A DNA stretch of 64,000 nt from Escherichia phage vB_EcoM_JQD51: the sequence record PV204681, one strand, 5' to 3'. Positions 1 through 64,000 of the stretch are shown piece after piece. The position numbers and the translations under genes were made by a program. The stretch's first letter is position 1. Each line of letters starts with the position of its first letter. Below the pieces are notes generated by a model. It was not told the DNA's origin and searched no databases. It saw nothing but the letters and a program-made list of their open reading frames with translations.

Positions 1-452
1 ACCCATGAGAAAATACCAGAAAGATACTTAATCGTGAATGGGTCTAATACTTCAGTTGCTAATGGAAGTCCCATACGTAGAAGTTTACGACACAATGTTC
101 GTGCAACTATAAGACCGTGGTTCATATCAAAACTTCCGTCAAGATATGGATCATTTACAAGACCTTTCCAACCTACGGTAGTTCGAGGCTTTTCAAAATA
201 AACGCGCATCACTAACAAAACATTAGGAAGACGAGTTTGAAGTTCAGCCAGACGTTTGCCGTATTCAACAGCAGCAATAGGGTCATGAATTGAGCAAGGA
301 CCTACAACAATAAGTTTGCGTGGGTCTTCACCGTTCATAATCGAATTAACTTGTTCGCGATGAGAAGCCACTTGTGATGCGTAAGCTTCCGACAAAGGAA
401 TAATCTCAGCCAGTTCTTTTGGAGAAATAAGTTTTCTGATGACAGGTAACAT
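1..452 (-). CDS. Class I DAHP synthase (AroG-like), N-terminal ~150 codons; gene continues beyond window start
   Basis: Hand translation of minus strand from ATG at 450-452 (SD TAAGGA upstream): MLPVIRKLISPKELAEIIPL...LIVVGPCSIHDPIAAVEYGKRLAELQ...VMRVYFEKPRTTVGWKGLVNDPYLDGSF. The GPCSIHD and KPRTTVGWKGL motifs are DAHP synthase hallmarks. Not in ORF track because it has no stop in window. Confidence 0.75.
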   Translation of the reverse strand, partial: MLPVIRKLISPKELAEIIPLSEAYASQVASHREQVNSIMNGEDPRKLIVVGPCSIHDPIAAVEYGKRLAELQTRLPNVLLVMRVYFEKPRTTVGWKGLVNDPYLDGSFDMNHGLIVARTLCRKLLRMGLPLATEVLDPFTIKYLSGIFSW

Positions 453-572
453 AACAATCCTTAGGAGATATAAACAGATTCTGATTCAACAATACCTTTA
501 ACCGGATTAGACAGGCTAAGTTGGTAGTGCTCAGATTTATGACCATTCACGATAGTAATGAGATAGCTCTCA

Positions 573-809
573 TTATAGTGTTCCATATACTCGAGTTGCT
601 TCAACAAGACCATCACTGCCTAATTTAAGATTAGTAATTTGGTCACCATCTTTAGGATTAACGATTATGAGAAAAGAACGTGGAGATTCTTGAATAACTC
701 GTAATGTTGCATCTTTGAAACGTTCAGACACTTTATTGATGAGTGCTTGAGCAAATTCTTTTACTTTAATCTGAAATTCGTGTACTGTAATTGGGTTTTC
801 ACTTAGCAT
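573..809 (-). CDS. hypothetical protein (78 aa)
   Basis: ORF track; ATG with GAGGAAA SD; early promoter upstream. Confidence 0.5.
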   Translation of the reverse strand: MLSENPITVHEFQIKVKEFAQALINKVSERFKDATLRVIQESPRSFLIIVNPKDGDQITNLKLGSDGLVEATRVYGTL

Positions 810-837
810 TTCTATTTCCTCATTTGTTGGTAGAGTT

Positions 838-867
838 ATAGTATCACAACTCCACCATGTTGTAAAC
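838..867 (-). promoter_or_regulatory. early promoter (GTTTAC -35 / TACTAT -10)
   Basis: Plus strand atagta -N18- gtaaac; upstream of ORF 573..809. Confidence 0.45.
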
Positions 868-869
868 CA

Positions 870-1145
870 TTAAATTGCTTTGCATTCAATTTTTTGTGTA
901 CCGAAATTGATATCACATTGGATAACTAAATCGCCGTCAAGATCAAATACCACTATGACGTGTGCAGACCCAGGGAGAAGAGTAATAGCAATAGAATCTA
1001 CTTGGTCTGGGAGCAAAGCATTGAGTACATGAGTTAGTTGAGCATGAACTCTGAGTTCGGCTGCATTATCAAGCACTTCAAACATATTATTAGCAATAAT
1101 CTGACTGAAGACTACCTTTACAATTTCAGAATAAGTTGGGAACAT
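870..1145 (-). CDS. hypothetical protein (91 aa)
   Basis: ORF track; GAGG SD 5 nt upstream. Confidence 0.5.
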   Translation of the reverse strand: MFPTYSEIVKVVFSQIIANNMFEVLDNAAELRVHAQLTHVLNALLPDQVDSIAITLLPGSAHVIVVFDLDGDLVIQCDINFGTQKIECKAI

Positions 1146-1152
1146 AATTACC

Positions 1153-1377
1153 TCAGTGTACAGTATTTACTTTAACTCGAACAACAAATCGCTCGGTCGG
1201 TTCACCTACAGGAACAAACTCTACATGATATTCACCTTTGTAACGAGTATTCAGATCATTACGAATTCCTGCGAGTTTGTTGATTAATGTAGGACTCATA
1301 TTAAGTCCCACTAGTTTACGAAGCATTTTGTATGCTTCATCTTCGATTTCATGATGTTTATCGTACATAGTTTTCAT
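1153..1377 (-). CDS. hypothetical protein (74 aa)
   Basis: ORF track; no clear SD; start uncertain. Confidence 0.4.
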   Translation of the reverse strand: MKTMYDKHHEIEDEAYKMLRKLVGLNMSPTLINKLAGIRNDLNTRYKGEYHVEFVPVGEPTERFVVRVKVNTVH

Positions 1378-1548
1378 TTAACCATTCAATTGCCTGGTCG
1401 ACGTTATCAAATATACCGCCGTCCAACCATTCTTCATGTTCATAGTCCAGCACATCAATACCGAACCGTCCATTTACTAAAGGCCATACTACAAACAAAT
1501 ATTCTTTATGCTGTTCGATGGCCTCAATCACTTCATATAATCGTTTCA

Positions 1549-1549
<1 letters not shown>
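1358..1549 (-). CDS. hypothetical protein (63 aa)
   Basis: ORF track; start overlaps pseT stop (TAATG coupling). Confidence 0.45.
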
Positions 1550-2635
<1,086 letters not shown>

Positions 2636-2636
<1 letters not shown>

Positions 2637-2935
2637 TATTTTATTCCTAAGAAAATTTCAAGAATACGAATGTTATGCTCGCGCCGGTCTTTATTAATTT
2701 CAGCAACGTTTTTATTAATTGACGTACTTCTAACGTTTGAAGAAATAAATTTAATCATATGACTTTTGAGTTGTTGCAAATCCAACCCTTTTTCTTTAGC
2801 AGCTTTACGAAGAGCTTTACCTGCTTCATCTAGTGCCTTTGCTGCATCTTTGTCATAATTGCCGAGTGACATTCCACGACAGATATCAATATACTCATCA
2901 GACCGTTTGATGTAATTCTCTAGTAATGTTTTCAT
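2636..2935 (-). CDS. hypothetical protein (99 aa)
   Basis: ORF track; GAGGAAA SD; early promoter immediately upstream. Confidence 0.5.
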
Positions 2936-2963
2936 TTAGATTTCCTCAATTATCCATAGGAGC

Positions 2964-2993
2964 ATTATACTCTGCTCCTGAGAGTTTGTAAAC
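2964..2993 (-). promoter_or_regulatory. early promoter (GTTTAC / TATAAT) within inverted repeat
   Basis: Plus strand attata -N18- gtaaac; -10 sits in IR ggagca...tgctcc; upstream of ORF 2636..2935. Confidence 0.45.
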
Positions 2994-3217
2994 TATTTTA
3001 CTAAAGATTCAATATACTCGTGAAGAGCTTTAGTCGCTACTGCCCACTTATTCTGATATTCATTTTTCAGATTAGCACGAGACTGAACTAACAATCGGTC
3101 ATTAGTCGGAGGCAAAGATTCTAATCGTTGAATCTGGCGCCCATAAATCATAGCCGCCATTTCAGATTCATAGATAAGCCCTTTAATGTATTCATGTTGT
3201 TCTTTAGTCATTGGCAT
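2993..3217 (-). CDS. hypothetical protein (74 aa), pseT.1 position
   Basis: ORF track; GAGGA SD. Confidence 0.5.
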   Translation of the reverse strand: MPMTKEQHEYIKGLIYESEMAAMIYGRQIQRLESLPPTNDRLLVQSRANLKNEYQNKWAVATKALHEYIESLVK

Positions 3218-3498
3218 TTTTCCTCTTTTAAACCACTACGATAATAACATATCATAGTCTTCTGGTCATGTACATATCTTTTTACATCGTTTAACCAGAT
3301 ACGAAATTCTTGAGAGTCTTCAAACGGCATTCCAACCCACGGATTACCATCAATAACCTTTACTTGCCATTTCTGGTTATATTCAACAATAGATTCAGGC
3401 CATGGCGGATGTAAAGTTTCTTTAGGGCTTAAGGGCACATCCTGGGCACATCCAGCCAAAATACTAATAGATAATACAACTGCGGTTAATTTAATCAT
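3208..3498 (-). CDS. outer-membrane spanin (o-spanin lipoprotein), T4 PseT.2 position
   Basis: 96 aa; signal peptide with lipobox ILAGC; ATGA overlap with upstream i-spanin. Confidence 0.7.
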   Translation of the reverse strand: MIKLTAVVLSISILAGCAQDVPLSPKETLHPPWPESIVEYNQKWQVKVIDGNPWVGMPFEDSQEFRIWLNDVKRYVHDQKTMICYYRSGLKEEKCQ

Positions 3499-3851
3499 TC
3501 TGAGAGCTTCCTGAGGTCTTCTGCAAAGGAATCGAAGGACCTGTTGATTTGTTTTTCGACCAATCCTGGTTTACTTGCCACCACGTTCTTCTTCTTCGAA
3601 TCCTTACGGAGCTTTTCATTTTCGGCCTTAAGTTGGTCAACTAAAACACGGTTCTTATAAGTCATTTCTTCGATTGACTGATATTGAACCTTGAAGTCGT
3701 CTAATACTTTAGCATTGTTTTTAGCGGTCTCTTTGACAGAAGCTAATTCAGTATTCAACGAATCAACTTTGTTGTTTAAGACAACTATTGTTACCGTAGA
3801 AACTAGAGCAAAAGCTGCTACTATAGCATAAATCGGATTTACTTTAAGCAT
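3495..3851 (-). CDS. inner-membrane spanin (i-spanin), T4 PseT.3 position
   Basis: 118 aa; N-terminal TM (IYAIVAAFALVSTVTIVVL) followed by charged coiled-coil region; sits directly upstream of the lipoprotein. Confidence 0.7.
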   Translation of the reverse strand: MLKVNPIYAIVAAFALVSTVTIVVLNNKVDSLNTELASVKETAKNNAKVLDDFKVQYQSIEEMTYKNRVLVDQLKAENEKLRKDSKKKNVVASKPGLVEKQINRSFDSFAEDLRKLSE

Positions 3852-4339
3852 GTTTTAATAATCTCAATGATTTCATCTCGGGATAATCCATTGATAAGAA
3901 CGGTTTTCGGACCATCGCACTGGATTTTGTACGATTCAAACAATACACACAACTCTTCTGCTGTATGATATGGACTTGAAATTCCGAGGCGGTTGAATTT
4001 GTCGGTAAGAGGGTCGCAAATAATGTAGAATTTTATACCTGCGATATGTACATTTGGTTGACTAATATTAATGAACACATTAGCGTCATATTTAGTCAAA
4101 TTGTTTTGAAGAAATTCTACCATGGCATTAACTGCTTCTGGCATCGCTTCACGTTTCTCTTCGGCGTAACGTGTTGAATATTCCTTTTGCTTTAACTTCT
4201 TTTTAGCATTTTTCGCTAGAGTAGTACGAAGGTCCGTAAGATAACCAACTGCACGGCCTTTCTTAAAGACCCGGATTCCATCTGTAGAATCACCAAATGC
4301 TGCCACAACCATATCGTTAGTAATCAATTGCATATTCAT
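3839..4339 (-). CDS. alc: Alc, inhibitor of host transcription on cytosine-containing DNA
   Basis: Track ORF 3839..4402 trimmed to internal ATG (MNMQLITNDMVVAAFGDS...) with AGGAGA SD; 166 aa; position between rnlA and spanins as in T4. Confidence 0.7.
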   Translation of the reverse strand: MNMQLITNDMVVAAFGDSTDGIRVFKKGRAVGYLTDLRTTLAKNAKKKLKQKEYSTRYAEEKREAMPEAVNAMVEFLQNNLTKYDANVFINISQPNVHIAGIKFYIICDPLTDKFNRLGISSPYHTAEELCVLFESYKIQCDGPKTVLINGLSRDEIIEIIKTCLK

Positions 4340-4401
4340 AATTTTCTCCTCGTGTTGTTGATAAAAACCATAGTAACACCTTCCTTGGTGTTTGTAAACC
4401 A

Positions 4402-5535
<1,134 letters not shown>

Positions 5536-5554
5536 TCAGTTAGTTTTTTTTTAA

Positions 5555-5584
5555 ATTGTACCACAATCCTTGTGGCATGTAAAC
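5555..5584 (-). promoter_or_regulatory. early promoter for rnlA
   Basis: Plus strand attgta -N18- gtaaac. Confidence 0.45.
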
Positions 5585-5994
5585 TACTTTTTCTTATGTT
5601 GGATATTCCAAGGCGGGTTGAACTTTTTGATAAAAAGCGGTTCTTCAAGGTCCATTGTTGCGATGGTCATTGAACCAAGTTCGTTGGTGACTGAAAGGTC
5701 AAAACATTGGCGGGCCCAGAATTCAACCTTTTTGCCTTGCATTAAGGCATCCAAAATCATAAGTGATTTTCTTGAATCTGAAGTCTGGTCTTTTCGATTT
5801 ATGGCTGTTCGATAATAGTTAATGCGTTTCTTTAAATTCTTGGTTTTACCAATATACACAAGTTCGTCATCTATAGCAATAGCGTATATGACATTTTTCT
5901 TATTAGGGACATCAACTGTTTTAATTGTTGCATCTTCTAATAGCTCCAATTCTGTATATTTAATAAAGGAATATTCGGCGGCAATATCTTTCAT
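5584..5994 (-). CDS. denA: endonuclease II (GIY-YIG)
   Basis: 136 aa; GIY-YIG motif (VIYAIAI...LVYIGKTKNLKKRINYY); between rnlA and nrdB as in T4. Confidence 0.8.
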   Translation of the reverse strand: MKDIAAEYSFIKYTELELLEDATIKTVDVPNKKNVIYAIAIDDELVYIGKTKNLKKRINYYRTAINRKDQTSDSRKSLMILDALMQGKKVEFWARQCFDLSVTNELGSMTIATMDLEEPLFIKKFNPPWNIQHKKK

Positions 5995-6002
5995 AATAAA
6001 GT

Positions 6003-6016
6003 GGGACCGAAGTCCC
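6003..6016 (-). other. UUCG-tetraloop stem-loop between nrdB and denA
   Basis: Minus-strand GGGAC-UUCG-GUCCC; no T-run. Confidence 0.4.
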
Positions 6017-6020
6017 GTCC

Positions 6021-7160
6021 TTAGAAATATTTTTTGTATGAATTGATTACATTTTGGTCTACATCATTATCAATTTGTGCGACAAGATAAGAACTGATTT
6101 CAACTTCCTGAGGAGCTGCTTGAACTAAATCAGAGTTCAGATATTCACGAATCCAAGGATACGGATGCTTGGTCGGAGCATCAGTGATTGGGCATGGCAA
6201 ACCACACTGTTTCATACGAGACACAGTCAAGTAATCAACAAAAGCACACATACTCTGCGTATTGATACCTGGGCATGTACCGTCTTTAAAGAGGTGTGCA
6301 GCCCATTCCTTCTCTTGACGGTTAACTTCCATAAAAATGTCAACTGCTTCTTGTTCACATTCTTTAGCAATTTGAACCCACTCATCGCCGTCAATACCAG
6401 ATTGAAGTTGACGAATAATGTACTGAGTACCCTTGAGGTGGAGTTGTTCGTCACGAGCAATGAACTTCATAATCTTTGCATTACCTTCCATAATTTCCAT
6501 ATTTTTATGGAAGTTGAAAGTACATGCAAATGATACGTAAAAACGAATAGCTTCCAGAGCGTTGATTACGTGCAGACAGAGGTAAAGAGAACGCATTAGT
6601 TCGTATTTAGCCTGTTTTACGCCTTCGCTAAACTCGTGATATTCTTCTAAAGCATTCTGGTAAAGGCGAGTCTTGACTAGAACATCATCGTAATATTTAC
6701 CTATTGATTCAGCTCGTTTCATGATTGCTTCGTCTAATACAATTTCATCAAATACCTTAGATGGATCCGTATAAAGATTTCGCATAATATGAGTATACGA
6801 ACGAGAGTGAATAGTTTCACTGAATGTCCATGTTGCAACCCACGTATCTAATGAAGGGTCGGAAATCAGTGCCATAAGTACCGCAGATGGGGCCCTGCCT
6901 TGGATAGAATCTAATAATGATTGATACTTAAGATTGTTTGTAAAGATGTCCTGTTGGAACTGAGGAAGCTTATTGAACTGCGCAGAGTCCAACATCAAGT
7001 TTACCTCTTCTGGGCGCCAAAAAAACGATAATTGCTTTTCGGTCAAATCTTCAAAAACTTTATGGCGTTGAATATCATAACGCGCAATACCAAGACCAGA
7101 ACCAAAGAACATCGGTTCATTCAAAACATCGACTTGTCGTGTGTTAAAAACTGTACTCAT
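6021..7160 (-). CDS. nrdB: ribonucleotide reductase beta subunit (class Ia), intronless
   Basis: 379 aa contiguous ORF; ferritin-like R2 sequence. Confidence 0.95.
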   Translation of the reverse strand: MSTVFNTRQVDVLNEPMFFGSGLGIARYDIQRHKVFEDLTEKQLSFFWRPEEVNLMLDSAQFNKLPQFQQDIFTNNLKYQSLLDSIQGRAPSAVLMALISDPSLDTWVATWTFSETIHSRSYTHIMRNLYTDPSKVFDEIVLDEAIMKRAESIGKYYDDVLVKTRLYQNALEEYHEFSEGVKQAKYELMRSLYLCLHVINALEAIRFYVSFACTFNFHKNMEIMEGNAKIMKFIARDEQLHLKGTQYIIRQLQSGIDGDEWVQIAKECEQEAVDIFMEVNRQEKEWAAHLFKDGTCPGINTQSMCAFVDYLTVSRMKQCGLPCPITDAPTKHPYPWIREYLNSDLVQAAPQEVEISSYLVAQIDNDVDQNVINSYKKYF

Positions 7161-7213
7161 TATATTTTCTCACTTAGTTTAACTCATCCATGAGTAAATT
7201 ATAATCAAAAGTC

Positions 7214-9469
7214 TTAAAGCTTACAAGCAGAACAATCTTCAGCTTTAGGTGTTTCTAATTCATAGTCATCTGTACCTGACCCATCACGAGTGTTATGATA
7301 GTAGAGGTTTTTTCCACCAAAGTACCAGAAGTAAAGCAGATCGTCAAGCATTACCGACATTGGCACTTTACCTTTCTCAAATACCGCAGGGTCATAGTAA
7401 GTATTAGCAGAAGCAGATTGGCACACCCATTTCAACATGATAGCAACTTGGGTCAAATAAGGTTTATTACCTTTCTTAGCAAGTTTCCACGCGTAGTCAT
7501 AAAGACCCACGTTATGTTCGATATTAGGAACAACCTGACGGAAGTTGCCTTCTTTAGATTCTTTAATACTTACTGGACCACGTGGGGGCTCAATCCCATT
7601 TGTAGAGTTCGATACTTGACTGCTTGACTCACAAGGCATGAGTGCAGACAACGTTGAGTTACGAATTCCATGTTCTTTGAGTTCAGCTCGAAGTTCTTCC
7701 CAGTCACAAACGTAGTTTGGAGCTGCGATTTGGTCAATCTTTTTATTGTACCAGTCGATAGGTAATTCGCCTCGAGACCATTTAGTGTCTGAATAATACT
7801 CGCAAGGTCCTTTTTCTTCGGCCAACTTGATTGATGCTCGGATAAGCCCATATTGTAATCTCTCAAACAGTTCATGAGTTAAATCGTTTGCGTCTTCATA
7901 AGAAGCAAAGTTGCTTGCTAACCAAGCTGCATAGTTCGTAACACCAACACCCAGATTACGACGCTTTTTAGCTTTTAAAGCTTCTGGAACCGGATAATCT
8001 TGATAGTCTAACAGGTTATCAAGTGCACGTACTTGTACTTCAGCAAGTTCATTAATTTTATCTTGGTCTTGCCAATCAAATTTATCTAATACAAAAGCAG
8101 ATAATGTGCATAAACCAATTTCAGCATCGGGACCATTCACATCATTAGTTGGAATAGCGATTTCACAACATAAGTTACTCTGACGAATTGGAGCTTTTTC
8201 ACGAATAAATGGTGTGAAGTTGTTAGTGTTATCAACGAACTGAGGATAAATTCGAGCAGTACCAGAACGTTCAGTCATGAACAATTCAAAGAGTTCTAGT
8301 GCTTTGATTCTTTTCTTTCTGATTGTCGGGTCTTTTTCAGCTTTCTCATAAAGCTCACGGAATTTATCTTGATCTTCAAAGAATGAGTAGTATAGTTCGC
8401 CTGACATTTCGTGAGGGCTAAATAAAGTAATATAATCATTTTTACCAAGGCGTTCCATCATAAGGTCATTAATCTGAATTCCGTAGTCCATATGTCGAAT
8501 ACGGTTTTCATCCACGCCTTTGTTATTTTTCAGAACTAATAGGTTCTCTACTTCTAAGTGCCACATCGGATAATACGCTGTAGCAGCACCACCACGAATA
8601 CCACCTTGAGAACAAGATTTTACTGCAGTTTGGAAATGTTTCCAGAACGGAATAACACCCGTATGTCGAACTTCGCCCATACCGATCTTAGAACCTTCTG
8701 CACGAAGCATACCAACGTTGATACCGATACCAGCTCGTTTAGAAATATATTCAATAATTGATGCTGAAGTTTTGTTAATAGATTTTAACGAATCACCTGC
8801 TTCAATAACTACACAACTAGAGAACTGGCGAGTTGGAGTACGAGCACCCGCCATAATTGGGGTTGGCAATGAAACTTGATGAGTAGAAACGGCATCATAA
8901 AAACGAATAATATGTTTCAAACGGTCATGAGTTTCGTCTTGGTGTAAGGCCATACCAATAGCCATGATAGCAAACTGTGGAGTTTCATAAATCTTCCCAG
9001 TTGTTTTATCTTTAACTAGATATTTTTCTTTAAGCTGCATAGCACCGGCATAAGTCAGGTCAAAGTCTCGTTCGTGTTTAATCTGTGAATCGAGATAAAT
9101 GATTTCTTCTGCTGAATATTGAGACAACAGCTCAGGGTCATATTTGCCTTCATTAACACAGTAAGAAATATGGTCGATAAAAGCAGGCGGTTCAAACTGC
9201 CCGTATACATCTTTACGAAGTGCAAACATTAGTCCTTTAGCGGCGACATACTGATAATCAGGTTCTTCGACAGAAATCGAGTTAGCTGCAACTTTAATAC
9301 AAATCTTCTGAATATCTTTGGTGCTCATCCCGTCGACAAGATGGAGTTTAATTTCTTCATATAATTCATATGGGTCAATTTGTGTTCCTTCACATTGCCA
9401 AGTTAAGACTTGAATAATTTTCTGTGCATCAAAATTTTGGGATACCCCACTGCTCTTAGTTACTTGCAT
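7214..9469 (-). CDS. nrdA: ribonucleotide reductase alpha subunit (class Ia)
   Basis: 751 aa; C-terminal CSACKL redox tail; GAGGA SD. Confidence 0.95.
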   Translation of the reverse strand: MQVTKSSGVSQNFDAQKIIQVLTWQCEGTQIDPYELYEEIKLHLVDGMSTKDIQKICIKVAANSISVEEPDYQYVAAKGLMFALRKDVYGQFEPPAFIDHISYCVNEGKYDPELLSQYSAEEIIYLDSQIKHERDFDLTYAGAMQLKEKYLVKDKTTGKIYETPQFAIMAIGMALHQDETHDRLKHIIRFYDAVSTHQVSLPTPIMAGARTPTRQFSSCVVIEAGDSLKSINKTSASIIEYISKRAGIGINVGMLRAEGSKIGMGEVRHTGVIPFWKHFQTAVKSCSQGGIRGGAATAYYPMWHLEVENLLVLKNNKGVDENRIRHMDYGIQINDLMMERLGKNDYITLFSPHEMSGELYYSFFEDQDKFRELYEKAEKDPTIRKKRIKALELFELFMTERSGTARIYPQFVDNTNNFTPFIREKAPIRQSNLCCEIAIPTNDVNGPDAEIGLCTLSAFVLDKFDWQDQDKINELAEVQVRALDNLLDYQDYPVPEALKAKKRRNLGVGVTNYAAWLASNFASYEDANDLTHELFERLQYGLIRASIKLAEEKGPCEYYSDTKWSRGELPIDWYNKKIDQIAAPNYVCDWEELRAELKEHGIRNSTLSALMPCESSSQVSNSTNGIEPPRGPVSIKESKEGNFRQVVPNIEHNVGLYDYAWKLAKKGNKPYLTQVAIMLKWVCQSASANTYYDPAVFEKGKVPMSVMLDDLLYFWYFGGKNLYYHNTRDGSGTDDYELETPKAEDCSACKL

Positions 9470-9556
9470 ATATTCCTCAGTATAGGTTGATAGACATTAC
9501 TCCAAACGGGATAGTATTTATCCCGTTAATTTATTATACACTTTTAAACTGAAGCG

Positions 9557-9811
9557 TTAATTATTCTTAGCAATAATTTCTTTGTATTCTTTAGGAGTCA
9601 AGACCGTGATATCGAAATAAACCACTGGTTCTTTTTCCATACCGTAACCACCACAAAATTCACGATATTCATAAATTCGTTCATGTGAATAACAAACGAA
9701 TCGTTCACCTTTAACTGTGATTTCACTATTTGGTGAAGGGATATCTAGTTCGGTAGGATTTTTCATTTCAAAAATTGTGGTGCCGTATGAATTAATAAAA
9801 CGTAAAATCAT
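9557..9811 (-). CDS. hypothetical protein (84 aa)
   Basis: ORF track; between nrdA and td. Confidence 0.5.
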   Translation of the reverse strand: MILRFINSYGTTIFEMKNPTELDIPSPNSEITVKGERFVCYSHERIYEYREFCGGYGMEKEPVVYFDITVLTPKEYKEIIAKNN

Positions 9812-9812
9812 T

Positions 9813-10673
9813 TTATACCGCCATTTTAGCTTTGATAGCTGGATGTGATTCGTAATTTTTAAGAATAAAGTCTTTAGGACGAAGTTTTAATACATATTCG
9901 ATTTGTTCTTCGGTTGATAGATGTCTAAATTTGTATGGTAATCCGTTAATAACTAATTCACACAGTTCTTTAGGCTCACGTCGTAAAACTTCTTTGCATT
10001 GTTCTACATGATTGCTGTAGATATGCGTGTTGCCGCCTGAGAACACTAAATCACCTGGGATAAGGTTACACATCTTCGCTACAATATGCGTCAAGGCAGC
10101 GTACGAGGCAATGTTGAACGGCAGGCCCAAGAAAACATCTACACTGCGTTGATACCATTGTAAATCAAGATGACCATTACGCACATTGAACTGGTAGAAC
10201 ATATGGCAAGGAGGAAGTGCCATTTGATTTATTTCAGCTGGATTCCAGGCAGAAACAATTTGACGACGATCAGTTGGTAATTTTTTAATACGGTCGATTG
10301 TTTCAACTAATTGGTCTACACCGCCGAAATCACGCCATTGTTTACCATATATAGGACCAAGTTCACCGCTATGGTACCCAAGGTCTTTTGCCTGATTTTC
10401 GTAATTATCGTCCCAAATAGTTTTACCTTCAATTAGACTACCATGGGTACGAAGACGTAATTCGTTAACATTAGTAGAACCGGACATGAACCACAGTAGT
10501 TCGGCAATACAAGCTTTCCATGCTAATTTCTTAGTTGTTACTGCAGGGAATCCTTTAGTCAGGTCCCAACGTAATTTAGTTCCGAACAGGGCAATTGTTC
10601 CTGTGCCTGTACGGTCGTCTGTTTCATAGCCGTTTTCAAGGATATTTTTAATTAAATCTTGATATTGTTTCAT
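9813..10673 (-). CDS. td: thymidylate synthase, intronless
   Basis: 286 aa contiguous; active-site motif PPCHMFYQF; AGGTG SD. Confidence 0.95.
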   Translation of the reverse strand: MKQYQDLIKNILENGYETDDRTGTGTIALFGTKLRWDLTKGFPAVTTKKLAWKACIAELLWFMSGSTNVNELRLRTHGSLIEGKTIWDDNYENQAKDLGYHSGELGPIYGKQWRDFGGVDQLVETIDRIKKLPTDRRQIVSAWNPAEINQMALPPCHMFYQFNVRNGHLDLQWYQRSVDVFLGLPFNIASYAALTHIVAKMCNLIPGDLVFSGGNTHIYSNHVEQCKEVLRREPKELCELVINGLPYKFRHLSTEEQIEYVLKLRPKDFILKNYESHPAIKAKMAV

Positions 10674-10686
10674 TTAGCACCTATAA

Positions 10687-11644
<958 letters not shown>

Positions 11645-11887
11645 TCAAAACCCCTTTTCAATAAACCATTCAGTGGCTTTATTAGCGTCAAAGAATAACT
11701 CTTCATATGTCTTTTCTTTGTTTTCAAAAACTGTCACACAAACACGTTGACATTCTCCGCAGTATTCTTCTGACATACTCAAAGCGTCAGAAAACATTTC
11801 ATTAAATTCACTTAAATCGGGATTATGCAATGCGTTAAAAATTGCATAATCGAATTCGTCATTCATAAATTCAAATACAAAAATCAT
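11645..11887 (-). CDS. hypothetical protein (80 aa), frd.1 position
   Basis: Track ORF trimmed to internal ATG with GAGGAAA SD. Confidence 0.45.
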   Translation of the reverse strand: MIFVFEFMNDEFDYAIFNALHNPDLSEFNEMFSDALSMSEEYCGECQRVCVTVFENKEKTYEELFFDANKATEWFIEKGF

Positions 11888-11898
11888 ATTATTTTTCC

Positions 11899-12141
11899 TC
11901 AAACAGACTTTTTCACAATTTTCCAATCAGCTTTAAACGATTCAATGTCAGAGTGGTAAATCCAGAATCCTGCACTTTCACCATCTTCATAGAGTGGACA
12001 TCCATCGCATTCATCTTCCCAACCCATATCGCGTAAAAGATGTTCAGCTTTTTCAACAAGTTCAGCGTCTTTACCGACGATGTTGAAGTACCATTTACCT
12101 CTAACTTCAGAATCTTTGATGCTCTGGCGTTGCAATCTCAT
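11899..12141 (-). CDS. hypothetical protein (80 aa), frd.2 position
   Basis: Track ORF start is GTG; trimmed to ATG (MRLQRQ...) with AAGGAG SD. Confidence 0.45.
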   Translation of the reverse strand: MRLQRQSIKDSEVRGKWYFNIVGKDAELVEKAEHLLRDMGWEDECDGCPLYEDGESAGFWIYHSDIESFKADWKIVKKSV

Positions 12142-12202
12142 TTTATTCTCCTTCACTTTTATTTGATAGGGCTACTATAACATAGCCCTATCTTGTTATA
12201 AA

Positions 12203-12595
12203 CTACTTTTTAAAAGTTTTTTGCAAAAGTTTGATGATTTCGTCGACGTTGGTTTCGTCTACGATACAATGGATTTTTGTTACACCTAAAGTTATACCTT
12301 CGTTAGTAGGTTGAGGCTTTACTAAATCTACCTCAATAAAGTATTTGAACTCGTCAGGATAGATCTCAAAATAAGTTTCAATTCCACCACCGGCAGAACA
12401 TACAGTACCATCTTCCATAGTTACACTTACTACGTTTGACGTATCGCTATCATAATCAGGTTCCATTCCGTTTACAACAAAACTAGGCCCGTGGAGTTCA
12501 ATCAATTTTAACATCTTAGCGTTATTGTGTGGTGCTTCTTGAACAAAGTCGTCTTTAAATAAAGGGTTAATGATATAAGATTTTCCGATTTCCAT
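12203..12595 (-). CDS. hypothetical protein (130 aa), frd.3 position
   Basis: ORF track; GAGGAAA SD; early promoter upstream. Confidence 0.5.
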   Translation of the reverse strand: MEIGKSYIINPLFKDDFVQEAPHNNAKMLKLIELHGPSFVVNGMEPDYDSDTSNVVSVTMEDGTVCSAGGGIETYFEIYPDEFKYFIEVDLVKPQPTNEGITLGVTKIHCIVDETNVDEIIKLLQKTFKK

Positions 12596-12624
12596 TTTGA
12601 TTTCCTCATGTTGTTGATAGAACT

Positions 12625-12653
12625 ATAATATCACATCTAGGGAAGAAGTAAAC
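12625..12653 (-). promoter_or_regulatory. early promoter upstream of frd.3-position ORF
   Basis: Plus strand ataata -N17- gtaaac. Confidence 0.45.
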
Positions 12654-12674
12654 AACTTTTTTTGGCAATTTACA

Positions 12675-12703
12675 GATACTCAAAAGGGAGACCGAAGTCT
12701 CCC
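12675..12703 (-). terminator. rho-independent terminator after gene 32
   Basis: Minus-strand GGGAGAC-UUCG-GUCUCCC then TTTTGAG. Confidence 0.6.
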
Positions 12704-12709
12704 AATTTA

Positions 12710-13609
12710 TTATAGACCAGCTAACAGGTCATCGAGGTCGCCATCGTCAGAAGACGAGGAACTCATGAAGTCATCTTCAGTTTTTGCAGAACTAAAGGCT
12801 TCCATGTCTTTATCAAAATCGTCGAGGTCAGAAGCAACTTTATCTGCAACAGAAGCTGCGGCAGCTGCTGCACCACCAAGAGCGGCAGTACCAAGAACTT
12901 GAGTAAATTTAGTATTCAATTCTTCAAACGATTTGAACTTATCTTTAGAAGTCATTTCAGAAAGGTCAACCATTTGTTCGAACAATTCTTTCTGGAAAGA
13001 TTCATCATCAATGTTTGGAATCGCAGATTGATTCAGGAATTTAGATTCGTCGTAGTTACTGAAACCAGAAACCTGTTTAACTTTCAGCACAAAGTTAGCA
13101 CCTTCCCATGGGCAAGTTACATCAACAGGAGTTTCACCCATTTCAGTATCGACTGCAATCATTGCATTGATTTTGTCCCAAATCTTTTTACCGAAACGAT
13201 ATTTGAATACTTTACCTTCATTATCTGGAGCTTGTGGGTCTTTAACAACCAGGATATTAGCCCAATAAGAAGTTTTACGTTTCAGTTGAGAATATTCTGT
13301 TTTGTTTGTATTGTACAGGTCATTTTTACTAATGTACTGACATACAGGACAAGAGTCGTAATCGCCGTGTGTAGATGAACAGGTTTCAATATACCATTTA
13401 CCATTTTTCTTGAACCCGTGGTTAACAAGAATTGCAAACGGAAGTGCGTCATCTGTTTTTGCCGGCAGGAAACGAATTACCGCTTGACCATTACCGGATG
13501 CATCGAGTTTCAGCTTCCATTCACCTTTATCTTCTGAAGAGAAACCTTTGTTACCATTCAGTTTAGCCATCTGAGCTGCAAGGTCTGCGGTACTTTTACG
13601 TTTAAACAT
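12710..13609 (-). CDS. 32: single-stranded DNA-binding protein gp32
   Basis: 299 aa; N-terminus [23 protein letters not shown]; Zn site C-x3-H-x5-C-x2-C ([16 protein letters not shown]); acidic C-terminal tail. Confidence 0.95.
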
Positions 13610-13680
13610 TTTATTTGCCTTTATTTAGATTAATTAAATTTTACAGTTGGTTGCTACGACACTTATACCTCGTAGCTGGT
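13610..13680 (-). promoter_or_regulatory. gene 32 5' leader: AU-rich candidate translational operator with upstream hairpin
   Basis: mRNA reads ...UUAAAUUAAUUAAUCUAAAUAAAGGCAAAUAAAAUG, preceded by inverted repeat gctacga/tcgtagc (13653..13676); T4 gp32 autoregulates on such a leader. Confidence 0.4.
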
Positions 13681-13686
13681 ATGATT

Positions 13687-13694
13687 TATTTATA
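13687..13694 (-). promoter_or_regulatory. candidate late promoter in gene 32 leader
   Basis: Plus strand reads tatttata (TATAAATA on minus) about 78 nt upstream of gene 32. Confidence 0.35.
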
Positions 13695-13722
13695 AAGTAA
13701 TTTAACACACAAGAAATAAAGC

Positions 13723-14376
13723 TTAATACTTACATGATTTGATTGTTTCTATGAACAATTTCTTAGCAGCATTTCCATCGATTTGAAGTATTTTTCGATA
13801 TGCCTTTAATCTGGTAGAATAATTTTGCCAGACTAAGTTATCGGTGAGTTCGTCGTGCTTATCTATAATATTCAAAAATGAGTCCAACAATAAGAAAGTC
13901 TCAAATGAAATTATATTGCTTTGTAGCAATTTGAATATGTAGCTCGACTGAACGTTGTTATTATAATCAAATATCTCTTGAAGCGCACTAACTTCAACTT
14001 TCTTACTGAAATAGTAGATGTTACGTACATCTTCAGCAAACGTCTCTTTAGCTTGTTTGAGACGTCCAATATATTCCCTATAGAAAACTAATGCATCAGC
14101 GTCTGATATCTCACCAATCCATGCGTCTTGGTTAGCAACTAAGTTGCTTATGAATATCAAGGTGAGTTCCTTCAATTTATATTTCTCTGATAGTTTTTCA
14201 AAGAAATATTTATCTCGGCGTTTTTGATACGCATTATCAGAAACACGCATGCACCAGTTATATTTGATTACGTCATACCGACCACCAAAATGGTTTTTGC
14301 ACATCAAGTATAGTTTATATACCGATTTTCCATTAATATAACGTTCTCCATCAGGAGGCATGCGTATTTTAATCAT
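13723..14376 (-). CDS. 59: gp59 helicase loader
   Basis: 217 aa; MIKIRMPPDGERYINGKSVYKLY... as remembered for T4 gp59. Confidence 0.9.
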   Translation of the reverse strand: MIKIRMPPDGERYINGKSVYKLYLMCKNHFGGRYDVIKYNWCMRVSDNAYQKRRDKYFFEKLSEKYKLKELTLIFISNLVANQDAWIGEISDADALVFYREYIGRLKQAKETFAEDVRNIYYFSKKVEVSALQEIFDYNNNVQSSYIFKLLQSNIISFETFLLLDSFLNIIDKHDELTDNLVWQNYSTRLKAYRKILQIDGNAAKKLFIETIKSCKY

Positions 14377-14711
14377 AATAAGAAATCTAACGTATTAGTT
14401 TTTTCGCCACGAGCAACTGATGGGCGAAGCATGTTTTCGTCAATTGCTTCGCTTGTAATTTTTTCAACAATTCCTGTAGGAATAAATTTAGCAAATTGTG
14501 TTTCTGGAATAGAATTTTCTTCCAAGAAAGCAGTTGTTGCTTCTAAATAAGACATACCAAATTGTTCAACCATGGATTCGATAATGAATCCGTTTTCTTG
14601 TCGGTCAAGCAATTTAGCGATATCATCTTTATCGTGTTTTACTGCTAATTCTTGTTCAGATAAACCGGCCTCATCAACCGGTTTAATATCACTTAGTGAA
14701 AACTGTGTCAT
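14373..14711 (-). CDS. 33: gp33 late-transcription co-activator
   Basis: 112 aa; conserved position between 59 and dsbA. Confidence 0.7.
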   Translation of the reverse strand: MTQFSLSDIKPVDEAGLSEQELAVKHDKDDIAKLLDRQENGFIIESMVEQFGMSYLEATTAFLEENSIPETQFAKFIPTGIVEKITSEAIDENMLRPSVARGEKTNTLDFLL

Positions 14712-14958
14712 AAAGCTCGACTACCTCTTCGTTTTCAGCTTCAAATTGGTCACGAGCGTCTTTATGATAAAGAGCTAACAAACGATTAAACATTTTTCCA
14801 TCGACGCCAAGCTCTTCTTTAGCACGAGTACGAATGTCTTTAATCAGTTCATTATAACCAGAAATTTTAAGTTTGTTATCAGAAGCTTCCTTGACTAGTT
14901 TAGCCAGTTCTTCACCATGCACATCTTGATTAAATTCAACTGCTTCTTTCTTAGCCAT
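14689..14958 (-). CDS. dsbA: DsbA dsDNA-binding late transcription enhancer
   Basis: Track ORF trimmed to MAKKEAVEF... (89 aa) with GAGGT SD. Confidence 0.7.
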   Translation of the reverse strand: MAKKEAVEFNQDVHGEELAKLVKEASDNKLKISGYNELIKDIRTRAKEELGVDGKMFNRLLALYHKDARDQFEAENEEVVELYDTVFTK

Positions 14959-14965
14959 GTTTACC

Positions 14966-15883
14966 TCAGAATTCATTAATTACACTTGTTAATTTAGAAA
15001 GACCAGATTTTACAAAGTATGAATAAATCTTGCCTTTAGGTTGTGGTTTATATGAGTTATAATACTCTATAATGGTTGAAGCAATATTATCAGGGATATA
15101 ATCAAAATCAATGAGAACCAAATTTTCTTGATACCGTTTATATTCTTCTGCACTTAATAATACTTCAGCTTGAGAACGGTCGTTAGCAATTGCTTCAATA
15201 ATTGAAGTTTTCATGCTCGGAGTTCGTTCACCATCAACTCTGGTAAACCAGAAGTCGCCACGAACTCGAACAGATGCAACCCCGTCTTTACGGTCACCTT
15301 TAAGAATTTTAGTCATGCAATCAATTTCAGCAGAACCGTTCTTAATTTTAACCCATTTTTTCTGTGGTGGTGACCACTGTTTAACGTTAGGATATTTGTG
15401 TAATTGTGTAAAGTCACCGTCTGATGCAACAATACATACCTTATGTCCAGCTAATGACAAATATTTAGTTAATACACCGATATGGTCATCCGCTTCATAT
15501 TTGTCAATATCCATTACAACGTATGGCATGTATTTCTTAATCTCATCAACAACTTGACGGAGCGCAGTAAAATATCCTTCCCAATCCCACTTTGAAGCTT
15601 CACGGTCGGTTTTACGATTTTTCTTGTAATAGTAAGCAAAGTCACGACGCCAATAACCTGAAGTAGCATTATCCATACACAATACAAATTTTGTATAGCC
15701 TTGCTTACGGAACATCACTACGTTTTTACGAATTGAATTCAAGATTACATGGCGAACCATCGGAACAGTAATTTTATCGCCGTCTTCAAAGTTGTTTAAT
15801 GCGGCTGCTAATGCAATGTTACTAAAGTCGGCAAGTGCAATACCTTCTTTGTAATCTTCATCCAACATCATTTCTAAATCCAT
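14966..15883 (-). CDS. rnh: RNase H (5'-3' exonuclease, FEN family)
   Basis: 305 aa; conserved position before gene 34; GAGG SD. Confidence 0.9.
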   Translation of the reverse strand: MDLEMMLDEDYKEGIALADFSNIALAAALNNFEDGDKITVPMVRHVILNSIRKNVVMFRKQGYTKFVLCMDNATSGYWRRDFAYYYKKNRKTDREASKWDWEGYFTALRQVVDEIKKYMPYVVMDIDKYEADDHIGVLTKYLSLAGHKVCIVASDGDFTQLHKYPNVKQWSPPQKKWVKIKNGSAEIDCMTKILKGDRKDGVASVRVRGDFWFTRVDGERTPSMKTSIIEAIANDRSQAEVLLSAEEYKRYQENLVLIDFDYIPDNIASTIIEYYNSYKPQPKGKIYSYFVKSGLSKLTSVINEF

Positions 15884-15915
15884 ATGAACCTCTTGTTCAG
15901 TTAGTCAACTTGACT

Positions 15916-15945
15916 ATAGTAACATACTCATTTGAAAGCGTAAAC
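15916..15945 (-). promoter_or_regulatory. early promoter for rnh, divergent from the gene 34 late promoter
   Basis: Plus strand atagta -N18- gtaaac. Confidence 0.45.
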
Positions 15946-15948
15946 TGG

Positions 15949-15956
15949 TATAAATA
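15949..15956 (+). promoter_or_regulatory. T4-type late promoter TATAAATA for gene 34
   Basis: Exact TATAAATA about 30 nt upstream of gene 34 ATG. Confidence 0.6.
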
Positions 15957-15986
15957 AGTATTATTGAAACAATAAAGGAAAAACGA

Positions 15987-18900
15987 ATGGCCGACATCAA
16001 ACGTAAGTTCAGAGCCGAAGACGGTCTGGACGCCGGTGGCGACAAGATTGTTAACGTAGCATTAGCCGACCGTACAGTAGGTACTGATGGCGTAAACGTT
16101 GACTTCCTGGTACAAGAAAACACCGTTCAAGTATATGATTCTACGCGTGGATATAACAAAGGATTTGTTGTTCTTTATGACAACCGTTTATATCAAGCAA
16201 TAAATGATATCGTGTCTCCTTCCGGGGCATTTAACCTTTTACAATGGCGTGCAGTTCGTACCGATGCACAATGGATAACTGTCGCTTCTGGGACTTATCA
16301 ACTTTCTTCAGGTGAATCGATTTCGGTTAACACTGGTGCCGGCAATGATATGGTTTTCACATTGCCAAATGCGCCGGTTGATGGTGATACTGTTGTTTTG
16401 GCTGATATTGGTGGAAGAACCGGGACAGTTAAAGTACAGATTAACGCGTCTGTGCAGAGTATTTTAAACTTTAGAGGTGAACAAGTTCGTTCAGTTTTAA
16501 TGACGCGACCACGTTCACAACTAGTGTTTGTGTTTAGTAATCGTTTGTGGCAGATGTATATCATTGATTACGGTAAAGAATCAATCACTGTTACACCTGC
16601 GGCACCATATCAAGCACAAGCAAATGATTTTATCGTTCGTCGTTTTACTAGTGCAGCACCAATCAACATTACACTTCCACGTAATGCTAACAATGGTGAT
16701 ATAATCAGCCTAGTCGATTTAGATAAATTAAACCCACTGTATCATACAATTGTTAAAACATTTGATGATACAACGTCTATTGGTGAAGTCGGGACTCATA
16801 TTGCCGAAGGCAGAAATGACTCTGACGCGTTTTTTGTTTTTGATGCTGCAAATAGTTTATGGCGTATATGGGAAGGCGACCAGAAATCGCGTCTTCGTAT
16901 TATCCGCGCGGATTCAAATATTCGTCCAAATGAAGAAGTTCTTATTTTTGGCACAAATAACGCTACAACCGGAACTATTAATCTTACGCTACCTACCGGA
17001 ATTTTGAGTGGTGACACTGTTAAAATTTCAATGAACTACATGCGTAAAGGCCAAACAGTAAAAATTAAAGCTGCCGAAGGTGATACAATTGCTTCTTCTG
17101 TTGCGTTGCTTCAGTTCCCTAAACGTTCTGAATATCCACCTGATGCTCAATGGGTCTCTGTTACTGAACTAGAATTCAATGGCACTACTTCATATGTTCC
17201 TGTATTAGAATTATCGTATATCGAAGACACTGATTCTGACACTCATTATTGGGTTGTGCAACAGAATGTCCCTACGGTAGAACGTGTTGATGCTGGATCT
17301 GATGCTACACGAGCTCGTTTAGGTGTTATTGCTCTTGCTACTCAAGCGCAAGCAAATGTTGATTTAGAGAATACTCCAGCTAAAGAAGTTGCTATTACTC
17401 CTGAAACGTTGGCAAATCGTACAGCAACTGAAGCTCGACGCGGTATCGCCAAAATTGCTACAACAGCGCAAGTTAACCAGAATTCCACAGCGTCATTTGT
17501 GGACGATACTATTGTTACGCCTAAAAAACTAAATGAGCGTACAGCAACTGAAACTCGTCGCGGTCTTGCTGAAATTGCTACTCAGGCTGAAACCGATGCT
17601 GGTCTTGATGACACAACGATTATTACGCCTAAGAAATTACAGGCACGTCAGGGTTCCGAAACACTATCGGGTATAGTTAAATATGTATCGACTACTTCAG
17701 CTATTCCTGCTGAAACTCGTGGTGCCGCAGGCACTAACGTTTATAATAAAACCGTAAATAATTTAACTATTTCTCCTAAAGCCCTTGACCAATATAAAGC
17801 AACGTATACTCAACAAGGTGCAGTAATTTTAGCTATTGATAGTGAAGTAATTGCTGGTCAATCTCAGTCTGGATACTCTCACGCTGTAGTAACTCCTGAA
17901 ACACTACATAAGAAAACTTCTACTGATGGACGTATTGGTTTAATTGAAATTGCTACGCAAGCAGAAACTAATGCTGGGACTGATTATACACGTGCAGTAA
18001 CGCCTAAGACGTTAAATGATAGGAAAGCTACGGAAGGATTATCCGGCATAGCCGAAATTGCTACGCAAGTTGAATTTGATACTGGAACTGATGATACTCG
18101 TATCTCGACTCCACTGAAAATTAAAACTCATTTTGATTCTTCTGACCGTACCAGTGTTAATTCTGATTCCGGACTTATTGAAGAAGGAACCTTGTGGAAC
18201 CATTATACTCTTGATATTTCTAAAGCAAATGAAACACAACGTGGTACACTTCGCGTAGCGACCCAGGCAGAATCTAATGCAGGAACTTTAGATGATGTTC
18301 TTATTACTCCTAAAAAGCTTTTAGGGACTAAGTCCACTGAAACGTCTGAAGGCGTAATTAAGGTTGCTACTCAGGCTGAAACTGTAACAGGAACTTCTGC
18401 TAATACTGCTGTATCTCCTAAGAATTTAAAATGGATTGTGCAGAGTGAACCAACATGGGCTGCTACTACGGTGATAAGAGGTTTTGTTAAAACTTCATCT
18501 GGTTCAATTACATTCGTTGGTAATGATACAGTCGGTTCTACACAGAACTTAGAGCTATACGAGAAAAATAGCTATGCAGTATCACCGTATGAATTAAACC
18601 GTGTATTAGCAAATTACTTGCCATTAAAAGCAAAAGCTGCTGACACGAATTTATTGGATGGTCTAGATTCATCTCAGTTCATTCGTAGGGACATTGCACA
18701 GACGGTTAATGGTTCACTAACCTTAACCCAACAAACTAATCTGAGTGCCCCTCTTGTATCATCTAGTACTGCTACGTTTGGTGGTTCAGTTTCGGCAAAT
18801 AGTACATTAACTATTTCTAATACTGGAACGGCAACTCGTCTTATTTTTGAGAAAGGACCTCAAACTGGAACTAACCCAGCACAGACTATGACTATCAGAG

Positions 18901-19862
18901 TTTGGGGAAATCAGTTTGGTGGCGGTTCAGATACAACACGTTCTACTGTATTTGAAGTTGGTGATGAAACATCTAATCACTTTTATTCTCAACGTAATAA
19001 AGCCGGGAATATAACGTTTAGCATTAACGGTACTGTGATGCCGATAAATGTTAACGCTTCGGGCTCTTTGAACACGAACGGCGTTGCAACATTTGGTAGT
19101 TCAGTTACTGCTAATGGTGAATTCATCAGCAAGTCAGCAAATGCTTTCAGAGCAATTAGTGGTGATTACGGATTCTTTATTCGTAATGATGGTGCTAATG
19201 TCTATTTTATGCTTACTGCATCGGGTGATCAGACTGGTGGTTTTAATGGATTACGTCCTTTAGCTATTAATAATACATCCGGTCAGGTTACAATTGGCGA
19301 AGGATTAATTATTGCTAAAGGTGCTACTATAAATTCAGGTGGTTTAACTGTTAACTCGAGAATTCGTTCTCAGGGCACTAAAACATCTGATTTATATACC
19401 CGTGCGCCAACATCTGATACGGTAGGATTCTGGTCAATTGACATTAATGATTCAGCTACTTATAACCAGTTCCCGGGTTATTTTAAAATGGTTGAAAAAA
19501 CTAATGAAGTGACTGGGCTTCCATACTTAGAACGTGGCGAAGAAGTTAAATCTCCTGGTACTTTGACTCAGTTTGGTAATACGCTTGATTCTCTTTACCA
19601 AGATTGGATTACTTATCCAACAACTCCAGAAGCACGTACAACTCGTTGGACACGCACATGGCAGAAAACTAAAAATTCTTGGTCAAGTTTTGTTCAGGTA
19701 TTTGATGGTGGAAACCCTCCTCAACCTTCTGATATTGGCGCTTTACCTTCTGATAATGCAACAATCGGAAACTTGACAATAAGAGATTTCTTAAGGATTG
19801 GTAACGTCCGCATTATTCCAGACCCTGTGAATAAATCTGTTAAATTCGAGTGGATTGAATAA
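15987..19862 (+). CDS. 34: long tail fibre proximal subunit gp34
   Basis: 1291 aa; internal repeats of ~20-aa motif (R/G)G(I/L)A(E/K)IATQAETxxG; late promoter and AAGGAA SD upstream. Confidence 0.95.
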   Translation: MADIKRKFRAEDGLDAGGDKIVNVALADRTVGTDGVNVDFLVQENTVQVYDSTRGYNKGFVVLYDNRLYQAINDIVSPSGAFNLLQWRAVRTDAQWITVASGTYQLSSGESISVNTGAGNDMVFTLPNAPVDGDTVVLADIGGRTGTVKVQINASVQSILNFRGEQVRSVLMTRPRSQLVFVFSNRLWQMYIIDYGKESITVTPAAPYQAQANDFIVRRFTSAAPINITLPRNANNGDIISLVDLDKLNPLYHTIVKTFDDTTSIGEVGTHIAEGRNDSDAFFVFDAANSLWRIWEGDQKSRLRIIRADSNIRPNEEVLIFGTNNATTGTINLTLPTGILSGDTVKISMNYMRKGQTVKIKAAEGDTIASSVALLQFPKRSEYPPDAQWVSVTELEFNGTTSYVPVLELSYIEDTDSDTHYWVVQQNVPTVERVDAGSDATRARLGVIALATQAQANVDLENTPAKEVAITPETLANRTATEARRGIAKIATTAQVNQNSTASFVDDTIVTPKKLNERTATETRRGLAEIATQAETDAGLDDTTIITPKKLQARQGSETLSGIVKYVSTTSAIPAETRGAAGTNVYNKTVNNLTISPKALDQYKATYTQQGAVILAIDSEVIAGQSQSGYSHAVVTPETLHKKTSTDGRIGLIEIATQAETNAGTDYTRAVTPKTLNDRKATEGLSGIAEIATQVEFDTGTDDTRISTPLKIKTHFDSSDRTSVNSDSGLIEEGTLWNHYTLDISKANETQRGTLRVATQAESNAGTLDDVLITPKKLLGTKSTETSEGVIKVATQAETVTGTSANTAVSPKNLKWIVQSEPTWAATTVIRGFVKTSSGSITFVGNDTVGSTQNLELYEKNSYAVSPYELNRVLANYLPLKAKAADTNLLDGLDSSQFIRRDIAQTVNGSLTLTQQTNLSAPLVSSSTATFGGSVSANSTLTISNTGTATRLIFEKGPQTGTNPAQTMTIRVWGNQFGGGSDTTRSTVFEVGDETSNHFYSQRNKAGNITFSINGTVMPINVNASGSLNTNGVATFGSSVTANGEFISKSANAFRAISGDYGFFIRNDGANVYFMLTASGDQTGGFNGLRPLAINNTSGQVTIGEGLIIAKGATINSGGLTVNSRIRSQGTKTSDLYTRAPTSDTVGFWSIDINDSATYNQFPGYFKMVEKTNEVTGLPYLERGEEVKSPGTLTQFGNTLDSLYQDWITYPTTPEARTTRWTRTWQKTKNSWSSFVQVFDGGNPPQPSDIGALPSDNATIGNLTIRDFLRIGNVRIIPDPVNKSVKFEWIE

Positions 19863-19870
19863 GAGGTATT

Positions 19871-20998
19871 ATGGAAAAATTTATGGCTAAGTTTGGACAA
19901 GGATACGTCCAAACGCCATTTTTATCGGAAAGCAATTCAGTACGATTTAAATTAAGCATAGCGGGCTCTTGCCCGCTATCAACATCTCCTGCTTATATTA
20001 AGTTCCAGGATAATCCACTTGGGTCCCAGGTTTTTTCTGTTGGATTAAACGTTCGTGTAATAAATCCTACAACAGGTGCAGTAGTTGAATCTAAGTCATA
20101 TAATTTCTCTACTGAAAACGACGCCACGTCAAGCGCATTCGTTACTTACATGGACACATACGCTTCTAATTTTATATTTGCTCTTGTTACTAACGCTAAA
20201 ACAAACTTTCCTCCTGAAGTTCTCGCATGGTTTACTAAAGCTGGAAGTTCTGTTATTCCATTAGCTCAACAAGTTTTAAATATAGTGGACATTTCTTATT
20301 CGGCATTTTATATTTCTGGTAAGAATGCTATAGCACTAGAACATATTAAGTATAGTAATAAGAAAACTTCAACCGACTATAGTACACCACTTGATGTTGT
20401 GTACGACACGATTAATGATATTGGTGCTACCGGCTTCCCTAGTCGTACGTACGAATCGTCAGACACATTTTTATCCGCTGTTGGAGGTACTAATAATGAA
20501 ATTAAAAGGATGCCTACAACGTCCCTTATTACACCTCTCGCTGGGTATAAATTGAAGGCTGGAGATTTCCTTTATATGAAATTCCAACTAATGGCCGATG
20601 CTGATTTGTTAGCACAAGGGACGACACGACTTTCTATTCGGTTCTTTAAATCTCCTTCTACTTCACCTATTTCATTTAAGGATATAAACTTTGATGGGGG
20701 TGCAGGTGAATGGAAGATATATGAAGACTACATAGAAATTCCTGCCGGTGCTGACGGGTTCACGATTTATTGTTATCGTACAGCTCCAGTCGGGCAAGGT
20801 GGATTAAGAAACGTTATATTCACTGAAGTATCATGTAATGGAAGCGTTTCAAAACCTGCCGAGTTTGGTATAAACGGTATTCGTGTAAATTATGTTTCAG
20901 AATCTTTAAGTGCCCCAGACATAATGACATTACCTACTCAATCTTCAACTGATACTGGTAAGGTATTTGGACAAGAATTTAAAGAAGCGTCAGAATAA
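19871..20998 (+). CDS. 35: long tail fibre hinge connector gp35
   Basis: 375 aa; follows gene 34. Confidence 0.85.
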   Translation: MEKFMAKFGQGYVQTPFLSESNSVRFKLSIAGSCPLSTSPAYIKFQDNPLGSQVFSVGLNVRVINPTTGAVVESKSYNFSTENDATSSAFVTYMDTYASNFIFALVTNAKTNFPPEVLAWFTKAGSSVIPLAQQVLNIVDISYSAFYISGKNAIALEHIKYSNKKTSTDYSTPLDVVYDTINDIGATGFPSRTYESSDTFLSAVGGTNNEIKRMPTTSLITPLAGYKLKAGDFLYMKFQLMADADLLAQGTTRLSIRFFKSPSTSPISFKDINFDGGAGEWKIYEDYIEIPAGADGFTIYCYRTAPVGQGGLRNVIFTEVSCNGSVSKPAEFGINGIRVNYVSESLSAPDIMTLPTQSSTDTGKVFGQEFKEASE

Positions 20999-21003
20999 AT
21001 TTA

Positions 21004-21027
21004 GGGAGCCTTCGGGCTCCCATTTTT
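21004..21027 (+). terminator. rho-independent terminator after gene 35
   Basis: GGGAGCC-UUCG-GGCUCCC hairpin followed by TTTTT. Confidence 0.65.
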
Positions 21028-21028
21028 G

Positions 21029-21036
21029 TATAAATA
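21029..21036 (+). promoter_or_regulatory. T4-type late promoter TATAAATA for gene 36
   Basis: Exact TATAAATA between the gene 35 terminator and gene 36 start. Confidence 0.6.
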
Positions 21037-21060
21037 TGGTATACATATAAGGAGACAACT

Positions 21061-21726
21061 ATGGCCGATTTAAAAGCTGGTAGTACAACTGGTGGTGCCG
21101 TTATATGGCATCAAGGTAATTTCCCTTTAATGCCAGCAGGTGATGACGTCCTGTATAAAACGTTTAAACTCTATTCAGAATATAATAAACCACAAGCTGC
21201 TGATAACGATTTCGTTTCTAAAGCTAATGGTGGTACGTATGCCGCTCGAGTAACATTTAATAATGGTGTGCAAATACCTTATGCCGTAAATAACACAAAT
21301 CAAAGTGGTATTTATCCTGGCAATGGCGATGCTGCTACTTTTGATACAGCAAATATTGATATTGTTTCATGGTATGGCATTGGTTTTAAATCATCACAAG
21401 GATCTGCAGGTAGAACTGTTGTTGTTAACACTCGTACTGGTGATATCAGCACTAAAGGTGGTATTTATGCAACTGGTCCTGTCCGTTCTAACGCTACTGC
21501 TCCGGTTGCAGCAAATGATCTCACAAGAAAAGATTATGTTGATGGACGAATAAATATTGTTACGGATAACGCAAATTCCCGTGTATTGCGTAAAGGCGAT
21601 ACCATGACTGGTACTTTAACAGCACCAAACTTTTTCTCACAGAATCCGGCGTCTGAGGCTAATCATGTTCCTCGTTTCGACCAGATTGTAATTAAAGATT
21701 CTGTTCAAGATTTCGGCTATTATTAA
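21061..21726 (+). CDS. 36: long tail fibre distal connector gp36
   Basis: 221 aa; late promoter TATAAATA and terminator of gene 35 upstream. Confidence 0.85.
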
Positions 21727-21734
21727 GAGGACTT

Positions 21735-24700
21735 ATGGCTACATTAAAACAGATACAATTTAAAAGAAGCAAAGTAGCAGGAGTTAATCCTACTGCAGCA
21801 CAATTAGCCGAAGGCGAATTAGCGATAAACTTAAAAGATCGAACTCTTTTTACTAAAGATGACCTCGGTAATATTATTAGCCTAGGCTTTGCTAAGGGCG
21901 GGGATATTAACGGTAATGTAACTCAAAATGGAGATTATTTACAGAACGGTACATATAATCTCAATGGAAACCAGTTTGTTTATGCAGGAAAATATATTGA
22001 ATTTTTACCTAAAACTGCAGGCAATGGTGCTTGGGCTAACCAACATTTGAATAAAGCCCCTATCTTTACAGATTTAAGTTCAACTACTTCTGTTTCAGAA
22101 TACCATCCGCTGATTAAACAACGCTATAAAGATGGAACTTTTTCTGCTGGTACATTAGTAAACGAAGGTAGTTTTAAATTCCATTATATTGATGAAACCG
22201 GGACTTCAAAATACTGGACTTTTAATCGAAACGGTAATTTTCAAGTTGATTCCGGAAGTTTATTAGTATCTAATGGATATTTAGTTACTCAAAGTAATAT
22301 TGAAACTAAAGCTGGTTCTTTAATTGGTCCTAAAGTTATTACCAAAAATATCAATGTGAGCACTAAATCTTGGGACACTAATATTGATACTGCATATGAT
22401 TTAGTTTCATTACCGACTTGGCAGTATACTCCAACCGAAACGGATTTGGATACTAATGGTATAAACTACCTTCGTAAATTCCGCGGACATGTTTCTTCTG
22501 CTATTTTCCATGAAGTTGCTGATGCTCGTTCAGGTAAACCACAGAATATTTCGTATTGGACGGGGCGTAATGCTGAAGTTTATCAATGGTCTTATACCAC
22601 AGATGGGCGTATGTCTGTTGCTAATTCGATAGGTATAGGTCTTGCTGATGTTGGTGACCAAGGACGTTATCCATTGGTTTCGTTTGGTAAAGGTATTGCA
22701 ATTGGTGACAATGATACTGGTATTAAATGGGTTCGTGACGGGGTTATCGATTTAGTTGCGAATGGTATTTCTGCCGGCACTATTCTTAATAACGGTATTA
22801 ACAGTACTAAAAAATTGATGGTTGGTTATAGTCGAGATTCTGGTTCTACTTGGGATTACCCAAATAACAACCAAGCAATGTTTACTGCGCGTACCGATGT
22901 TGATGGTAATAATAACGGTGACGGTCAGACTCATATCGGTTATAACAGTAATTCTAAAATGTATCACTATTTCCGTGGTACAGGTCGTATGGCTGTTGGT
23001 ATGTCCCAAGGTCTCCTTGTTGAACCAGGAATTTTAGATATTAGCACTGGTTCAAATACATTAAGTTTGCGTGCTGACGGTACTGTTGCTTCTGTTCAAA
23101 CGTTAAAGCTTAATAATGGATTATATTTTAATGGTGATGGAACTAATGCTTCTTTAGTTTTTAAAGCAGCTTCAGGTATTGATGGCACTAAGCAAATTAT
23201 GTGGGAAGGTGGTAAGCGTGCTGGTCAAAATAAAAGTTATGTGACAGCTAAAGCTTGGGGTAATTCATTTAACGCATCTGGCGATCGTAATCGTGAAACA
23301 GTTTTTGAAGTAGCTGACGGACAAGGTTATTATTTTTATGCGCAGCGTGTAGCTCCCGCTTCAGGATCTACTGTCGGACCAATTCAATTTAGAATTGCTG
23401 GAGCATTATTAACCGGTGGTGGTATTACATCATCCGGCTCGATTGTTACGGAATCAAGTTTAGTTGCTAATAATGGAATGTCAGTAAATGGACAAGCTAA
23501 ATTCGGTGGAACAGCTGATGCATTAAGAATTTGGAATGCCGAATATGGTGCTATTTTCCGTCGCTCAGAAGCAGCATTACATATTATCCCGACTCCTAAA
23601 GATGCTGGTGAAAGTGGTGGAATAAGTAATCTCCGCCCACTTAGTATTAGCCTTAATAATGGTATGGTGCAAATGCGTCATTCCGTCACGTTAGGTGATG
23701 ATGGGTTAGGCGGCAATATGGTTACTGTTGATAATGATAGTAAACTTGTTGTTGTTACTAGTAATAGTCGCATTTCTCCTAATTATAATATGCAATTAGG
23801 GCAAAACGCTTATATAGATATTCAGGCTTCTGACGGCGTTCGTCCAGCAGGGTGTGGTTCATTTGCATCTCAGAATGACGTAAACGTCAGAGCTCCGATT
23901 TATATGAATATAGAGCGTACTGCTACTTCTGAATATATTCCTATTGTTAAACAGCGTTATGTGCAAGGTGATAGCACTTATTCTATTGGGACATTAATTA
24001 ATCAAGGAGATTTCCGTGTCCATTATCACCAGGGTACTAGTACTACCGGCACCGATTTAAGCTGGGAATTCCGTCGTAATGGTGATTTCCGCGCTAGTGG
24101 TAAAATTATTGCTGGTGCTGCTACTCTTGGTCATGATGGTAATATCACTGGTGGTTCTGGTAATTTTGCTAACTTAAACAGTACAATTGAATCACTTAAA
24201 ACTGATATTGTTTCAAGTTATCCTATTGGAGCTCCGATTCCTTGGCCTACTGATACACCTCCTGAAGGTTATGCCATAATGGAAGGTCAAACATTTGATG
24301 CTGGCTTGTATCCTAAGTTAGCTGCTGTGTATCCTTCAGGCACTCTGCCTGATATGCGTGGACAAACTATCAAGGGTAAACCATCTGGGCGTGCTGTATT
24401 AAGTACAGAAGAAGACGGTGTTAAGTCACATAGCCATAGTGCAAGTGCATCAAGCACAGATTTAGGTACTAAGACCACTTCTAGTTTTGATTACGGTAGC
24501 AAAACGACTTCAAGCTTTGATTATGGTACTAAGACCAGTAATAATACTGGTGCTCATACGCATAGTTTGAGCGGTTCCACAAACACCGCCGGTGCGCACA
24601 GCCACACAAGCGCTCTTTATGCGGGAAGTAACAACTCTCCTGGTACTGGTTCTATAAGAGGATCCGCCGGTGGTGGTAATACGCTTGGAACTTCTTCTTC

Positions 24701-24920
24701 TGGGGCACATTCGCACTCTATATCTGGTACTGCTGCAAGCGCAGGCGCTCACGCACATACTGTTGGTATTGGTGCTCATACCCATACAGTTGGTATTGGT
24801 GCTCACACCCATTCAGTAGCAATTGGTTCACATGGGCATACAATAACTGTAAATAGTACAGGTAATACAGAAAACACGGTTAAAAACATTGCTTTTAACT
24901 ATATCGTTCGTTTAGCATAA
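21735..24920 (+). CDS. 37: long tail fibre distal subunit / receptor-binding tip gp37
   Basis: 1061 aa; C-terminal run of seven HxH boxes (GAHTHS, GAHSHT, GAHSHS, GAHAHT, GAHTHT, GAHTHS, GSHGHT), typical of T4-type gp37 needle. Confidence 0.95.
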
Positions 24921-24924
24921 GGAG

Positions 24925-24940
24925 AGGGGCTTCGGCCCCT
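24925..24940 (+). other. UUCG-tetraloop stem-loop after gene 37 (no T-run)
   Basis: AGGGGC-UUCG-GCCCCU five nt after the gene 37 stop. Confidence 0.4.
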
Positions 24941-24947
24941 TCTAAAT

Positions 24948-25499
24948 ATGAAAATATATCATTATTATTTTGACACTAAAGAATTTTACAAAGAAGAAAA
25001 TTACAAACCGGTTAAAGGTCTTGGTCTTCCCGCTCATTCAACAATTAAAAAACCTTTAGACCCTAAAGAAGGCTATGCTGTTGTATTTGATGAACGCGAA
25101 CAAGAATGGGTATATGTTGAAGACCATCGTGGAAAAACAGTATGGACTTATGATAAGCAAAAAATTGTTATTGACACCCCAGGTGCTCTTCAAAATGTTA
25201 CTACAGAAGAACCTGGTGAATTTGACATTTGGACCGACGACGGGTGGAAGGAAGATGAAGCATATAAACGCGTAGTTCAACGTGATAAGAAAATTCATGA
25301 ACTCTATAAATTATTCAGTGTTTTAAGTTCTCTTATTGACGCAGAGGTTGCTAATAGAGAAGAAAAACGAAAATTTAAAGAGCTCAAAAAATTCTTTGCC
25401 CTTTTAGAAAAACATGAACATCTTGGCGGTGAATTCCCTAAATTCCCTGACCTTGAAAACAAATCTATTATCAAAGCGATTATAAATATCTTTAAGTAA
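24948..25499 (+). CDS. 38: gp38 tail-fibre assembly chaperone (T4 type)
   Basis: 183 aa; N-terminus MKIYHYYFDTKEFYKEENYKPVKGLGLPAHSTIKKPL as remembered for T4 gp38. Confidence 0.85.
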   Translation: MKIYHYYFDTKEFYKEENYKPVKGLGLPAHSTIKKPLDPKEGYAVVFDEREQEWVYVEDHRGKTVWTYDKQKIVIDTPGALQNVTTEEPGEFDIWTDDGWKEDEAYKRVVQRDKKIHELYKLFSVLSSLIDAEVANREEKRKFKELKKFFALLEKHEHLGGEFPKFPDLENKSIIKAIINIFK

Positions 25500-25508
25500 G
25501 GAGGTATT

Positions 25509-26168
25509 ATGGCGACACCAAAAGTATCATTTTCACTTAGTGATATTCTATTTGGGTTGCTAGATCGTATTTTCAAAGATAACGCTACTGGAAAGGTTTT
25601 AATGTCCCGAGTAGCGGTAATTATTCTTTTGTTCCTAATGGCACTAATATGGTACAAAGGAAGTATTTTGCTGGATTATTACGTAAGAGCTAAGTATGAT
25701 ACTTATACTGAAATAATCCAAAAAGAACGAGCTTTACGTTTTGAATCTGCGGCTCTAGAACAACTGCAAATAGTTCATATCTCATCTGGTGCAGATTTTA
25801 GTGCTGTGTATTCTTTCAGACCTAAAAACTTAAATTATTTTGTCGACCTTATAGCTTATGAAGGCAAACTACCTAGCACAATTTCTGAAAAGTCCCTTGG
25901 CGGATTCCCGGTGGATAAAACGGCCAATGAATATATAATTCATTTAAGTGGCCGTCATTTCTCATCTAAATCAGAATTTGCATTTTTGCCTACAAAATCT
26001 AAGACTGCCGAACTTTCTTATATGTATAGTTGTCCATACTTTAATTTGGATAACATCTATGCCGGAACTGTGACGATGTATTGGTATAAGGGGAGTAATA
26101 TACTTGAGGAGGATCGCTTAGCGGCTATATGCAACCAAGCGGTCCGAATACTAGGAAGGGCCAAATAA
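25509..26168 (+). CDS. t: holin T
   Basis: 219 aa; single N-terminal TM (VAVIILLFLMALIWY) and large periplasmic domain; ends ...ILGRAK. Confidence 0.9.
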   Translation: MATPKVSFSLSDILFGLLDRIFKDNATGKVLMSRVAVIILLFLMALIWYKGSILLDYYVRAKYDTYTEIIQKERALRFESAALEQLQIVHISSGADFSAVYSFRPKNLNYFVDLIAYEGKLPSTISEKSLGGFPVDKTANEYIIHLSGRHFSSKSEFAFLPTKSKTAELSYMYSCPYFNLDNIYAGTVTMYWYKGSNILEEDRLAAICNQAVRILGRAK

Positions 26169-26441
26169 TTAGTTGTTAGAATACATCGCTAAATGACGAT
26201 AAATATTTTCAAAACCTTCGTTGAATTCACTAATCAGTGTTTTCTTTTCTTCGGCAGTTAAATTTGTAATTAGTTTTCTGAACGAATTCTGATTTAGCTG
26301 CCGACCATCTTTTTTAATTCCAATCTCATTCAAGAATCCGATGAAACTTGCTCGGTCTTCAACAATATCTTCCCTAGAGAATTTAATCAAAATAGAAGCA
26401 ATAGTAATAATTTCACGTACGATTTCAATGTCTTTATTCAT
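26169..26441 (-). CDS. asiA: AsiA anti-sigma70 factor
   Basis: 90 aa; MNKDIEIVREIITIASILIKFSREDIVE... near-identical to remembered T4 AsiA; early promoter upstream. Confidence 0.9.
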   Translation of the reverse strand: MNKDIEIVREIITIASILIKFSREDIVEDRASFIGFLNEIGIKKDGRQLNQNSFRKLITNLTAEEKKTLISEFNEGFENIYRHLAMYSNN

Positions 26442-26475
26442 AACGTTTTATTCATTCCACTTAATTGATAAGAGT

Positions 26476-26505
26476 ATAGTACCATTATCAGTGTTGATTG
26501 TAAAT
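26476..26505 (-). promoter_or_regulatory. early promoter for asiA
   Basis: Plus strand atagta -N18- gtaaat. Confidence 0.45.
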
Positions 26506-26649
26506 GGCTTTTTCTACGCTTTTAACGTAATTGGTGTAGTCTTCCTGTTCGTACGAGTGTAAGGCCAAGAACGGAACTAATAGTTCATTATAGACTAAAG
26601 CCTCACGCTCACGTTCGGCCTCTACTACGTTCTGAAGATTATGACTCAT
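26488..26649 (-). CDS. hypothetical acidic protein (53 aa)
   Basis: Track ORF trimmed to internal ATG with AAGGA SD. Confidence 0.35.
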   Translation of the reverse strand: MSHNLQNVVEAEREREALVYNELLVPFLALHSYEQEDYTNYVKSVEKAIYNQH

Positions 26650-26938
26650 ATCGTTCCTTATAACTATCAATATAGTCCTGTATGTCGAAGAACGACATTT
26701 CATATTCTAGGGCATTAAGAGCCCGTTCTTCAGTATAGTCAGAACCAAAGACGATAGTGATTTCGCCAGGCTTCATGTGATTGAAATCAACACTAAAAGG
26801 AATACGAGAACATACTTCGTCTGCCATATCTGCAACAACACTACGATATACTTCTAGGTTAACCTGATAAAGCTCTGCAAGTTCTTCGCATCGAATAACA
26901 AGTTCAGTTGCAGGATTTTCTTTGATTTTAGTAAGCAT
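26639..26938 (-). CDS. arn: acidic protein, possible Arn (anti-McrBC)
   Basis: 99 aa, strongly acidic; first gene class after asiA as in T4; identification by position and composition only. Confidence 0.4.
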   Translation of the reverse strand: MLTKIKENPATELVIRCEELAELYQVNLEVYRSVVADMADEVCSRIPFSVDFNHMKPGEITIVFGSDYTEERALNALEYEMSFFDIQDYIDSYKERYES

Positions 26939-27012
26939 AGTCTTTACCCTTATGTTTTTGTTTACGTTTAGATTGAAGTTCTGATTTCTTCTTGTCCTTA
27001 TGAACAGAAGCC

Positions 27013-27240
27013 TTATTGAAATCGTGTTTTGCTACAAGATTGTTCATAATGCTTTATAACCTCGTTTAAACATTTATCGGTAAAAGAAAACTTTTTAGCC
27101 ACAGAACATTCGATAATGTGCTCTTTCAAATCTTTAGAGTCAGTGTATCCCATCTCAGTAATAAAGTGGCGAATTAAAGCTTTATTCTTATCATTAACAG
27201 AATTAAAATAATCTGCTTTAGAATCAATTATTCTCATCAT
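27013..27240 (-). CDS. hypothetical protein (75 aa)
   Basis: ORF track; TAAGGAA SD. Confidence 0.4.
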   Translation of the reverse strand: MMRIIDSKADYFNSVNDKNKALIRHFITEMGYTDSKDLKEHIIECSVAKKFSFTDKCLNEVIKHYEQSCSKTRFQ

Positions 27241-27505
27241 CTAATTTCCTTAATTGATATTGCAACGAGCTAATAATTTCTTCGTTCATTTTAATATACA
27301 TGTCACGCAAGAAAGGTTTTAACCCATCACGAATAATTGCTAATGTATCACCTTTACATAAATTAACCAAATAAGGATGGTCTAAAGCGTCCCAACCAGG
27401 CTGATTAGCATACATACCATAGTTTTCTTCCATCATATGATTAAGACGTTTGATATCTTGGATACGTGATTCAATAGCATCTTTCTGGAGTTGTTTAATA
27501 TTCAT
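27224..27505 (-). CDS. hypothetical protein (93 aa)
   Basis: ORF track; TAATG coupling. Confidence 0.45.
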   Translation of the reverse strand: MNIKQLQKDAIESRIQDIKRLNHMMEENYGMYANQPGWDALDHPYLVNLCKGDTLAIIRDGLKPFLRDMYIKMNEEIISSLQYQLRKLDDENN

Positions 27506-27966
27506 TAATAAAGGTCCTCTGAATAAAGTTCTTTCTCACTTCCGCCACGTTCAATACGTACCTGTCCAGCATACGTTGCAATAATCATTGCTTCTTCACG
27601 AGTCCAGTAATTAGAGTATTGGTCGATAAAGCCTTGGTCGTCACCACAAACTTGTTGCGAGACTAATTGAGGACCAACTATATCAAGTACTTCAGCCATA
27701 TCTTTAGAGTAATGACGAACTCCAGGAATAACCAGAGTTCCACCACTCTTCAATTTAAACCTATTAGCTGCACATACTATAACACGTTGAACTTTTTGGT
27801 CATTATTCCAATAGCACGTTTGCCAACAGATTTCAGGAACTTCATTCATTATATCATCAGCAGAATAATTATAACCGTAGGACTGGAATTTTTCTGCTAG
27901 ACTTTCAGGGGTCTCACGAGACAAGGCCAAATCTAATAGCTCTAAACGTTCTTTAAATGATTTCAT
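27505..27966 (-). CDS. hypothetical protein (153 aa)
   Basis: ORF track; ATGA coupling; conserved-looking motifs [21 protein letters not shown]; family not recognised. Confidence 0.5.
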
Positions 27967-28307
27967 TTAAACCATTCCTTAATACGTTGCCAAATAGATT
28001 TTTGTGCTTGTTTATTTACACCAATCGAACGAATAACCGGTTGTGACTGCTGATATTCTTTATAATCTTCTTTATAGATTTCGTAAGCTGCATCAACAAA
28101 TGAACTGATCGCTGCCATAAAGTTTTTACGTATACCGCCAGGAGCTACTCCATTAGGGAATTCAGAATTTTCGCGAATAATTAAATATAACCCAGCTTTA
28201 ATCTTTACAATTGTCCCTAAATAAGCCCCGTGGTACCAAATATCCCATCCTTCCTGAGTAGGTTCTGCACATTTACGAAGTTCGTTAATAATATTCAGCT
28301 TATTCAT
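27963..28307 (-). CDS. hypothetical protein (114 aa)
   Basis: ORF track; GAGGA SD. Confidence 0.5.
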
Positions 28308-28317
28308 TATGTATTCC

Positions 28318-28950
28318 TCACAGTACGTTAGTTACAAGGGTAATGATTTCTTTGGACACATTAGGGAAGTCAATGTAAGTATATTTACCACCGATCTTAA
28401 TCTTAACATCGTTTTCAAGAGAAGTAAACAGTTTTGATTCAGTTTCTGACATGTTGTATGCAAATATTCTAAGACAACCATCTCGACGAATTTCGATCTG
28501 ACGAATACCTAGAACTCGTTTTGCAAATCGAACTTCCAAGTTACTACGGTTTTCACCAATTTCTTTAACTTCAACTTTGTCTTTAATATTTTCAAAAACA
28601 AAGTTTGCTAATTCATGCATTTCAGGAGTAACTCCACGTGCTTTTCTAGTGTTACGTTTCTGAAGAAGTTCTGGAGCATTTTCTTGGGCAAAGAGGTCTG
28701 CAGCTTTTTGGATAATATCCATTGCTTCGCCTGTTGCTATAAGTCCATCACCAGATTTTTCGACTAAACCTTTCTTAATCAATACACCAATGTTAGAGTT
28801 AACAACCGATGCATTGTATTCCGCTTCCAGAGCTTCACGGACATTGGCAGCAGTGGTGAAGTTGTTCTTAATGATATAAACCATTATTGCAGCAGTTTTT
28901 TCATTCAGAGCATTTTCAGAAGCTTTGATGATGTAAGTAACTTTAGACAT
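28318..28950 (-). CDS. motA: MotA middle-transcription activator
   Basis: 210 aa; MSKVTYIIKAS...VVNSNIGVLIKKGLVEKSGDGLI as remembered for T4 MotA; early promoter upstream. Confidence 0.9.
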   Translation of the reverse strand: MSKVTYIIKASENALNEKTAAIMVYIIKNNFTTAANVREALEAEYNASVVNSNIGVLIKKGLVEKSGDGLIATGEAMDIIQKAADLFAQENAPELLQKRNTRKARGVTPEMHELANFVFENIKDKVEVKEIGENRSNLEVRFAKRVLGIRQIEIRRDGCLRIFAYNMSETESKLFTSLENDVKIKIGGKYTYIDFPNVSKEIITLVTNVL

Positions 28951-28989
28951 TTTATTTCTCCAATTCGGTTGTTTTGTTTTGATAGGTCT

Positions 28990-29018
28990 ATAATATCATG
29001 TTTGAAGCACATGTAAAC
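28990..29018 (-). promoter_or_regulatory. early promoter for motA
   Basis: Plus strand ataata -N17- gtaaac. Confidence 0.45.
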
Positions 29019-29020
29019 TG

Positions 29021-29059
29021 TTTTGTGAGAAAAATGCACAAAAGGGAGCCGAAGCTCCC
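29021..29059 (-). terminator. rho-independent terminator between gene 52 and motA
   Basis: Minus-strand GGGAGC-UUCG-GCUCCC then TTTTGTGCATTTTT. Confidence 0.55.
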
Positions 29060-29140
29060 TAATCATGTTTGTCCAACCAATACAGCCAAATCACTAGTGC
29101 AGCTATTGCACCGAGAAATCCTAAGGCTAGGCTAGGGCAC

Positions 29141-30466
29141 TCAAAGTGCCTCCAAGTCTTTAGTGTACTCTGTCACAACATCAGTAGACTTCCAATACTC
29201 ATTTTCTTCTTTCTTAGCTTTAGCTTCTTCCGCCAGTTTACGTGCTTCGTCGGAAGTGATATGGAAGATGTTAAGGCCTACCAGTTTATCGACATGTTCT
29301 TTATACATTTCGATTTGTGCTAGCTCTTCAGTCAAAGCTTTACGAGTCTTGCCCTGAATCACAATTTCACCTGTAATAACTTTTTTGATGAAGTGTGCCT
29401 TAGCAAAAGCCAGTTTAAATGCTTTTTCAGATTCAAGGATTTTGTTGTCAATACGTTTCTGAACGTAAGTCTTACGGACTTCAACAAAATCTTTGATTAA
29501 GTCCACTACGTTATCGTAGACCGCTAATTTACCTTTTTCATTAATCACTGTGATGTTTTGTGAACGGCGTTCGATGAGACTAAAATCTTTCATGATTTTT
29601 TCATGACGTAGCTCTTCATCATCAGGAAGCGAATACTCTTTACGGAACTTCACCTTAAACCCAAAGCCATGTTCACCGCAATCATCTTCCCATGAGATTA
29701 GACCTTTGTCTTCCAACGGGTCAAGAACCTTACTCACATACGTTTCACGGTCGAATTTATACGGGATTTCAGTTATCTGCATTTGAGTGCGAGATGTGAA
29801 CTTATATGTTCCGTGAATCTCATAACGCCCATCAACTTCATGTACTTCACCACGGAATTCCGGGAATTCAACTTTTGGCTTAGTGACATTTTTACCTTGA
29901 AGAGCTTGTAATACAGCCTTTTTGACTGATTTAAAACTATGAGGCAGAATATTTGTTGCGTAACCGGTTGCAATACCAGAGACGCCATTCAAAAGAACTG
30001 TCGGAATAATAGGAAGATAGAATTTTGGCGGAATGTGTTCTTTATCTTCATGAGCTGGAGCATATTCAGTATCTTTATATACGTTATAGAAATTTTTACT
30101 TACACGAGCAAAAATATAACGAGATGCTGCAGCTTTTTGGACTGTTCTAGAACCAAAGTTGCCTTGGCCATCTAACAACGGATAGTTGTTGTTCCATGTG
30201 TTAGCCATCAATGCACCTGCATCTTGTGCAGAAGATTCGCCATGATGATAACCTAAATCTGCAACACCTCCTGCAATTGACGCAAGTTTATGAAATTTTT
30301 CTTTATTACCACGAGCCAAATCTAACGCACGATGAACCACAAAACGTTGAACCGGCTTAAATCCATCAATCATGTTTGGGATTGCACGGTTTTCAACGGT
30401 GTACATCGCATATGCTAAGGCTTCGTTATCAATAATACTTTTTAGATTACGAGAATTCAATTGCAT
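29141..30466 (-). CDS. 52: topoisomerase II medium subunit gp52 (GyrA-like)
   Basis: 441 aa; GyrA/ParC motif IPNMIDGFKPVQRFVVH; terminator downstream. Confidence 0.95.
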   Translation of the reverse strand: MQLNSRNLKSIIDNEALAYAMYTVENRAIPNMIDGFKPVQRFVVHRALDLARGNKEKFHKLASIAGGVADLGYHHGESSAQDAGALMANTWNNNYPLLDGQGNFGSRTVQKAAASRYIFARVSKNFYNVYKDTEYAPAHEDKEHIPPKFYLPIIPTVLLNGVSGIATGYATNILPHSFKSVKKAVLQALQGKNVTKPKVEFPEFRGEVHEVDGRYEIHGTYKFTSRTQMQITEIPYKFDRETYVSKVLDPLEDKGLISWEDDCGEHGFGFKVKFRKEYSLPDDEELRHEKIMKDFSLIERRSQNITVINEKGKLAVYDNVVDLIKDFVEVRKTYVQKRIDNKILESEKAFKLAFAKAHFIKKVITGEIVIQGKTRKALTEELAQIEMYKEHVDKLVGLNIFHITSDEARKLAEEAKAKKEENEYWKSTDVVTEYTKDLEAL

Positions 30467-30554
30467 ATTTTCACCATATTAATGAACGAATAACCATTAT
30501 AACATCTGAAATGAAAAGCACTACTTGGATTAGCCCAAACATCACACCGTAGTA

Positions 30555-30590
30555 CAGAACCGTAAGCAAAAACAAGAGCCCGAAGGCTCC
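30555..30590 (-). terminator. terminator-like hairpin between ndd and gene 52
   Basis: Minus-strand GGAGCC-UUCG-GGCUC then TTGTTTTTGCTT; lies inside a possible 46-aa ORF. Confidence 0.4.
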
Positions 30591-30607
30591 TGCTAAGATT
30601 TTCTTAA

Positions 30608-30757
30608 TCATTGCTCGCCTTTTAATACGTTAAGAAGAGCTAAGACCGCTAAGGTACCTTGTGACACAGCCTGTTGAAATACTGTTGTTTCGCCTGTAAC
30701 TAAAGTGTTAACGAATAAAAACGACCAACACAGCAATGCAATAATCCATGCTACCAT
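30608..30757 (-). CDS. small hydrophobic protein (49 aa)
   Basis: Hand-read (below ORF-track cutoff): MVAWIIALLCWSFLFVNTLVTGETTVFQQAVSQGTLAVLALLNVLKGEQ; GAGGT SD; T4 has ac/stp here. Confidence 0.35.
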   Translation of the reverse strand: MVAWIIALLCWSFLFVNTLVTGETTVFQQAVSQGTLAVLALLNVLKGEQ

Positions 30758-30809
30758 TTTAATTACCTCAAAAATAAATTAAAGGCCTAACTTAATAGGC
30801 CCGTATAAA

Positions 30810-31256
30810 TTAGTAACTCTGCAGAACGAATTTGAAATTATCTGCCAGAAGACGGTTCATTTCAGTGAGTGTTTGATATTCTGATGTATGGTTGCGAGTG
30901 AATGCCAGAGCCAATTGACCTTTACCATAACCAGTGGTCAGAGGTTTCATGTTCTTAGCTGCAACAAAGATTACATCATATTCAATATTGTTAGTGCCCA
31001 TAGTACGGGCTAGTTGCGAACGGCCTTGACGAATGTGAGAAAGAATTGCATCCAACCCTTGTTTAGAACGTTGACGTCCTACAAAGAATCGTGCTGCTAC
31101 TTGACGCCAGTCAGATGAACCTTTAACGAAGAAGTAAAAACCTTCACGAGAACGAAACTCTTTAGAAACTTCAGAACCGTATTCGCCATTACGAACTACT
31201 GCAACAACTTCACCGCCAACTGCCAGAAGGTCTTTACGAGTTAAATATTTGGACAT
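30810..31256 (-). CDS. ndd: Ndd nucleoid disruption protein
   Basis: 148 aa; ...[12 protein letters not shown]...[15 protein letters not shown]...[22 protein letters not shown]...[12 protein letters not shown] as remembered for T4 Ndd; GAGGAAA SD. Confidence 0.75.
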
Positions 31257-31300
31257 GCTAATTTCCTCAATTGATTAATGTTTTTGTAATCCATGAGAGC

Positions 31301-31330
31301 ATTATACTCTGCTCTCAAGAGTTTGTACAA
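31301..31330 (-). promoter_or_regulatory. early promoter for ndd, within inverted repeat
   Basis: Plus strand attata -N18- tgtaca; IR gagagca...tgctctc around the -10. Confidence 0.45.
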
Positions 31331-31332
31331 TT

Positions 31333-31533
31333 TTATTCGGCTATATCAGAACGTTCAAAAAGCTCTTCAACAGTTAAACATTCAGTGTCATCTTCAATAA
31401 AGAATCGAGTCCAACACGTTGGGGCGATACAGTTATGAGTTTGTCCGGCGATAGAAGCTACACGAATAAGCTGCTGACCATTATTCAGAACAAATTTTTC
31501 ACCAATTTCAACATCTTTAAAAAGCTTAGCCAT
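31333..31533 (-). CDS. hypothetical protein (66 aa)
   Basis: ORF track; GAGGAA SD; early promoter upstream. Confidence 0.45.
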   Translation of the reverse strand: MAKLFKDVEIGEKFVLNNGQQLIRVASIAGQTHNCIAPTCWTRFFIEDDTECLTVEELFERSDIAE

Positions 31534-31561
31534 TTTGTGTTCCTCATGTTTCAGTAGGACT

Positions 31562-31591
31562 ACTATACCATAATCCTACCTTGTTGTAAAC
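31562..31591 (-). promoter_or_regulatory. early promoter within inverted repeat
   Basis: Plus strand actata -N18- gtaaac; IR gtaggact...aatcctac. Confidence 0.45.
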
Positions 31592-31593
31592 AA

Positions 31594-31701
31594 TTAAATT
31601 ACATTAAAATATGTTAAAGCCAACCATGATCCAGTGAACGAACATGCGATGTAAAAACCCGTATCACAAATTGTTCTTAGTACAATAAGTGCATTTTTCA
31701 T
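31594..31701 (-). CDS. small hydrophobic peptide (35 aa)
   Basis: Hand-read: MKNALIVLRTICDTGFYIACSFTGSWLALTYFNVI; GAGGTA SD; ATGA overlap with upstream peptide ORF. Confidence 0.3.
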   Translation of the reverse strand: MKNALIVLRTICDTGFYIACSFTGSWLALTYFNVI

Positions 31702-31784
31702 AAGTACCTCAATACAATTGAAAATACTATACAAATCATAGGGATACTAAGCAACCATATTCCGATCCACATTTTAGAGCTCAT
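31698..31784 (-). CDS. small hydrophobic peptide (28 aa)
   Basis: Hand-read: MSSKMWIGIWLLSIPMICIVFSIVLRYL; start ATG overlaps stop of ORF 31781..32044 (ATGA). Confidence 0.3.
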   Translation of the reverse strand: MSSKMWIGIWLLSIPMICIVFSIVLRYL

Positions 31785-32044
31785 ATCTCAACTTCCGCGA
31801 GTTCCATATATCCTTTGTTGATAACCTCTTTAAGGTCTTTAGAAAGAATAACACTAAAATGGTCGTTCATATGTCCATTAACCAGACGAGTTATTTCGGC
31901 TTCAGATGACATATAAGGCACGTCTGAGTCCCAATGAGATAGACCCAAATGGGTATAAATCATCCCTTCGTCATCTGCAGTGTTGTACATTGAAACAAAT
32001 TCGCCTGTTACTTTATGTTTTGCGTAGAAAAATTTAAATTTCAT
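31781..32044 (-). CDS. hypothetical protein (87 aa)
   Basis: ORF track; GAGGA SD; early promoter upstream. Confidence 0.45.
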   Translation of the reverse strand: MKFKFFYAKHKVTGEFVSMYNTADDEGMIYTHLGLSHWDSDVPYMSSEAEITRLVNGHMNDHFSVILSKDLKEVINKGYMELAEVEI

Positions 32045-32070
32045 GATGTTATCCTCTTTTAGATAGGACT

Positions 32071-32100
32071 ACTATATCATAGTCCTACTTAGTTGTAAAC
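32071..32100 (-). promoter_or_regulatory. early promoter within inverted repeat
   Basis: Plus strand actata -N18- gtaaac; IR ataggact...agtcctac. Confidence 0.45.
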
Positions 32101-32112
32101 ACTTTTATGAAA

Positions 32113-32670
32113 TTAAAGTTGAAGATACCACCCGTTGTAGTTGCTCTTGCGGACGATTTTCTTTAGGTCTTCATGGTCTCCCACGAACTTTATAGAATAA
32201 GAGAAGACGTCAGGTGAGGTTTCTTTGACATCTAATATAATAATGCAATCTGCGACTCGATGGTTCAAGAAGGGCCCTATATTGATTCCATTACCACCCG
32301 GATAATCACCACTGTATCCTGTGGTAACAGAAATCCATTTAGAATCTATCTGGTGTGTCTTGACTTCTACACGAATTCCACAATACTTTGGATGGGCTAA
32401 TACGTCCCATGCATACGTGTACGGGTCTTCTACGTCTTCAATACCTTTATTAACATATCCGTCTAGCCAATTTGCTACTACATACTCTGCAAAGACCGCA
32501 ACCTTACAACGTCGAACTACGTCTTCTTTTATTTGACCTGGATCTTGTTTCAATGAGTACCGAGCAGTGTCAGCAATCTTCACCTTCATTTCACTAGTCA
32601 AAAACTCATTCGACAGGATAAATGTCGGAAGATTCTTCAGTCTCAACAGTCCCAAGTTCGTCTTTACCAT
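32113..32670 (-). CDS. denB: probable endonuclease IV
   Basis: Track ORF 32113..32733 trimmed to internal ATG (MVKTNLG...) with GAGGT SD, giving 185 aa as for T4 DenB; position before rIIB. Confidence 0.6.
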   Translation of the reverse strand: MVKTNLGLLRLKNLPTFILSNEFLTSEMKVKIADTARYSLKQDPGQIKEDVVRRCKVAVFAEYVVANWLDGYVNKGIEDVEDPYTYAWDVLAHPKYCGIRVEVKTHQIDSKWISVTTGYSGDYPGGNGINIGPFLNHRVADCIIILDVKETSPDVFSYSIKFVGDHEDLKKIVRKSNYNGWYLQL

Positions 32671-32893
32671 AGATACCTCTGATGTGTAGTTCGCCAAAAT
32701 AAATGCGGTCACCTTCTTCAAGATATTCTGCATCTACAGGCGGAATTTCAATAACAACTTCGTCGCATTCTAACCAACCATAGTGTGCATCGCCAGGATG
32801 TTTTACCAATTTAGCACAATAAACCGATTTACACTTATGATGACCACGAAGATTAGCAATTTTGGATTCTGATACGTCAAATGGATGAATCAT
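32606..32893 (-). CDS. hypothetical protein (95 aa)
   Basis: Track ORF trimmed to internal ATG just downstream of the rIIB terminator; overlaps denB 5' end. Confidence 0.35.
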   Translation of the reverse strand: MIHPFDVSESKIANLRGHHKCKSVYCAKLVKHPGDAHYGWLECDEVVIEIPPVDAEYLEEGDRIYFGELHIRGIYGKDELGTVETEESSDIYPVE

Positions 32894-32894
32894 A

Positions 32895-32928
32895 ATTACC
32901 CCTAAAGAAAAAGGGGACCGAAGTCCCC
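32895..32928 (-). terminator. rho-independent terminator after rIIB
   Basis: Minus-strand GGGGAC-UUCG-GUCCCC then TTTTTCTTT. Confidence 0.55.
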
Positions 32929-32933
32929 AATTA

Positions 32934-33881
32934 TTATTCTGCAAATAATTCAGTAACGTCTGAAATTACTTCATAACGACAAGTACGCATCTTAGCATCA
33001 CCATAGTCAACTGGGATAGATACAACATCACGTGGATGAACTTTAACCTTAACAACTTTATCTGAGCTTGAACCAAAGTGGCGAATATAAGATTTAGCAC
33101 AAACGTGGAGACCGCGAGAACAGGTTTGAGTATCATCGTCATTAACTCGAGTACGAGGCATTGAAACAACTTTACCTGGGGAGTTATCAAATGTACCACT
33201 ATAGCAGTCTAAATAGTCCTTACGAACTACTTTCCATGCATAGAAATACCCATCTTCAGTGATTTCAATATCATTTGCAACCAAGAAGTCGAATAAACGT
33301 TGTACAGCTTTTTCGCTCGGGTTTTCTAACAGGTTTTCAAGGAACGGCAGATAGAATTTAAAGTCTTCGCCTTTTTCCATGGAATCAATAATACGATTAA
33401 CCAGTCCTGAACGAATTTCTATACCTTGATAAAATAAACTACCACCTTCAATAGTAACATTACCATCAACAAACTTACTAATAGCTTTCTTGATGTTAAT
33501 AAGTTCGACAGCTTTACTAAGGTTTCCTGCGACCAGATTAGCTTTAATTTCTTCAAAATTTGCATGACTTGATGGGGTCGCATTGTATGCTACGCGTCCT
33601 TCAATAATTGAAATAAATTTAGATGACGCGTTCCATACGATTTCAGGACGATGTCCGCCGATAATAGGTTCATCATTTTCTGGAACTTCTTCGATTACAT
33701 AAGAGGCATCGTTTGCTTCAGGGACAACGCCTTCTGCTTTAAAATTCTTAACAATCTTACGAAGAGTATCTGTTGAAATGTCGAAGTAATCGGCAATTTC
33801 TTTACGAGTCCATTTGCCTGATTCAACCAGGCCGTAAGCTTCTAACTGTTCTTCTTGGGACAAGCATTTGATATTGTACAT
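32934..33881 (-). CDS. rIIB: rIIB membrane-associated protein
   Basis: 315 aa; MYNIKCL...; C-terminal region DDDTQTCSRGLHVC...VKVKVHPRDVVSIP as remembered for T4 rIIB. Confidence 0.9.
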   Translation of the reverse strand: MYNIKCLSQEEQLEAYGLVESGKWTRKEIADYFDISTDTLRKIVKNFKAEGVVPEANDASYVIEEVPENDEPIIGGHRPEIVWNASSKFISIIEGRVAYNATPSSHANFEEIKANLVAGNLSKAVELINIKKAISKFVDGNVTIEGGSLFYQGIEIRSGLVNRIIDSMEKGEDFKFYLPFLENLLENPSEKAVQRLFDFLVANDIEITEDGYFYAWKVVRKDYLDCYSGTFDNSPGKVVSMPRTRVNDDDTQTCSRGLHVCAKSYIRHFGSSSDKVVKVKVHPRDVVSIPVDYGDAKMRTCRYEVISDVTELFAE

Positions 33882-33890
33882 AATGTTTCC

Positions 33891-36104
33891 TTATTTGGCC
33901 GCTTCCACGGCCTTCATGAATTTAACGATTTGAGCGACCTGTTCTTTAGAAAGAGTACCACGTCGTCCCATGTATTCTGACACAATATGATAATTGGTTT
34001 CGAATTCAATAACCATTTTATCATCATTATCGTAAGCATTATCTTTAAGCTTATCGAAAATTTTAGCACACAATTCTAACTTCCTGTTCAGATCTCTGTT
34101 TTCAGCACCTGCGAATCGATTCCATCCCCAACGATTATTTACTGTTGAGAGTTTTGCAAAATCTTTACTGATTTCTTTGTTTTTAGAGCTAAAATACTTA
34201 CTAAGGAAGTTAAGCTCTTCATTACGAGTAATATGATTCAAATAAGGCTGTGCTCTACGACTTGGTGATACATACTCATCATAATCCACTTTATCGATTA
34301 GCGTAATATAGTCATTAATTGATTTTTCGAACAAGCATTCTACTTCACCAAGTTTACGAACTTTCTTAGCAATCTGTGGACGAACTACAGTGAACTCTTT
34401 AATACCTGACAAATCAGCAATACGGGTCAAGAAATTGGAGTCATAGTTCAACCAACCTTTATCTGCGTCAAGACATTCAGCATTAGAACGATTACGAACT
34501 ATAGCATAACCTTGGATTTCATCTGCTTCACTCGCTGGAATAAAGAGATCTTCTGATACCCAAACGTCGTTTTCATTCTTAAAGAATCGATGAGCACTTG
34601 GCGATTTAGGACGAGGCTCATTAGTCCGTTTCCTGACTTCAATCCATGGCTTAACGATTTGTAAAAGCTCTGAAGTCTTGTACATGTTAATGTTGTCGCC
34701 ATCAAAGATAACTTTAAGGCGTTCCAGAAGTTTCATTGCATCTTCGTCTGTAGGGTCAACGAATAGTACACTTTTACCAAAACCGCGTGGAACTTTACCA
34801 GTTAATTTAACCTCGTCTTTAGACATTTCAATTGAATTAAGAGCTCGCATTAATGGAACGCGTCCCTTAACGTCGTCAATAACGATTTCAACATTTTTAA
34901 TGTTAATGCCAATCAGGCTGTTAATTGAAATGGTCGATGATGAGCTACCACTTTCACGAATACGACGAAGACGAGGGGATTCAACGATATCATATACGAC
35001 GCCAAGATTACACCACTCAGGCCCCATTTTAAAACGTTTGTACAACTCAGAATAAGTTAGTTGTTCTTTAGAGTATTTCAGTGATTCAATATTAGACCCG
35101 GCCTTTTCCATGTATTTACGAGCGGTATATCCAAGAGAATCAATTTCGCGGAACACATGACGTGGGTATTTACAATCAATCCATTTCTTAGAATCTTCAG
35201 CGAACAATTTAGCATCGATTTCTGCAACGCGTTTATGGATATTTGCTACTGTACGTTTATCAAATGACAATGCTTCGCGAGACGGAGCAACATCTAGTTC
35301 ACCCATTGGGAATTTAATATAAGCTGTAGTGCATCGTGTCATCATCCATGTTTGTTCTTTAATAACACTTCCGATTGGATATACAATACCGCCATAAACA
35401 GCCATGATATTACCACGTTCACCCCATGGAGCTTCCTTGGCCAAATATACATCATCAAATTCTGGGAAGTATTTAATATCTTTAACACCACGAACTTCTG
35501 CAATATCGCCGAGAGGACGCATAACATAAGCAATTTCGGATGCGAACTTTTCAAAATCTTCTGGGTTAACAGGCACAACTACTTCAACGCCGGTCCGGTC
35601 ATCAGGACCCATCTTATCTACGAAGGTTGGCTTAATCTGTGGACCGCTGTCATCTTGATAAATTACATAACCACGAACTTCACCATTGTGATAAGACGTA
35701 AGGTTAAACGTATCGGTATATGCTAGTGGAGCTTTAGAACCGAGTCCGAATCCACCAATGAAATCGTTACTCGATGTTTTAGTTGAAGCAAAATATGAGT
35801 TATAGATTCCTGGCTCTTCGTCATTACCTCGAATGGTGAAATCGCTCATACCAGGACCAAAGTCTCGAACTACAAAACGTGGGTCTAAACGACCTGGAGC
35901 TTGAACAATAAACTTATCAGTGCAACCATTAAGAATTTGACCATCGATACAGTTTGTGATTAATTCACGTACACAAGCCAATTCTTTGTTTGTATAAAGG
36001 TCATTAGACAAAATCTTATAAACTTTGCTATTGCCTTGAATAGTAAATGCTGTGCTCTTACCGCCTGAACCAATAATCGTTTCTTTAGCCGTTTCAATAA
36101 TCAT
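33891..36104 (-). CDS. rIIA: rIIA protein
   Basis: 737 aa; adjacent to rIIB in conserved order. Confidence 0.95.
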   Translation of the reverse strand: MIIETAKETIIGSGGKSTAFTIQGNSKVYKILSNDLYTNKELACVRELITNCIDGQILNGCTDKFIVQAPGRLDPRFVVRDFGPGMSDFTIRGNDEEPGIYNSYFASTKTSSNDFIGGFGLGSKAPLAYTDTFNLTSYHNGEVRGYVIYQDDSGPQIKPTFVDKMGPDDRTGVEVVVPVNPEDFEKFASEIAYVMRPLGDIAEVRGVKDIKYFPEFDDVYLAKEAPWGERGNIMAVYGGIVYPIGSVIKEQTWMMTRCTTAYIKFPMGELDVAPSREALSFDKRTVANIHKRVAEIDAKLFAEDSKKWIDCKYPRHVFREIDSLGYTARKYMEKAGSNIESLKYSKEQLTYSELYKRFKMGPEWCNLGVVYDIVESPRLRRIRESGSSSSTISINSLIGINIKNVEIVIDDVKGRVPLMRALNSIEMSKDEVKLTGKVPRGFGKSVLFVDPTDEDAMKLLERLKVIFDGDNINMYKTSELLQIVKPWIEVRKRTNEPRPKSPSAHRFFKNENDVWVSEDLFIPASEADEIQGYAIVRNRSNAECLDADKGWLNYDSNFLTRIADLSGIKEFTVVRPQIAKKVRKLGEVECLFEKSINDYITLIDKVDYDEYVSPSRRAQPYLNHITRNEELNFLSKYFSSKNKEISKDFAKLSTVNNRWGWNRFAGAENRDLNRKLELCAKIFDKLKDNAYDNDDKMVIEFETNYHIVSEYMGRRGTLSKEQVAQIVKFMKAVEAAK

Positions 36105-36116
36105 ATTTTTCTCTCA

Positions 36117-36317
36117 TCACAAGTTACGTTTAAAAATTTCTGCTACTTCAAGAAGTTCTTCTTTAGTAGCTGTATCGGTTTGTATTTTATATCGAATTTC
36201 CTTAAAGCGTTCTTTAAAGGACTCTGCTGACTCGATATCAAAAAATCTTTGGATAAGCCGGAATTCCCGGAGCACCGCTTTATCAAAAAGTTCCAAGTCC
36301 ACGTTATATGTTCTCAT
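36117..36317 (-). CDS. hypothetical protein (66 aa), rIIA.1 position
   Basis: ORF track. Confidence 0.45.
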   Translation of the reverse strand: MRTYNVDLELFDKAVLREFRLIQRFFDIESAESFKERFKEIRYKIQTDTATKEELLEVAEIFKRNL

Positions 36318-36409
36318 AATATTCTCTTCAGTAGATTCCTAGGGCACTATTACTAAAGACCATATAATCTATCATCTTATGTGTAATAGTGCCTCAGGCG
36401 ATTCAGGAT

Positions 36410-37510
36410 TTACGCTGTGAAGATTTTATCCCACATCGCAACAACTGCATCTCGGTTATACTTCTTCCATACTGCTTCAGCACGTTTAACTCGAGCTTCG
36501 TATGTGTCAGTGAATTCTAATACAGCTTTTGTGTAAAGCGCAACTACTTCTTTCTTAGGAGTAGAGGAATCAATTTCTACACGCACAGTATCTGGGTCGT
36601 ATTCGAATGTCGCATGAGGATAATCCTTAAAAACTAACTGGATTACAGGGACACCTTTAGAGATGGCTTCAATAGAACTATTCTCTACAGTACCTGTGTC
36701 AGGACACGTATTAATAAGCGCTTTAGCTGTTTTAAGACGTTCCATGATTTCACTGTGTGGAGCATCAATAATAACAGGATATTTAGCTGGTGGTGCCCAT
36801 TTACTAGGACAGTATCCTACACCATTTTCGCCTAGTGCTTTAATCGCTTCAAGAGCAACATCAGTACGACGCATTTTAGTGTCATAACGTTGTGCACTAA
36901 TAATCAGATCAGTCGCCGGAAGAACTTCATGTTTCTCATTCAAACAAATAACCGGATAATCTTCGGCTTCAAACAACGGATTTGCTCGCCAATAATCATA
37001 ATCAATTTTGTCAGTCAGACCTGAAGTCATATAACAATATTTGCGTTCAAATTCACGGAAGGCTTTAGTAGGAGCATAACTCTTACCACCATTCTTATGA
37101 ATTTGAATAGTCTGGTCCCAAATTTGAACAATGCCACGAGATACTGGTTCAAATGGTGTTGCCATAAAATTCTTATGAACTTTAGAGAGACCTGCGTCTT
37201 TAATTGCCTGAACGGTTAGTTTAGTCGGTTCCATAGTAACAACAAAATCGTATTCATGGATGCCGGCTAGTTCAACAATCTTACGAGCCATAGTATAACT
37301 CATACCTAGACTGAATTTAGTCAGATGACCAACAGGATGATGATTAACTTTCCAATCACCAAATGTGTCATTATCAAAGCCGATATAATCAATATCAGCA
37401 CCGATGGACACAAGATATTTCAACACATTTAAATGTACTGCTTCAAGGCCACCTTGTACACGGTCAGGATTAAATGGGACTGCACGAGATGGGATAAACA
37501 TAACTTTCAT
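36410..37510 (-). CDS. GT-B fold glycosyltransferase (candidate DNA sugar transferase)
   Basis: 366 aa; N-terminal MKVMFIPSRAVPF...GGLEAVHLNVLKYL and C-terminal TGTVENSSIEAISKGVPVIQ resembling the GT4 E-x7-E donor-binding region; occupies the T4 gene 60/mobA slot. Confidence 0.6.
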   Translation of the reverse strand: MKVMFIPSRAVPFNPDRVQGGLEAVHLNVLKYLVSIGADIDYIGFDNDTFGDWKVNHHPVGHLTKFSLGMSYTMARKIVELAGIHEYDFVVTMEPTKLTVQAIKDAGLSKVHKNFMATPFEPVSRGIVQIWDQTIQIHKNGGKSYAPTKAFREFERKYCYMTSGLTDKIDYDYWRANPLFEAEDYPVICLNEKHEVLPATDLIISAQRYDTKMRRTDVALEAIKALGENGVGYCPSKWAPPAKYPVIIDAPHSEIMERLKTAKALINTCPDTGTVENSSIEAISKGVPVIQLVFKDYPHATFEYDPDTVRVEIDSSTPKKEVVALYTKAVLEFTDTYEARVKRAEAVWKKYNRDAVVAMWDKIFTA

Positions 37511-37514
37511 AATT

Positions 37515-37554
37515 AAGCCTTATTAAAATTAAAATGAAGCTCCCGAAGGAGCTT
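37515..37554 (-). terminator. terminator-like hairpin after gene 39
   Basis: Minus-strand AAGCUCC-UUCG-GGAGCUU then CATTTTAATTTT; overlaps gene 39 stop. Confidence 0.5.
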
Positions 37555-39370
37555 AGGACATCCATTCTTTACGAAGTTCAGAATCATCACCCAACAACAT
37601 TTCAAAGAGTTCTTTCCAATTTTCAGGAAGTTTAACTACGTCGTACACAGGGTTCTGAATCATTTCACGATATTCTGACTTTTCAAGGGAGCCCAATCCC
37701 TTGATGTATCGAATACTATGCTTAGGCAGTGTATCTTTAGCTTCTTCATACTCAGCTACAGTATAAAACCATTTTTGAGTTTTGCCAATTTGTGCAATAA
37801 TTACAGGCGTTTTAACAAAGCGAATACGTCCTTGTTCAAACAATTCAGGCCAATTACTAAAGAAAGCAAGCAAAGCCGGATAAATACTTCCAAGACCGTC
37901 ATGATCAGCATCGGTCATAATTGCAATATTACGATAGTTCGTGTTCTCTGCCTTTTCACCAAGAATAAGACCTGTGATAGCACAGATATCAAAGAGCTCT
38001 TTGTTCTTCATCATATCAGCATATGACATACCCCAGCTATTCATCACCTTACCACGTAATGGGAATCCGCCGTGTAGTTCACGGTCACGAACATCAATGA
38101 GATAACCAATTGCCGAATCACCTTCTGTTAAGAACAATGTCGTATCTGCATCTTTACCACATTGGTTAGCTTTAATATGCTTATGAACCTTAGCTTTAGT
38201 TGCCTTTTTAGCTGCTTTAGTTTCTGCAGCCTTTTCTGCGGCCAATTTACGAGCTAATGCTGCTTCAACAATAGGCATAATCAAGGCTTCGTTTTTAAGA
38301 AGTGCCTGAGCAATTTTCTTAGCATCTAATTGGATATGATTACGAATATCACCATACGTTGACGTTAAACGTTCTTTAGTCTGAGAATCAAAACGCATGT
38401 TGCTCATGTCTCTAATAAACATCAACATTGTGAGACATTCTTTAACACGAGCTTTAGTGACTTCAATACCCTTATATTTCTTTTTAATGCCGGGCAAAAG
38501 ATGTTCGCAGATATCATCCATTACACATTCAACATGATGACCACCATTTTTAGTATGAATGTTATTCACATAAGTTAAATGACGGAAGCCGTCTGGTGAT
38601 GTTGTGAATGCTATAGAGACTTTATCATTTTCTTGAATGATGTTATCTTCACCAAATTGTTTAGCAAATCGTTTAAAATTACCATCAACCTTTTTACCAT
38701 TAAATGTGAACTTGATATCAGGATAAACGACTGCCAATGTTTGAAGTCGGTCTAAAGTAATATCTAAATAAATTTGAGATAAATTATGCTCTTCAAATGA
38801 AGAGAAATCAGGAGTGAAGATTACTTTAGTGCCTTTACCTTTAGATTTCTTAGAAGACCATGATTTGTTTTCCATTCCGTTTGAACAGTTAACAGTGATT
38901 TCATTTTCGCCATCTGACGTGATGCCTGTAAACAACGTAGAGAAGATATTAGTTAAACTACTCCCGACGCCGTTCATACCACCAGTCTTGCGTTCAGAGT
39001 CATCACCAAAGTTACCACCAGCCTTTGGAATAGTCCAGGCTGCTACAGGCCCAGGAATTTGTTCACCTGTTTGGTCGGTAACTAAACCTTGAGGAATACC
39101 ACGTCCGTTATCTTCCACTGAGACTTGATTATTTTTAATTTGCACATCAATTTTATTTGCAAACTTAAATGATGTACGAATAGCTTCATCAACCGAGTTG
39201 TCAATAATCTCATCGATTAATTTAACCAGACCAGGAACATATTCAACTTGTTGATATTTACCAAACAAAAAACGCTCGTGGGCTTCTTTAGCCGAAGATC
39301 CAATATACATACCACTACGTTTCTTAATATGTTCTACATCTGATAATACCTTAATTTCATTTTTAATCAT
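37553..39370 (-). CDS. 39: topoisomerase II large subunit gp39 (GyrB-like), unsplit 39+60 form
   Basis: 605 aa single ORF; GHKL ATPase motif EDNGRGIP; Toprim LTEGDSA; middle promoter upstream. Confidence 0.9.
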   Translation of the reverse strand: MIKNEIKVLSDVEHIKKRSGMYIGSSAKEAHERFLFGKYQQVEYVPGLVKLIDEIIDNSVDEAIRTSFKFANKIDVQIKNNQVSVEDNGRGIPQGLVTDQTGEQIPGPVAAWTIPKAGGNFGDDSERKTGGMNGVGSSLTNIFSTLFTGITSDGENEITVNCSNGMENKSWSSKKSKGKGTKVIFTPDFSSFEEHNLSQIYLDITLDRLQTLAVVYPDIKFTFNGKKVDGNFKRFAKQFGEDNIIQENDKVSIAFTTSPDGFRHLTYVNNIHTKNGGHHVECVMDDICEHLLPGIKKKYKGIEVTKARVKECLTMLMFIRDMSNMRFDSQTKERLTSTYGDIRNHIQLDAKKIAQALLKNEALIMPIVEAALARKLAAEKAAETKAAKKATKAKVHKHIKANQCGKDADTTLFLTEGDSAIGYLIDVRDRELHGGFPLRGKVMNSWGMSYADMMKNKELFDICAITGLILGEKAENTNYRNIAIMTDADHDGLGSIYPALLAFFSNWPELFEQGRIRFVKTPVIIAQIGKTQKWFYTVAEYEEAKDTLPKHSIRYIKGLGSLEKSEYREMIQNPVYDVVKLPENWKELFEMLLGDDSELRKEWMS

Positions 39371-39392
39371 GTTGTCTCCTCGTTATGAAGGT

Positions 39393-39419
39393 ATTCTATC
39401 ATCCGAAATCTAAAGCAAA
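39393..39419 (-). promoter_or_regulatory. MotA-dependent middle promoter for gene 39
   Basis: Minus strand reads TTTGCTTTA (MotA box), 12 nt spacer, TAGAAT. Confidence 0.5.
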
Positions 39420-39435
39420 AAGGGCCGAAGCCCTT
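39405..39435 (-). terminator. terminator-like hairpin upstream of gene 39, overlapping its MotA box
   Basis: Minus-strand AAGGGC-UUCG-GCCCUU then TTTTTGCTTT. Confidence 0.5.
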
Positions 39436-39859
39436 ATTTAAATTTAATTTTCTGAAGTGCATCAATTGCAGCCAAACGCCCTTGTTCACTTTTAACTGTA
39501 ATGACCACATCGCCTGATACGATCACCGAACCGTCAACAAATTCTACAGAGCCTTTTTTGAAATCGACAGCTGTATCTGGTTCTTGAACTTCTTCAAAGA
39601 ATTTAAATTCTGCACCATAAAGCAGAATATCACCTTGCATACTATGAATAGTTCGGCCATAATCGCCTACAGCTTCTACAGCAATCACAGAAACGCCGTA
39701 ACCAATCATCTCTTCCACAATAAAATCTTTGGACAATAAAGTAGTATGCAGATTAGTATTAAGACGTTTACCAGTCGTATTAAGAATTCTCAAGAAATTA
39801 TCTTCCTGTCCTTTGATAATACGATATTTCTTACCAACTTCAAAACCTTTAAAAGCCAT
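39434..39859 (-). CDS. hypothetical protein (141 aa)
   Basis: ORF track; AAGGG SD. Confidence 0.5.
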   Translation of the reverse strand: MAFKGFEVGKKYRIIKGQEDNFLRILNTTGKRLNTNLHTTLLSKDFIVEEMIGYGVSVIAVEAVGDYGRTIHSMQGDILLYGAEFKFFEEVQEPDTAVDFKKGSVEFVDGSVIVSGDVVITVKSEQGRLAAIDALQKIKFK

Positions 39860-39861
39860 AA

Positions 39862-40041
39862 TTAACCCTTCTTAAGTAAGTCGTAAAAACCACCGTTCAC
39901 ATGTTTAGGAGCAGAAACTCGACGAGTAGACAGACGATGACATTCAGGGCAAACATCGTTTTCTCGTTCAGAAATCCTTTTAATTTTTTCATATTCATGA
40001 CCGCAATCTTCAGATTGGCATTTATAGTCGTATAACGGCAT
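39862..40041 (-). CDS. FmdB-family zinc-ribbon protein (59 aa)
   Basis: Hand-read (below ORF-track cutoff): MPLYDYKCQSEDCGHEYEKIKRISERENDVCPECHRLSTRRVSAPKHVNGGFYDLLKKG; CxxC...CxxC; TAAGGAA SD; fits exactly between two tracked ORFs. Confidence 0.5.
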   Translation of the reverse strand: MPLYDYKCQSEDCGHEYEKIKRISERENDVCPECHRLSTRRVSAPKHVNGGFYDLLKKG

Positions 40042-40043
40042 TA

Positions 40044-40454
40044 TTATTCCTTAAAATGTGCTTTCAGCATTTGATACAAAGACCATGCCTGGTCATTATT
40101 TTCGATAGTAATCGTCATCACAGGAAATTCAGACAATTCACCAAGTTCACCAGAATCTTGCTCTTCAGACGCTTGATATGGATTTTCAACTTCGTCAAAG
40201 AACTCTGCTTCATTCGTGGAGAGCCAGATAAAGTTTTCATCAAGGATATCACCGCCTGTTGCGTATCCAACCGTGCCAGTAGATGTTAAAATTTTAGTAG
40301 GACGTCCGAGATGGTCAACATCTAAAATTTTAAAAGGTTCCATGCCAAGACGTCGTGCATAAATCCCATTAACAGTGTGGTCTTTAATAAACTCTTCTTG
40401 GGCACGTTTATCTATAAATTGGTACCATGAGTTAACGCGGAATTTATTAGCCAT
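40044..40454 (-). CDS. hypothetical protein (136 aa)
   Basis: Track ORF (TTG start) trimmed to [11 protein letters not shown]... with GGAAGGAAA SD. Confidence 0.5.
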
Positions 40455-40681
40455 TAGTAAGTTTCCTTCCAATAAGTTGTACCATTTTCAGTGATTTCAC
40501 GGAAGATGCCATAGATAGGCATTTCATCACCAAGTTTTTCGTAAACGTAAACCACTTCGGTGTAGCATAAAAATTCGGTCCAGTTTTTCTGTACAACAAC
40601 TAAATCAGGATTAAACAGAACATCTTCAAACTCATCGATGTTTGAATCAGTAGTTACGTTTTTAATGATTTGACGTTTCAT
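40454..40681 (-). CDS. hypothetical protein (75 aa)
   Basis: Track ORF trimmed to internal ATG with GAGGAGA SD, because a promoter lies inside the longer ORF. Confidence 0.4.
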
Positions 40682-40738
40682 AATATTCTCCTCTTGTTTT
40701 GATAAGTCTATAGTATCATAGACCATAGTTGTTGTACA

Positions 40739-41263
40739 TCATTTTAGCAAAATAAAATCAACTTGTTCTGCCAATGAACGTCTAAACATTAATTGACAAC
40801 TTCCGAGGATGAAATCAGGTGCTTCATAGACCGCGATGTAGTATCCTTTAGCTTTCAAGAGTTCAACATCCACCTGGTCATCAAACCATGCATAAACCGC
40901 GTCAACGCTTTCAAATCCAAAATAGAACCCTTGAGCCCAATCTTCACTCAATTCAAATGTGTACTCAATTCTATGGTATCTTAAGATATTTTGTTCAAGA
41001 AGTTTGTCTTCATTTACTGTAGGACGATTAGGGACATTATAGTTGTCGCCGTGATGGTAGAAGTTACCTGAGAGTATTCCATGCTTATCAAGGAACTCCC
41101 ATGTTTCTTCAGAGTTGTCAGTGCCAGACCAACCGTAAGGTGAGCGAGGTTCTTTATTCCAAGAGGTTTCCCAAATTCTGACGGCTTTACCATCTTCGAT
41201 AGCAATTCCTGGTAATGATTCACGTTGAGTACAAAAACTACGTTCTACTCGGTAAACTAACAT
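40739..41263 (-). CDS. hypothetical protein (174 aa)
   Basis: ORF track; GAGGAGA SD; early promoter upstream. Confidence 0.5.
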   Translation of the reverse strand: MLVYRVERSFCTQRESLPGIAIEDGKAVRIWETSWNKEPRSPYGWSGTDNSEETWEFLDKHGILSGNFYHHGDNYNVPNRPTVNEDKLLEQNILRYHRIEYTFELSEDWAQGFYFGFESVDAVYAWFDDQVDVELLKAKGYYIAVYEAPDFILGSCQLMFRRSLAEQVDFILLK

Positions 41264-41322
41264 ATTATTCTCCTCTGGTTGATATGGTTATAATATCAAA
41301 ACCAGAGGAGAAGTAAACAACT

Positions 41323-41742
41323 TTATGCGAAAGCAGCTGGGCTATATTTTTTAATTTGGAATTCAGGAACTACCATGAACTGACCAGCGAAAACGATGTT
41401 ATAAAGCTTAACACCATCTTCTACCCAACGGTCGCTAATAAATCCGGCGATTTGCTTAGTTTTCCATGGCGTTCCATCAGTTGCCGCAGCAATAGTGAAT
41501 TCATGGTCTTTTTCAACAGAAACTGATCTGCATAGTCCCCATTTGAACGCTTTTTCTTCTGGCTCAATGAACTGGCTTGAGACGTAGCCAATATTACCAT
41601 TAGCATCACGAACTTTAACTTGGTTACGACCAAAAACCGGATCACTCACAGAAAGAACTTCAACCAACTTCCCGGCAACTTTAGAGCGAGAAGCAACAGA
41701 TACATATACGTAATCACCTGTAGAGAGATTTACAATATTCAT
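41323..41742 (-). CDS. hypothetical protein, paralog family member 1 (139 aa)
   Basis: C-terminal GFISDRWVEDGVKLYNIVFAGQFMVV shared with the next two ORFs; TAAGGAA SD. Confidence 0.55.
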   Translation of the reverse strand: MNIVNLSTGDYVYVSVASRSKVAGKLVEVLSVSDPVFGRNQVKVRDANGNIGYVSSQFIEPEEKAFKWGLCRSVSVEKDHEFTIAAATDGTPWKTKQIAGFISDRWVEDGVKLYNIVFAGQFMVVPEFQIKKYSPAAFA

Positions 41743-41751
41743 AATAATTCC

Positions 41752-42207
41752 TTAAGCTTTACGAGGAGACACATAGCGAGTGATTTCGGATTCTTTAACA
41801 ACTCGGAAGTCACCTAAGAATACGATATTGTATAACTTTTCACCATCTTCAACCCATTGGTCACTGATGAAGCCGCACATAATATCAGTTTTGTTTGGAT
41901 AACCATATTCGTCGATGAAATCAAATTCTTTATCAGTCCGGAATTCAACGCCTTTGCAAAGGGCCCATTTGAACTGTACATTAGGTTCAGTAGAAGCAAA
42001 ATGAGCGCTCACATGAGTTTCCAAGAATTTAGGACTTACGTAAGCGTACTGAGTTTCAGTTTTTCCAGAACTAGGAATGATTCGAACTTTAACTTCTTTA
42101 ACACGTCCAGTACCATTAGTACGAAGTCCTACCACTTCAACTAGACGACCTGCAGCTTTAGAACGAGATGCAGACGATACACGCTTAATTTCACCAATAG
42201 TAATCAT
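41752..42207 (-). CDS. hypothetical protein, paralog family member 2 (151 aa)
   Basis: Track ORF trimmed to MITIGEIKRVSSASRSKAAG (aligns with paralog 1 N-terminus); C-terminal GFISDQWVEDGEKLYNIVFLGDFRVV. Confidence 0.55.
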   Translation of the reverse strand: MITIGEIKRVSSASRSKAAGRLVEVVGLRTNGTGRVKEVKVRIIPSSGKTETQYAYVSPKFLETHVSAHFASTEPNVQFKWALCKGVEFRTDKEFDFIDEYGYPNKTDIMCGFISDQWVEDGEKLYNIVFLGDFRVVKESEITRYVSPRKA

Positions 42208-42237
42208 AATTTCTCTCTCTTTGTTTAAATTGAATTC

Positions 42238-42267
42238 ATTATACTCCATCCATCCTTGGATGTACAA
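42238..42267 (-). promoter_or_regulatory. early promoter upstream of paralog 2
   Basis: Plus strand attata -N18- gtacaa. Confidence 0.4.
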
Positions 42268-42269
42268 CA

Positions 42270-42764
42270 TTAATTAAGGATATTAACCACAGCACTACGT
42301 GGAACTACACTAAAATCACCTGCATGAACAACGTTCAGAAGTTCAACACCGTCTTCAATCCACTGATCAGTTACCCATCCATTTACTGGACCTGCGAACG
42401 GACGTCGAATTGAAACATATTTACACAACAAATCAGTAGGCTCAATAGGCTTAATCAGAGTACCGTACATACAAGCGATATCCATATCAATACAGATATC
42501 TTTAACGGGTTCTACTTCTTCAATCAACAGTTCAAAGTCGGTGCTTGGAAGGGCGGTAGTAGAAATTGTACCATATGAATTTTTAATTTCTAAGAATAAC
42601 CAAGGGCCTTCAACTTGTTTGATGAAGTTAACAATAGTGAAACTATTACCTTGAGTGGCACCTAAAATTTCACAAAACTTTTCATAAGCTCGCACTGAAG
42701 CACCATACCAGTTGATTTGTTTTTCATCTTTCAGGATGTAAGTAGCCGTTGTATTGATATTCAT
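42270..42764 (-). CDS. hypothetical protein, paralog family member 3 (164 aa)
   Basis: Track ORF trimmed to internal ATG downstream of its promoter; C-terminal GWVTDQWIEDGVELLNVVHAGDFSVV. Confidence 0.55.
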   Translation of the reverse strand: MNINTTATYILKDEKQINWYGASVRAYEKFCEILGATQGNSFTIVNFIKQVEGPWLFLEIKNSYGTISTTALPSTDFELLIEEVEPVKDICIDMDIACMYGTLIKPIEPTDLLCKYVSIRRPFAGPVNGWVTDQWIEDGVELLNVVHAGDFSVVPRSAVVNILN

Positions 42765-42794
42765 AATGTTTTCCTGTTTGGTTAAGATAGAAAG

Positions 42795-42824
42795 ATTATA
42801 CTCCAACCATCCTTGGTTGTAAAC
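42795..42824 (-). promoter_or_regulatory. early promoter upstream of paralog 3
   Basis: Plus strand attata -N18- gtaaac. Confidence 0.45.
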
Positions 42825-42829
42825 TGGTT

Positions 42830-43507
42830 TTATCGCTGTTTTACACTTAACGGGTCAGGATTCTCAGGGACATCTTCAAGGCCAAGCGCATAACGCTGAG
42901 CATATTTTAACATCAAAATATCTTTAGCACAATCGTGAATACTATCATGGGCAACGAATCCTTTTAGCGTACCCATCGGTAATGGACACATACTTAATCC
43001 TCGTGTCAACGAGTAAGCTTCGATTGCTGTACGAATATCACGTTGAGCCCAGAATTTAACCGGTTCTAATTTATCAGTATCAATATCTGGTTCAAGAACA
43101 CCTTCATCACGATAGAGGTCACGAATCAAATCGACCAAGATCGGGAAGTCAAAGCTCATACCACGGCACCACATCTGTGATTTCCATTGGTCAACTTTAT
43201 TAGCTCGACAATAATCTAAAAAGATTTTAATGCCTTCAAGCGTAGTGACATCGTCTTCAGACGGAGCCAGGTTTTTACGTGCTTCTGCTGATTGTTCTTT
43301 CCACCATTTCATAGTGGATTTAGCGAAAACTCGCTTCCCTTTTTGAGAAGCTAAATTAAATTTAATTCGCTTACCTCGTTGAACAAGTTCTTCAAATGTT
43401 TCAACAACTTCAGGGTCCGAATTATATGCAATAACCGCAAGGTCAATAACAGCCGCTTTTGATGTATTGCCGAATGTTTCAAAATCTATAATAACATCAG
43501 TGCTCAT
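42830..43507 (-). CDS. dexA: exonuclease A (DEDDh 3'-5' exonuclease)
   Basis: 225 aa; N-terminal VIIDFETFG exonuclease motif; adjacent to dda. Confidence 0.85.
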   Translation of the reverse strand: MSTDVIIDFETFGNTSKAAVIDLAVIAYNSDPEVVETFEELVQRGKRIKFNLASQKGKRVFAKSTMKWWKEQSAEARKNLAPSEDDVTTLEGIKIFLDYCRANKVDQWKSQMWCRGMSFDFPILVDLIRDLYRDEGVLEPDIDTDKLEPVKFWAQRDIRTAIEAYSLTRGLSMCPLPMGTLKGFVAHDSIHDCAKDILMLKYAQRYALGLEDVPENPDPLSVKQR

Positions 43508-43516
43508 AATTTTCTC

Positions 43517-44830
43517 TCAAATAAAATGGACGTCAAACCGACCACGAGTTGTGCCAACATACAATAACTGTTTAGCTAATTCTGAATCGGCATAATGGAT
43601 ACACGGTGTATAAACAAAGGCCGTGTCAACAGACATACCCTGGGCCTTATGGAAGGTCGATACTGGTAGTGCCTTCACCTTAGTGAACATACGTTTAGCA
43701 TCCCAGAATTCGCTCCATGGAGCTTTACCACCTTTATTCCAAAATTTGTATGTTTCTGCGGTCTTAGCCAAAAACAAATTGAATTTATAAAGCTCTTCTT
43801 CAGAAGAAATAACCTTTATATCTTCGCGGATGTATTCTTCATCATCCCCATACGTTTCTACTGTAAGATTCCAGTATCGTATCATATATTCGCCTGAAAC
43901 ACCACGTGCTTTAACGAATGTAGACGTTTCTACAGCATCTCGAATACGAACGAATTGACCGTTATTGAAAAGCATTTCGGTCATATTTTTACCATCTAGC
44001 TTATATGTCTTAGTAAACGGCTCTTGTAGAACAATGACTTCGTCTTTAATAAATGGTTTTTCTGTTTCAAGAAGTTTTCGGCGAATAATTGAATTTAACT
44101 TGTCCACCGACTTATTTGTGAATGCCATCATTCGATTTTCGAAAAGGTCTTCAGGAGTTTTAACGACGTTAAAATAGTTCATCATATACGATTTAAGGTC
44201 TGTATATCCGTGAACACCGTGCCCATCAACTACTTTATCGTAAATCCATTTGCCGTTACGAATATCAGTCGCAACATCAATAATTGGTGCATTGCTACGT
44301 TTAACTTCTGTAAGGTTGCATTGCACGAAGTCTTTGTGAGTGAAGAAAGGACTTAGATATGCAGTTGATTCGCCTGGGTCTACCGGACGAATCTGGCATC
44401 GGTCGCCGATTCCAATTACTGTACACCATTTAGGGATACTAGCTAACATTATTTTAAACAGAGAACGGTCGCACATTGACGCTTCATCAAATAACAGTAC
44501 ACGGCACAAGGCTAAGTCTGGAACCTTTTTCTGTTCAAACAATACGTTTTCTTCGTATGTAGTTGGGTTGATTTTAAGAATGCTATGAATAGTCGATGCT
44601 TCTTGACCCGCAAGTTTGCTTAGAACCTTTTTAGCAGCATGTGTAGGGGCTGCTAAAATAATACCTGATTCTCCAGAAGAAATAAGGGCTTCAACGATGA
44701 ATCTAGTAAGGGTTGTTTTACCTGTACCGGCAGGCCCATTAATAGTTACGTGATGTTTCTTTTCTTTAATAGCGTTCATAACAACGTTGAAGGCGTTTTT
44801 CTGGCCTTCAGTCAAATCATCAAATGTCAT
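43517..44830 (-). CDS. dda: Dda SF1 DNA helicase
   Basis: 437 aa; Walker A GPAGTGKTT; N-terminus MTFDDLTEGQKNAFNVV. Confidence 0.9.
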   Translation of the reverse strand: MTFDDLTEGQKNAFNVVMNAIKEKKHHVTINGPAGTGKTTLTRFIVEALISSGESGIILAAPTHAAKKVLSKLAGQEASTIHSILKINPTTYEENVLFEQKKVPDLALCRVLLFDEASMCDRSLFKIMLASIPKWCTVIGIGDRCQIRPVDPGESTAYLSPFFTHKDFVQCNLTEVKRSNAPIIDVATDIRNGKWIYDKVVDGHGVHGYTDLKSYMMNYFNVVKTPEDLFENRMMAFTNKSVDKLNSIIRRKLLETEKPFIKDEVIVLQEPFTKTYKLDGKNMTEMLFNNGQFVRIRDAVETSTFVKARGVSGEYMIRYWNLTVETYGDDEEYIREDIKVISSEEELYKFNLFLAKTAETYKFWNKGGKAPWSEFWDAKRMFTKVKALPVSTFHKAQGMSVDTAFVYTPCIHYADSELAKQLLYVGTTRGRFDVHFI

Positions 44831-45138
44831 CGTAAAGTCCCTGCAATTGGAATACTAACAATACGGCCTGTATCCAGGATTCGTTGATACAATTTTTGCG
44901 TCTCCGCATCTAGTTTAACGTGTTTCATTTCAAGCTTATTAAACCAGAACTTACGCGGAGTTTCGACCATTCTTAGAACTCCCATTTTTAAATCTGTTTT
45001 ATACTGTGTTTTCAGAGTATCGAAAACTTTATCTGCAATATCCTTTCTAAAAAATACCGCAGGACGATGCTCGTCAAGTGGAACCGGGACAGTAAATCCT
45101 TCCATATCTCGATAAACTATTGCATATACATAAACCAT
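44827..45138 (-). CDS. hypothetical protein (103 aa), dda.1 position
   Basis: ORF track; ATGA coupling with dda. Confidence 0.5.
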   Translation of the reverse strand: MVYVYAIVYRDMEGFTVPVPLDEHRPAVFFRKDIADKVFDTLKTQYKTDLKMGVLRMVETPRKFWFNKLEMKHVKLDAETQKLYQRILDTGRIVSIPIAGTLR

Positions 45139-45140
45139 AA

Positions 45141-45887
45141 TTAACCTTTAATCAGTTGGAATAATGATGCACTAAGTGGTAAGCCACGTTTCAATTTTAA
45201 TTTACCAATGAAACCAATCTTTTCAAAACGTTGCAGACCTTGGATAACTTTATCATATGTATCGAAAAGCGATTCAGCGTCAGTTAATTTAGTTTTAGTT
45301 TTCCAGTCAGAGCCTTTAAGAAGAACGTTGAGTTTAGTAAGTTCATGGCCTTCTGCTTGATGTGAGCCATTAATGCGTGCTTTCAAAGCAACAATTCTAA
45401 GTTTAGATTCGTTAGATAAAGGTTGATTTTTCATCATGTTCGCCATATGCTTAACACGGTTTTCACGTTTTGCTCGGATTTTTAAAATAGTACCATAAAC
45501 CTTTTTAATTTGGGCCCATTTCTTCTCGTCGAGATTAAGTTTCTCTACTTTACGGGCAGAAGGATTAGCGATACGTCTTGCAACAGCGTCACGTTTCTCA
45601 ATAAGTTCTTCTAATGTTAAATAAGAACGAGCCGTGTTATATTTTTTCTTAACTGGGATAACATTACCTTTAATGTAGCCTATATCATTATTAAAACGTT
45701 CTAAGGATAATTTCTCACCTTCAACAGAGTTATTGAAAGATTCACCTGAGTAAGCGCAGATCTTTTGATCAAGAATGTTTTTAAGGTAATTAAAGTCTAA
45801 GTTAAAATCCTTAGAGCGTCTCTTCGCAGAAGCTCTAGTGTGGTCAAGACGACGATTGATTTTGTTAATTTTATTATTTGATAACAT
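45141..45887 (-). CDS. srd: Srd-like basic protein
   Basis: 248 aa, lysine/arginine-rich; position between dda and modA; GAGGAAA SD. Confidence 0.6.
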   Translation of the reverse strand: MLSNNKINKINRRLDHTRASAKRRSKDFNLDFNYLKNILDQKICAYSGESFNNSVEGEKLSLERFNNDIGYIKGNVIPVKKKYNTARSYLTLEELIEKRDAVARRIANPSARKVEKLNLDEKKWAQIKKVYGTILKIRAKRENRVKHMANMMKNQPLSNESKLRIVALKARINGSHQAEGHELTKLNVLLKGSDWKTKTKLTDAESLFDTYDKVIQGLQRFEKIGFIGKLKLKRGLPLSASLFQLIKG

Positions 45888-45978
45888 AATATTTTCCTCT
45901 GTCTTACGGACGTTAGGTCATTTAGCTGATAAGCTTATAATATCATGCCCTCAGGTAGTGTACACTCTTTTTTCATAA

Positions 45979-46006
45979 AATGCTTTAATTTTTTATGTGT
46001 TATAAT
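45979..46006 (+). promoter_or_regulatory. middle-promoter-like element on plus strand, antisense to modA
   Basis: AATGCTTTA, 13 nt spacer, TATAAT on the plus strand; no credible plus-strand gene downstream. Confidence 0.4.
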
Positions 46007-46039
46007 GGTTCTGAGTTCCATCCGGTTATTCCAATTCAG

Positions 46040-46648
46040 TCAGTAACTGACAATAGACAGATTCCAGATTGTATAACGTCCATCTTGAATAATAGAATCT
46101 ACACGCAGTGTAGTCCCTATAGGGAGCATAAATTCACATTCGTCAGATATAAGTCTAGCATTAGACCGTCTTGTCGCTTCAGGGAAAGCTCCATTGAACT
46201 CACAAGATGGCGCAGCCAGAATCATGTTAAGCATATGTTCACGGAAGTTGAAAGCAAATGGTGCATCTTTGATGCAGAACATATTAAATGTTCCGTAAAA
46301 ATTATACGAAGCAAAGTTACGTGCTACACCGAACACTGGGCTGAAGCTCATTACTCTGTCAAATTTAATAATACTACCAATACCTTTATCATCGAGTGTG
46401 GCCATAGTTTTCTTAGAGATTCCACGATACATTGTCTCAGGAACAGAAGACGTCCAATTTCTACGAACGATTGAACTTAACTCCTGTTGAATACAGTCTG
46501 GCTTGTTTTCCATACACTGCCACAGTACACTTTGTTCAATGTCGCTGAATTGACTATCAATTTCGTACTGCAATACATCTTGATATTCGGGGTTTTGAGC
46601 ACGACGAACCATTTCTTCAATTTCACACTCGTTATACGGCATAAACAT
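46040..46648 (-). CDS. modA: ADP-ribosyltransferase ModA
   Basis: 202 aa; ART R-S-E triad candidates (MYRG, SFSP, ECEFMLP); GAGGAGA SD. Confidence 0.7.
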   Translation of the reverse strand: MFMPYNECEIEEMVRRAQNPEYQDVLQYEIDSQFSDIEQSVLWQCMENKPDCIQQELSSIVRRNWTSSVPETMYRGISKKTMATLDDKGIGSIIKFDRVMSFSPVFGVARNFASYNFYGTFNMFCIKDAPFAFNFREHMLNMILAAPSCEFNGAFPEATRRSNARLISDECEFMLPIGTTLRVDSIIQDGRYTIWNLSIVSY

Positions 46649-46678
46649 TTAGGTTTCTCCTCACGTTTCGATAAAGTA

Positions 46679-46708
46679 ATCATAACACCGTCTGTGGTGG
46701 TTGTAAAC
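46679..46708 (-). promoter_or_regulatory. early promoter for modA
   Basis: Plus strand atcata -N18- gtaaac. Confidence 0.45.
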
Positions 46709-47289
46709 TAAAAATTCAACATCTTTAAGTGAATGATTTTGTATACTCGAGACAAAGGGTCATACTCTAACTCTTCGATTTCCACAATCTCAAATCTAGA
46801 GATACTTGAAACCATGTACTCTTGTTCAGATTCAATCATATCTAGGACATCAACACGTGTTTCTTCCATAACATGCTTAGGGTTCTTTCCGGCGAGTACA
46901 ATATTAACCATGTTTTGGTAGTAATCAAAAATGAATGGAGCATTCCTGAGACTAAGAATAGTGTACGTCTGATATTCCCATCTCCCAGAGAATTGACGAG
47001 CTGTACTGAAATCAGTTGTGAACGATGTTACTCGTCCAGGAGACCAATGGCATCCAACAGAAAGAAGGGAAAGACGTTCTACTTCTTCTGGAGTTACACC
47101 ACGGTAGAGTTCTACTGGTACTGTAGAAGTCATATGCTTACGAACAAGATGGTCTAATTCATAGTGGAAATCCGGGTCTTCCTTAGAATCGGTGCAAGCC
47201 CAGAGAATGTTTTGTTCTTGGTGGGTGAATTTGCTATCAATCAGATTTGTTAGGTATTCACGTTCTTGAAGTTCAGATTGACATGTCAT
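46708..47289 (-). CDS. modB: ADP-ribosyltransferase ModB
   Basis: 193 aa; paralogous to modA (LYRG, STS-like, ESEQEYMV); GGAGG SD. Confidence 0.7.
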   Translation of the reverse strand: MTCQSELQEREYLTNLIDSKFTHQEQNILWACTDSKEDPDFHYELDHLVRKHMTSTVPVELYRGVTPEEVERLSLLSVGCHWSPGRVTSFTTDFSTARQFSGRWEYQTYTILSLRNAPFIFDYYQNMVNIVLAGKNPKHVMEETRVDVLDMIESEQEYMVSSISRFEIVEIEELEYDPLSRVYKIIHLKMLNF

Positions 47290-47316
47290 GATAGACCTCC
47301 ATTTAAAGATAAGCCT

Positions 47317-47345
47317 ATCATAACACGAGAGGAGGGAATGTAAAC
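47317..47345 (-). promoter_or_regulatory. early promoter for modB
   Basis: Plus strand atcata -N17- gtaaac. Confidence 0.45.
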
Positions 47346-47509
47346 TATTTTTTAAGCTTTCCTACTAAAGGTCCATCAGGACCAGGTTGTTCTAACATGA
47401 ATAAGGATGCTTTAAAAAGCAATGTCAACCCTTTCACCATTCGATACCATGTCTCAAAGTCTTTTTCCTTGATTTCTAGTAAGAATTTCTCTTTCAATTT
47501 CTCTTTCAT
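47345..47509 (-). CDS. small ORF (54 aa)
   Basis: Hand-read: MKEKLKEKFLLEIKEKDFETWYRMVKGLTLLFKASLFMLEQPGPDGPLVGKLKK; ATGA overlap with upstream ORF. Confidence 0.3.
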   Translation of the reverse strand: MKEKLKEKFLLEIKEKDFETWYRMVKGLTLLFKASLFMLEQPGPDGPLVGKLKK

Positions 47510-47697
47510 TTCCAAGGACTCCATGGTGGAGGGTCGTCATAATAAGATGCAAGGTCTTTCAGGGCTTCAACAGGTAAACTAAAGCCGTGTCGTTGTATAA
47601 TACTATCTAGTTCATCAACAAGTTCACTACGATGCACTTTAGGAGCCTCAACTTCAGGCTCGTCAAACATACTCATAAGGTCCATATTATTCACCAA
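47506..47697 (-). CDS. hypothetical protein (63 aa)
   Basis: ORF track. Confidence 0.4.
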   Translation of the reverse strand: MVNNMDLMSMFDEPEVEAPKVHRSELVDELDSIIQRHGFSLPVEALKDLASYYDDPPPWSPWK

Positions 47698-48151
47698 GAT
47701 AAAAACTAGCCGGTTCAGAGAATGTTTCTAGTGCTACACCTTTTGTCTTAAAAAATTTCCAAATAGCTCGCTGCAAATGGATTAAATCTGCTAATGATGT
47801 AATAAAGTATTTTTTGGCAAAGTACTTATGGTCTCGCTTTTCAAACAGGTCTAAACGCTTTTCAGGATTCACATAAACTGCATTTTCAGTAGATTCATAA
47901 CCTAAATCCTTTATGCCTTCTTCAAGACTAAACGGAGAATTTTTGGAACGAGTAATAGCTCCAACTCGCTCTACACGAATTTTGTAACCTTTAGGAATCT
48001 GCAATTTGCAGAATTCTTCTACGATATATTGCGGATTATTTAGACTTTTGTTAATGAGAATAGCTATTTCTAGTGGAGTCTTATCTTCTACTGGTATATG
48101 TTTAAACGACTTGGCTTCAAGCAAATACATTTTAAATAACATAGCATCCAT
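47687..48151 (-). CDS. hypothetical protein (154 aa)
   Basis: ORF track; GAGGAAA SD. Confidence 0.5.
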   Translation of the reverse strand: MDAMLFKMYLLEAKSFKHIPVEDKTPLEIAILINKSLNNPQYIVEEFCKLQIPKGYKIRVERVGAITRSKNSPFSLEEGIKDLGYESTENAVYVNPEKRLDLFEKRDHKYFAKKYFITSLADLIHLQRAIWKFFKTKGVALETFSEPASFYLGE

Positions 48152-48330
48152 TATAATTTCCTCGATGGTTCACCCATATAAAGTTTTACAATACGTTCGC
48201 CTTCATCTTCGACGAGCTTTTCTTCATGTTTCTGGAATTCTTTAGCCATATTCTCTTCAAGAACATCCAGCCAATCTTCTGGACCGACACCATCGTCCCA
48301 GCTTTTAAACCATTTAACTATCTTGTTCAT
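48151..48330 (-). CDS. hypothetical protein (59 aa)
   Basis: Hand-read: MNKIVKWFKSWDDGVGPEDWLDVLEENMAKEFQKHEEKLVEDEGERIVKLYMGEPSRKL; ATGA/TAATG coupling at both ends. Confidence 0.45.
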   Translation of the reverse strand: MNKIVKWFKSWDDGVGPEDWLDVLEENMAKEFQKHEEKLVEDEGERIVKLYMGEPSRKL

Positions 48331-48515
48331 TCGCAGCTCCCTGAGCTTGAATCACAATCAGAATAACTTGACCCAGAATCACCAGACCAAGACGATACGT
48401 ATGAATGATTATAACTTGAAGAGCTTGAAGCAGACTTTGGACGAATAACTTCTTCCATCATGCCGTCACCAATGTATTCCCAAGCCTTTTCACGTGTATC
48501 AGGAATAGGCATCAT
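48327..48515 (-). CDS. hypothetical protein with Ser-rich C-terminal tail (62 aa)
   Basis: Track ORF trimmed to avoid overlap; C-terminus SASSSSSYNHSYVSSWSGDSGSSYSDCDSSSGSCE. Confidence 0.35.
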   Translation of the reverse strand: MMPIPDTREKAWEYIGDGMMEEVIRPKSASSSSSYNHSYVSSWSGDSGSSYSDCDSSSGSCE

Positions 48516-48528
48516 ACCTTCGCCTGGT

Positions 48529-48756
48529 TTAACAGCAAACAACTTCTTCAGCATCGTAAGCATTAATTGTTCCTCGAACAAAACGAACACCACCATCATC
48601 CCAACGGATTTCGGCATTAAATTTGACGTCTTCATCATCCATCATGAATGAGTGTACGACTACGTCGTCATAATATCCAAGACCATATTTCAACGAAACT
48701 TCTTGAGCAATCAAAGCACCTAATGTGTTATTAGGTTTAATCCAACGATTTAACAT
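48529..48756 (-). CDS. hypothetical protein (75 aa)
   Basis: Track ORF trimmed to internal ATG with GAGGAGA SD. Confidence 0.4.
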   Translation of the reverse strand: MLNRWIKPNNTLGALIAQEVSLKYGLGYYDDVVVHSFMMDDEDVKFNAEIRWDDGGVRFVRGTINAYDAEEVVCC

Positions 48757-48814
48757 ATTGTTCTCCTCTTGAGTAAGTAATAATATCTTAACACAGTTTT
48801 TAGTGGTTGTAAAC

Positions 48815-48850
48815 TGTAGAAACAAAAAAAGGAATCCCGAAGGATTCCTT
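48815..48850 (-). terminator. rho-independent terminator after soc
   Basis: Minus-strand AAGGAAUCC-UUCG-GGAUUCCUU then TTTTTTTG. Confidence 0.6.
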
Positions 48851-48857
48851 AAATTAT

Positions 48858-49094
48858 TTAACCACTTACTGGTGTAGGGGTAAACATTGCAGCGTTCTTA
48901 GTTTTCCAAGTTGCTGCATCAGAAACGACATCAGAATAAGCTGCCTTTTCTGACGGAAAGATTTGGTAATGAGAATCCGCAATCCGATGTTCGTTTGAAT
49001 AAATCTCAAACGGTACAGAAACTTCCATACCTTTAACTTCTTTGCCTTCACCTGCAGGATGCGTAAAGGTTTTGATATTAACGTAACCACCCAT
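48858..49094 (-). CDS. soc: small outer capsid protein Soc
   Basis: 78 aa; GYVNIKTF...HYQIFPSEKAAYS as remembered for T4 Soc; late promoter upstream, terminator downstream. Confidence 0.85.
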   Translation of the reverse strand: MGGYVNIKTFTHPAGEGKEVKGMEVSVPFEIYSNEHRIADSHYQIFPSEKAAYSDVVSDAATWKTKNAAMFTPTPVSG

Positions 49095-49125
49095 AATTAA
49101 CTCCTTTGTTGTTTAATTACAGGTG

Positions 49126-49133
49126 TATTTATA
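49126..49133 (-). promoter_or_regulatory. T4-type late promoter TATAAATA for soc
   Basis: Plus strand reads tatttata about 30 nt upstream of the soc start. Confidence 0.55.
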
Positions 49134-49139
49134 ACTTAA

Positions 49140-49661
49140 TCAGTAACCATTATCCTGGCGTTCAAAGTTGTGTTGGTTTTTCAAGTAGTAAAGTTTAAAG
49201 ATTTCTTCAGCAGAAAGACCCAGACCTTGGAACATGTTCAGAACGAAGTGCAGAATATCAATCATCTCAAATTTAATTTCAAGCTGGTCTTCAGGAGACA
49301 GTTCATCGATACGACGATTACGATATTCAGCATGTTGTGCTTTCCACGGCTTCCATACAGAGCTAGCTGCTTTTTCACCATTGCTCATACCACCAAGTGA
49401 AGTCAACAGTTCACGGAATTCATCGTCAATATAATCTTTCTGATTACGCAGCCAGTCAACAACATCGCCAGCAGTGGCTAATTCATCAGGATGTTTGTTA
49501 TGTTCAGGCTTGTCATTTGCCAGACGAACCTGTAAAGATTTCTGCATATCAAGCATTACCTGCAGAGGGTCTTTATCTTCGTGAATCAGGGCATTAAAAT
49601 AAGCTTCTTCTGCTTTATCAACACCAGAAATAAGTTGTGAACATTCGTTAAAGTGCGCCAT
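49140..49661 (-). CDS. 56: dCTPase/dUTPase gp56 (MazG-like)
   Basis: Track ORF (TTG start) trimmed to MAHFNECSQ with AAGGAA SD; 173 aa. Confidence 0.85.
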   Translation of the reverse strand: MAHFNECSQLISGVDKAEEAYFNALIHEDKDPLQVMLDMQKSLQVRLANDKPEHNKHPDELATAGDVVDWLRNQKDYIDDEFRELLTSLGGMSNGEKAASSVWKPWKAQHAEYRNRRIDELSPEDQLEIKFEMIDILHFVLNMFQGLGLSAEEIFKLYYLKNQHNFERQDNGY

Positions 49662-49751
49662 TATTTTTCCTTTCAATTCAGTATAAGAGAGTTTAATTCT
49701 AACATTAATTTTATAAAGCGTAATAAATAATAAGGTAACTAAGGAGATATT

Positions 49752-49949
49752 ATGTTTAAACTTCCATCGTTAATCAACGCTATTAAAGGCAATAAAAAGA
49801 AAACTGCTATCGCTGCAATAGTTGTAGGTGGCATTATTTCATGGAACTTCGGGATTGCGCCATTGTTAGTTGCCCATGGTATTATAGTTCCTTCTGTTCC
49901 ATTGGATACTGTAGTTGATTTGGCCTTTGCTATTATAGGACTTGTTTAA
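49752..49949 (+). CDS. small membrane protein (65 aa) on opposite strand
   Basis: ORF track; strong AAGGAGA SD 7 nt before ATG; two hydrophobic segments. Confidence 0.45.
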   Translation: MFKLPSLINAIKGNKKKTAIAAIVVGGIISWNFGIAPLLVAHGIIVPSVPLDTVVDLAFAIIGLV

Positions 49950-50968
49950 ATCTTCGAATAACGAGATAATCTCATTTTAGCATGCAACCCACTTGAAATA
50001 TTCTGTTTCATATATTCTAAAATTTCTTGTGGTGTTGCATTTTCTTTCATTACCATATCATTCACATCCTTTGAACTCCATGGAGCTCTATCCCAGAACA
50101 TAACACGTTCGCCTGCATCTACTAATCGCTTCATACGAGCTATAGTATCCGGATGCCTAGGTTCATTATCCATCACCCATACCCGACGTTCTTTAAATGG
50201 TACCACATCTAAATCTATTGAGCCGCCTGTAATAGCGATTGCATTGGGTATGAATAAACTATCAATAGGGCCTTCCATTACCCAGACGTCTCCTTCCTTA
50301 ACACGTTCAACACCATAAATTTTTGTTGCAGACTCAAACGCTTTAATAGTGATATATTTCTGAGGAGCATCTTTACGAAGTGCACGTCCTTGGAATGACT
50401 CGGCCTTCCCGTCTTTATTAAAAATAGGAATCACTAAACGTGGTTCGGGAATCTCTTTCTTATACGTACCAGGTTGAATCTTGTTGACCAATTTAGGCCA
50501 TTCTAATGTGAACCATAATCTGTTCCATGATTCTTTAGGAATGCATCGAGACTTAACATATTTCACAATAGGATGCTCTTCAGGCAGCTTGTCCAGACGA
50601 GAACAAGACGGCAAAGAATTTATAGTCTTTTTCTCCGGTTCTGGTTTATGTTCAGGAACCTTTTCAATCTTTGGTTCCATTCTAGCTTTTTCTTTACGAA
50701 CTTCCATTAGATATTCACGATAAAGCTCTTCGTCATACTCTTTTAAGTATCCGGAAATCGTATTATGATATTGACAGTTATAGCAATGCACATTACCTGG
50801 AGTACCGCCATAATACCAACCGCGAGCTTTCATTGCATCTGTCTGGGAGTCGCCACAAACTGGACAACGAAATGTTAATTTAAATGTGCTTGAATTATTG
50901 ATTTGTCTAAAACGAGGTAGGTGAGAAAACGCACGATAAGCAAATTCATTATCTATCCATTCAGCCAT
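49946..50968 (-). CDS. 61: DNA primase gp61
   Basis: 340 aa; N-terminal zinc ribbon CPVCGDS...CYNCQ; GGAGA SD. Confidence 0.9.
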   Translation of the reverse strand: MAEWIDNEFAYRAFSHLPRFRQINNSSTFKLTFRCPVCGDSQTDAMKARGWYYGGTPGNVHCYNCQYHNTISGYLKEYDEELYREYLMEVRKEKARMEPKIEKVPEHKPEPEKKTINSLPSCSRLDKLPEEHPIVKYVKSRCIPKESWNRLWFTLEWPKLVNKIQPGTYKKEIPEPRLVIPIFNKDGKAESFQGRALRKDAPQKYITIKAFESATKIYGVERVKEGDVWVMEGPIDSLFIPNAIAITGGSIDLDVVPFKERRVWVMDNEPRHPDTIARMKRLVDAGERVMFWDRAPWSSKDVNDMVMKENATPQEILEYMKQNISSGLHAKMRLSRYSKI

Positions 50969-51007
50969 AGTATTCTCCAGAGGCCTTAAATTAATAAGGC
51001 CATCATA

Positions 51008-51475
51008 TCACAACTTATTAATATTTACTTTAATTCGCTTTCTTTTCTTGGAAGGAATTTGTTCTGGACCTTTATTTACGACTGCACCTGTAGTTGTTCC
51101 TGATGCAATAGCTTGAGGACTACCGCCTGAATCACCAGCAACCATATCCTCAAATAAAGGGAGTTCTTTAAATATTTCTTTCTGTTGTTCTTCCGTAATG
51201 TTATAGCGTGAAGCTACAGCACTCCAGGCAGACATCATTGAGGCCATTCCATTAAGACCTGGAACAGTGCTCATCATTCGCTTCATTGAACGAACTGAAG
51301 CATGAAAAGGTGTATACGCAGCTTTCTCTTCGGGAGTAGAAGGACGTTTAAGAACACTTCCACGTTCATCGATGATTTTGGCTTCGTATGCTTTCCATTC
51401 GGTAAAAGGTTTTTGCATTAGTCGAATAAACTTATATGCATAAACAGAATCTATTGCAGTGTTAATAATACCCAT
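51008..51475 (-). CDS. hypothetical protein (155 aa)
   Basis: Track ORF (TTG start) trimmed to ATG with GGAGG SD; basic C-terminus KKRKRIKV. Confidence 0.5.
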   Translation of the reverse strand: MGIINTAIDSVYAYKFIRLMQKPFTEWKAYEAKIIDERGSVLKRPSTPEEKAAYTPFHASVRSMKRMMSTVPGLNGMASMMSAWSAVASRYNITEEQQKEIFKELPLFEDMVAGDSGGSPQAIASGTTTGAVVNKGPEQIPSKKRKRIKVNINKL

Positions 51476-51494
51476 AGGTACCTCCTGAGTATAT

Positions 51495-51692
51495 TTAATC
51501 AATTACAAAGATTGCTTTGTCACCATTTATATCTGTGACTTCATATGTAGTGCCTTCATACTGTGGAATATTCCAAATTACACCATCATTAGCTTTTACG
51601 CTAATATGGTATTGGTGTTTTGAAACAACTTCATAATCTTCAAAACTTGTAAAAACACTAATTTTAGAACCAGTGCAAATTGCAGTAGTCAT
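51495..51692 (-). CDS. hypothetical protein (65 aa)
   Basis: ORF track. Confidence 0.45.
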   Translation of the reverse strand: MTTAICTGSKISVFTSFEDYEVVSKHQYHISVKANDGVIWNIPQYEGTTYEVTDINGDKAIFVID

Positions 51693-51693
51693 T

Positions 51694-52353
51694 TTAACCT
51701 CGATTCATAAATGCATTAAATATTTGGTCATCAACAGAAATTTCTAATTCGACTTCAATTGTTTCAGCCTTTTCTTCAGGTGGTAATTCGTATCCACACA
51801 CTACAATTTTTTCATCGATATCAAAATATACAGAAGCAATACGATTAATGTTACTTTCAGTTAAGTCTAAATCAACATCAACATCTTTTTGACCTACACT
51901 TAAAGGATAACTAATACGGGTTATTTTATTATCTTTAACAAAGAGTCCACCAACATACTCTGTACTACGTTTGAAGTTTACACGTTTCCGAATTGAAAGA
52001 TATGATACATCTTTACCGTGAGCTCGGCTCATAGGACATAATGAATAGCTAGAATATGAGATGTCAAATCCTACACCTTCAATATGAGCCAACGTGTCAT
52101 GAGTAAACCAATTATAATCATATGCCAAATCCATTATATTGTAATATGTGAAAGGCACAGGATTAACATCATACGTTGTACCTTTAAAATCTGCCCAGGC
52201 AACGATTTCGTTATCTTTAACAATTACAAAAATTACACCAATATGGTATCCGTTATTATTTTCATTCGGCGTTATATTATAACATTGTGCATTAGGAAAT
52301 TTACCATATTTAAACGGCGCGTTTTTGTGCATGTAATAAATCATATTATTCAC
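51694..52353 (-). CDS. hypothetical protein (219 aa)
   Basis: ORF track. Confidence 0.5.
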   Translation of the reverse strand: MNNMIYYMHKNAPFKYGKFPNAQCYNITPNENNNGYHIGVIFVIVKDNEIVAWADFKGTTYDVNPVPFTYYNIMDLAYDYNWFTHDTLAHIEGVGFDISYSSYSLCPMSRAHGKDVSYLSIRKRVNFKRSTEYVGGLFVKDNKITRISYPLSVGQKDVDVDLDLTESNINRIASVYFDIDEKIVVCGYELPPEEKAETIEVELEISVDDQIFNAFMNRG

Positions 52354-52639
52354 CTGTGATTTCGGTTACGATATCTTTGTTATCGAAATTAGGGTCACAA
52401 TACAAAACATAATTGTATTGCATGATACCGCCAGACTTAAGTTGTTCAACAACTTTATTAACCATATTAGGACGGTCTCGTTTAGTGATGTTCATGATAT
52501 CAGAGAAGATTTGTTGTTCAACATCTTCTTGATTTGCAGTCATTGACCACTCACAGAGGTCTTTATCATAACCTGCTGTAACTGGAGCTGGTGCACATGA
52601 TACTGCAAGTAAGATTGCTGCCAATGATAACTTTTTCAT
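52346..52639 (-). CDS. sp: Spackle-like periplasmic protein
   Basis: 97 aa (same as T4 Sp) with cleavable signal peptide MKKLSLAAILLAVSCAPAPVTA; position between 61 and 41. Confidence 0.6.
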   Translation of the reverse strand: MKKLSLAAILLAVSCAPAPVTAGYDKDLCEWSMTANQEDVEQQIFSDIMNITKRDRPNMVNKVVEQLKSGGIMQYNYVLYCDPNFDNKDIVTEITGE

Positions 52640-52667
52640 TTTAACTCCTTAGTTGATTTGATAGGAC

Positions 52668-52698
52668 TACTATACTATAGTCCATCTATAATGTAAAC
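52668..52698 (-). promoter_or_regulatory. early promoter for sp, within inverted repeat
   Basis: Plus strand actata ... gtaaac; IR taggact...agtcca. Confidence 0.4.
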
Positions 52699-52702
52699 AA
52701 GT

Positions 52703-52951
52703 TTATTCTTTTTCGCGAATAATAATTACTTGTTGAGGCTGCTGAGCAGATTTCTTTTCGGCAACGATAGACCAAATTAAAGTTCCAATCCAACCAACCA
52801 TCGTCCAGTTAAAGAGTAAAGATACAAAGAAGATTGCTGTTGTGCTTTTTGTGCCACGAATAAGTGCGATTACCCAAGGCAACATGTAAATGATGATTGA
52901 ACCAATACCTGCGATTAAAACTGCTACTGAACTAGCTACGAATAATTCCAT
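52703..52951 (-). CDS. superinfection-immunity-like membrane protein (Imm family)
   Basis: 82 aa, two TM segments; motif YMLPWVIALIRG...AIFFVSLLFNWTMVGWIGTLIWSI resembles the Imm superinfection-immunity family. Confidence 0.5.
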   Translation of the reverse strand: MELFVASSVAVLIAGIGSIIIYMLPWVIALIRGTKSTTAIFFVSLLFNWTMVGWIGTLIWSIVAEKKSAQQPQQVIIIREKE

Positions 52952-53012
52952 GTTAATTTCCTCTTGATTTGTTATGTTTATAGTATCTTATTTTAACTTT
53001 GGTGTAAACCAA

Positions 53013-53381
53013 TTAATTAAATTTGTTTAAACGTTCAATACACTGGACGTAGTTATTAGCGATTTGTTTCTGGGAAGGCTCTTTACCAGTTGTTTCAACA
53101 TAGCGAATGAATGCGATTTCAGTAGCCTGTAAGCAATGTTCTTTAACGCGTTGTTCTTTTGATAATGCTACAGTATCAGAGTCACGATAACGTTGAGCAT
53201 GGGCATCAGCTTGAATCATTCGATTACCTACAGTAACCGGGTCTTCCACTTCAACTTTAGGTTGGTTGTACTGTTTAACATTCGGATTGTAAATCAGTTG
53301 GCCAACGTTATTAGGGATAAAGCCGTGGGCACCACATCCGGTTAATCCAAATACCATTGCTAAAGCGATTAATTTTTTCAT
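53013..53381 (-). CDS. putative lipoprotein (122 aa)
   Basis: Signal peptide with lipobox LTGC. Confidence 0.5.
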   Translation of the reverse strand: MKKLIALAMVFGLTGCGAHGFIPNNVGQLIYNPNVKQYNQPKVEVEDPVTVGNRMIQADAHAQRYRDSDTVALSKEQRVKEHCLQATEIAFIRYVETTGKEPSQKQIANNYVQCIERLNKFN

Positions 53382-53441
53382 TTCAATTTCCTCTGTAGTT
53401 GATAGAAAGATAGTAACACAGTATGTGGGGCTTGTAAACAG

Positions 53442-53654
53442 TTATTTTAAACTTTTGCGAAATTTGCGTTTTTCTTGACGAATCTGTCGTTTAGTCGGAC
53501 GTACAGCAAATTTAACGAAGTCCACTTTGCCGTGTGGAAACTTTTCAGATGCTTCACAGTCCATCATTAGTTCCCATCCTTCCAGAATAAGAGCTTTCCA
53601 TTGTGTAGTTGATGCAAATTCGTATGTTGATGGTTTAAACACAGTTGAATACAT
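53442..53654 (-). CDS. hypothetical protein (70 aa)
   Basis: Track ORF trimmed to internal ATG with AGAGGA SD. Confidence 0.4.
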   Translation of the reverse strand: MYSTVFKPSTYEFASTTQWKALILEGWELMMDCEASEKFPHGKVDFVKFAVRPTKRQIRQEKRKFRKSLK

Positions 53655-53655
53655 A

Positions 53656-53847
53656 TTATCCTCTGAAATCAGCTTCAAAAACTTTCTCGTCATTAACAAA
53701 TGCTTTAACAAGTGCACTGTTCACTTCAGCGAGTTGTACAGCAACCCACTCGATTTCTTCACGGTCACCTGATAACATGATATCTTTAGTGAACATCTCA
53801 CCACTTTTAAACCAACCAATAAAAGTAACTTTAGTTAATTTGCTCAT
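53656..53847 (-). CDS. dmd: Dmd antitoxin (inhibitor of RnlA/LsoA toxins)
   Basis: Track ORF trimmed to MSKLTKVTFIGWFKSGEMFTKD... (63 aa); matches remembered T4 Dmd (...VKAFxxDxKV...RG) and its position just before gene 41. Confidence 0.65.
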   Translation of the reverse strand: MSKLTKVTFIGWFKSGEMFTKDIMLSGDREEIEWVAVQLAEVNSALVKAFVNDEKVFEADFRG

Positions 53848-54161
53848 ATTTCCTCGCAAAATGCCCATTCAGCGTGATAAACTGTAGCACCTTTAGTATT
53901 ATTCATTTGAACTACGTCTACTGGAGAAATTACTCGATAGAGACGTGGTTCACCTCCATAAGAGCGTGCTGCTCGTCCTGCATAAATCTTTGCTAAACCG
54001 ATATCTTCAGTAAAGAATACACGATCCAAGTTTTTCTTACGTCCAGTTTCAGACAGAACTCCTGTTTCCTCAGGAGGACAAAGCATGTTTTCGATGTTAG
54101 CTGAACTGCTTGAACCGTGATAAAAAATCTTAAATTCTGCTTTACAATCGATGGTTTCCAT
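53844..54161 (-). CDS. hypothetical protein (105 aa)
   Basis: ORF track; GAGGAGA SD; early promoter upstream. Confidence 0.5.
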   Translation of the reverse strand: METIDCKAEFKIFYHGSSSSANIENMLCPPEETGVLSETGRKKNLDRVFFTEDIGLAKIYAGRAARSYGGEPRLYRVISPVDVVQMNNTKGATVYHAEWAFCEEI

Positions 54162-54190
54162 TTTGTTCTCCTCTTGGTTGGTGTAAGTAC

Positions 54191-54220
54191 ATCATATCAT
54201 GCCTAGAGGAAGATGTAAAC
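54191..54220 (-). promoter_or_regulatory. early promoter upstream of ORF 53844..54161
   Basis: Plus strand atcata -N18- gtaaac. Confidence 0.45.
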
Positions 54221-54226
54221 CCCGAA

Positions 54227-54251
54227 AGGAGACCGAAGTCTCCTTTTTATT
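54227..54251. other. stem-loop immediately after gene 41 stop; plus-strand copy followed by T-run
   Basis: aggagac-cgaa-gtctcct then ttttatt on plus strand. Confidence 0.4.
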
Positions 54252-55692
54252 AAAATTTTAACTCATTGGCTAAGCTATCTAGGTCAGCTCGTGTTGCTTT
54301 GGCTTTACCTACGCGTTCCGTACGATTCACCTCTGCCTGACGCATCTGAGCACCTGCGTTTTCATTTACTGTGTTAGGTGTGTTCATGCCTTCTTGCTCA
54401 ATCTCAATCCATTTCTGGTTGCCTTTACGTACGCCCATCAGGAATTTATTCCACTTATTCTTATCACCATAACGTGATTTGATTTGTTTGATAAGTTGTT
54501 GTTCAGCTTGTGCAAGTTCTTCGGTTTCAATTACGGCCAACATGAAATCTGCCGTTGCTGGTAAACCTGCTGATTCTGCAATATCACTCATGTTCATATC
54601 CGAAGCATCCCATGCTGCACGTCCTACTTGAGCGGCAGTCCATAGAACTGTTTCAGATTCTACTGCTAATGCACGAAGTTCTTCTGCGATAGCTTTAACT
54701 AATGTGTAGCTATTTTCAGTGTAAACTCTGATACGACAAGACCCACAAATACCTAAGTAATCAACCATGATTACAGATGGCACAAAGTTCTTCTTAAGTT
54801 TTAACTCATTAAGCAATGCACGGAATGTATTAGCATTAGCTCCACCAGTAGGATACTGTTTAACTACTAAACGTCCTAATGTTGTTTTTGAACGCCATTT
54901 TTCCATCTTGGCTTTATATTCAGCATAAGATACGTTACCATCATCGATATCATCGAGTGATACGTCAAGCATGTTTGCATCTATACGCTTAGCACAAACT
55001 TCTTCAGCCATTTCCATAGAAATATAAAGAACGTTATGACCTGTTTGAAGATAATCCGCTGCAAGTGAACAAAGGCCTAAAGATTTACCAACGTTAACAC
55101 CGGCCATTAAAACGTTTAGTGTACCGGTTTCTGCACCACCTTTAGTAATTTTATTTAGAATGTTTAATTTGAACGGGACCTTACGTGCTTTGTTCAGATA
55201 AGAAAGCCAGCGTGCTTCGTAGTCTTCCATCCAGTCATGTCCAACATAACTATCAAACGAAATTGAAAGTGCTTGACGCATAATATCAGGAATAGCTCCT
55301 ACGTCAGGCATTTTCTTGTTACGTTGTTCTGGAGGTAGTTCAGCATTAGACTGAATCTCAATGATTTTGGATGTAGCATTATACATCGCTTTTTGCTGGA
55401 CATATTTCTCAGTTTCTTTAACCAACCATTCGTGGTCTTCAGGAGTATCAGCCAATTTTTCAATTAGGTCTGAAGTTCCTTTATATTCGGCTTCAGTTAA
55501 AGAACTGTTATCTAAAGCCACCTTTAATGCATTGATAGACGGCATTGCATTATATTCGTTAACGTGGCTCTTTATAATTTTAAAGACATTTTTTGCCGGT
55601 CCACGCTCAAAATACTCAGAATCCATATAAGGCCAGACCTTAGAAAAATAAGCCTGGTCATATACGAGATGAGACAAAATAATTTCTACCAC
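54250..55692 (-). CDS. 41: replicative DNA helicase gp41 (DnaB-like)
   Basis: 480 aa; Walker A MAGVNVGKS; apparent GTG start with AAGGAG SD. Confidence 0.95.
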   Translation of the reverse strand: MVEIILSHLVYDQAYFSKVWPYMDSEYFERGPAKNVFKIIKSHVNEYNAMPSINALKVALDNSSLTEAEYKGTSDLIEKLADTPEDHEWLVKETEKYVQQKAMYNATSKIIEIQSNAELPPEQRNKKMPDVGAIPDIMRQALSISFDSYVGHDWMEDYEARWLSYLNKARKVPFKLNILNKITKGGAETGTLNVLMAGVNVGKSLGLCSLAADYLQTGHNVLYISMEMAEEVCAKRIDANMLDVSLDDIDDGNVSYAEYKAKMEKWRSKTTLGRLVVKQYPTGGANANTFRALLNELKLKKNFVPSVIMVDYLGICGSCRIRVYTENSYTLVKAIAEELRALAVESETVLWTAAQVGRAAWDASDMNMSDIAESAGLPATADFMLAVIETEELAQAEQQLIKQIKSRYGDKNKWNKFLMGVRKGNQKWIEIEQEGMNTPNTVNENAGAQMRQAEVNRTERVGKAKATRADLDSLANELKF

Positions 55693-55701
55693 GATAACTC
55701 C

Positions 55702-56043
55702 TTAAAAGAATTTAAATTTTTTCTTGGTCCGTTCATTAAAAGCTTGTTGTACTTGCATTGTAACACATTTTTCAACATGTGGTGCAAGTTCTGCTTTTCT
55801 GTCCTGGTCAAGAACTGCAAAGTCCATTACGATTTTACCATCAACCCAGTCTAGTTTTGTAATATAGACTATATGATGAGAACCATCTTCAAGCGTAATC
55901 AGAATCTCTTGAATGACATTTTCCATTGCTGAACGGATAATTTTAAGAGATTCATTAAACACTCGTTCTTTGCGAATGTCTTCCCCTTCCGAAGAAGGGG
56001 ATTCATCAACGATTTCTAGATTTAAATCATCGAGATTATTCAT
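55702..56043 (-). CDS. 40: gp40 head vertex assembly chaperone
   Basis: Track ORF trimmed to internal ATG (113 aa); position between uvsX and 41. Confidence 0.55.
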   Translation of the reverse strand: MNNLDDLNLEIVDESPSSEGEDIRKERVFNESLKIIRSAMENVIQEILITLEDGSHHIVYITKLDWVDGKIVMDFAVLDQDRKAELAPHVEKCVTMQVQQAFNERTKKKFKFF

Positions 56044-57208
56044 CGAAATCTTCCATTTCGTCAAGGTCGTTTTCTATATCTGCTGCAGACGGAGCATCAG
56101 AAGTTTTAACCGGAACTTTAGTTGTTGCTTTGCAATTAATAAGGTCGTTAACAGCGTCATCAACTTCTTTAATAGAAGAGATAGCACCTAGTTTATATTT
56201 AGTTTCAATTGCATCTCGGAAAGGTTTGTGTTTAAACAACGGCCCCCAGAATTCTACACAATCGGTAGCTTTAGCACGCCATGATTTCTCTTCACGAATC
56301 ATTTCGCCCGTTTCTTCGTCAAGGAATTCGCGAGCATACCACCCGGCTTTAGGCTTAACTACAAAACCAATTTCAGTTGCCATTTCTAACAAGCCACTGA
56401 ATGGGTCGATACCACCATCGAAATTAACCGTGATCGGGAAAGTAGATTTCTCTTTAACTGTACGAGATTTTTCTGCTTTCAACGTGAAGTCATAACCGGT
56501 CAATTCTGTGCCTTCTTTAACCTGACGTTTAGAGATAAAAAATACCGTGTTAGCAGAATAAAGAATACCTGTGCCACCGCCCATAATCTCTTTAGGATAC
56601 AATCCACCGATTTCCATTGCTGTATGGTTGATTGCAACACATGGAATATCTTTAATAGTCAGATAAGGAGTCACAATGCGGAACAGAGATTTAAGTGCCT
56701 TAGCACGAGACATATCACCTACGACTTTCTCGTTCAATGCATCTTCGGTTTCTTTCTTAGATGCAGTATTACCAATCGAGTCAATAAAGATAATAACTTT
56801 ATCACCGCGTTCAATCGCGTCAAGCTGATTAGTCATATCAACTTTAAGTTGTTCGACAGATTGAATCGGAGTATGAACTACACGGTCTAAATCAACACCC
56901 ATCGAACGAAAATAAGATTCTGAAGCACCAAATTCTGAATCATAGAACAAACAAATTGCATCTTTATATTTCTTCATATATGCTGCAACCATGGTCAGTC
57001 CAAACAACGTTTTAAAGTGTTTAGAAGGAGCAGCAAAAATAGTTAAGCCTGATTGCAACCCGGCATTCAGTGCACCACCTAATGCAATATTCAACATCGG
57101 AATACGAGTAGGGACTTCATCGCGATTATTAAACAACTTAGACTTAGTCAAGTCTGCAGTCATTTTAGAAGTAGAAGCTTTAATCAGACGAGATTTTAAA
57201 TCAGACAT
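56036..57208 (-). CDS. uvsX: UvsX recombinase (RecA-like)
   Basis: 390 aa; MSDLKSRLIKASTSKMTADLTKSKLFN...; RecA-fold ATPase. Confidence 0.95.
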   Translation of the reverse strand: MSDLKSRLIKASTSKMTADLTKSKLFNNRDEVPTRIPMLNIALGGALNAGLQSGLTIFAAPSKHFKTLFGLTMVAAYMKKYKDAICLFYDSEFGASESYFRSMGVDLDRVVHTPIQSVEQLKVDMTNQLDAIERGDKVIIFIDSIGNTASKKETEDALNEKVVGDMSRAKALKSLFRIVTPYLTIKDIPCVAINHTAMEIGGLYPKEIMGGGTGILYSANTVFFISKRQVKEGTELTGYDFTLKAEKSRTVKEKSTFPITVNFDGGIDPFSGLLEMATEIGFVVKPKAGWYAREFLDEETGEMIREEKSWRAKATDCVEFWGPLFKHKPFRDAIETKYKLGAISSIKEVDDAVNDLINCKATTKVPVKTSDAPSAADIENDLDEMEDFDE

Positions 57209-57307
57209 TGTATTTTTCCATAGGCATCATTATATTTTACTCATGTTTAAAAGATAAGACGATTATATACTAAGGGTTATACAGCATTTAAAACTTTAAA
57301 CAGGCTC

Positions 57308-57856
57308 TTAACGAGCCCATTTGATAATTTCTGTAATCAAATAATTACGTTCGCTTGCATTAAATCCTATAACTTTGTTAGCACCGTCATGATTAAGTAA
57401 TTGATACGTTTGGATTTTGTTATGAATTGCAAACTCTTCAAAATATGAAATGACTGTATTAAAACCGAATGAAGACAAAGTAATAAGATCGTCTTCAAAA
57501 CTTTCAGTCATTTCGTTACGTGTTAAAATAATTGTGAACACATCATGGTTTTGGCAAAGACGAACATAATCCTGTTCATAAACGTCAAGAACCGAGTCCG
57601 CATCTTGTCGAATACGTCCATAAACCCAGTTACTAATATATCCACGGTCTAACAGATAAATCTTAGTAGGGTCTAAATAATTCAACATCGTTTCGAAACA
57701 GCCAACTTCATTTCGAGACTTAACATCGAAACGTCCATCAACTGTTCGTTTAGGGAAATCAATCTTTACATATCTTTCACTAATTTCCATTATGTCATTA
57801 ATGAAAGTTGTTTTACCAGCATTATCCGGGCCATCTACTAAAATAATTTTAGCCAT
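57308..57856 (-). CDS. P-loop kinase, thymidylate-kinase-like
   Basis: 182 aa; Walker A GPDNAGKTT; DR(G/Y) motif LLDRGYISNWVYG as in TMPK/dNMP kinases; coupled to upstream gene; sits in the T4 beta-gt slot. Confidence 0.6.
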   Translation of the reverse strand: MAKIILVDGPDNAGKTTFINDIMEISERYVKIDFPKRTVDGRFDVKSRNEVGCFETMLNYLDPTKIYLLDRGYISNWVYGRIRQDADSVLDVYEQDYVRLCQNHDVFTIILTRNEMTESFEDDLITLSSFGFNTVISYFEEFAIHNKIQTYQLLNHDGANKVIGFNASERNYLITEIIKWAR

Positions 57857-57857
57857 T

Positions 57858-58757
57858 TTATTCCTCGATTACGACATCTTCATATTTAGGTATATTATAC
57901 GGCGAAGAAATTAAAGCATTAAAGTAGATGAACTCACCAAGACCTGGATGGAATACTTCTTCAGGATTTTCGAAATATTGAATCTTCGGACGTCCTTTAA
58001 GAATTTGATAGTACTCAGTTTTAGTTGGTTTAAAAATTCGAATCAGCGCTTCTTCAGGATACTTATTTCTGTCGAAGCTATTATTTGGATCGGTTATATA
58101 AAGCGGTTGGCCTAATTGAATTGCACATTCAACCACTTGTTCAAAACGATAGCACGGGTCACTAATTCGAAATGGATGAAAAATACCATCTAGATGAATA
58201 GGAGCCAAATCACCTACAAGACGCTGCATGATGGAAGGACGTATAACTTTCTGGGTTACGATAATCTTATTACCATCGGCACCAGCGTTAACCAGCACTT
58301 CCTTTTGACGTTTATTCAACACAGTAGTTTGAAGTGAACGATTAACCGACAACATATCGGTTTTTAAGAATTCGTCAATATAAAAACGTGGTTTATTAGG
58401 GTCTGCAGTGATATTGAAATTGAATTCCACATCAAAAGCGCCGTCATATCCAGTGATATCTGTGATTAGAAAATCACAATCATAATAATCAATTAATGAA
58501 TCAACCACAAATTCATTTTCAGACCAGAAATATTTACGAGTGTTATATGCGTTATCTTTATACCATAATGGAACAAACTTAAATTCTGGGAAAAGACGTT
58601 CACATTCTTTAATATCAGATGCATTACGTGGATATGTAATCACATCACCCGGATTAGCACGGTGCAAATGAAGTTGGAAGTTGCCATCCTTAAGGATAGC
58701 ATACTGTCCAGTTTCATAAGACCGCATACTCAAGATAGGTACGCGGAAAATAGCCAT
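57858..58757 (-). CDS. hypothetical protein (299 aa), candidate DNA-modification enzyme
   Basis: ORF track; TAATG coupling with gene 42; contains a DCD (DxD-like) motif; family not recognised. Confidence 0.5.
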   Translation of the reverse strand: MAIFRVPILSMRSYETGQYAILKDGNFQLHLHRANPGDVITYPRNASDIKECERLFPEFKFVPLWYKDNAYNTRKYFWSENEFVVDSLIDYYDCDFLITDITGYDGAFDVEFNFNITADPNKPRFYIDEFLKTDMLSVNRSLQTTVLNKRQKEVLVNAGADGNKIIVTQKVIRPSIMQRLVGDLAPIHLDGIFHPFRISDPCYRFEQVVECAIQLGQPLYITDPNNSFDRNKYPEEALIRIFKPTKTEYYQILKGRPKIQYFENPEEVFHPGLGEFIYFNALISSPYNIPKYEDVVIEE

Positions 58758-59473
58758 TAGTCAAGGAATCCTTTAACATAATCAAAATCACGTTCAAACA
58801 CATGGGCACTTACCATGGTATGAGTATAATCACCAACTTCTACACCACATTCGTTAGCGATATAATGAAGTAATTTTCCTTGGAGATAAAAATCCAACTG
58901 CATAACAACAGCACAGTTCTGAGAACGCATATGACAGTGGGTATAAAGCTTACCATCACGAATATAATAAGTCACTGAGTCAGTACATGGATATTCAAGC
59001 GTTTCGTCTGAATCAAGCAAAGCCTGATCAGAACTTTCTAGAATTTGGAACACAACTCTTCGAGAGTTAGGCTTCTCTTTAAGTTCTTTTAGAAGAGCTG
59101 GTAATTGGGCCACAATGCGAGGACCATAGAAAGTGTTGAAGTTCGCCGGCAAAACATCTGATTTTGGTTTAGAAATAAATTTAGCGACATTAGGATATGC
59201 CTTAAACGCTTCTTCTGCGTTGGTACCACCAGAAATCATAAACTTCCAGAAGTCTTCGGCATATTCATAAGAGATGCGGTTAATACGTGGGTCAGTCATT
59301 TTGAATGATGACGGAGTGTCAACAACTACTGTCATAGACCCAATTTCATTACAACGTCCAATACGAGAATCAGTTACGAATTCCGGGTTTTCTAAAATTT
59401 CACGATTGACTGCTTTAAATGCGGTTTGAAAATCTGCGGCTTTGATATATTTCATTGTGTTATGTTTTCCCAT
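58757..59473 (-). CDS. 42: dCMP hydroxymethylase (thymidylate synthase family)
   Basis: 238 aa; catalytic-Cys motif YPCTDSVTYYIRD aligns with T4 gp42 FMCTNTVQYLIRD; Asp in the specificity position (QLD, cf. T4 RND) implies cytosine substrate; GAGGT SD. Confidence 0.8.
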   Translation of the reverse strand: MGKHNTMKYIKAADFQTAFKAVNREILENPEFVTDSRIGRCNEIGSMTVVVDTPSSFKMTDPRINRISYEYAEDFWKFMISGGTNAEEAFKAYPNVAKFISKPKSDVLPANFNTFYGPRIVAQLPALLKELKEKPNSRRVVFQILESSDQALLDSDETLEYPCTDSVTYYIRDGKLYTHCHMRSQNCAVVMQLDFYLQGKLLHYIANECGVEVGDYTHTMVSAHVFERDFDYVKGFLD

Positions 59474-59654
59474 GTTTACCTCAATACAATTTATTATATA
59501 CTCAATTCGTAAAGCTTATTTGAATTTCTTGACAATGTTGATATAACGTAAAGCTTCAGCATCGATACTTCCAAGAACACTATGAAGAAATGCATCAGCG
59601 TAGTATTCCAATTAAACAGGTTCTTTAATCACTTTAGCCGCTTTAGTTTCAAAC

Positions 59655-59675
59655 AGGCCCATCAGGGCCTTTTTA
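59655..59675 (+). other. hairpin plus T-run on plus strand between gene 42 and the U32 gene
   Basis: aggccc-atca-gggcct then tttt. Confidence 0.3.
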
Positions 59676-59751
59676 AGAATTTGTTCGATGCTGTTAATTT
59701 TCATAGTCAAAATCTCTTCGTTAAGTTGGTGGTTAAAAGTTTTTCTAGAAA

Positions 59752-60912
59752 TCATTCTGGGTACCTCAAAGCGTCGTCAGAGTTAGTTATATCAATAATA
59801 GATATAGAATTTTCTGATAACCCATTTTTAGATAACTGACGTTTATAATATCTTTCACAATATGTACACGTCGTCCCGCAGATTTCATTAGCACAATCGA
59901 AATCTGGATGTTTGAACCACCTTTTTTCTAAAAAGCCATCTAACAAAGAGGTTTCAATATTTACCGTATGTGAAAACTCGGTCTCATTTTCAAGAGTGAA
60001 AATGGTCTCTAAAGGCTTCCACAATTCCAACAAATTACCTTCAAACTTTTCAGAAGCATAAGCTTCAAGAACTTTCAAAATGTAGTCTGTGCTACCTGTA
60101 CGTCCTGAAACTTTGAATTGAGTGATACCAATATCATTATAAAGTTTCAAATCTTGAGGACGAACAAAACGAGTTCTCAACCAGTTAAATGGGTCTGTAT
60201 CACGAGCTTTAATACAGTGCTGCATTGGATACCCATTTAAGGATTTGGCATCATCTACTGTAACATCGGTGCTATGGAAAATATAGCAAGAGTCACGATA
60301 ACTACAATGTGTTGTATACCCTTTACCAGCATTAGAACAGAACTCATTTACAAGAACTTCAAATATTATATTGTTCTTATTACAAAACTCTGCTGCACGC
60401 TTCAGGAAAGAAACTGAACGGTTCTTATGAATTCCGCAGCAGACCTTTTTGATATTATATTGGTCATGCAAGTATTTGATTTGAGTTACAGCATCGACAT
60501 GTAGAATTGTTGAAACTTCAATCTCAATGTCTTTATTGACTTCACGAACAATTTCCATAACAACAGGGTTAGCGATAGTAATACGCCATACGCCTATTGA
60601 CCAAAGATACTGAACATAATCCTGAATAGCTTTCTTCTTCCACTCAACTAGTTCTCTTTTTGAACCAGGATTTATCGTGTTGAGTGTATAGTTAAAGCAA
60701 ATACCTAATTCGTTACAACGTTTAACGTAATCTTCTAACATCTTTTTGTCAACGTCAGGAAGCCTAAAATCAGGTCTGGCTGCTACAAAAGCCATTTCTC
60801 TGGTAGAGCCGTATACTTCGTTTATCAAGCTATTAGGATAAGTTTTATTGAGCTCTACGATTTTATCAAGAAGAGCTAAATCAAAATTCGTTCCGATTTT
60901 AAAGGTATTCAT
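59752..60912 (-). CDS. peptidase U32 family protein (prephenate-dependent hydroxylase family)
   Basis: 386 aa; blocks ANPVVMEIVRE, EIEVSTILHV, Cys-rich EVLVNEFCSNAGKGYTTHCSYRDSC and FKVSGRTGS align with remembered U32 proteins (YegQ/RlhA: DPGLIMLVRE, EIFVHGALCMAYSGRC, LKIEGRTKS). Confidence 0.6.
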   Translation of the reverse strand: MNTFKIGTNFDLALLDKIVELNKTYPNSLINEVYGSTREMAFVAARPDFRLPDVDKKMLEDYVKRCNELGICFNYTLNTINPGSKRELVEWKKKAIQDYVQYLWSIGVWRITIANPVVMEIVREVNKDIEIEVSTILHVDAVTQIKYLHDQYNIKKVCCGIHKNRSVSFLKRAAEFCNKNNIIFEVLVNEFCSNAGKGYTTHCSYRDSCYIFHSTDVTVDDAKSLNGYPMQHCIKARDTDPFNWLRTRFVRPQDLKLYNDIGITQFKVSGRTGSTDYILKVLEAYASEKFEGNLLELWKPLETIFTLENETEFSHTVNIETSLLDGFLEKRWFKHPDFDCANEICGTTCTYCERYYKRQLSKNGLSENSISIIDITNSDDALRYPE

Positions 60913-60966
60913 TTTTGCATCTCGCGTTAATTGTTGCGATGGTTTTTGCAGGTCTTACTTAAATTA

Positions 60967-61368
60967 TTATAGATTCGGTTTATATGATTTAAATGTTTCG
61001 AATTCGCCTTTATTCATAAGAGCTTTGAATTCGTCAGGACGCATAGCTTTGTCGTCGATAATCCAATCATATACTGGTTTATGTGTTAGCAAATTATGGT
61101 ACTTCAATCCAATGTTTGCCAAGTTCTGAATCAGACTTGGGAGAATGTCAATTGCTATACGACCAGGACCGACTGACTTCATACCGCGAGCAGTGTAAAG
61201 CGTTATTGTATGCCCTGCATCATATAGGGCATTAATGGCAGACACCATTTCGACGTCTGGTTTGAAGTTCACGTAATCACGATTGTTATTCCATTCCGTG
61301 ATGCAATCATCGACATCAAAACAAAGATTAAGCATGTTTTTTACACGGTGCATTAGATTCGTTCCCAT
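60967..61368 (-). CDS. HAD-superfamily phosphatase (small)
   Basis: 133 aa; motif I FDVDDCIT (DxDx[T/V]), motif II LYTARG, motif III/IV K...IIDDKA; start may be the ATG at 61353 (TAATG overlap). Confidence 0.6.
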   Translation of the reverse strand: MGTNLMHRVKNMLNLCFDVDDCITEWNNNRDYVNFKPDVEMVSAINALYDAGHTITLYTARGMKSVGPGRIAIDILPSLIQNLANIGLKYHNLLTHKPVYDWIIDDKAMRPDEFKALMNKGEFETFKSYKPNL

Positions 61369-63038
61369 TGATGAGTGATATCGCCACCGATTGGACGATA
61401 AGAAACACCAGTTTCTTTATCAGTTAGTACCCATTTACCAGGATTTTTTGTAATCAGAGTAGCCGTTACAGGTTCTGCTACATCATAACTAATAGAGCCG
61501 TCTTGAAGTACACGGCCCATATTACGTAATTGCTTAGTCAGAAGTTCCATACCTTTATAATATGCGGCTACCGCTTTAAGTGGATTATTCTTGAAATAAC
61601 CACCTAATGCAATCCAGATAATTGCTACAGCCAAATGATGATACTCATTAAACGAACTCATCTTTCCATATTTGTAAACTAATGGATTGATGTTAATAGT
61701 CACATTACAAGTTGTTTCATCAATAGTAAACTGTCCCCAGGTCGGATTAGCATTGAATTCATCATAACCTGAAACAGCATAAAGCACTTTAGCTTCATCA
61801 TACAATTTTGGCCCGTAAATCTTGGTTTCACCAAAATATCCACGAGGGTCGATAAACTTGACTTCACCATTATCAGTAATCATAGTATTACTGAAGTTTG
61901 GGTCACCATGAATAACAGAGTACTGTCCCTGAGAACGGTTATGATAACGAATAAGGTGTTCTAAAGCTTGTTTCAGCATTGGCTTCAGACGCCCAATCTT
62001 AGTGTAGTTCACATGTGTGATTTTACCAAATGAATCAATCAATGGTTGAATACTTTCACAACGATCAATAACTTTAGTATAGAATTCTTTAGTGAAATCA
62101 CGACGAACAGTTTCAGGACTTACAAAATAAGTGTCTGTGCTGAATTTCAGTGCATCTAAAATTGCATCAACAATTTGTGGACGAGCAAGACTTGATTTGG
62201 ATTTAATATATTCAAATGCCGGCTTACCTTTAATGCGTTCCATTTCAAAGTTATTTTCATTAACAGAAACTAGCTGAGGAACTGAATCTGATTTCACTTT
62301 AAGATACCATGAAATCTCATCTTTCTGAAGAGCTCGGCCCTGTTCGGTTAATGCGAATTTAGTTACAGTTTCTTCACCAATTTCAACTGCATTAAAACTA
62401 CGATTAAGTTCACGAACTTCATGAGCTTTTTCAAGTTTAGGCATATCACCTAAATCAATTAGATTCATAAGCTCTGATTTATTGAATGCGCTGCCGTAAA
62501 GGAATTCTACGAAATCACGTCCTTTGCAGTATTCATGAATTTCCTCATCAGTAGAACCCATATAGAATTCCCAGTCTTTGAACTGATAAATTCCTACAAC
62601 ATTACCACCTGTTGAACCTACGTTAGTGATATTTTCACCGTCGAAATTATATCGACATTCGTCGCCCTTAACATAGATTGCGTTAACATTCCAAGACCAT
62701 GAACCAAAATCAGGAATAATATCACACCAGTTAACAATTACATTATGGCCGTCTAAATCTTTGTGCAATTTAGCAAGAGCATAAGCAGAACCATATGCTT
62801 CATCAACTGTACGAATAGTCACATTGAACCCTTCTTGCTCACAATAAGCTCGAACGGTTTCAGCAAATTTTGAATGAACTACTACAATAATTTCATCTGC
62901 GCCAAGGTCAGAATAAATTGTATACAAATTGCTCAGAATAGTGTCTTGTTTATAGTTAACAAGCACCTTAGGAATATGATGTGTTATTGGATACAAACGA
63001 GTTGCCAGTCCAGCACCGAGAATAACAGCTTTTTTCAT
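61353..63038 (-). CDS. bifunctional sugar-1-phosphate nucleotidyltransferase / APH-like anomeric sugar kinase
   Basis: 561 aa; N-terminal KKAVILGAGLATRLYPITHHIPKVLV (RmlA/GalU-type G-x-G-T-R-L-x-P-x-T); C-terminal HGDPNFSN...KFIDPRGYFG (HxDxxxxN catalytic loop and D of Mg site as in ChoK/APH/AmgK); GAGGACC SD. Confidence 0.8.
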   Translation of the reverse strand: MKKAVILGAGLATRLYPITHHIPKVLVNYKQDTILSNLYTIYSDLGADEIIVVVHSKFAETVRAYCEQEGFNVTIRTVDEAYGSAYALAKLHKDLDGHNVIVNWCDIIPDFGSWSWNVNAIYVKGDECRYNFDGENITNVGSTGGNVVGIYQFKDWEFYMGSTDEEIHEYCKGRDFVEFLYGSAFNKSELMNLIDLGDMPKLEKAHEVRELNRSFNAVEIGEETVTKFALTEQGRALQKDEISWYLKVKSDSVPQLVSVNENNFEMERIKGKPAFEYIKSKSSLARPQIVDAILDALKFSTDTYFVSPETVRRDFTKEFYTKVIDRCESIQPLIDSFGKITHVNYTKIGRLKPMLKQALEHLIRYHNRSQGQYSVIHGDPNFSNTMITDNGEVKFIDPRGYFGETKIYGPKLYDEAKVLYAVSGYDEFNANPTWGQFTIDETTCNVTININPLVYKYGKMSSFNEYHHLAVAIIWIALGGYFKNNPLKAVAAYYKGMELLTKQLRNMGRVLQDGSISYDVAEPVTATLITKNPGKWVLTDKETGVSYRPIGGDITHQWERI

Positions 63039-63079
63039 GTTGTGGTCCTCATTGGTAAGTAGGAGTATTGTACACTATT

Positions 63080-63223
63080 CTAGTTAAAGCATTCATACTT
63101 TGCTTGTAGTCCAATCATAATCCATCCAATTACAAGTGTTGGAATCATTACTGGAGCCGTTAAGCTCCAGTAGATAGTCATGACAAGCATCAATAGTAAA
63201 AGTCCTATTGTTATTGCTTTCAT
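63080..63223 (-). CDS. small hydrophobic peptide (47 aa)
   Basis: Hand-read: MKAITIGLLLLMLVMTIYWSLTAPVMIPTLVIGWIMIGLQAKYECFN; ATGA overlap with the isomerase stop. Confidence 0.3.
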   Translation of the reverse strand: MKAITIGLLLLMLVMTIYWSLTAPVMIPTLVIGWIMIGLQAKYECFN

Positions 63224-63855
63224 TGTTCGCCTCGTAACATGGCACCTAGTGCGCCGCCAGGGTGGAACTTAAGGAAGTCATTAGAGGTAAATCCACGCTC
63301 AGACGAAAGGTTGATAGCAAACGTATCGATAAGCGCTAACAACAATGTAGTGGACATAGTCGGAGCCAGAGAATTCTCATCAACCTCTACTGCGATGCCT
63401 GTACAGAAAGAGTAATCAAAAAGGGCTTCATTTTCTTGTGGAATGTCTGGGTTACAATGCAACAGAATCTGTTTGACGTTCGGACGAATCATTTTAAGAT
63501 GCTTAGCCACGCCTATCATTTCTTCAGTTTTACCAGAACGACTAATATGAATCAACACATCATTAGGCGCAATGAATCCTGCATCACCGTGAGAATAATG
63601 CCCAGTGTTCAAGTACATACTCGGGATACCGAGTGAAGCAAATGTCTCAGAAGCTTTAGTTGCAATATTAGCATTCTTACCAACACCTGTAATAATTACT
63701 CGGCTTTCATAATTACTAAGTCCCGGACGTCGAAGAGTTTCTAGAATAGCATTATAACGAGCAGGGTTTTGACTAATTACTTTGGCCATATCGGCCAAAG
63801 AAGAAGATTGTTTTATGATTGCGTTAATAGCGATAGTAATAGGAGTAGTTTTCAT
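63220..63855 (-). CDS. SIS-domain sugar-phosphate isomerase, KdsD/KpsF-type arabinose-5-phosphate isomerase (no CBS domains)
   Basis: 211 aa; TGVGKNANIATKASETFASLGIPSMYLNTGHYSHGDAGFIAPNDVLIHISRSGKTEE aligns with the KdsD SIS core (GxGKSGxIGxKxAATFASTG...HGDLG...SxSGE). Confidence 0.8.
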   Translation of the reverse strand: MKTTPITIAINAIIKQSSSLADMAKVISQNPARYNAILETLRRPGLSNYESRVIITGVGKNANIATKASETFASLGIPSMYLNTGHYSHGDAGFIAPNDVLIHISRSGKTEEMIGVAKHLKMIRPNVKQILLHCNPDIPQENEALFDYSFCTGIAVEVDENSLAPTMSTTLLLALIDTFAINLSSERGFTSNDFLKFHPGGALGAMLRGEQ

Positions 63856-63895
63856 ATTTCTCTCATTTAATTAGTTTACCGTCCATGACATTATA

Positions 63896-64000
63896 TCAAA
63901 AATCGAACATATCGAAAAGAGATGCTTTCTTCTCGTAATCGAGTTTCGCTGCTGATGTGAATCCTTCAAGTGGTTTAATAAATGTCTTCTCAAGGAGAAC
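63896..64000 (-). CDS. 43: DNA polymerase gp43, C-terminal 34 codons (gene continues beyond window end)
   Basis: Hand translation ...VLLEKTFIKPLEGFTSAAKLDYEKKASLFDMFDF*; the terminal KKASLFDMFDF matches the RB69 pol clamp-binding peptide as I remember it. Confidence 0.6.
   Translation of the reverse strand, partial: VLLEKTFIKPLEGFTSAAKLDYEKKASLFDMFDF

What the first reader, a model, noticed from the sequence alone, without database searches (positions are those of the whole stretch)
61353..63038. Fused sugar-1-phosphate nucleotidyltransferase and APH/ChoK-like kinase
A single 561-aa ORF carries an RmlA/GalU-type nucleotidyltransferase N-terminus (GAGLATRLYPIT...K) and a C-terminal kinase with the HxDxxxxN catalytic loop and downstream FIDPRG. 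This is the architecture of anomeric kinase/pyrophosphorylase salvage pairs, here fused and phage-encoded. It would let the phage make an activated sugar donor independently of host nucleotide-sugar pools.
Basis: partly seen in the sequence, partly recalled or inferred. Interest (0 to 1): 0.7.

Follow-up and report, generated by a model that had tools for sequence, protein, structure and literature searches.

The report
Known phage UDP-arabinose-making fusion enzyme
This gene is a near-identical copy of an already described enzyme of RB69-like phages, a sugar kinase fused to a nucleotide-sugar synthase, which makes the activated arabinose these phages attach to the cytosines of their DNA to escape bacterial nucleases.

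Summary
Window 61353-63038 (-) is one 561-aa ORF with an N-terminal RmlA/GalU/LicC-type nucleotidyltransferase and a C-terminal APH/choline-kinase-like kinase, and all catalytic residues are present and invariant across the family. It is not new. The window is a Mosigvirus (about 98% nucleotide identity to RB69), and the protein is 99.6% identical to RB69 gp52:53. Thomas et al. 2018 showed that this is a single 561-residue protein; the split in GenBank is a one-base sequencing error. Lee et al. (NAR 2026) equate it with AfhE of phage HY126, reported as a bifunctional D-arabinose-5-phosphate kinase / UDP-D-arabinose pyrophosphorylase. It works with the neighbouring SIS arabinose-5-P isomerase and HAD phosphatase. 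The product feeds glycosyltransferases that make 5-arabinosyl-hydroxycytosine DNA. The reported route is de novo from ribulose-5-P, through a 1,5-bisphosphate and a phosphatase step, and its purpose is DNA hypermodification. My additions are Rosetta-stone proteins (HAD-SIS-nucleotidyltransferase-kinase in one chain) on giant-virus-like contigs and, as a side lead, a U32 Fe-S protein paired with chorismate mutase in the cluster, which suggests an oxygen-independent cytosine hydroxylase.

The parts
61353..63038 (-). Gene for the 561-aa bifunctional nucleotidyltransferase/kinase (orthologue of RB69 gp52:53, equated with HY126 AfhE)
   Evidence: ORF. 99.6% amino-acid identity to RB69 and 100% to several Mosigvirus records. 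PHROG 4098 matched full length at E 3.7e-295. AlphaFold2 pLDDT 94.
62409..63038 (-). N-terminal sugar-1-phosphate nucleotidyltransferase domain (about residues 1-210). Signature G8..R14..K24 lies at 62967-63017, D106 at 62721-62723, D195/D198 at 62445-62456.
61509..62408 (-). APH/choline-kinase-like (eukaryotic-like kinase fold) domain, about residues 211-510. K227 lies at 62358-62360, E241 at 62316-62318, the HGDPNFSN catalytic loop at 61887-61910 and FIDPRG at 61839-61856.
61356..61508 (-). C-terminal extension of about 50 residues (511-561) beyond the kinase fold, mostly short beta strands. Role unknown.
   Evidence: Secondary structure and pLDDT of 83-90. It is absent from the roughly 89%-coverage distant homologues.
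63220..63855 (-). SIS-domain arabinose-5-phosphate isomerase (RB69 gp55 orthologue). It supplies D-arabinose-5-P from ribulose-5-P.
   Evidence: Pfam SIS E 9.8e-11. NCBIfam KpsF/GutQ 2e-32 and KdsD 5.9e-31. 98.6% identical to RB69p055. Role as given in PMC13326640.
60967..61353 (-). HAD-type phosphatase (RB69 gp51 orthologue, AfhF-like). Its start ATG overlaps the TAA stop of the nucleotidyltransferase-kinase gene (TAATG).
   Evidence: NCBIfam TIGR01689 capsule-biosynthesis phosphatase 4.2e-13. Identical at 127 of 128 residues to solved structure 9iqw. Junction sequence. Role as given in PMC13326640.
58757..59473 (-). Thymidylate-synthase homologue (RB69 gp48 orthologue), the 5-hydroxy-dCMP synthase that creates the acceptor hydroxyl
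   Evidence: Pfam Thymidylat_synt 1.2e-15. 98.7% identical to RB69p048. Near-identical to PDB 9iqc/9ir2/9iqu. Activity shown for RB69 gp48 in PMC13326640.
57858..58757 (-). 299-aa predicted DNA arabinosyltransferase 1 (RB69 gp46:47 orthologue), a consumer of the NDP-arabinose
   Evidence: tblastn to RB69p046 and p047, which are contiguous here. PHROG 3891. Assignment from PMC13326640 Table 1.
36410..37510 (-). 366-aa predicted DNA arabinosyltransferase 2 (RB69 ORF003c/gp3 orthologue), lying between rIIA and topoisomerase gene 39
   Evidence: 99.2% identical to RB69p003. Assignment from PMC6024577 and PMC13326640.
57308..57856 (-). Thymidylate-kinase-like nucleotide kinase (RB69 gp45 orthologue) in the same cluster
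   Evidence: PHROG 761 at 5.8e-45. 98.4% identical to RB69p045.
59752..60912 (-). U32-family protein (RB69 gp50 orthologue) inside the cluster. Its role in the pathway is unresolved.
   Evidence: Pfam Peptidase_U32 6.3e-11. Ten invariant cysteines. See the items noticed in passing.
49143..49661 (-). dCTPase gp56 orthologue (RB69p028), which removes canonical dCTP so that modified C replaces C
   Evidence: 97.1% identical to RB69p028. Role as listed in PMC13326640 Table 1.

Best explanation
The ORF encodes the Mosigvirus orthologue of RB69 gp52:53, the protein that PMC13326640 equates with HY126 AfhE. It is one polypeptide with two active sites and makes UDP-D-arabinofuranose for the phage. The proposed sequence of steps is as follows. 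(1) The neighbouring SIS isomerase converts host ribulose-5-phosphate to D-arabinose-5-phosphate. (2) The C-terminal APH/choline-kinase-like domain uses ATP to phosphorylate C1, giving arabinose-1,5-bisphosphate; the residues involved are K227 and E241 for ATP, D379 as catalytic base, and N384 and D397 for Mg2+. (3) The HAD phosphatase encoded immediately downstream, and probably translationally coupled, removes the 5-phosphate to give arabinose-1-phosphate. (4) The N-terminal RmlA-type nucleotidyltransferase domain (G8xGxxxR14, K24, D106, D195/D198) condenses it with UTP to form UDP-arabinose. (5) Two GT-B glycosyltransferases transfer arabinose onto 5-hydroxycytosine in replicated phage DNA; that base is made as 5-hydroxy-dCMP by the thymidylate-synthase homologue. 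The result is mono- and di-arabinosylated cytosines that block restriction enzymes and CRISPR nucleases. Shown here: the architecture, fold, catalytic residues, orthology and gene context. Taken from the literature: sugar identity, UDP as carrier and the order of steps. Inferred: that this particular phage behaves like RB69 and HY126.
For: The ORF and motifs are confirmed. The N-domain passes the Pfam cut-off, and both folds are recovered at high confidence. The catalytic residues of both domains are invariant over 54 homologues down to 29% identity. The protein is 99.6% identical to RB69 ORF053c+052c, and the only frame difference is a single extra C in the RB69 record at window position 62385. 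That matches the sequencing error reported at C-29116 together with expression of a single 561-residue protein (PMC6024577). [quoted passage not shown] The flanking proteins are near-identical to solved structures 9iqw (HAD) and 9iqc/9ir2/9iqu (ThyA homologue). The whole RB69 cluster is present in the window at 94.9-100% identity. Independent support comes from distant homologues that fuse HAD + SIS + nucleotidyltransferase + kinase in one 890-955-aa chain with all catalytic residues kept. The nucleotidyltransferase-kinase also sits beside a phosphatase and a ThyA homologue in unrelated phages of Enterococcus and Tenacibaculum. One Mosigvirus GenBank record already labels the gene 'putative enzyme involved in UDP-arabinose biosynthesis'.
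Against: No biochemistry was done on this protein or seen first-hand. The primary paper on AfhE (He et al., Nat Chem Biol 2026) and Mahler et al. 2025 are not in the held library, so the order of steps and the UDP carrier rest on a secondary summary. Table 1 of that same summary paper still lists the other order, phosphatase first and then a kinase acting on free arabinose. The HY126 AfhE sequence itself could not be compared. The closest structural relatives of the kinase domain act on unphosphorylated substrates. Nucleotide specificity cannot be read from the sequence: the position of the uracil-binding Gln of RmlA/GlmU is not occupied by Gln here (my own reading of the alignment).
Confidence: 0.85

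Rival explanations
1. Same enzyme and same end product, but with the steps in the order the first reader implied. The HAD phosphatase first strips arabinose-5-P to free D-arabinose. The kinase domain then acts as a true anomeric kinase on the free sugar, and the nucleotidyltransferase activates arabinose-1-P. This would be a salvage-type pair fed by a de novo source.
For: Table 1 of PMC13326640 annotates gp51 as 'dephosphorylates Araf5p to Ara' and the C-terminal domain as 'phosphorylates Ara to Araf1p'. The structural neighbours of the kinase domain (choline kinase, APH, glucosamine kinase, maltokinase, fructosamine kinase) all act on unphosphorylated substrates.
Against: The text of the same paper, citing the HY126 biochemistry, states that AfhE phosphorylates Araf5P to Araf1,5P and that AfhF then removes a phosphate. 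A DLP3 gp81 structural hit is to the heptose-1,7-bisphosphate 7-phosphatase GmhB. The kinase domain has several invariant basic residues beyond the ATP lysine (R326, R399, K417, K488) that could hold a phosphate; this last point is inference only.
Confidence: 0.1
2. The protein is what some database records call it, namely GlmU, a mannose-1-phosphate guanylyltransferase, or a LicA/LicC-like choline kinase plus phosphocholine cytidylyltransferase. In that case it would serve cell-envelope or capsule-type metabolism rather than DNA modification.
Against: NCBIfam scores are far below every equivalog cut-off: GlmU 22 bits against 367-505, MurU 24.8 against 250, HddC 22 against 300. The C-terminal half is a kinase fold, not the left-handed beta-helix acetyltransferase of GlmU. 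The gene sits between an arabinose-5-P isomerase and a sugar-phosphate phosphatase, next to the 5-hydroxy-dCMP synthase and a DNA glycosyltransferase. RB69 DNA contains arabinose on cytosine (PMC6024577, PMC13326640).
Confidence: 0.02
3. The pathway is the same but the nucleotide carrier differs (CDP-, GDP- or dTDP-arabinose rather than UDP-arabinose).
For: The top sequence and structure hits include CTP- and GTP-using enzymes (LicC, HddC, GMPPB). The canonical uracil-binding Gln is not evident (reading). PMC13326640 itself writes 'NDP-arabinose ... potentially UDP-arabinose' for RB69.
Against: The HY126 work is cited as demonstrating UDP-D-arabinose pyrophosphorylase activity. The structural relatives of the phage glycosyltransferases mostly use UDP-sugars.
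Confidence: 0.05

Closest known systems
RB69 ORF53_52c (gp52:53), HY126 AfhE and Acinetobacter phage DLP3 gp82: bifunctional D-arabinose-5-P kinase / UDP-D-arabinose pyrophosphorylase of arabinosyl-5-hydroxycytosine phages
   Same: The length is the same (561 aa) and identity to RB69 is 99.6%. The domain order, catalytic residues and gene neighbourhood are also the same. This is the same protein family and, in practice, the same protein.
   Different: Nothing of substance differs. There are 39 nucleotide substitutions relative to RB69, almost all synonymous, and the spurious extra C of the RB69 record is absent.
HldE + GmhA + GmhB (ADP-L-glycero-D-manno-heptose pathway of Gram-negative bacteria; from general knowledge)
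   Same: The chemical logic is identical. A SIS isomerase makes a sugar phosphate, a kinase adds the anomeric phosphate to give a bisphosphate, a HAD phosphatase removes the distal phosphate, and a nucleotidyltransferase activates the sugar. Kinase and nucleotidyltransferase are fused in one protein.
   Different: The two catalytic domains are not homologous to those of HldE. HldE has a PfkB/ribokinase-type kinase and a cytidylyltransferase-type adenylyltransferase, with the kinase N-terminal. Here the kinase is APH/ChoK-like, the nucleotidyltransferase is RmlA-like, and the nucleotidyltransferase is N-terminal. The sugar is a pentose, the carrier is UDP, and the acceptor is DNA.
AmgK + MurU (MurNAc/GlcNAc anomeric kinase and MurNAc-1-P uridylyltransferase, cell-wall recycling in Pseudomonas)
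   Different: AmgK and MurU are separate proteins that act on a free sugar, with no isomerase or phosphatase. The MurU equivalog models score 19.9-24.8 bits against cut-offs of 250-370.
LicA + LicC (choline kinase and CTP:phosphocholine cytidylyltransferase of Streptococcus pneumoniae)
   Different: The substrate is choline rather than a sugar phosphate, the carrier is CDP, and the proteins are separate.
FKP (Bacteroides L-fucokinase/GDP-fucose pyrophosphorylase) and Leishmania AFKP80 (D-arabinose/L-fucose kinase-pyrophosphorylase); from general knowledge
   Same: These are also fusions with an N-terminal pyrophosphorylase and a C-terminal sugar-1-kinase that make an NDP-sugar in one protein. 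AFKP80 makes an activated D-arabinose.
   Different: Their kinase is of the GHMP type, they perform true salvage of free sugar, the carrier is GDP, and the sugar is in the pyranose form.

Membership tests
RB69 gp52:53 / AfhE family (phage bifunctional arabinose-5-P kinase / UDP-arabinose pyrophosphorylase) | Orthology to RB69 ORF53_52c over the full length | tested here: met
   tblastn gives 99.6% identity over residues 1-561. The nucleotide alignment shows 39 substitutions plus the one-base indel of the RB69 record. PHROG 4098 is matched full length at E 3.7e-295.
RB69 gp52:53 / AfhE family (phage bifunctional arabinose-5-P kinase / UDP-arabinose pyrophosphorylase) | N-terminal nucleotidyltransferase plus C-terminal kinase in one chain, with intact active sites | tested here: met
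RB69 gp52:53 / AfhE family (phage bifunctional arabinose-5-P kinase / UDP-arabinose pyrophosphorylase) | Clustered with an arabinose-5-P isomerase, a HAD phosphatase (AfhF-like), the 5-hydroxy-dCMP synthase and DNA glycosyltransferases | tested here: met
RB69 gp52:53 / AfhE family (phage bifunctional arabinose-5-P kinase / UDP-arabinose pyrophosphorylase) | Direct sequence identity to HY126 AfhE | not testable with these tools
   Neither the HY126 sequence nor He et al. 2026 is held. Indirect evidence comes from the neighbouring proteins: the HAD phosphatase is 127/128 identical to PDB 9iqw, and the ThyA homologue matches 9iqc at E 2.9e-160 over its full length. These appear to be structures from that study (the attribution is my inference).
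RB69 gp52:53 / AfhE family (phage bifunctional arabinose-5-P kinase / UDP-arabinose pyrophosphorylase) | Arabinose-5-P 1-kinase and UDP-arabinose pyrophosphorylase activities | not testable with these tools
   These are enzyme assays. They are reported for HY126 AfhE according to PMC13326640.
Sugar-1-phosphate nucleotidyltransferases (Pfam PF00483 NTP_transferase, RmlA/GalU fold) | Pfam model above the gathering score | tested here: met
   39.1 bits against a 21.2-bit cut-off, residues 3-99.
Sugar-1-phosphate nucleotidyltransferases (Pfam PF00483 NTP_transferase, RmlA/GalU fold) | G-x-G-x(2)-R ... K signature and a Rossmann-like fold | tested here: met
APH / choline-kinase (eukaryotic-like kinase) superfamily (Pfam PF01636 and relatives) | Pfam model above the gathering score | tested here: not met
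   Only sub-threshold hits are found: Fructosamin_kin 17.1 against 22.4, EcKL 16.2 against 22, RIO1 16.1 against 22. Some homologues carry precomputed PF01636 hits.
APH / choline-kinase (eukaryotic-like kinase) superfamily (Pfam PF01636 and relatives) | Brenner motif HxDxxxxN, a downstream Mg-binding Asp, the N-lobe Lys/Glu pair and a bilobal kinase fold | tested here: met
GlmU (as some GenBank records name it) | C-terminal left-handed beta-helix acetyltransferase and a score above the equivalog cut-off | tested here: not met
   TIGR01173 scores 22.1 bits against 366.85, on the N-terminal 100 residues only. The C-terminal half has a kinase fold.
   NF045761 scores 24.8 bits against 250, and NF045697 scores 19.9 against 370.
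   This needs an assay. The literature summary says the substrate is arabinose-5-P, although Table 1 of the same paper lists free arabinose.
HldE (heptose kinase/adenylyltransferase) | PfkB-type kinase and cytidylyltransferase-type nucleotidyltransferase domains | tested here: not met
   No PfkB or CTP_transf_like hit appears in Pfam or NCBIfam. The folds are different. HldE is an analogue in logic only.

The most novel reading that the evidence does not exclude
The nucleotidyltransferase-kinase module may not be confined to phage DNA modification. It could be the core of a general de novo route (ketose-phosphate isomerase, then 1-kinase, then phosphatase, then nucleotidyltransferase) to NDP-pentofuranoses that also operates in viruses of eukaryotes, and perhaps in eukaryotes themselves. 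Proteins of 890-955 aa that fuse HAD phosphatase, SIS isomerase, this nucleotidyltransferase and this kinase, with every catalytic residue kept, lie on contigs with giant-virus hallmarks (MutS with HNH, RNA polymerase subunits) and occur in a Ceratiomyxa transcriptome. A second group fuses the module to a cupin-type isomerase-like domain. If these proteins make an NDP-D-arabinose-like donor, giant viruses would have an unrecognised nucleotide-sugar pathway, for virion glycans or for DNA.
Probability: 0.35. Interest if true: 0.55.

Novelty: already known. Interest (0 to 1): 0.15.

Why it matters
For this ORF itself little is at stake, because the gene, its single-ORF nature, its two domains and its role in UDP-arabinose supply for arabinosyl-5-hydroxycytosine DNA are already published (2018 to 2026). 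The practical value is in annotation. Most of the 373 phage records that carry it still call it 'hypothetical protein', 'GlmU' or 'mannose-1-phosphate guanyltransferase', and they call its partner phosphatase 'phosphoheptose isomerase'. The pathway matters because it is a virus-encoded route to a nucleotide sugar not known in enterobacteria, and because it determines sensitivity to restriction, CRISPR and type IV systems, which bears on phage therapy. Two side observations may hold the remaining novelty: the four-domain fusions in giant-virus-like contigs, and the U32/chorismate-mutase pair that hints at oxygen-independent cytosine hydroxylation.

Tried and rejected
1. I tried to read the primary biochemical papers (He et al. 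Nat Chem Biol 2026; Mahler et al. Cell Host Microbe 2025). Neither is held, and searches for AfhE and HY126 found only the NAR 2026 paper.

2. Sequence-only searches of the PDB find the nucleotidyltransferase half. For the kinase half they give only RIO2 at E 0.06, so the kinase assignment needed the structure model.

3. The promoter/terminator scan of 56000-64000 gave fewer sites than shuffled sequence and says nothing about operon structure.

4. I tried to read the nucleotide specificity from the base-binding motif. It is not decidable, because no Gln sits at the RmlA/GlmU position.

5. I rejected the GlmU, ManC and LicA/LicC labels on score cut-offs, fold and context.

6. I considered whether the 'fusion' could be an assembly artefact of this window. 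I rejected this because the same uninterrupted ORF is present in more than 360 independent phage records, and the RB69 split was shown experimentally to be an error.

7. I checked whether RB69 gp49 is a divergent chorismate mutase. It has no Pfam hit at E up to 10, so this is left open.

8. I searched for a solved structure of the U32 protein and found none.
Full report
**Observation.** The ORF is exactly as described. It spans window 61353..63038 on the minus strand, has an ATG start and encodes 561 aa. A GAGGA ribosome-binding site lies 8 nt upstream. The quoted motifs are present: G8-A-G-L-A-T-R14...K24, H377-G-D-P-N-F-S-N384 and F395-I-D-P-R-G400.

Pfam places an NTP_transferase domain at residues 3-99 (39.1 bits; cut-off 21.2). 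For the C-terminal half it gives only sub-threshold kinase-family hits (Fructosamin_kin, EcKL, RIO1). Sequence searches of the PDB likewise see only the nucleotidyltransferase half, with LicC, HddC, GMPPB, RmlA and GalU as hits.

Across homologues down to 29% identity, the catalytic residues of both domains are invariant: G10, R14, K24, D106, D195 and D198 in the first, and K227, E241, D379, N384 and D397 in the second.

**What the window is.** The region 57000-64000 is 97.8-98.8% identical at the nucleotide level to RB69 and about 150 other Mosigvirus genomes. Every gene of the RB69 gp45-gp55 cluster is present at 94.9-100% protein identity, all on the minus strand between uvsX and DNA polymerase gene 43. 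The two distal components are also present: the second glycosyltransferase at 36410-37510 and the dCTPase at 49143-49661.

**The gene is already described.** In the RB69 reference record the gene appears as two overlapping ORFs, ORF053c and ORF052c. Thomas et al. 2018 re-sequenced the region and found that C-29116 of the GenBank entry does not exist. They expressed a single protein of the size expected for 561 residues and proposed a role in UDP-arabinose formation (PMC6024577).

My alignment reproduces this. The only length difference between the window and RB69 is one extra C in RB69, at the position of window 62385 (codon 218). The window protein is 99.6% identical to the RB69 product and 100% identical to the products of several published phages. 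One BASEL-collection record already annotates it as 'putative enzyme involved in UDP-arabinose biosynthesis'.

Lee et al. (NAR 2026, PMC13326640) report the following:
- RB69 DNA carries mono- and di-arabinosylated 5-hydroxycytosine, not hydroxymethylcytosine.
- gp48 is a flavin-dependent 5-hydroxy-dCMP synthase.
- gp51 is the counterpart of the Mg2+-dependent phosphatase AfhF, and gp55 is the arabinose-5-P isomerase.

I could not read the primary AfhE paper. However, the two neighbours of the ORF are essentially identical to solved structures in one deposition series. The HAD phosphatase matches 9iqw at 127 of 128 residues, and the ThyA homologue matches 9iqc/9ir2/9iqu. I infer that the characterised phage is a close relative of this one. 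No structure of the nucleotidyltransferase-kinase itself is in the PDB copy.

**Mechanism.** The best-supported route has five steps:
1. Ribulose-5-P is converted to D-arabinose-5-P by the SIS isomerase (63220-63855).
2. The kinase domain of this ORF adds the anomeric phosphate, giving arabinose-1,5-bisphosphate.
3. The HAD phosphatase (60967-61353) removes the 5-phosphate, giving arabinose-1-P.
4. The nucleotidyltransferase domain of this ORF produces UDP-arabinofuranose.
5. Glycosyltransferases transfer the arabinose to 5-hydroxycytosine in DNA.

The stop codon of the ORF overlaps the start of the phosphatase gene (TAATG), which is consistent with coupled expression. The logic is that of the ADP-heptose pathway (GmhA, HldE, GmhB), but it is built from non-homologous kinase and nucleotidyltransferase folds.

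Two lines of evidence that I did not find in the papers I could read support the functional coupling:
- Distant homologues (29-36% identity) of 890-955 aa carry HAD, SIS, nucleotidyltransferase and kinase in one chain and keep every catalytic residue.
- In unrelated phages the module again lies beside a phosphatase and a thymidylate-synthase homologue. Enterococcus phage 9183 has Tmk-ThyA-dUTPase-HAD-nucleotidyltransferase/kinase. Tenacibaculum phage PTm5 has nucleotidyltransferase/kinase, a histidine phosphatase and ThyA.

It is partly supported. The domains and the idea of an autonomous sugar-donor supply are right. The 'salvage pair' reading, with a free sugar as substrate, is not what is reported. 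The fusion is the rule rather than a peculiarity, since 363 of 373 records have it as one stretch. The sugar and the DNA-modification purpose were missed.

The alternative order, with the phosphatase first and then an anomeric kinase on free arabinose, survives as a minor rival. Table 1 of PMC13326640 still lists it, and the structural relatives of the kinase act on unphosphorylated substrates.

Database labels such as GlmU or mannose-1-P guanylyltransferase are rejected. The equivalog scores are roughly ten to twenty times below the cut-offs, and the C-terminal half is a kinase rather than an acetyltransferase.

**Side observations.**
- *Origin of the four-domain fusions.* One of them (P0084) lies among a MutS with an HNH domain, RNA polymerase subunits and other giant-virus-type genes. 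Another comes from a Ceratiomyxa transcriptome. A limited literature search found no description of these fusions.
- *The U32 protein (59752-60912).* The literature I could read leaves this cluster member essentially unassigned ('sugar or heterocycle reductase'). It belongs to the family of the prephenate-dependent, O2-independent hydroxylases RlhA (5-hydroxycytidine in 23S rRNA), TrhP and UbiU/V (papers listed).
  - It has ten invariant cysteines, including C192/C203/C209/C233 and a CX4CX3CX2C motif.
  - It is at least 80% identical in all 221 phage records that carry it, far more conserved than the nucleotidyltransferase-kinase in the same phages.
  - No Acinetobacter phage appears among the hit organisms tabulated or listed for the U32 protein, although 57 Acinetobacter phage records carry the nucleotidyltransferase-kinase.
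  - In 48 phage records a type II chorismate mutase, the enzyme that makes prephenate, is encoded immediately next to it, between the U32 gene and the ThyA homologue.
  - A 55%-identical homologue sits next to a dCMP deaminase on a 466-kb phage-like contig.
  - This suggests an oxygen-independent route to 5-hydroxycytosine alongside the O2/flavin-dependent gp48. I could not check whether the unavailable papers already say so.
- *The gp49 slot.* In this window the small gene between the U32 gene and the ThyA homologue carries a nonsense codon (CAA to TAA at 59612-59614). The closest published relative, S143_2, is annotated with the same 47-aa product.

**Verdict.** The feature is real and correctly observed, and it is already known. 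Interest is low for the finding as given.

Noticed in passing
window 59752-60912 (-); L008 5983-7394; L012 5447-7086: The U32-family gene inside the arabinosylation cluster (RB69 gp50) may be an O2-independent, prephenate-dependent cytosine C5 hydroxylase. It belongs to the same Pfam family as RlhA, TrhP and UbiU/V and has ten invariant cysteines. It is at least 80% identical in all 221 phage records that carry it, and no Acinetobacter phage appears among the hits tabulated or listed. A CM_2 chorismate mutase is encoded directly beside it in 48 phage records. A 55%-identical homologue abuts a dCMP deaminase on a 466-kb phage-like contig. The readable literature calls it only a 'sugar or heterocycle reductase'.
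   Followed up: partly
window 59516-59755 (-), stop codon at 59612-59614: The orthologue of RB69 gp49 (79 aa, unknown function) occupies the slot that holds chorismate mutase in other genera. Here it carries a nonsense mutation, CAA to TAA (Q48*). The closest relative, S143_2, is annotated with the same 47-aa product, so this is a circulating allele rather than a read error. RB69 gp49 has no Pfam hit and no similarity to the chorismate mutase.
   Followed up: partly
P0084, P0088, P0089, P0091, P0092, P0095, P0109 (proteins); L002 8001-10781: Single proteins of 890-955 aa fuse HAD phosphatase, SIS isomerase, this nucleotidyltransferase and this kinase, with all catalytic residues kept. One lies among MutS-HNH, RNA polymerase Rpb2 and RNA_pol_N genes (giant-virus-like). 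One comes from a Ceratiomyxa fruticulosa transcriptome. P0118 has a nucleoside 2-deoxyribosyltransferase-like stretch in place of SIS.
   Followed up: partly
P0106, P0108, P0111, P0112, P0116 (proteins): A second group of homologues of about 780-790 aa appends a C-terminal region to the nucleotidyltransferase-kinase. The source names it a cupin-type mannose-6-phosphate-isomerase-like protein, with a weak Pfam MannoseP_isomer hit. This could mean a different isomerase, and hence a different sugar, feeding the same module.
   Followed up: no
window 63080-63223 (-): A 47-aa strongly hydrophobic mini-ORF (MKAITIGLLLLMLVMTIYWSLTAPVMIPTLVIGWIMIGLQAKYECFN) lies between the SIS isomerase and the nucleotidyltransferase-kinase. 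Its ATG overlaps the isomerase stop codon (ATGA). RB69 annotates a shorter 36-aa version. Klebsiella phage KLB31 has a 47-aa transmembrane protein in the same slot. Its function is unknown.
   Followed up: no
window 61351-61368 (-): The mechanical ORF list starts the HAD phosphatase at 61368 (133 aa), inside the upstream gene. The start used in RB69 and matching PDB 9iqw is the ATG at 61353, which overlaps the TAA stop of the nucleotidyltransferase-kinase gene (TAATG). This suggests translational coupling.
   Followed up: yes
window 57858-58757 (-): The 299-aa glycosyltransferase is one intact ORF here, whereas the RB69 reference splits it into ORF046c and ORF047c. This agrees with the published statement that the RB69 split is a sequencing error.
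   Followed up: yes
L011 3866-8818 (Enterococcus phage 9183); L007 7001-9939 (Tenacibaculum phage PTm5): Distant phages keep the nucleotidyltransferase-kinase next to a phosphatase and a thymidylate-synthase homologue, but no SIS isomerase is annotated nearby. In PTm5 the phosphatase is of the histidine-phosphatase type instead of HAD. These phages may activate a different sugar phosphate and may carry uncharacterised glycosylated pyrimidines.
   Followed up: no
public annotations of the orthologues: Mis-annotation is widespread. The nucleotidyltransferase-kinase is labelled 'GlmU', 'mannose-1-phosphate guanyltransferase' or 'hypothetical protein'. The HAD phosphatase is labelled 'phosphoheptose isomerase' (PHROG 1238, RefSeq RB69p051) or 'polynucleotide kinase'. 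The U32 protein is labelled 'peptidase/collagenase'.
   Followed up: yes
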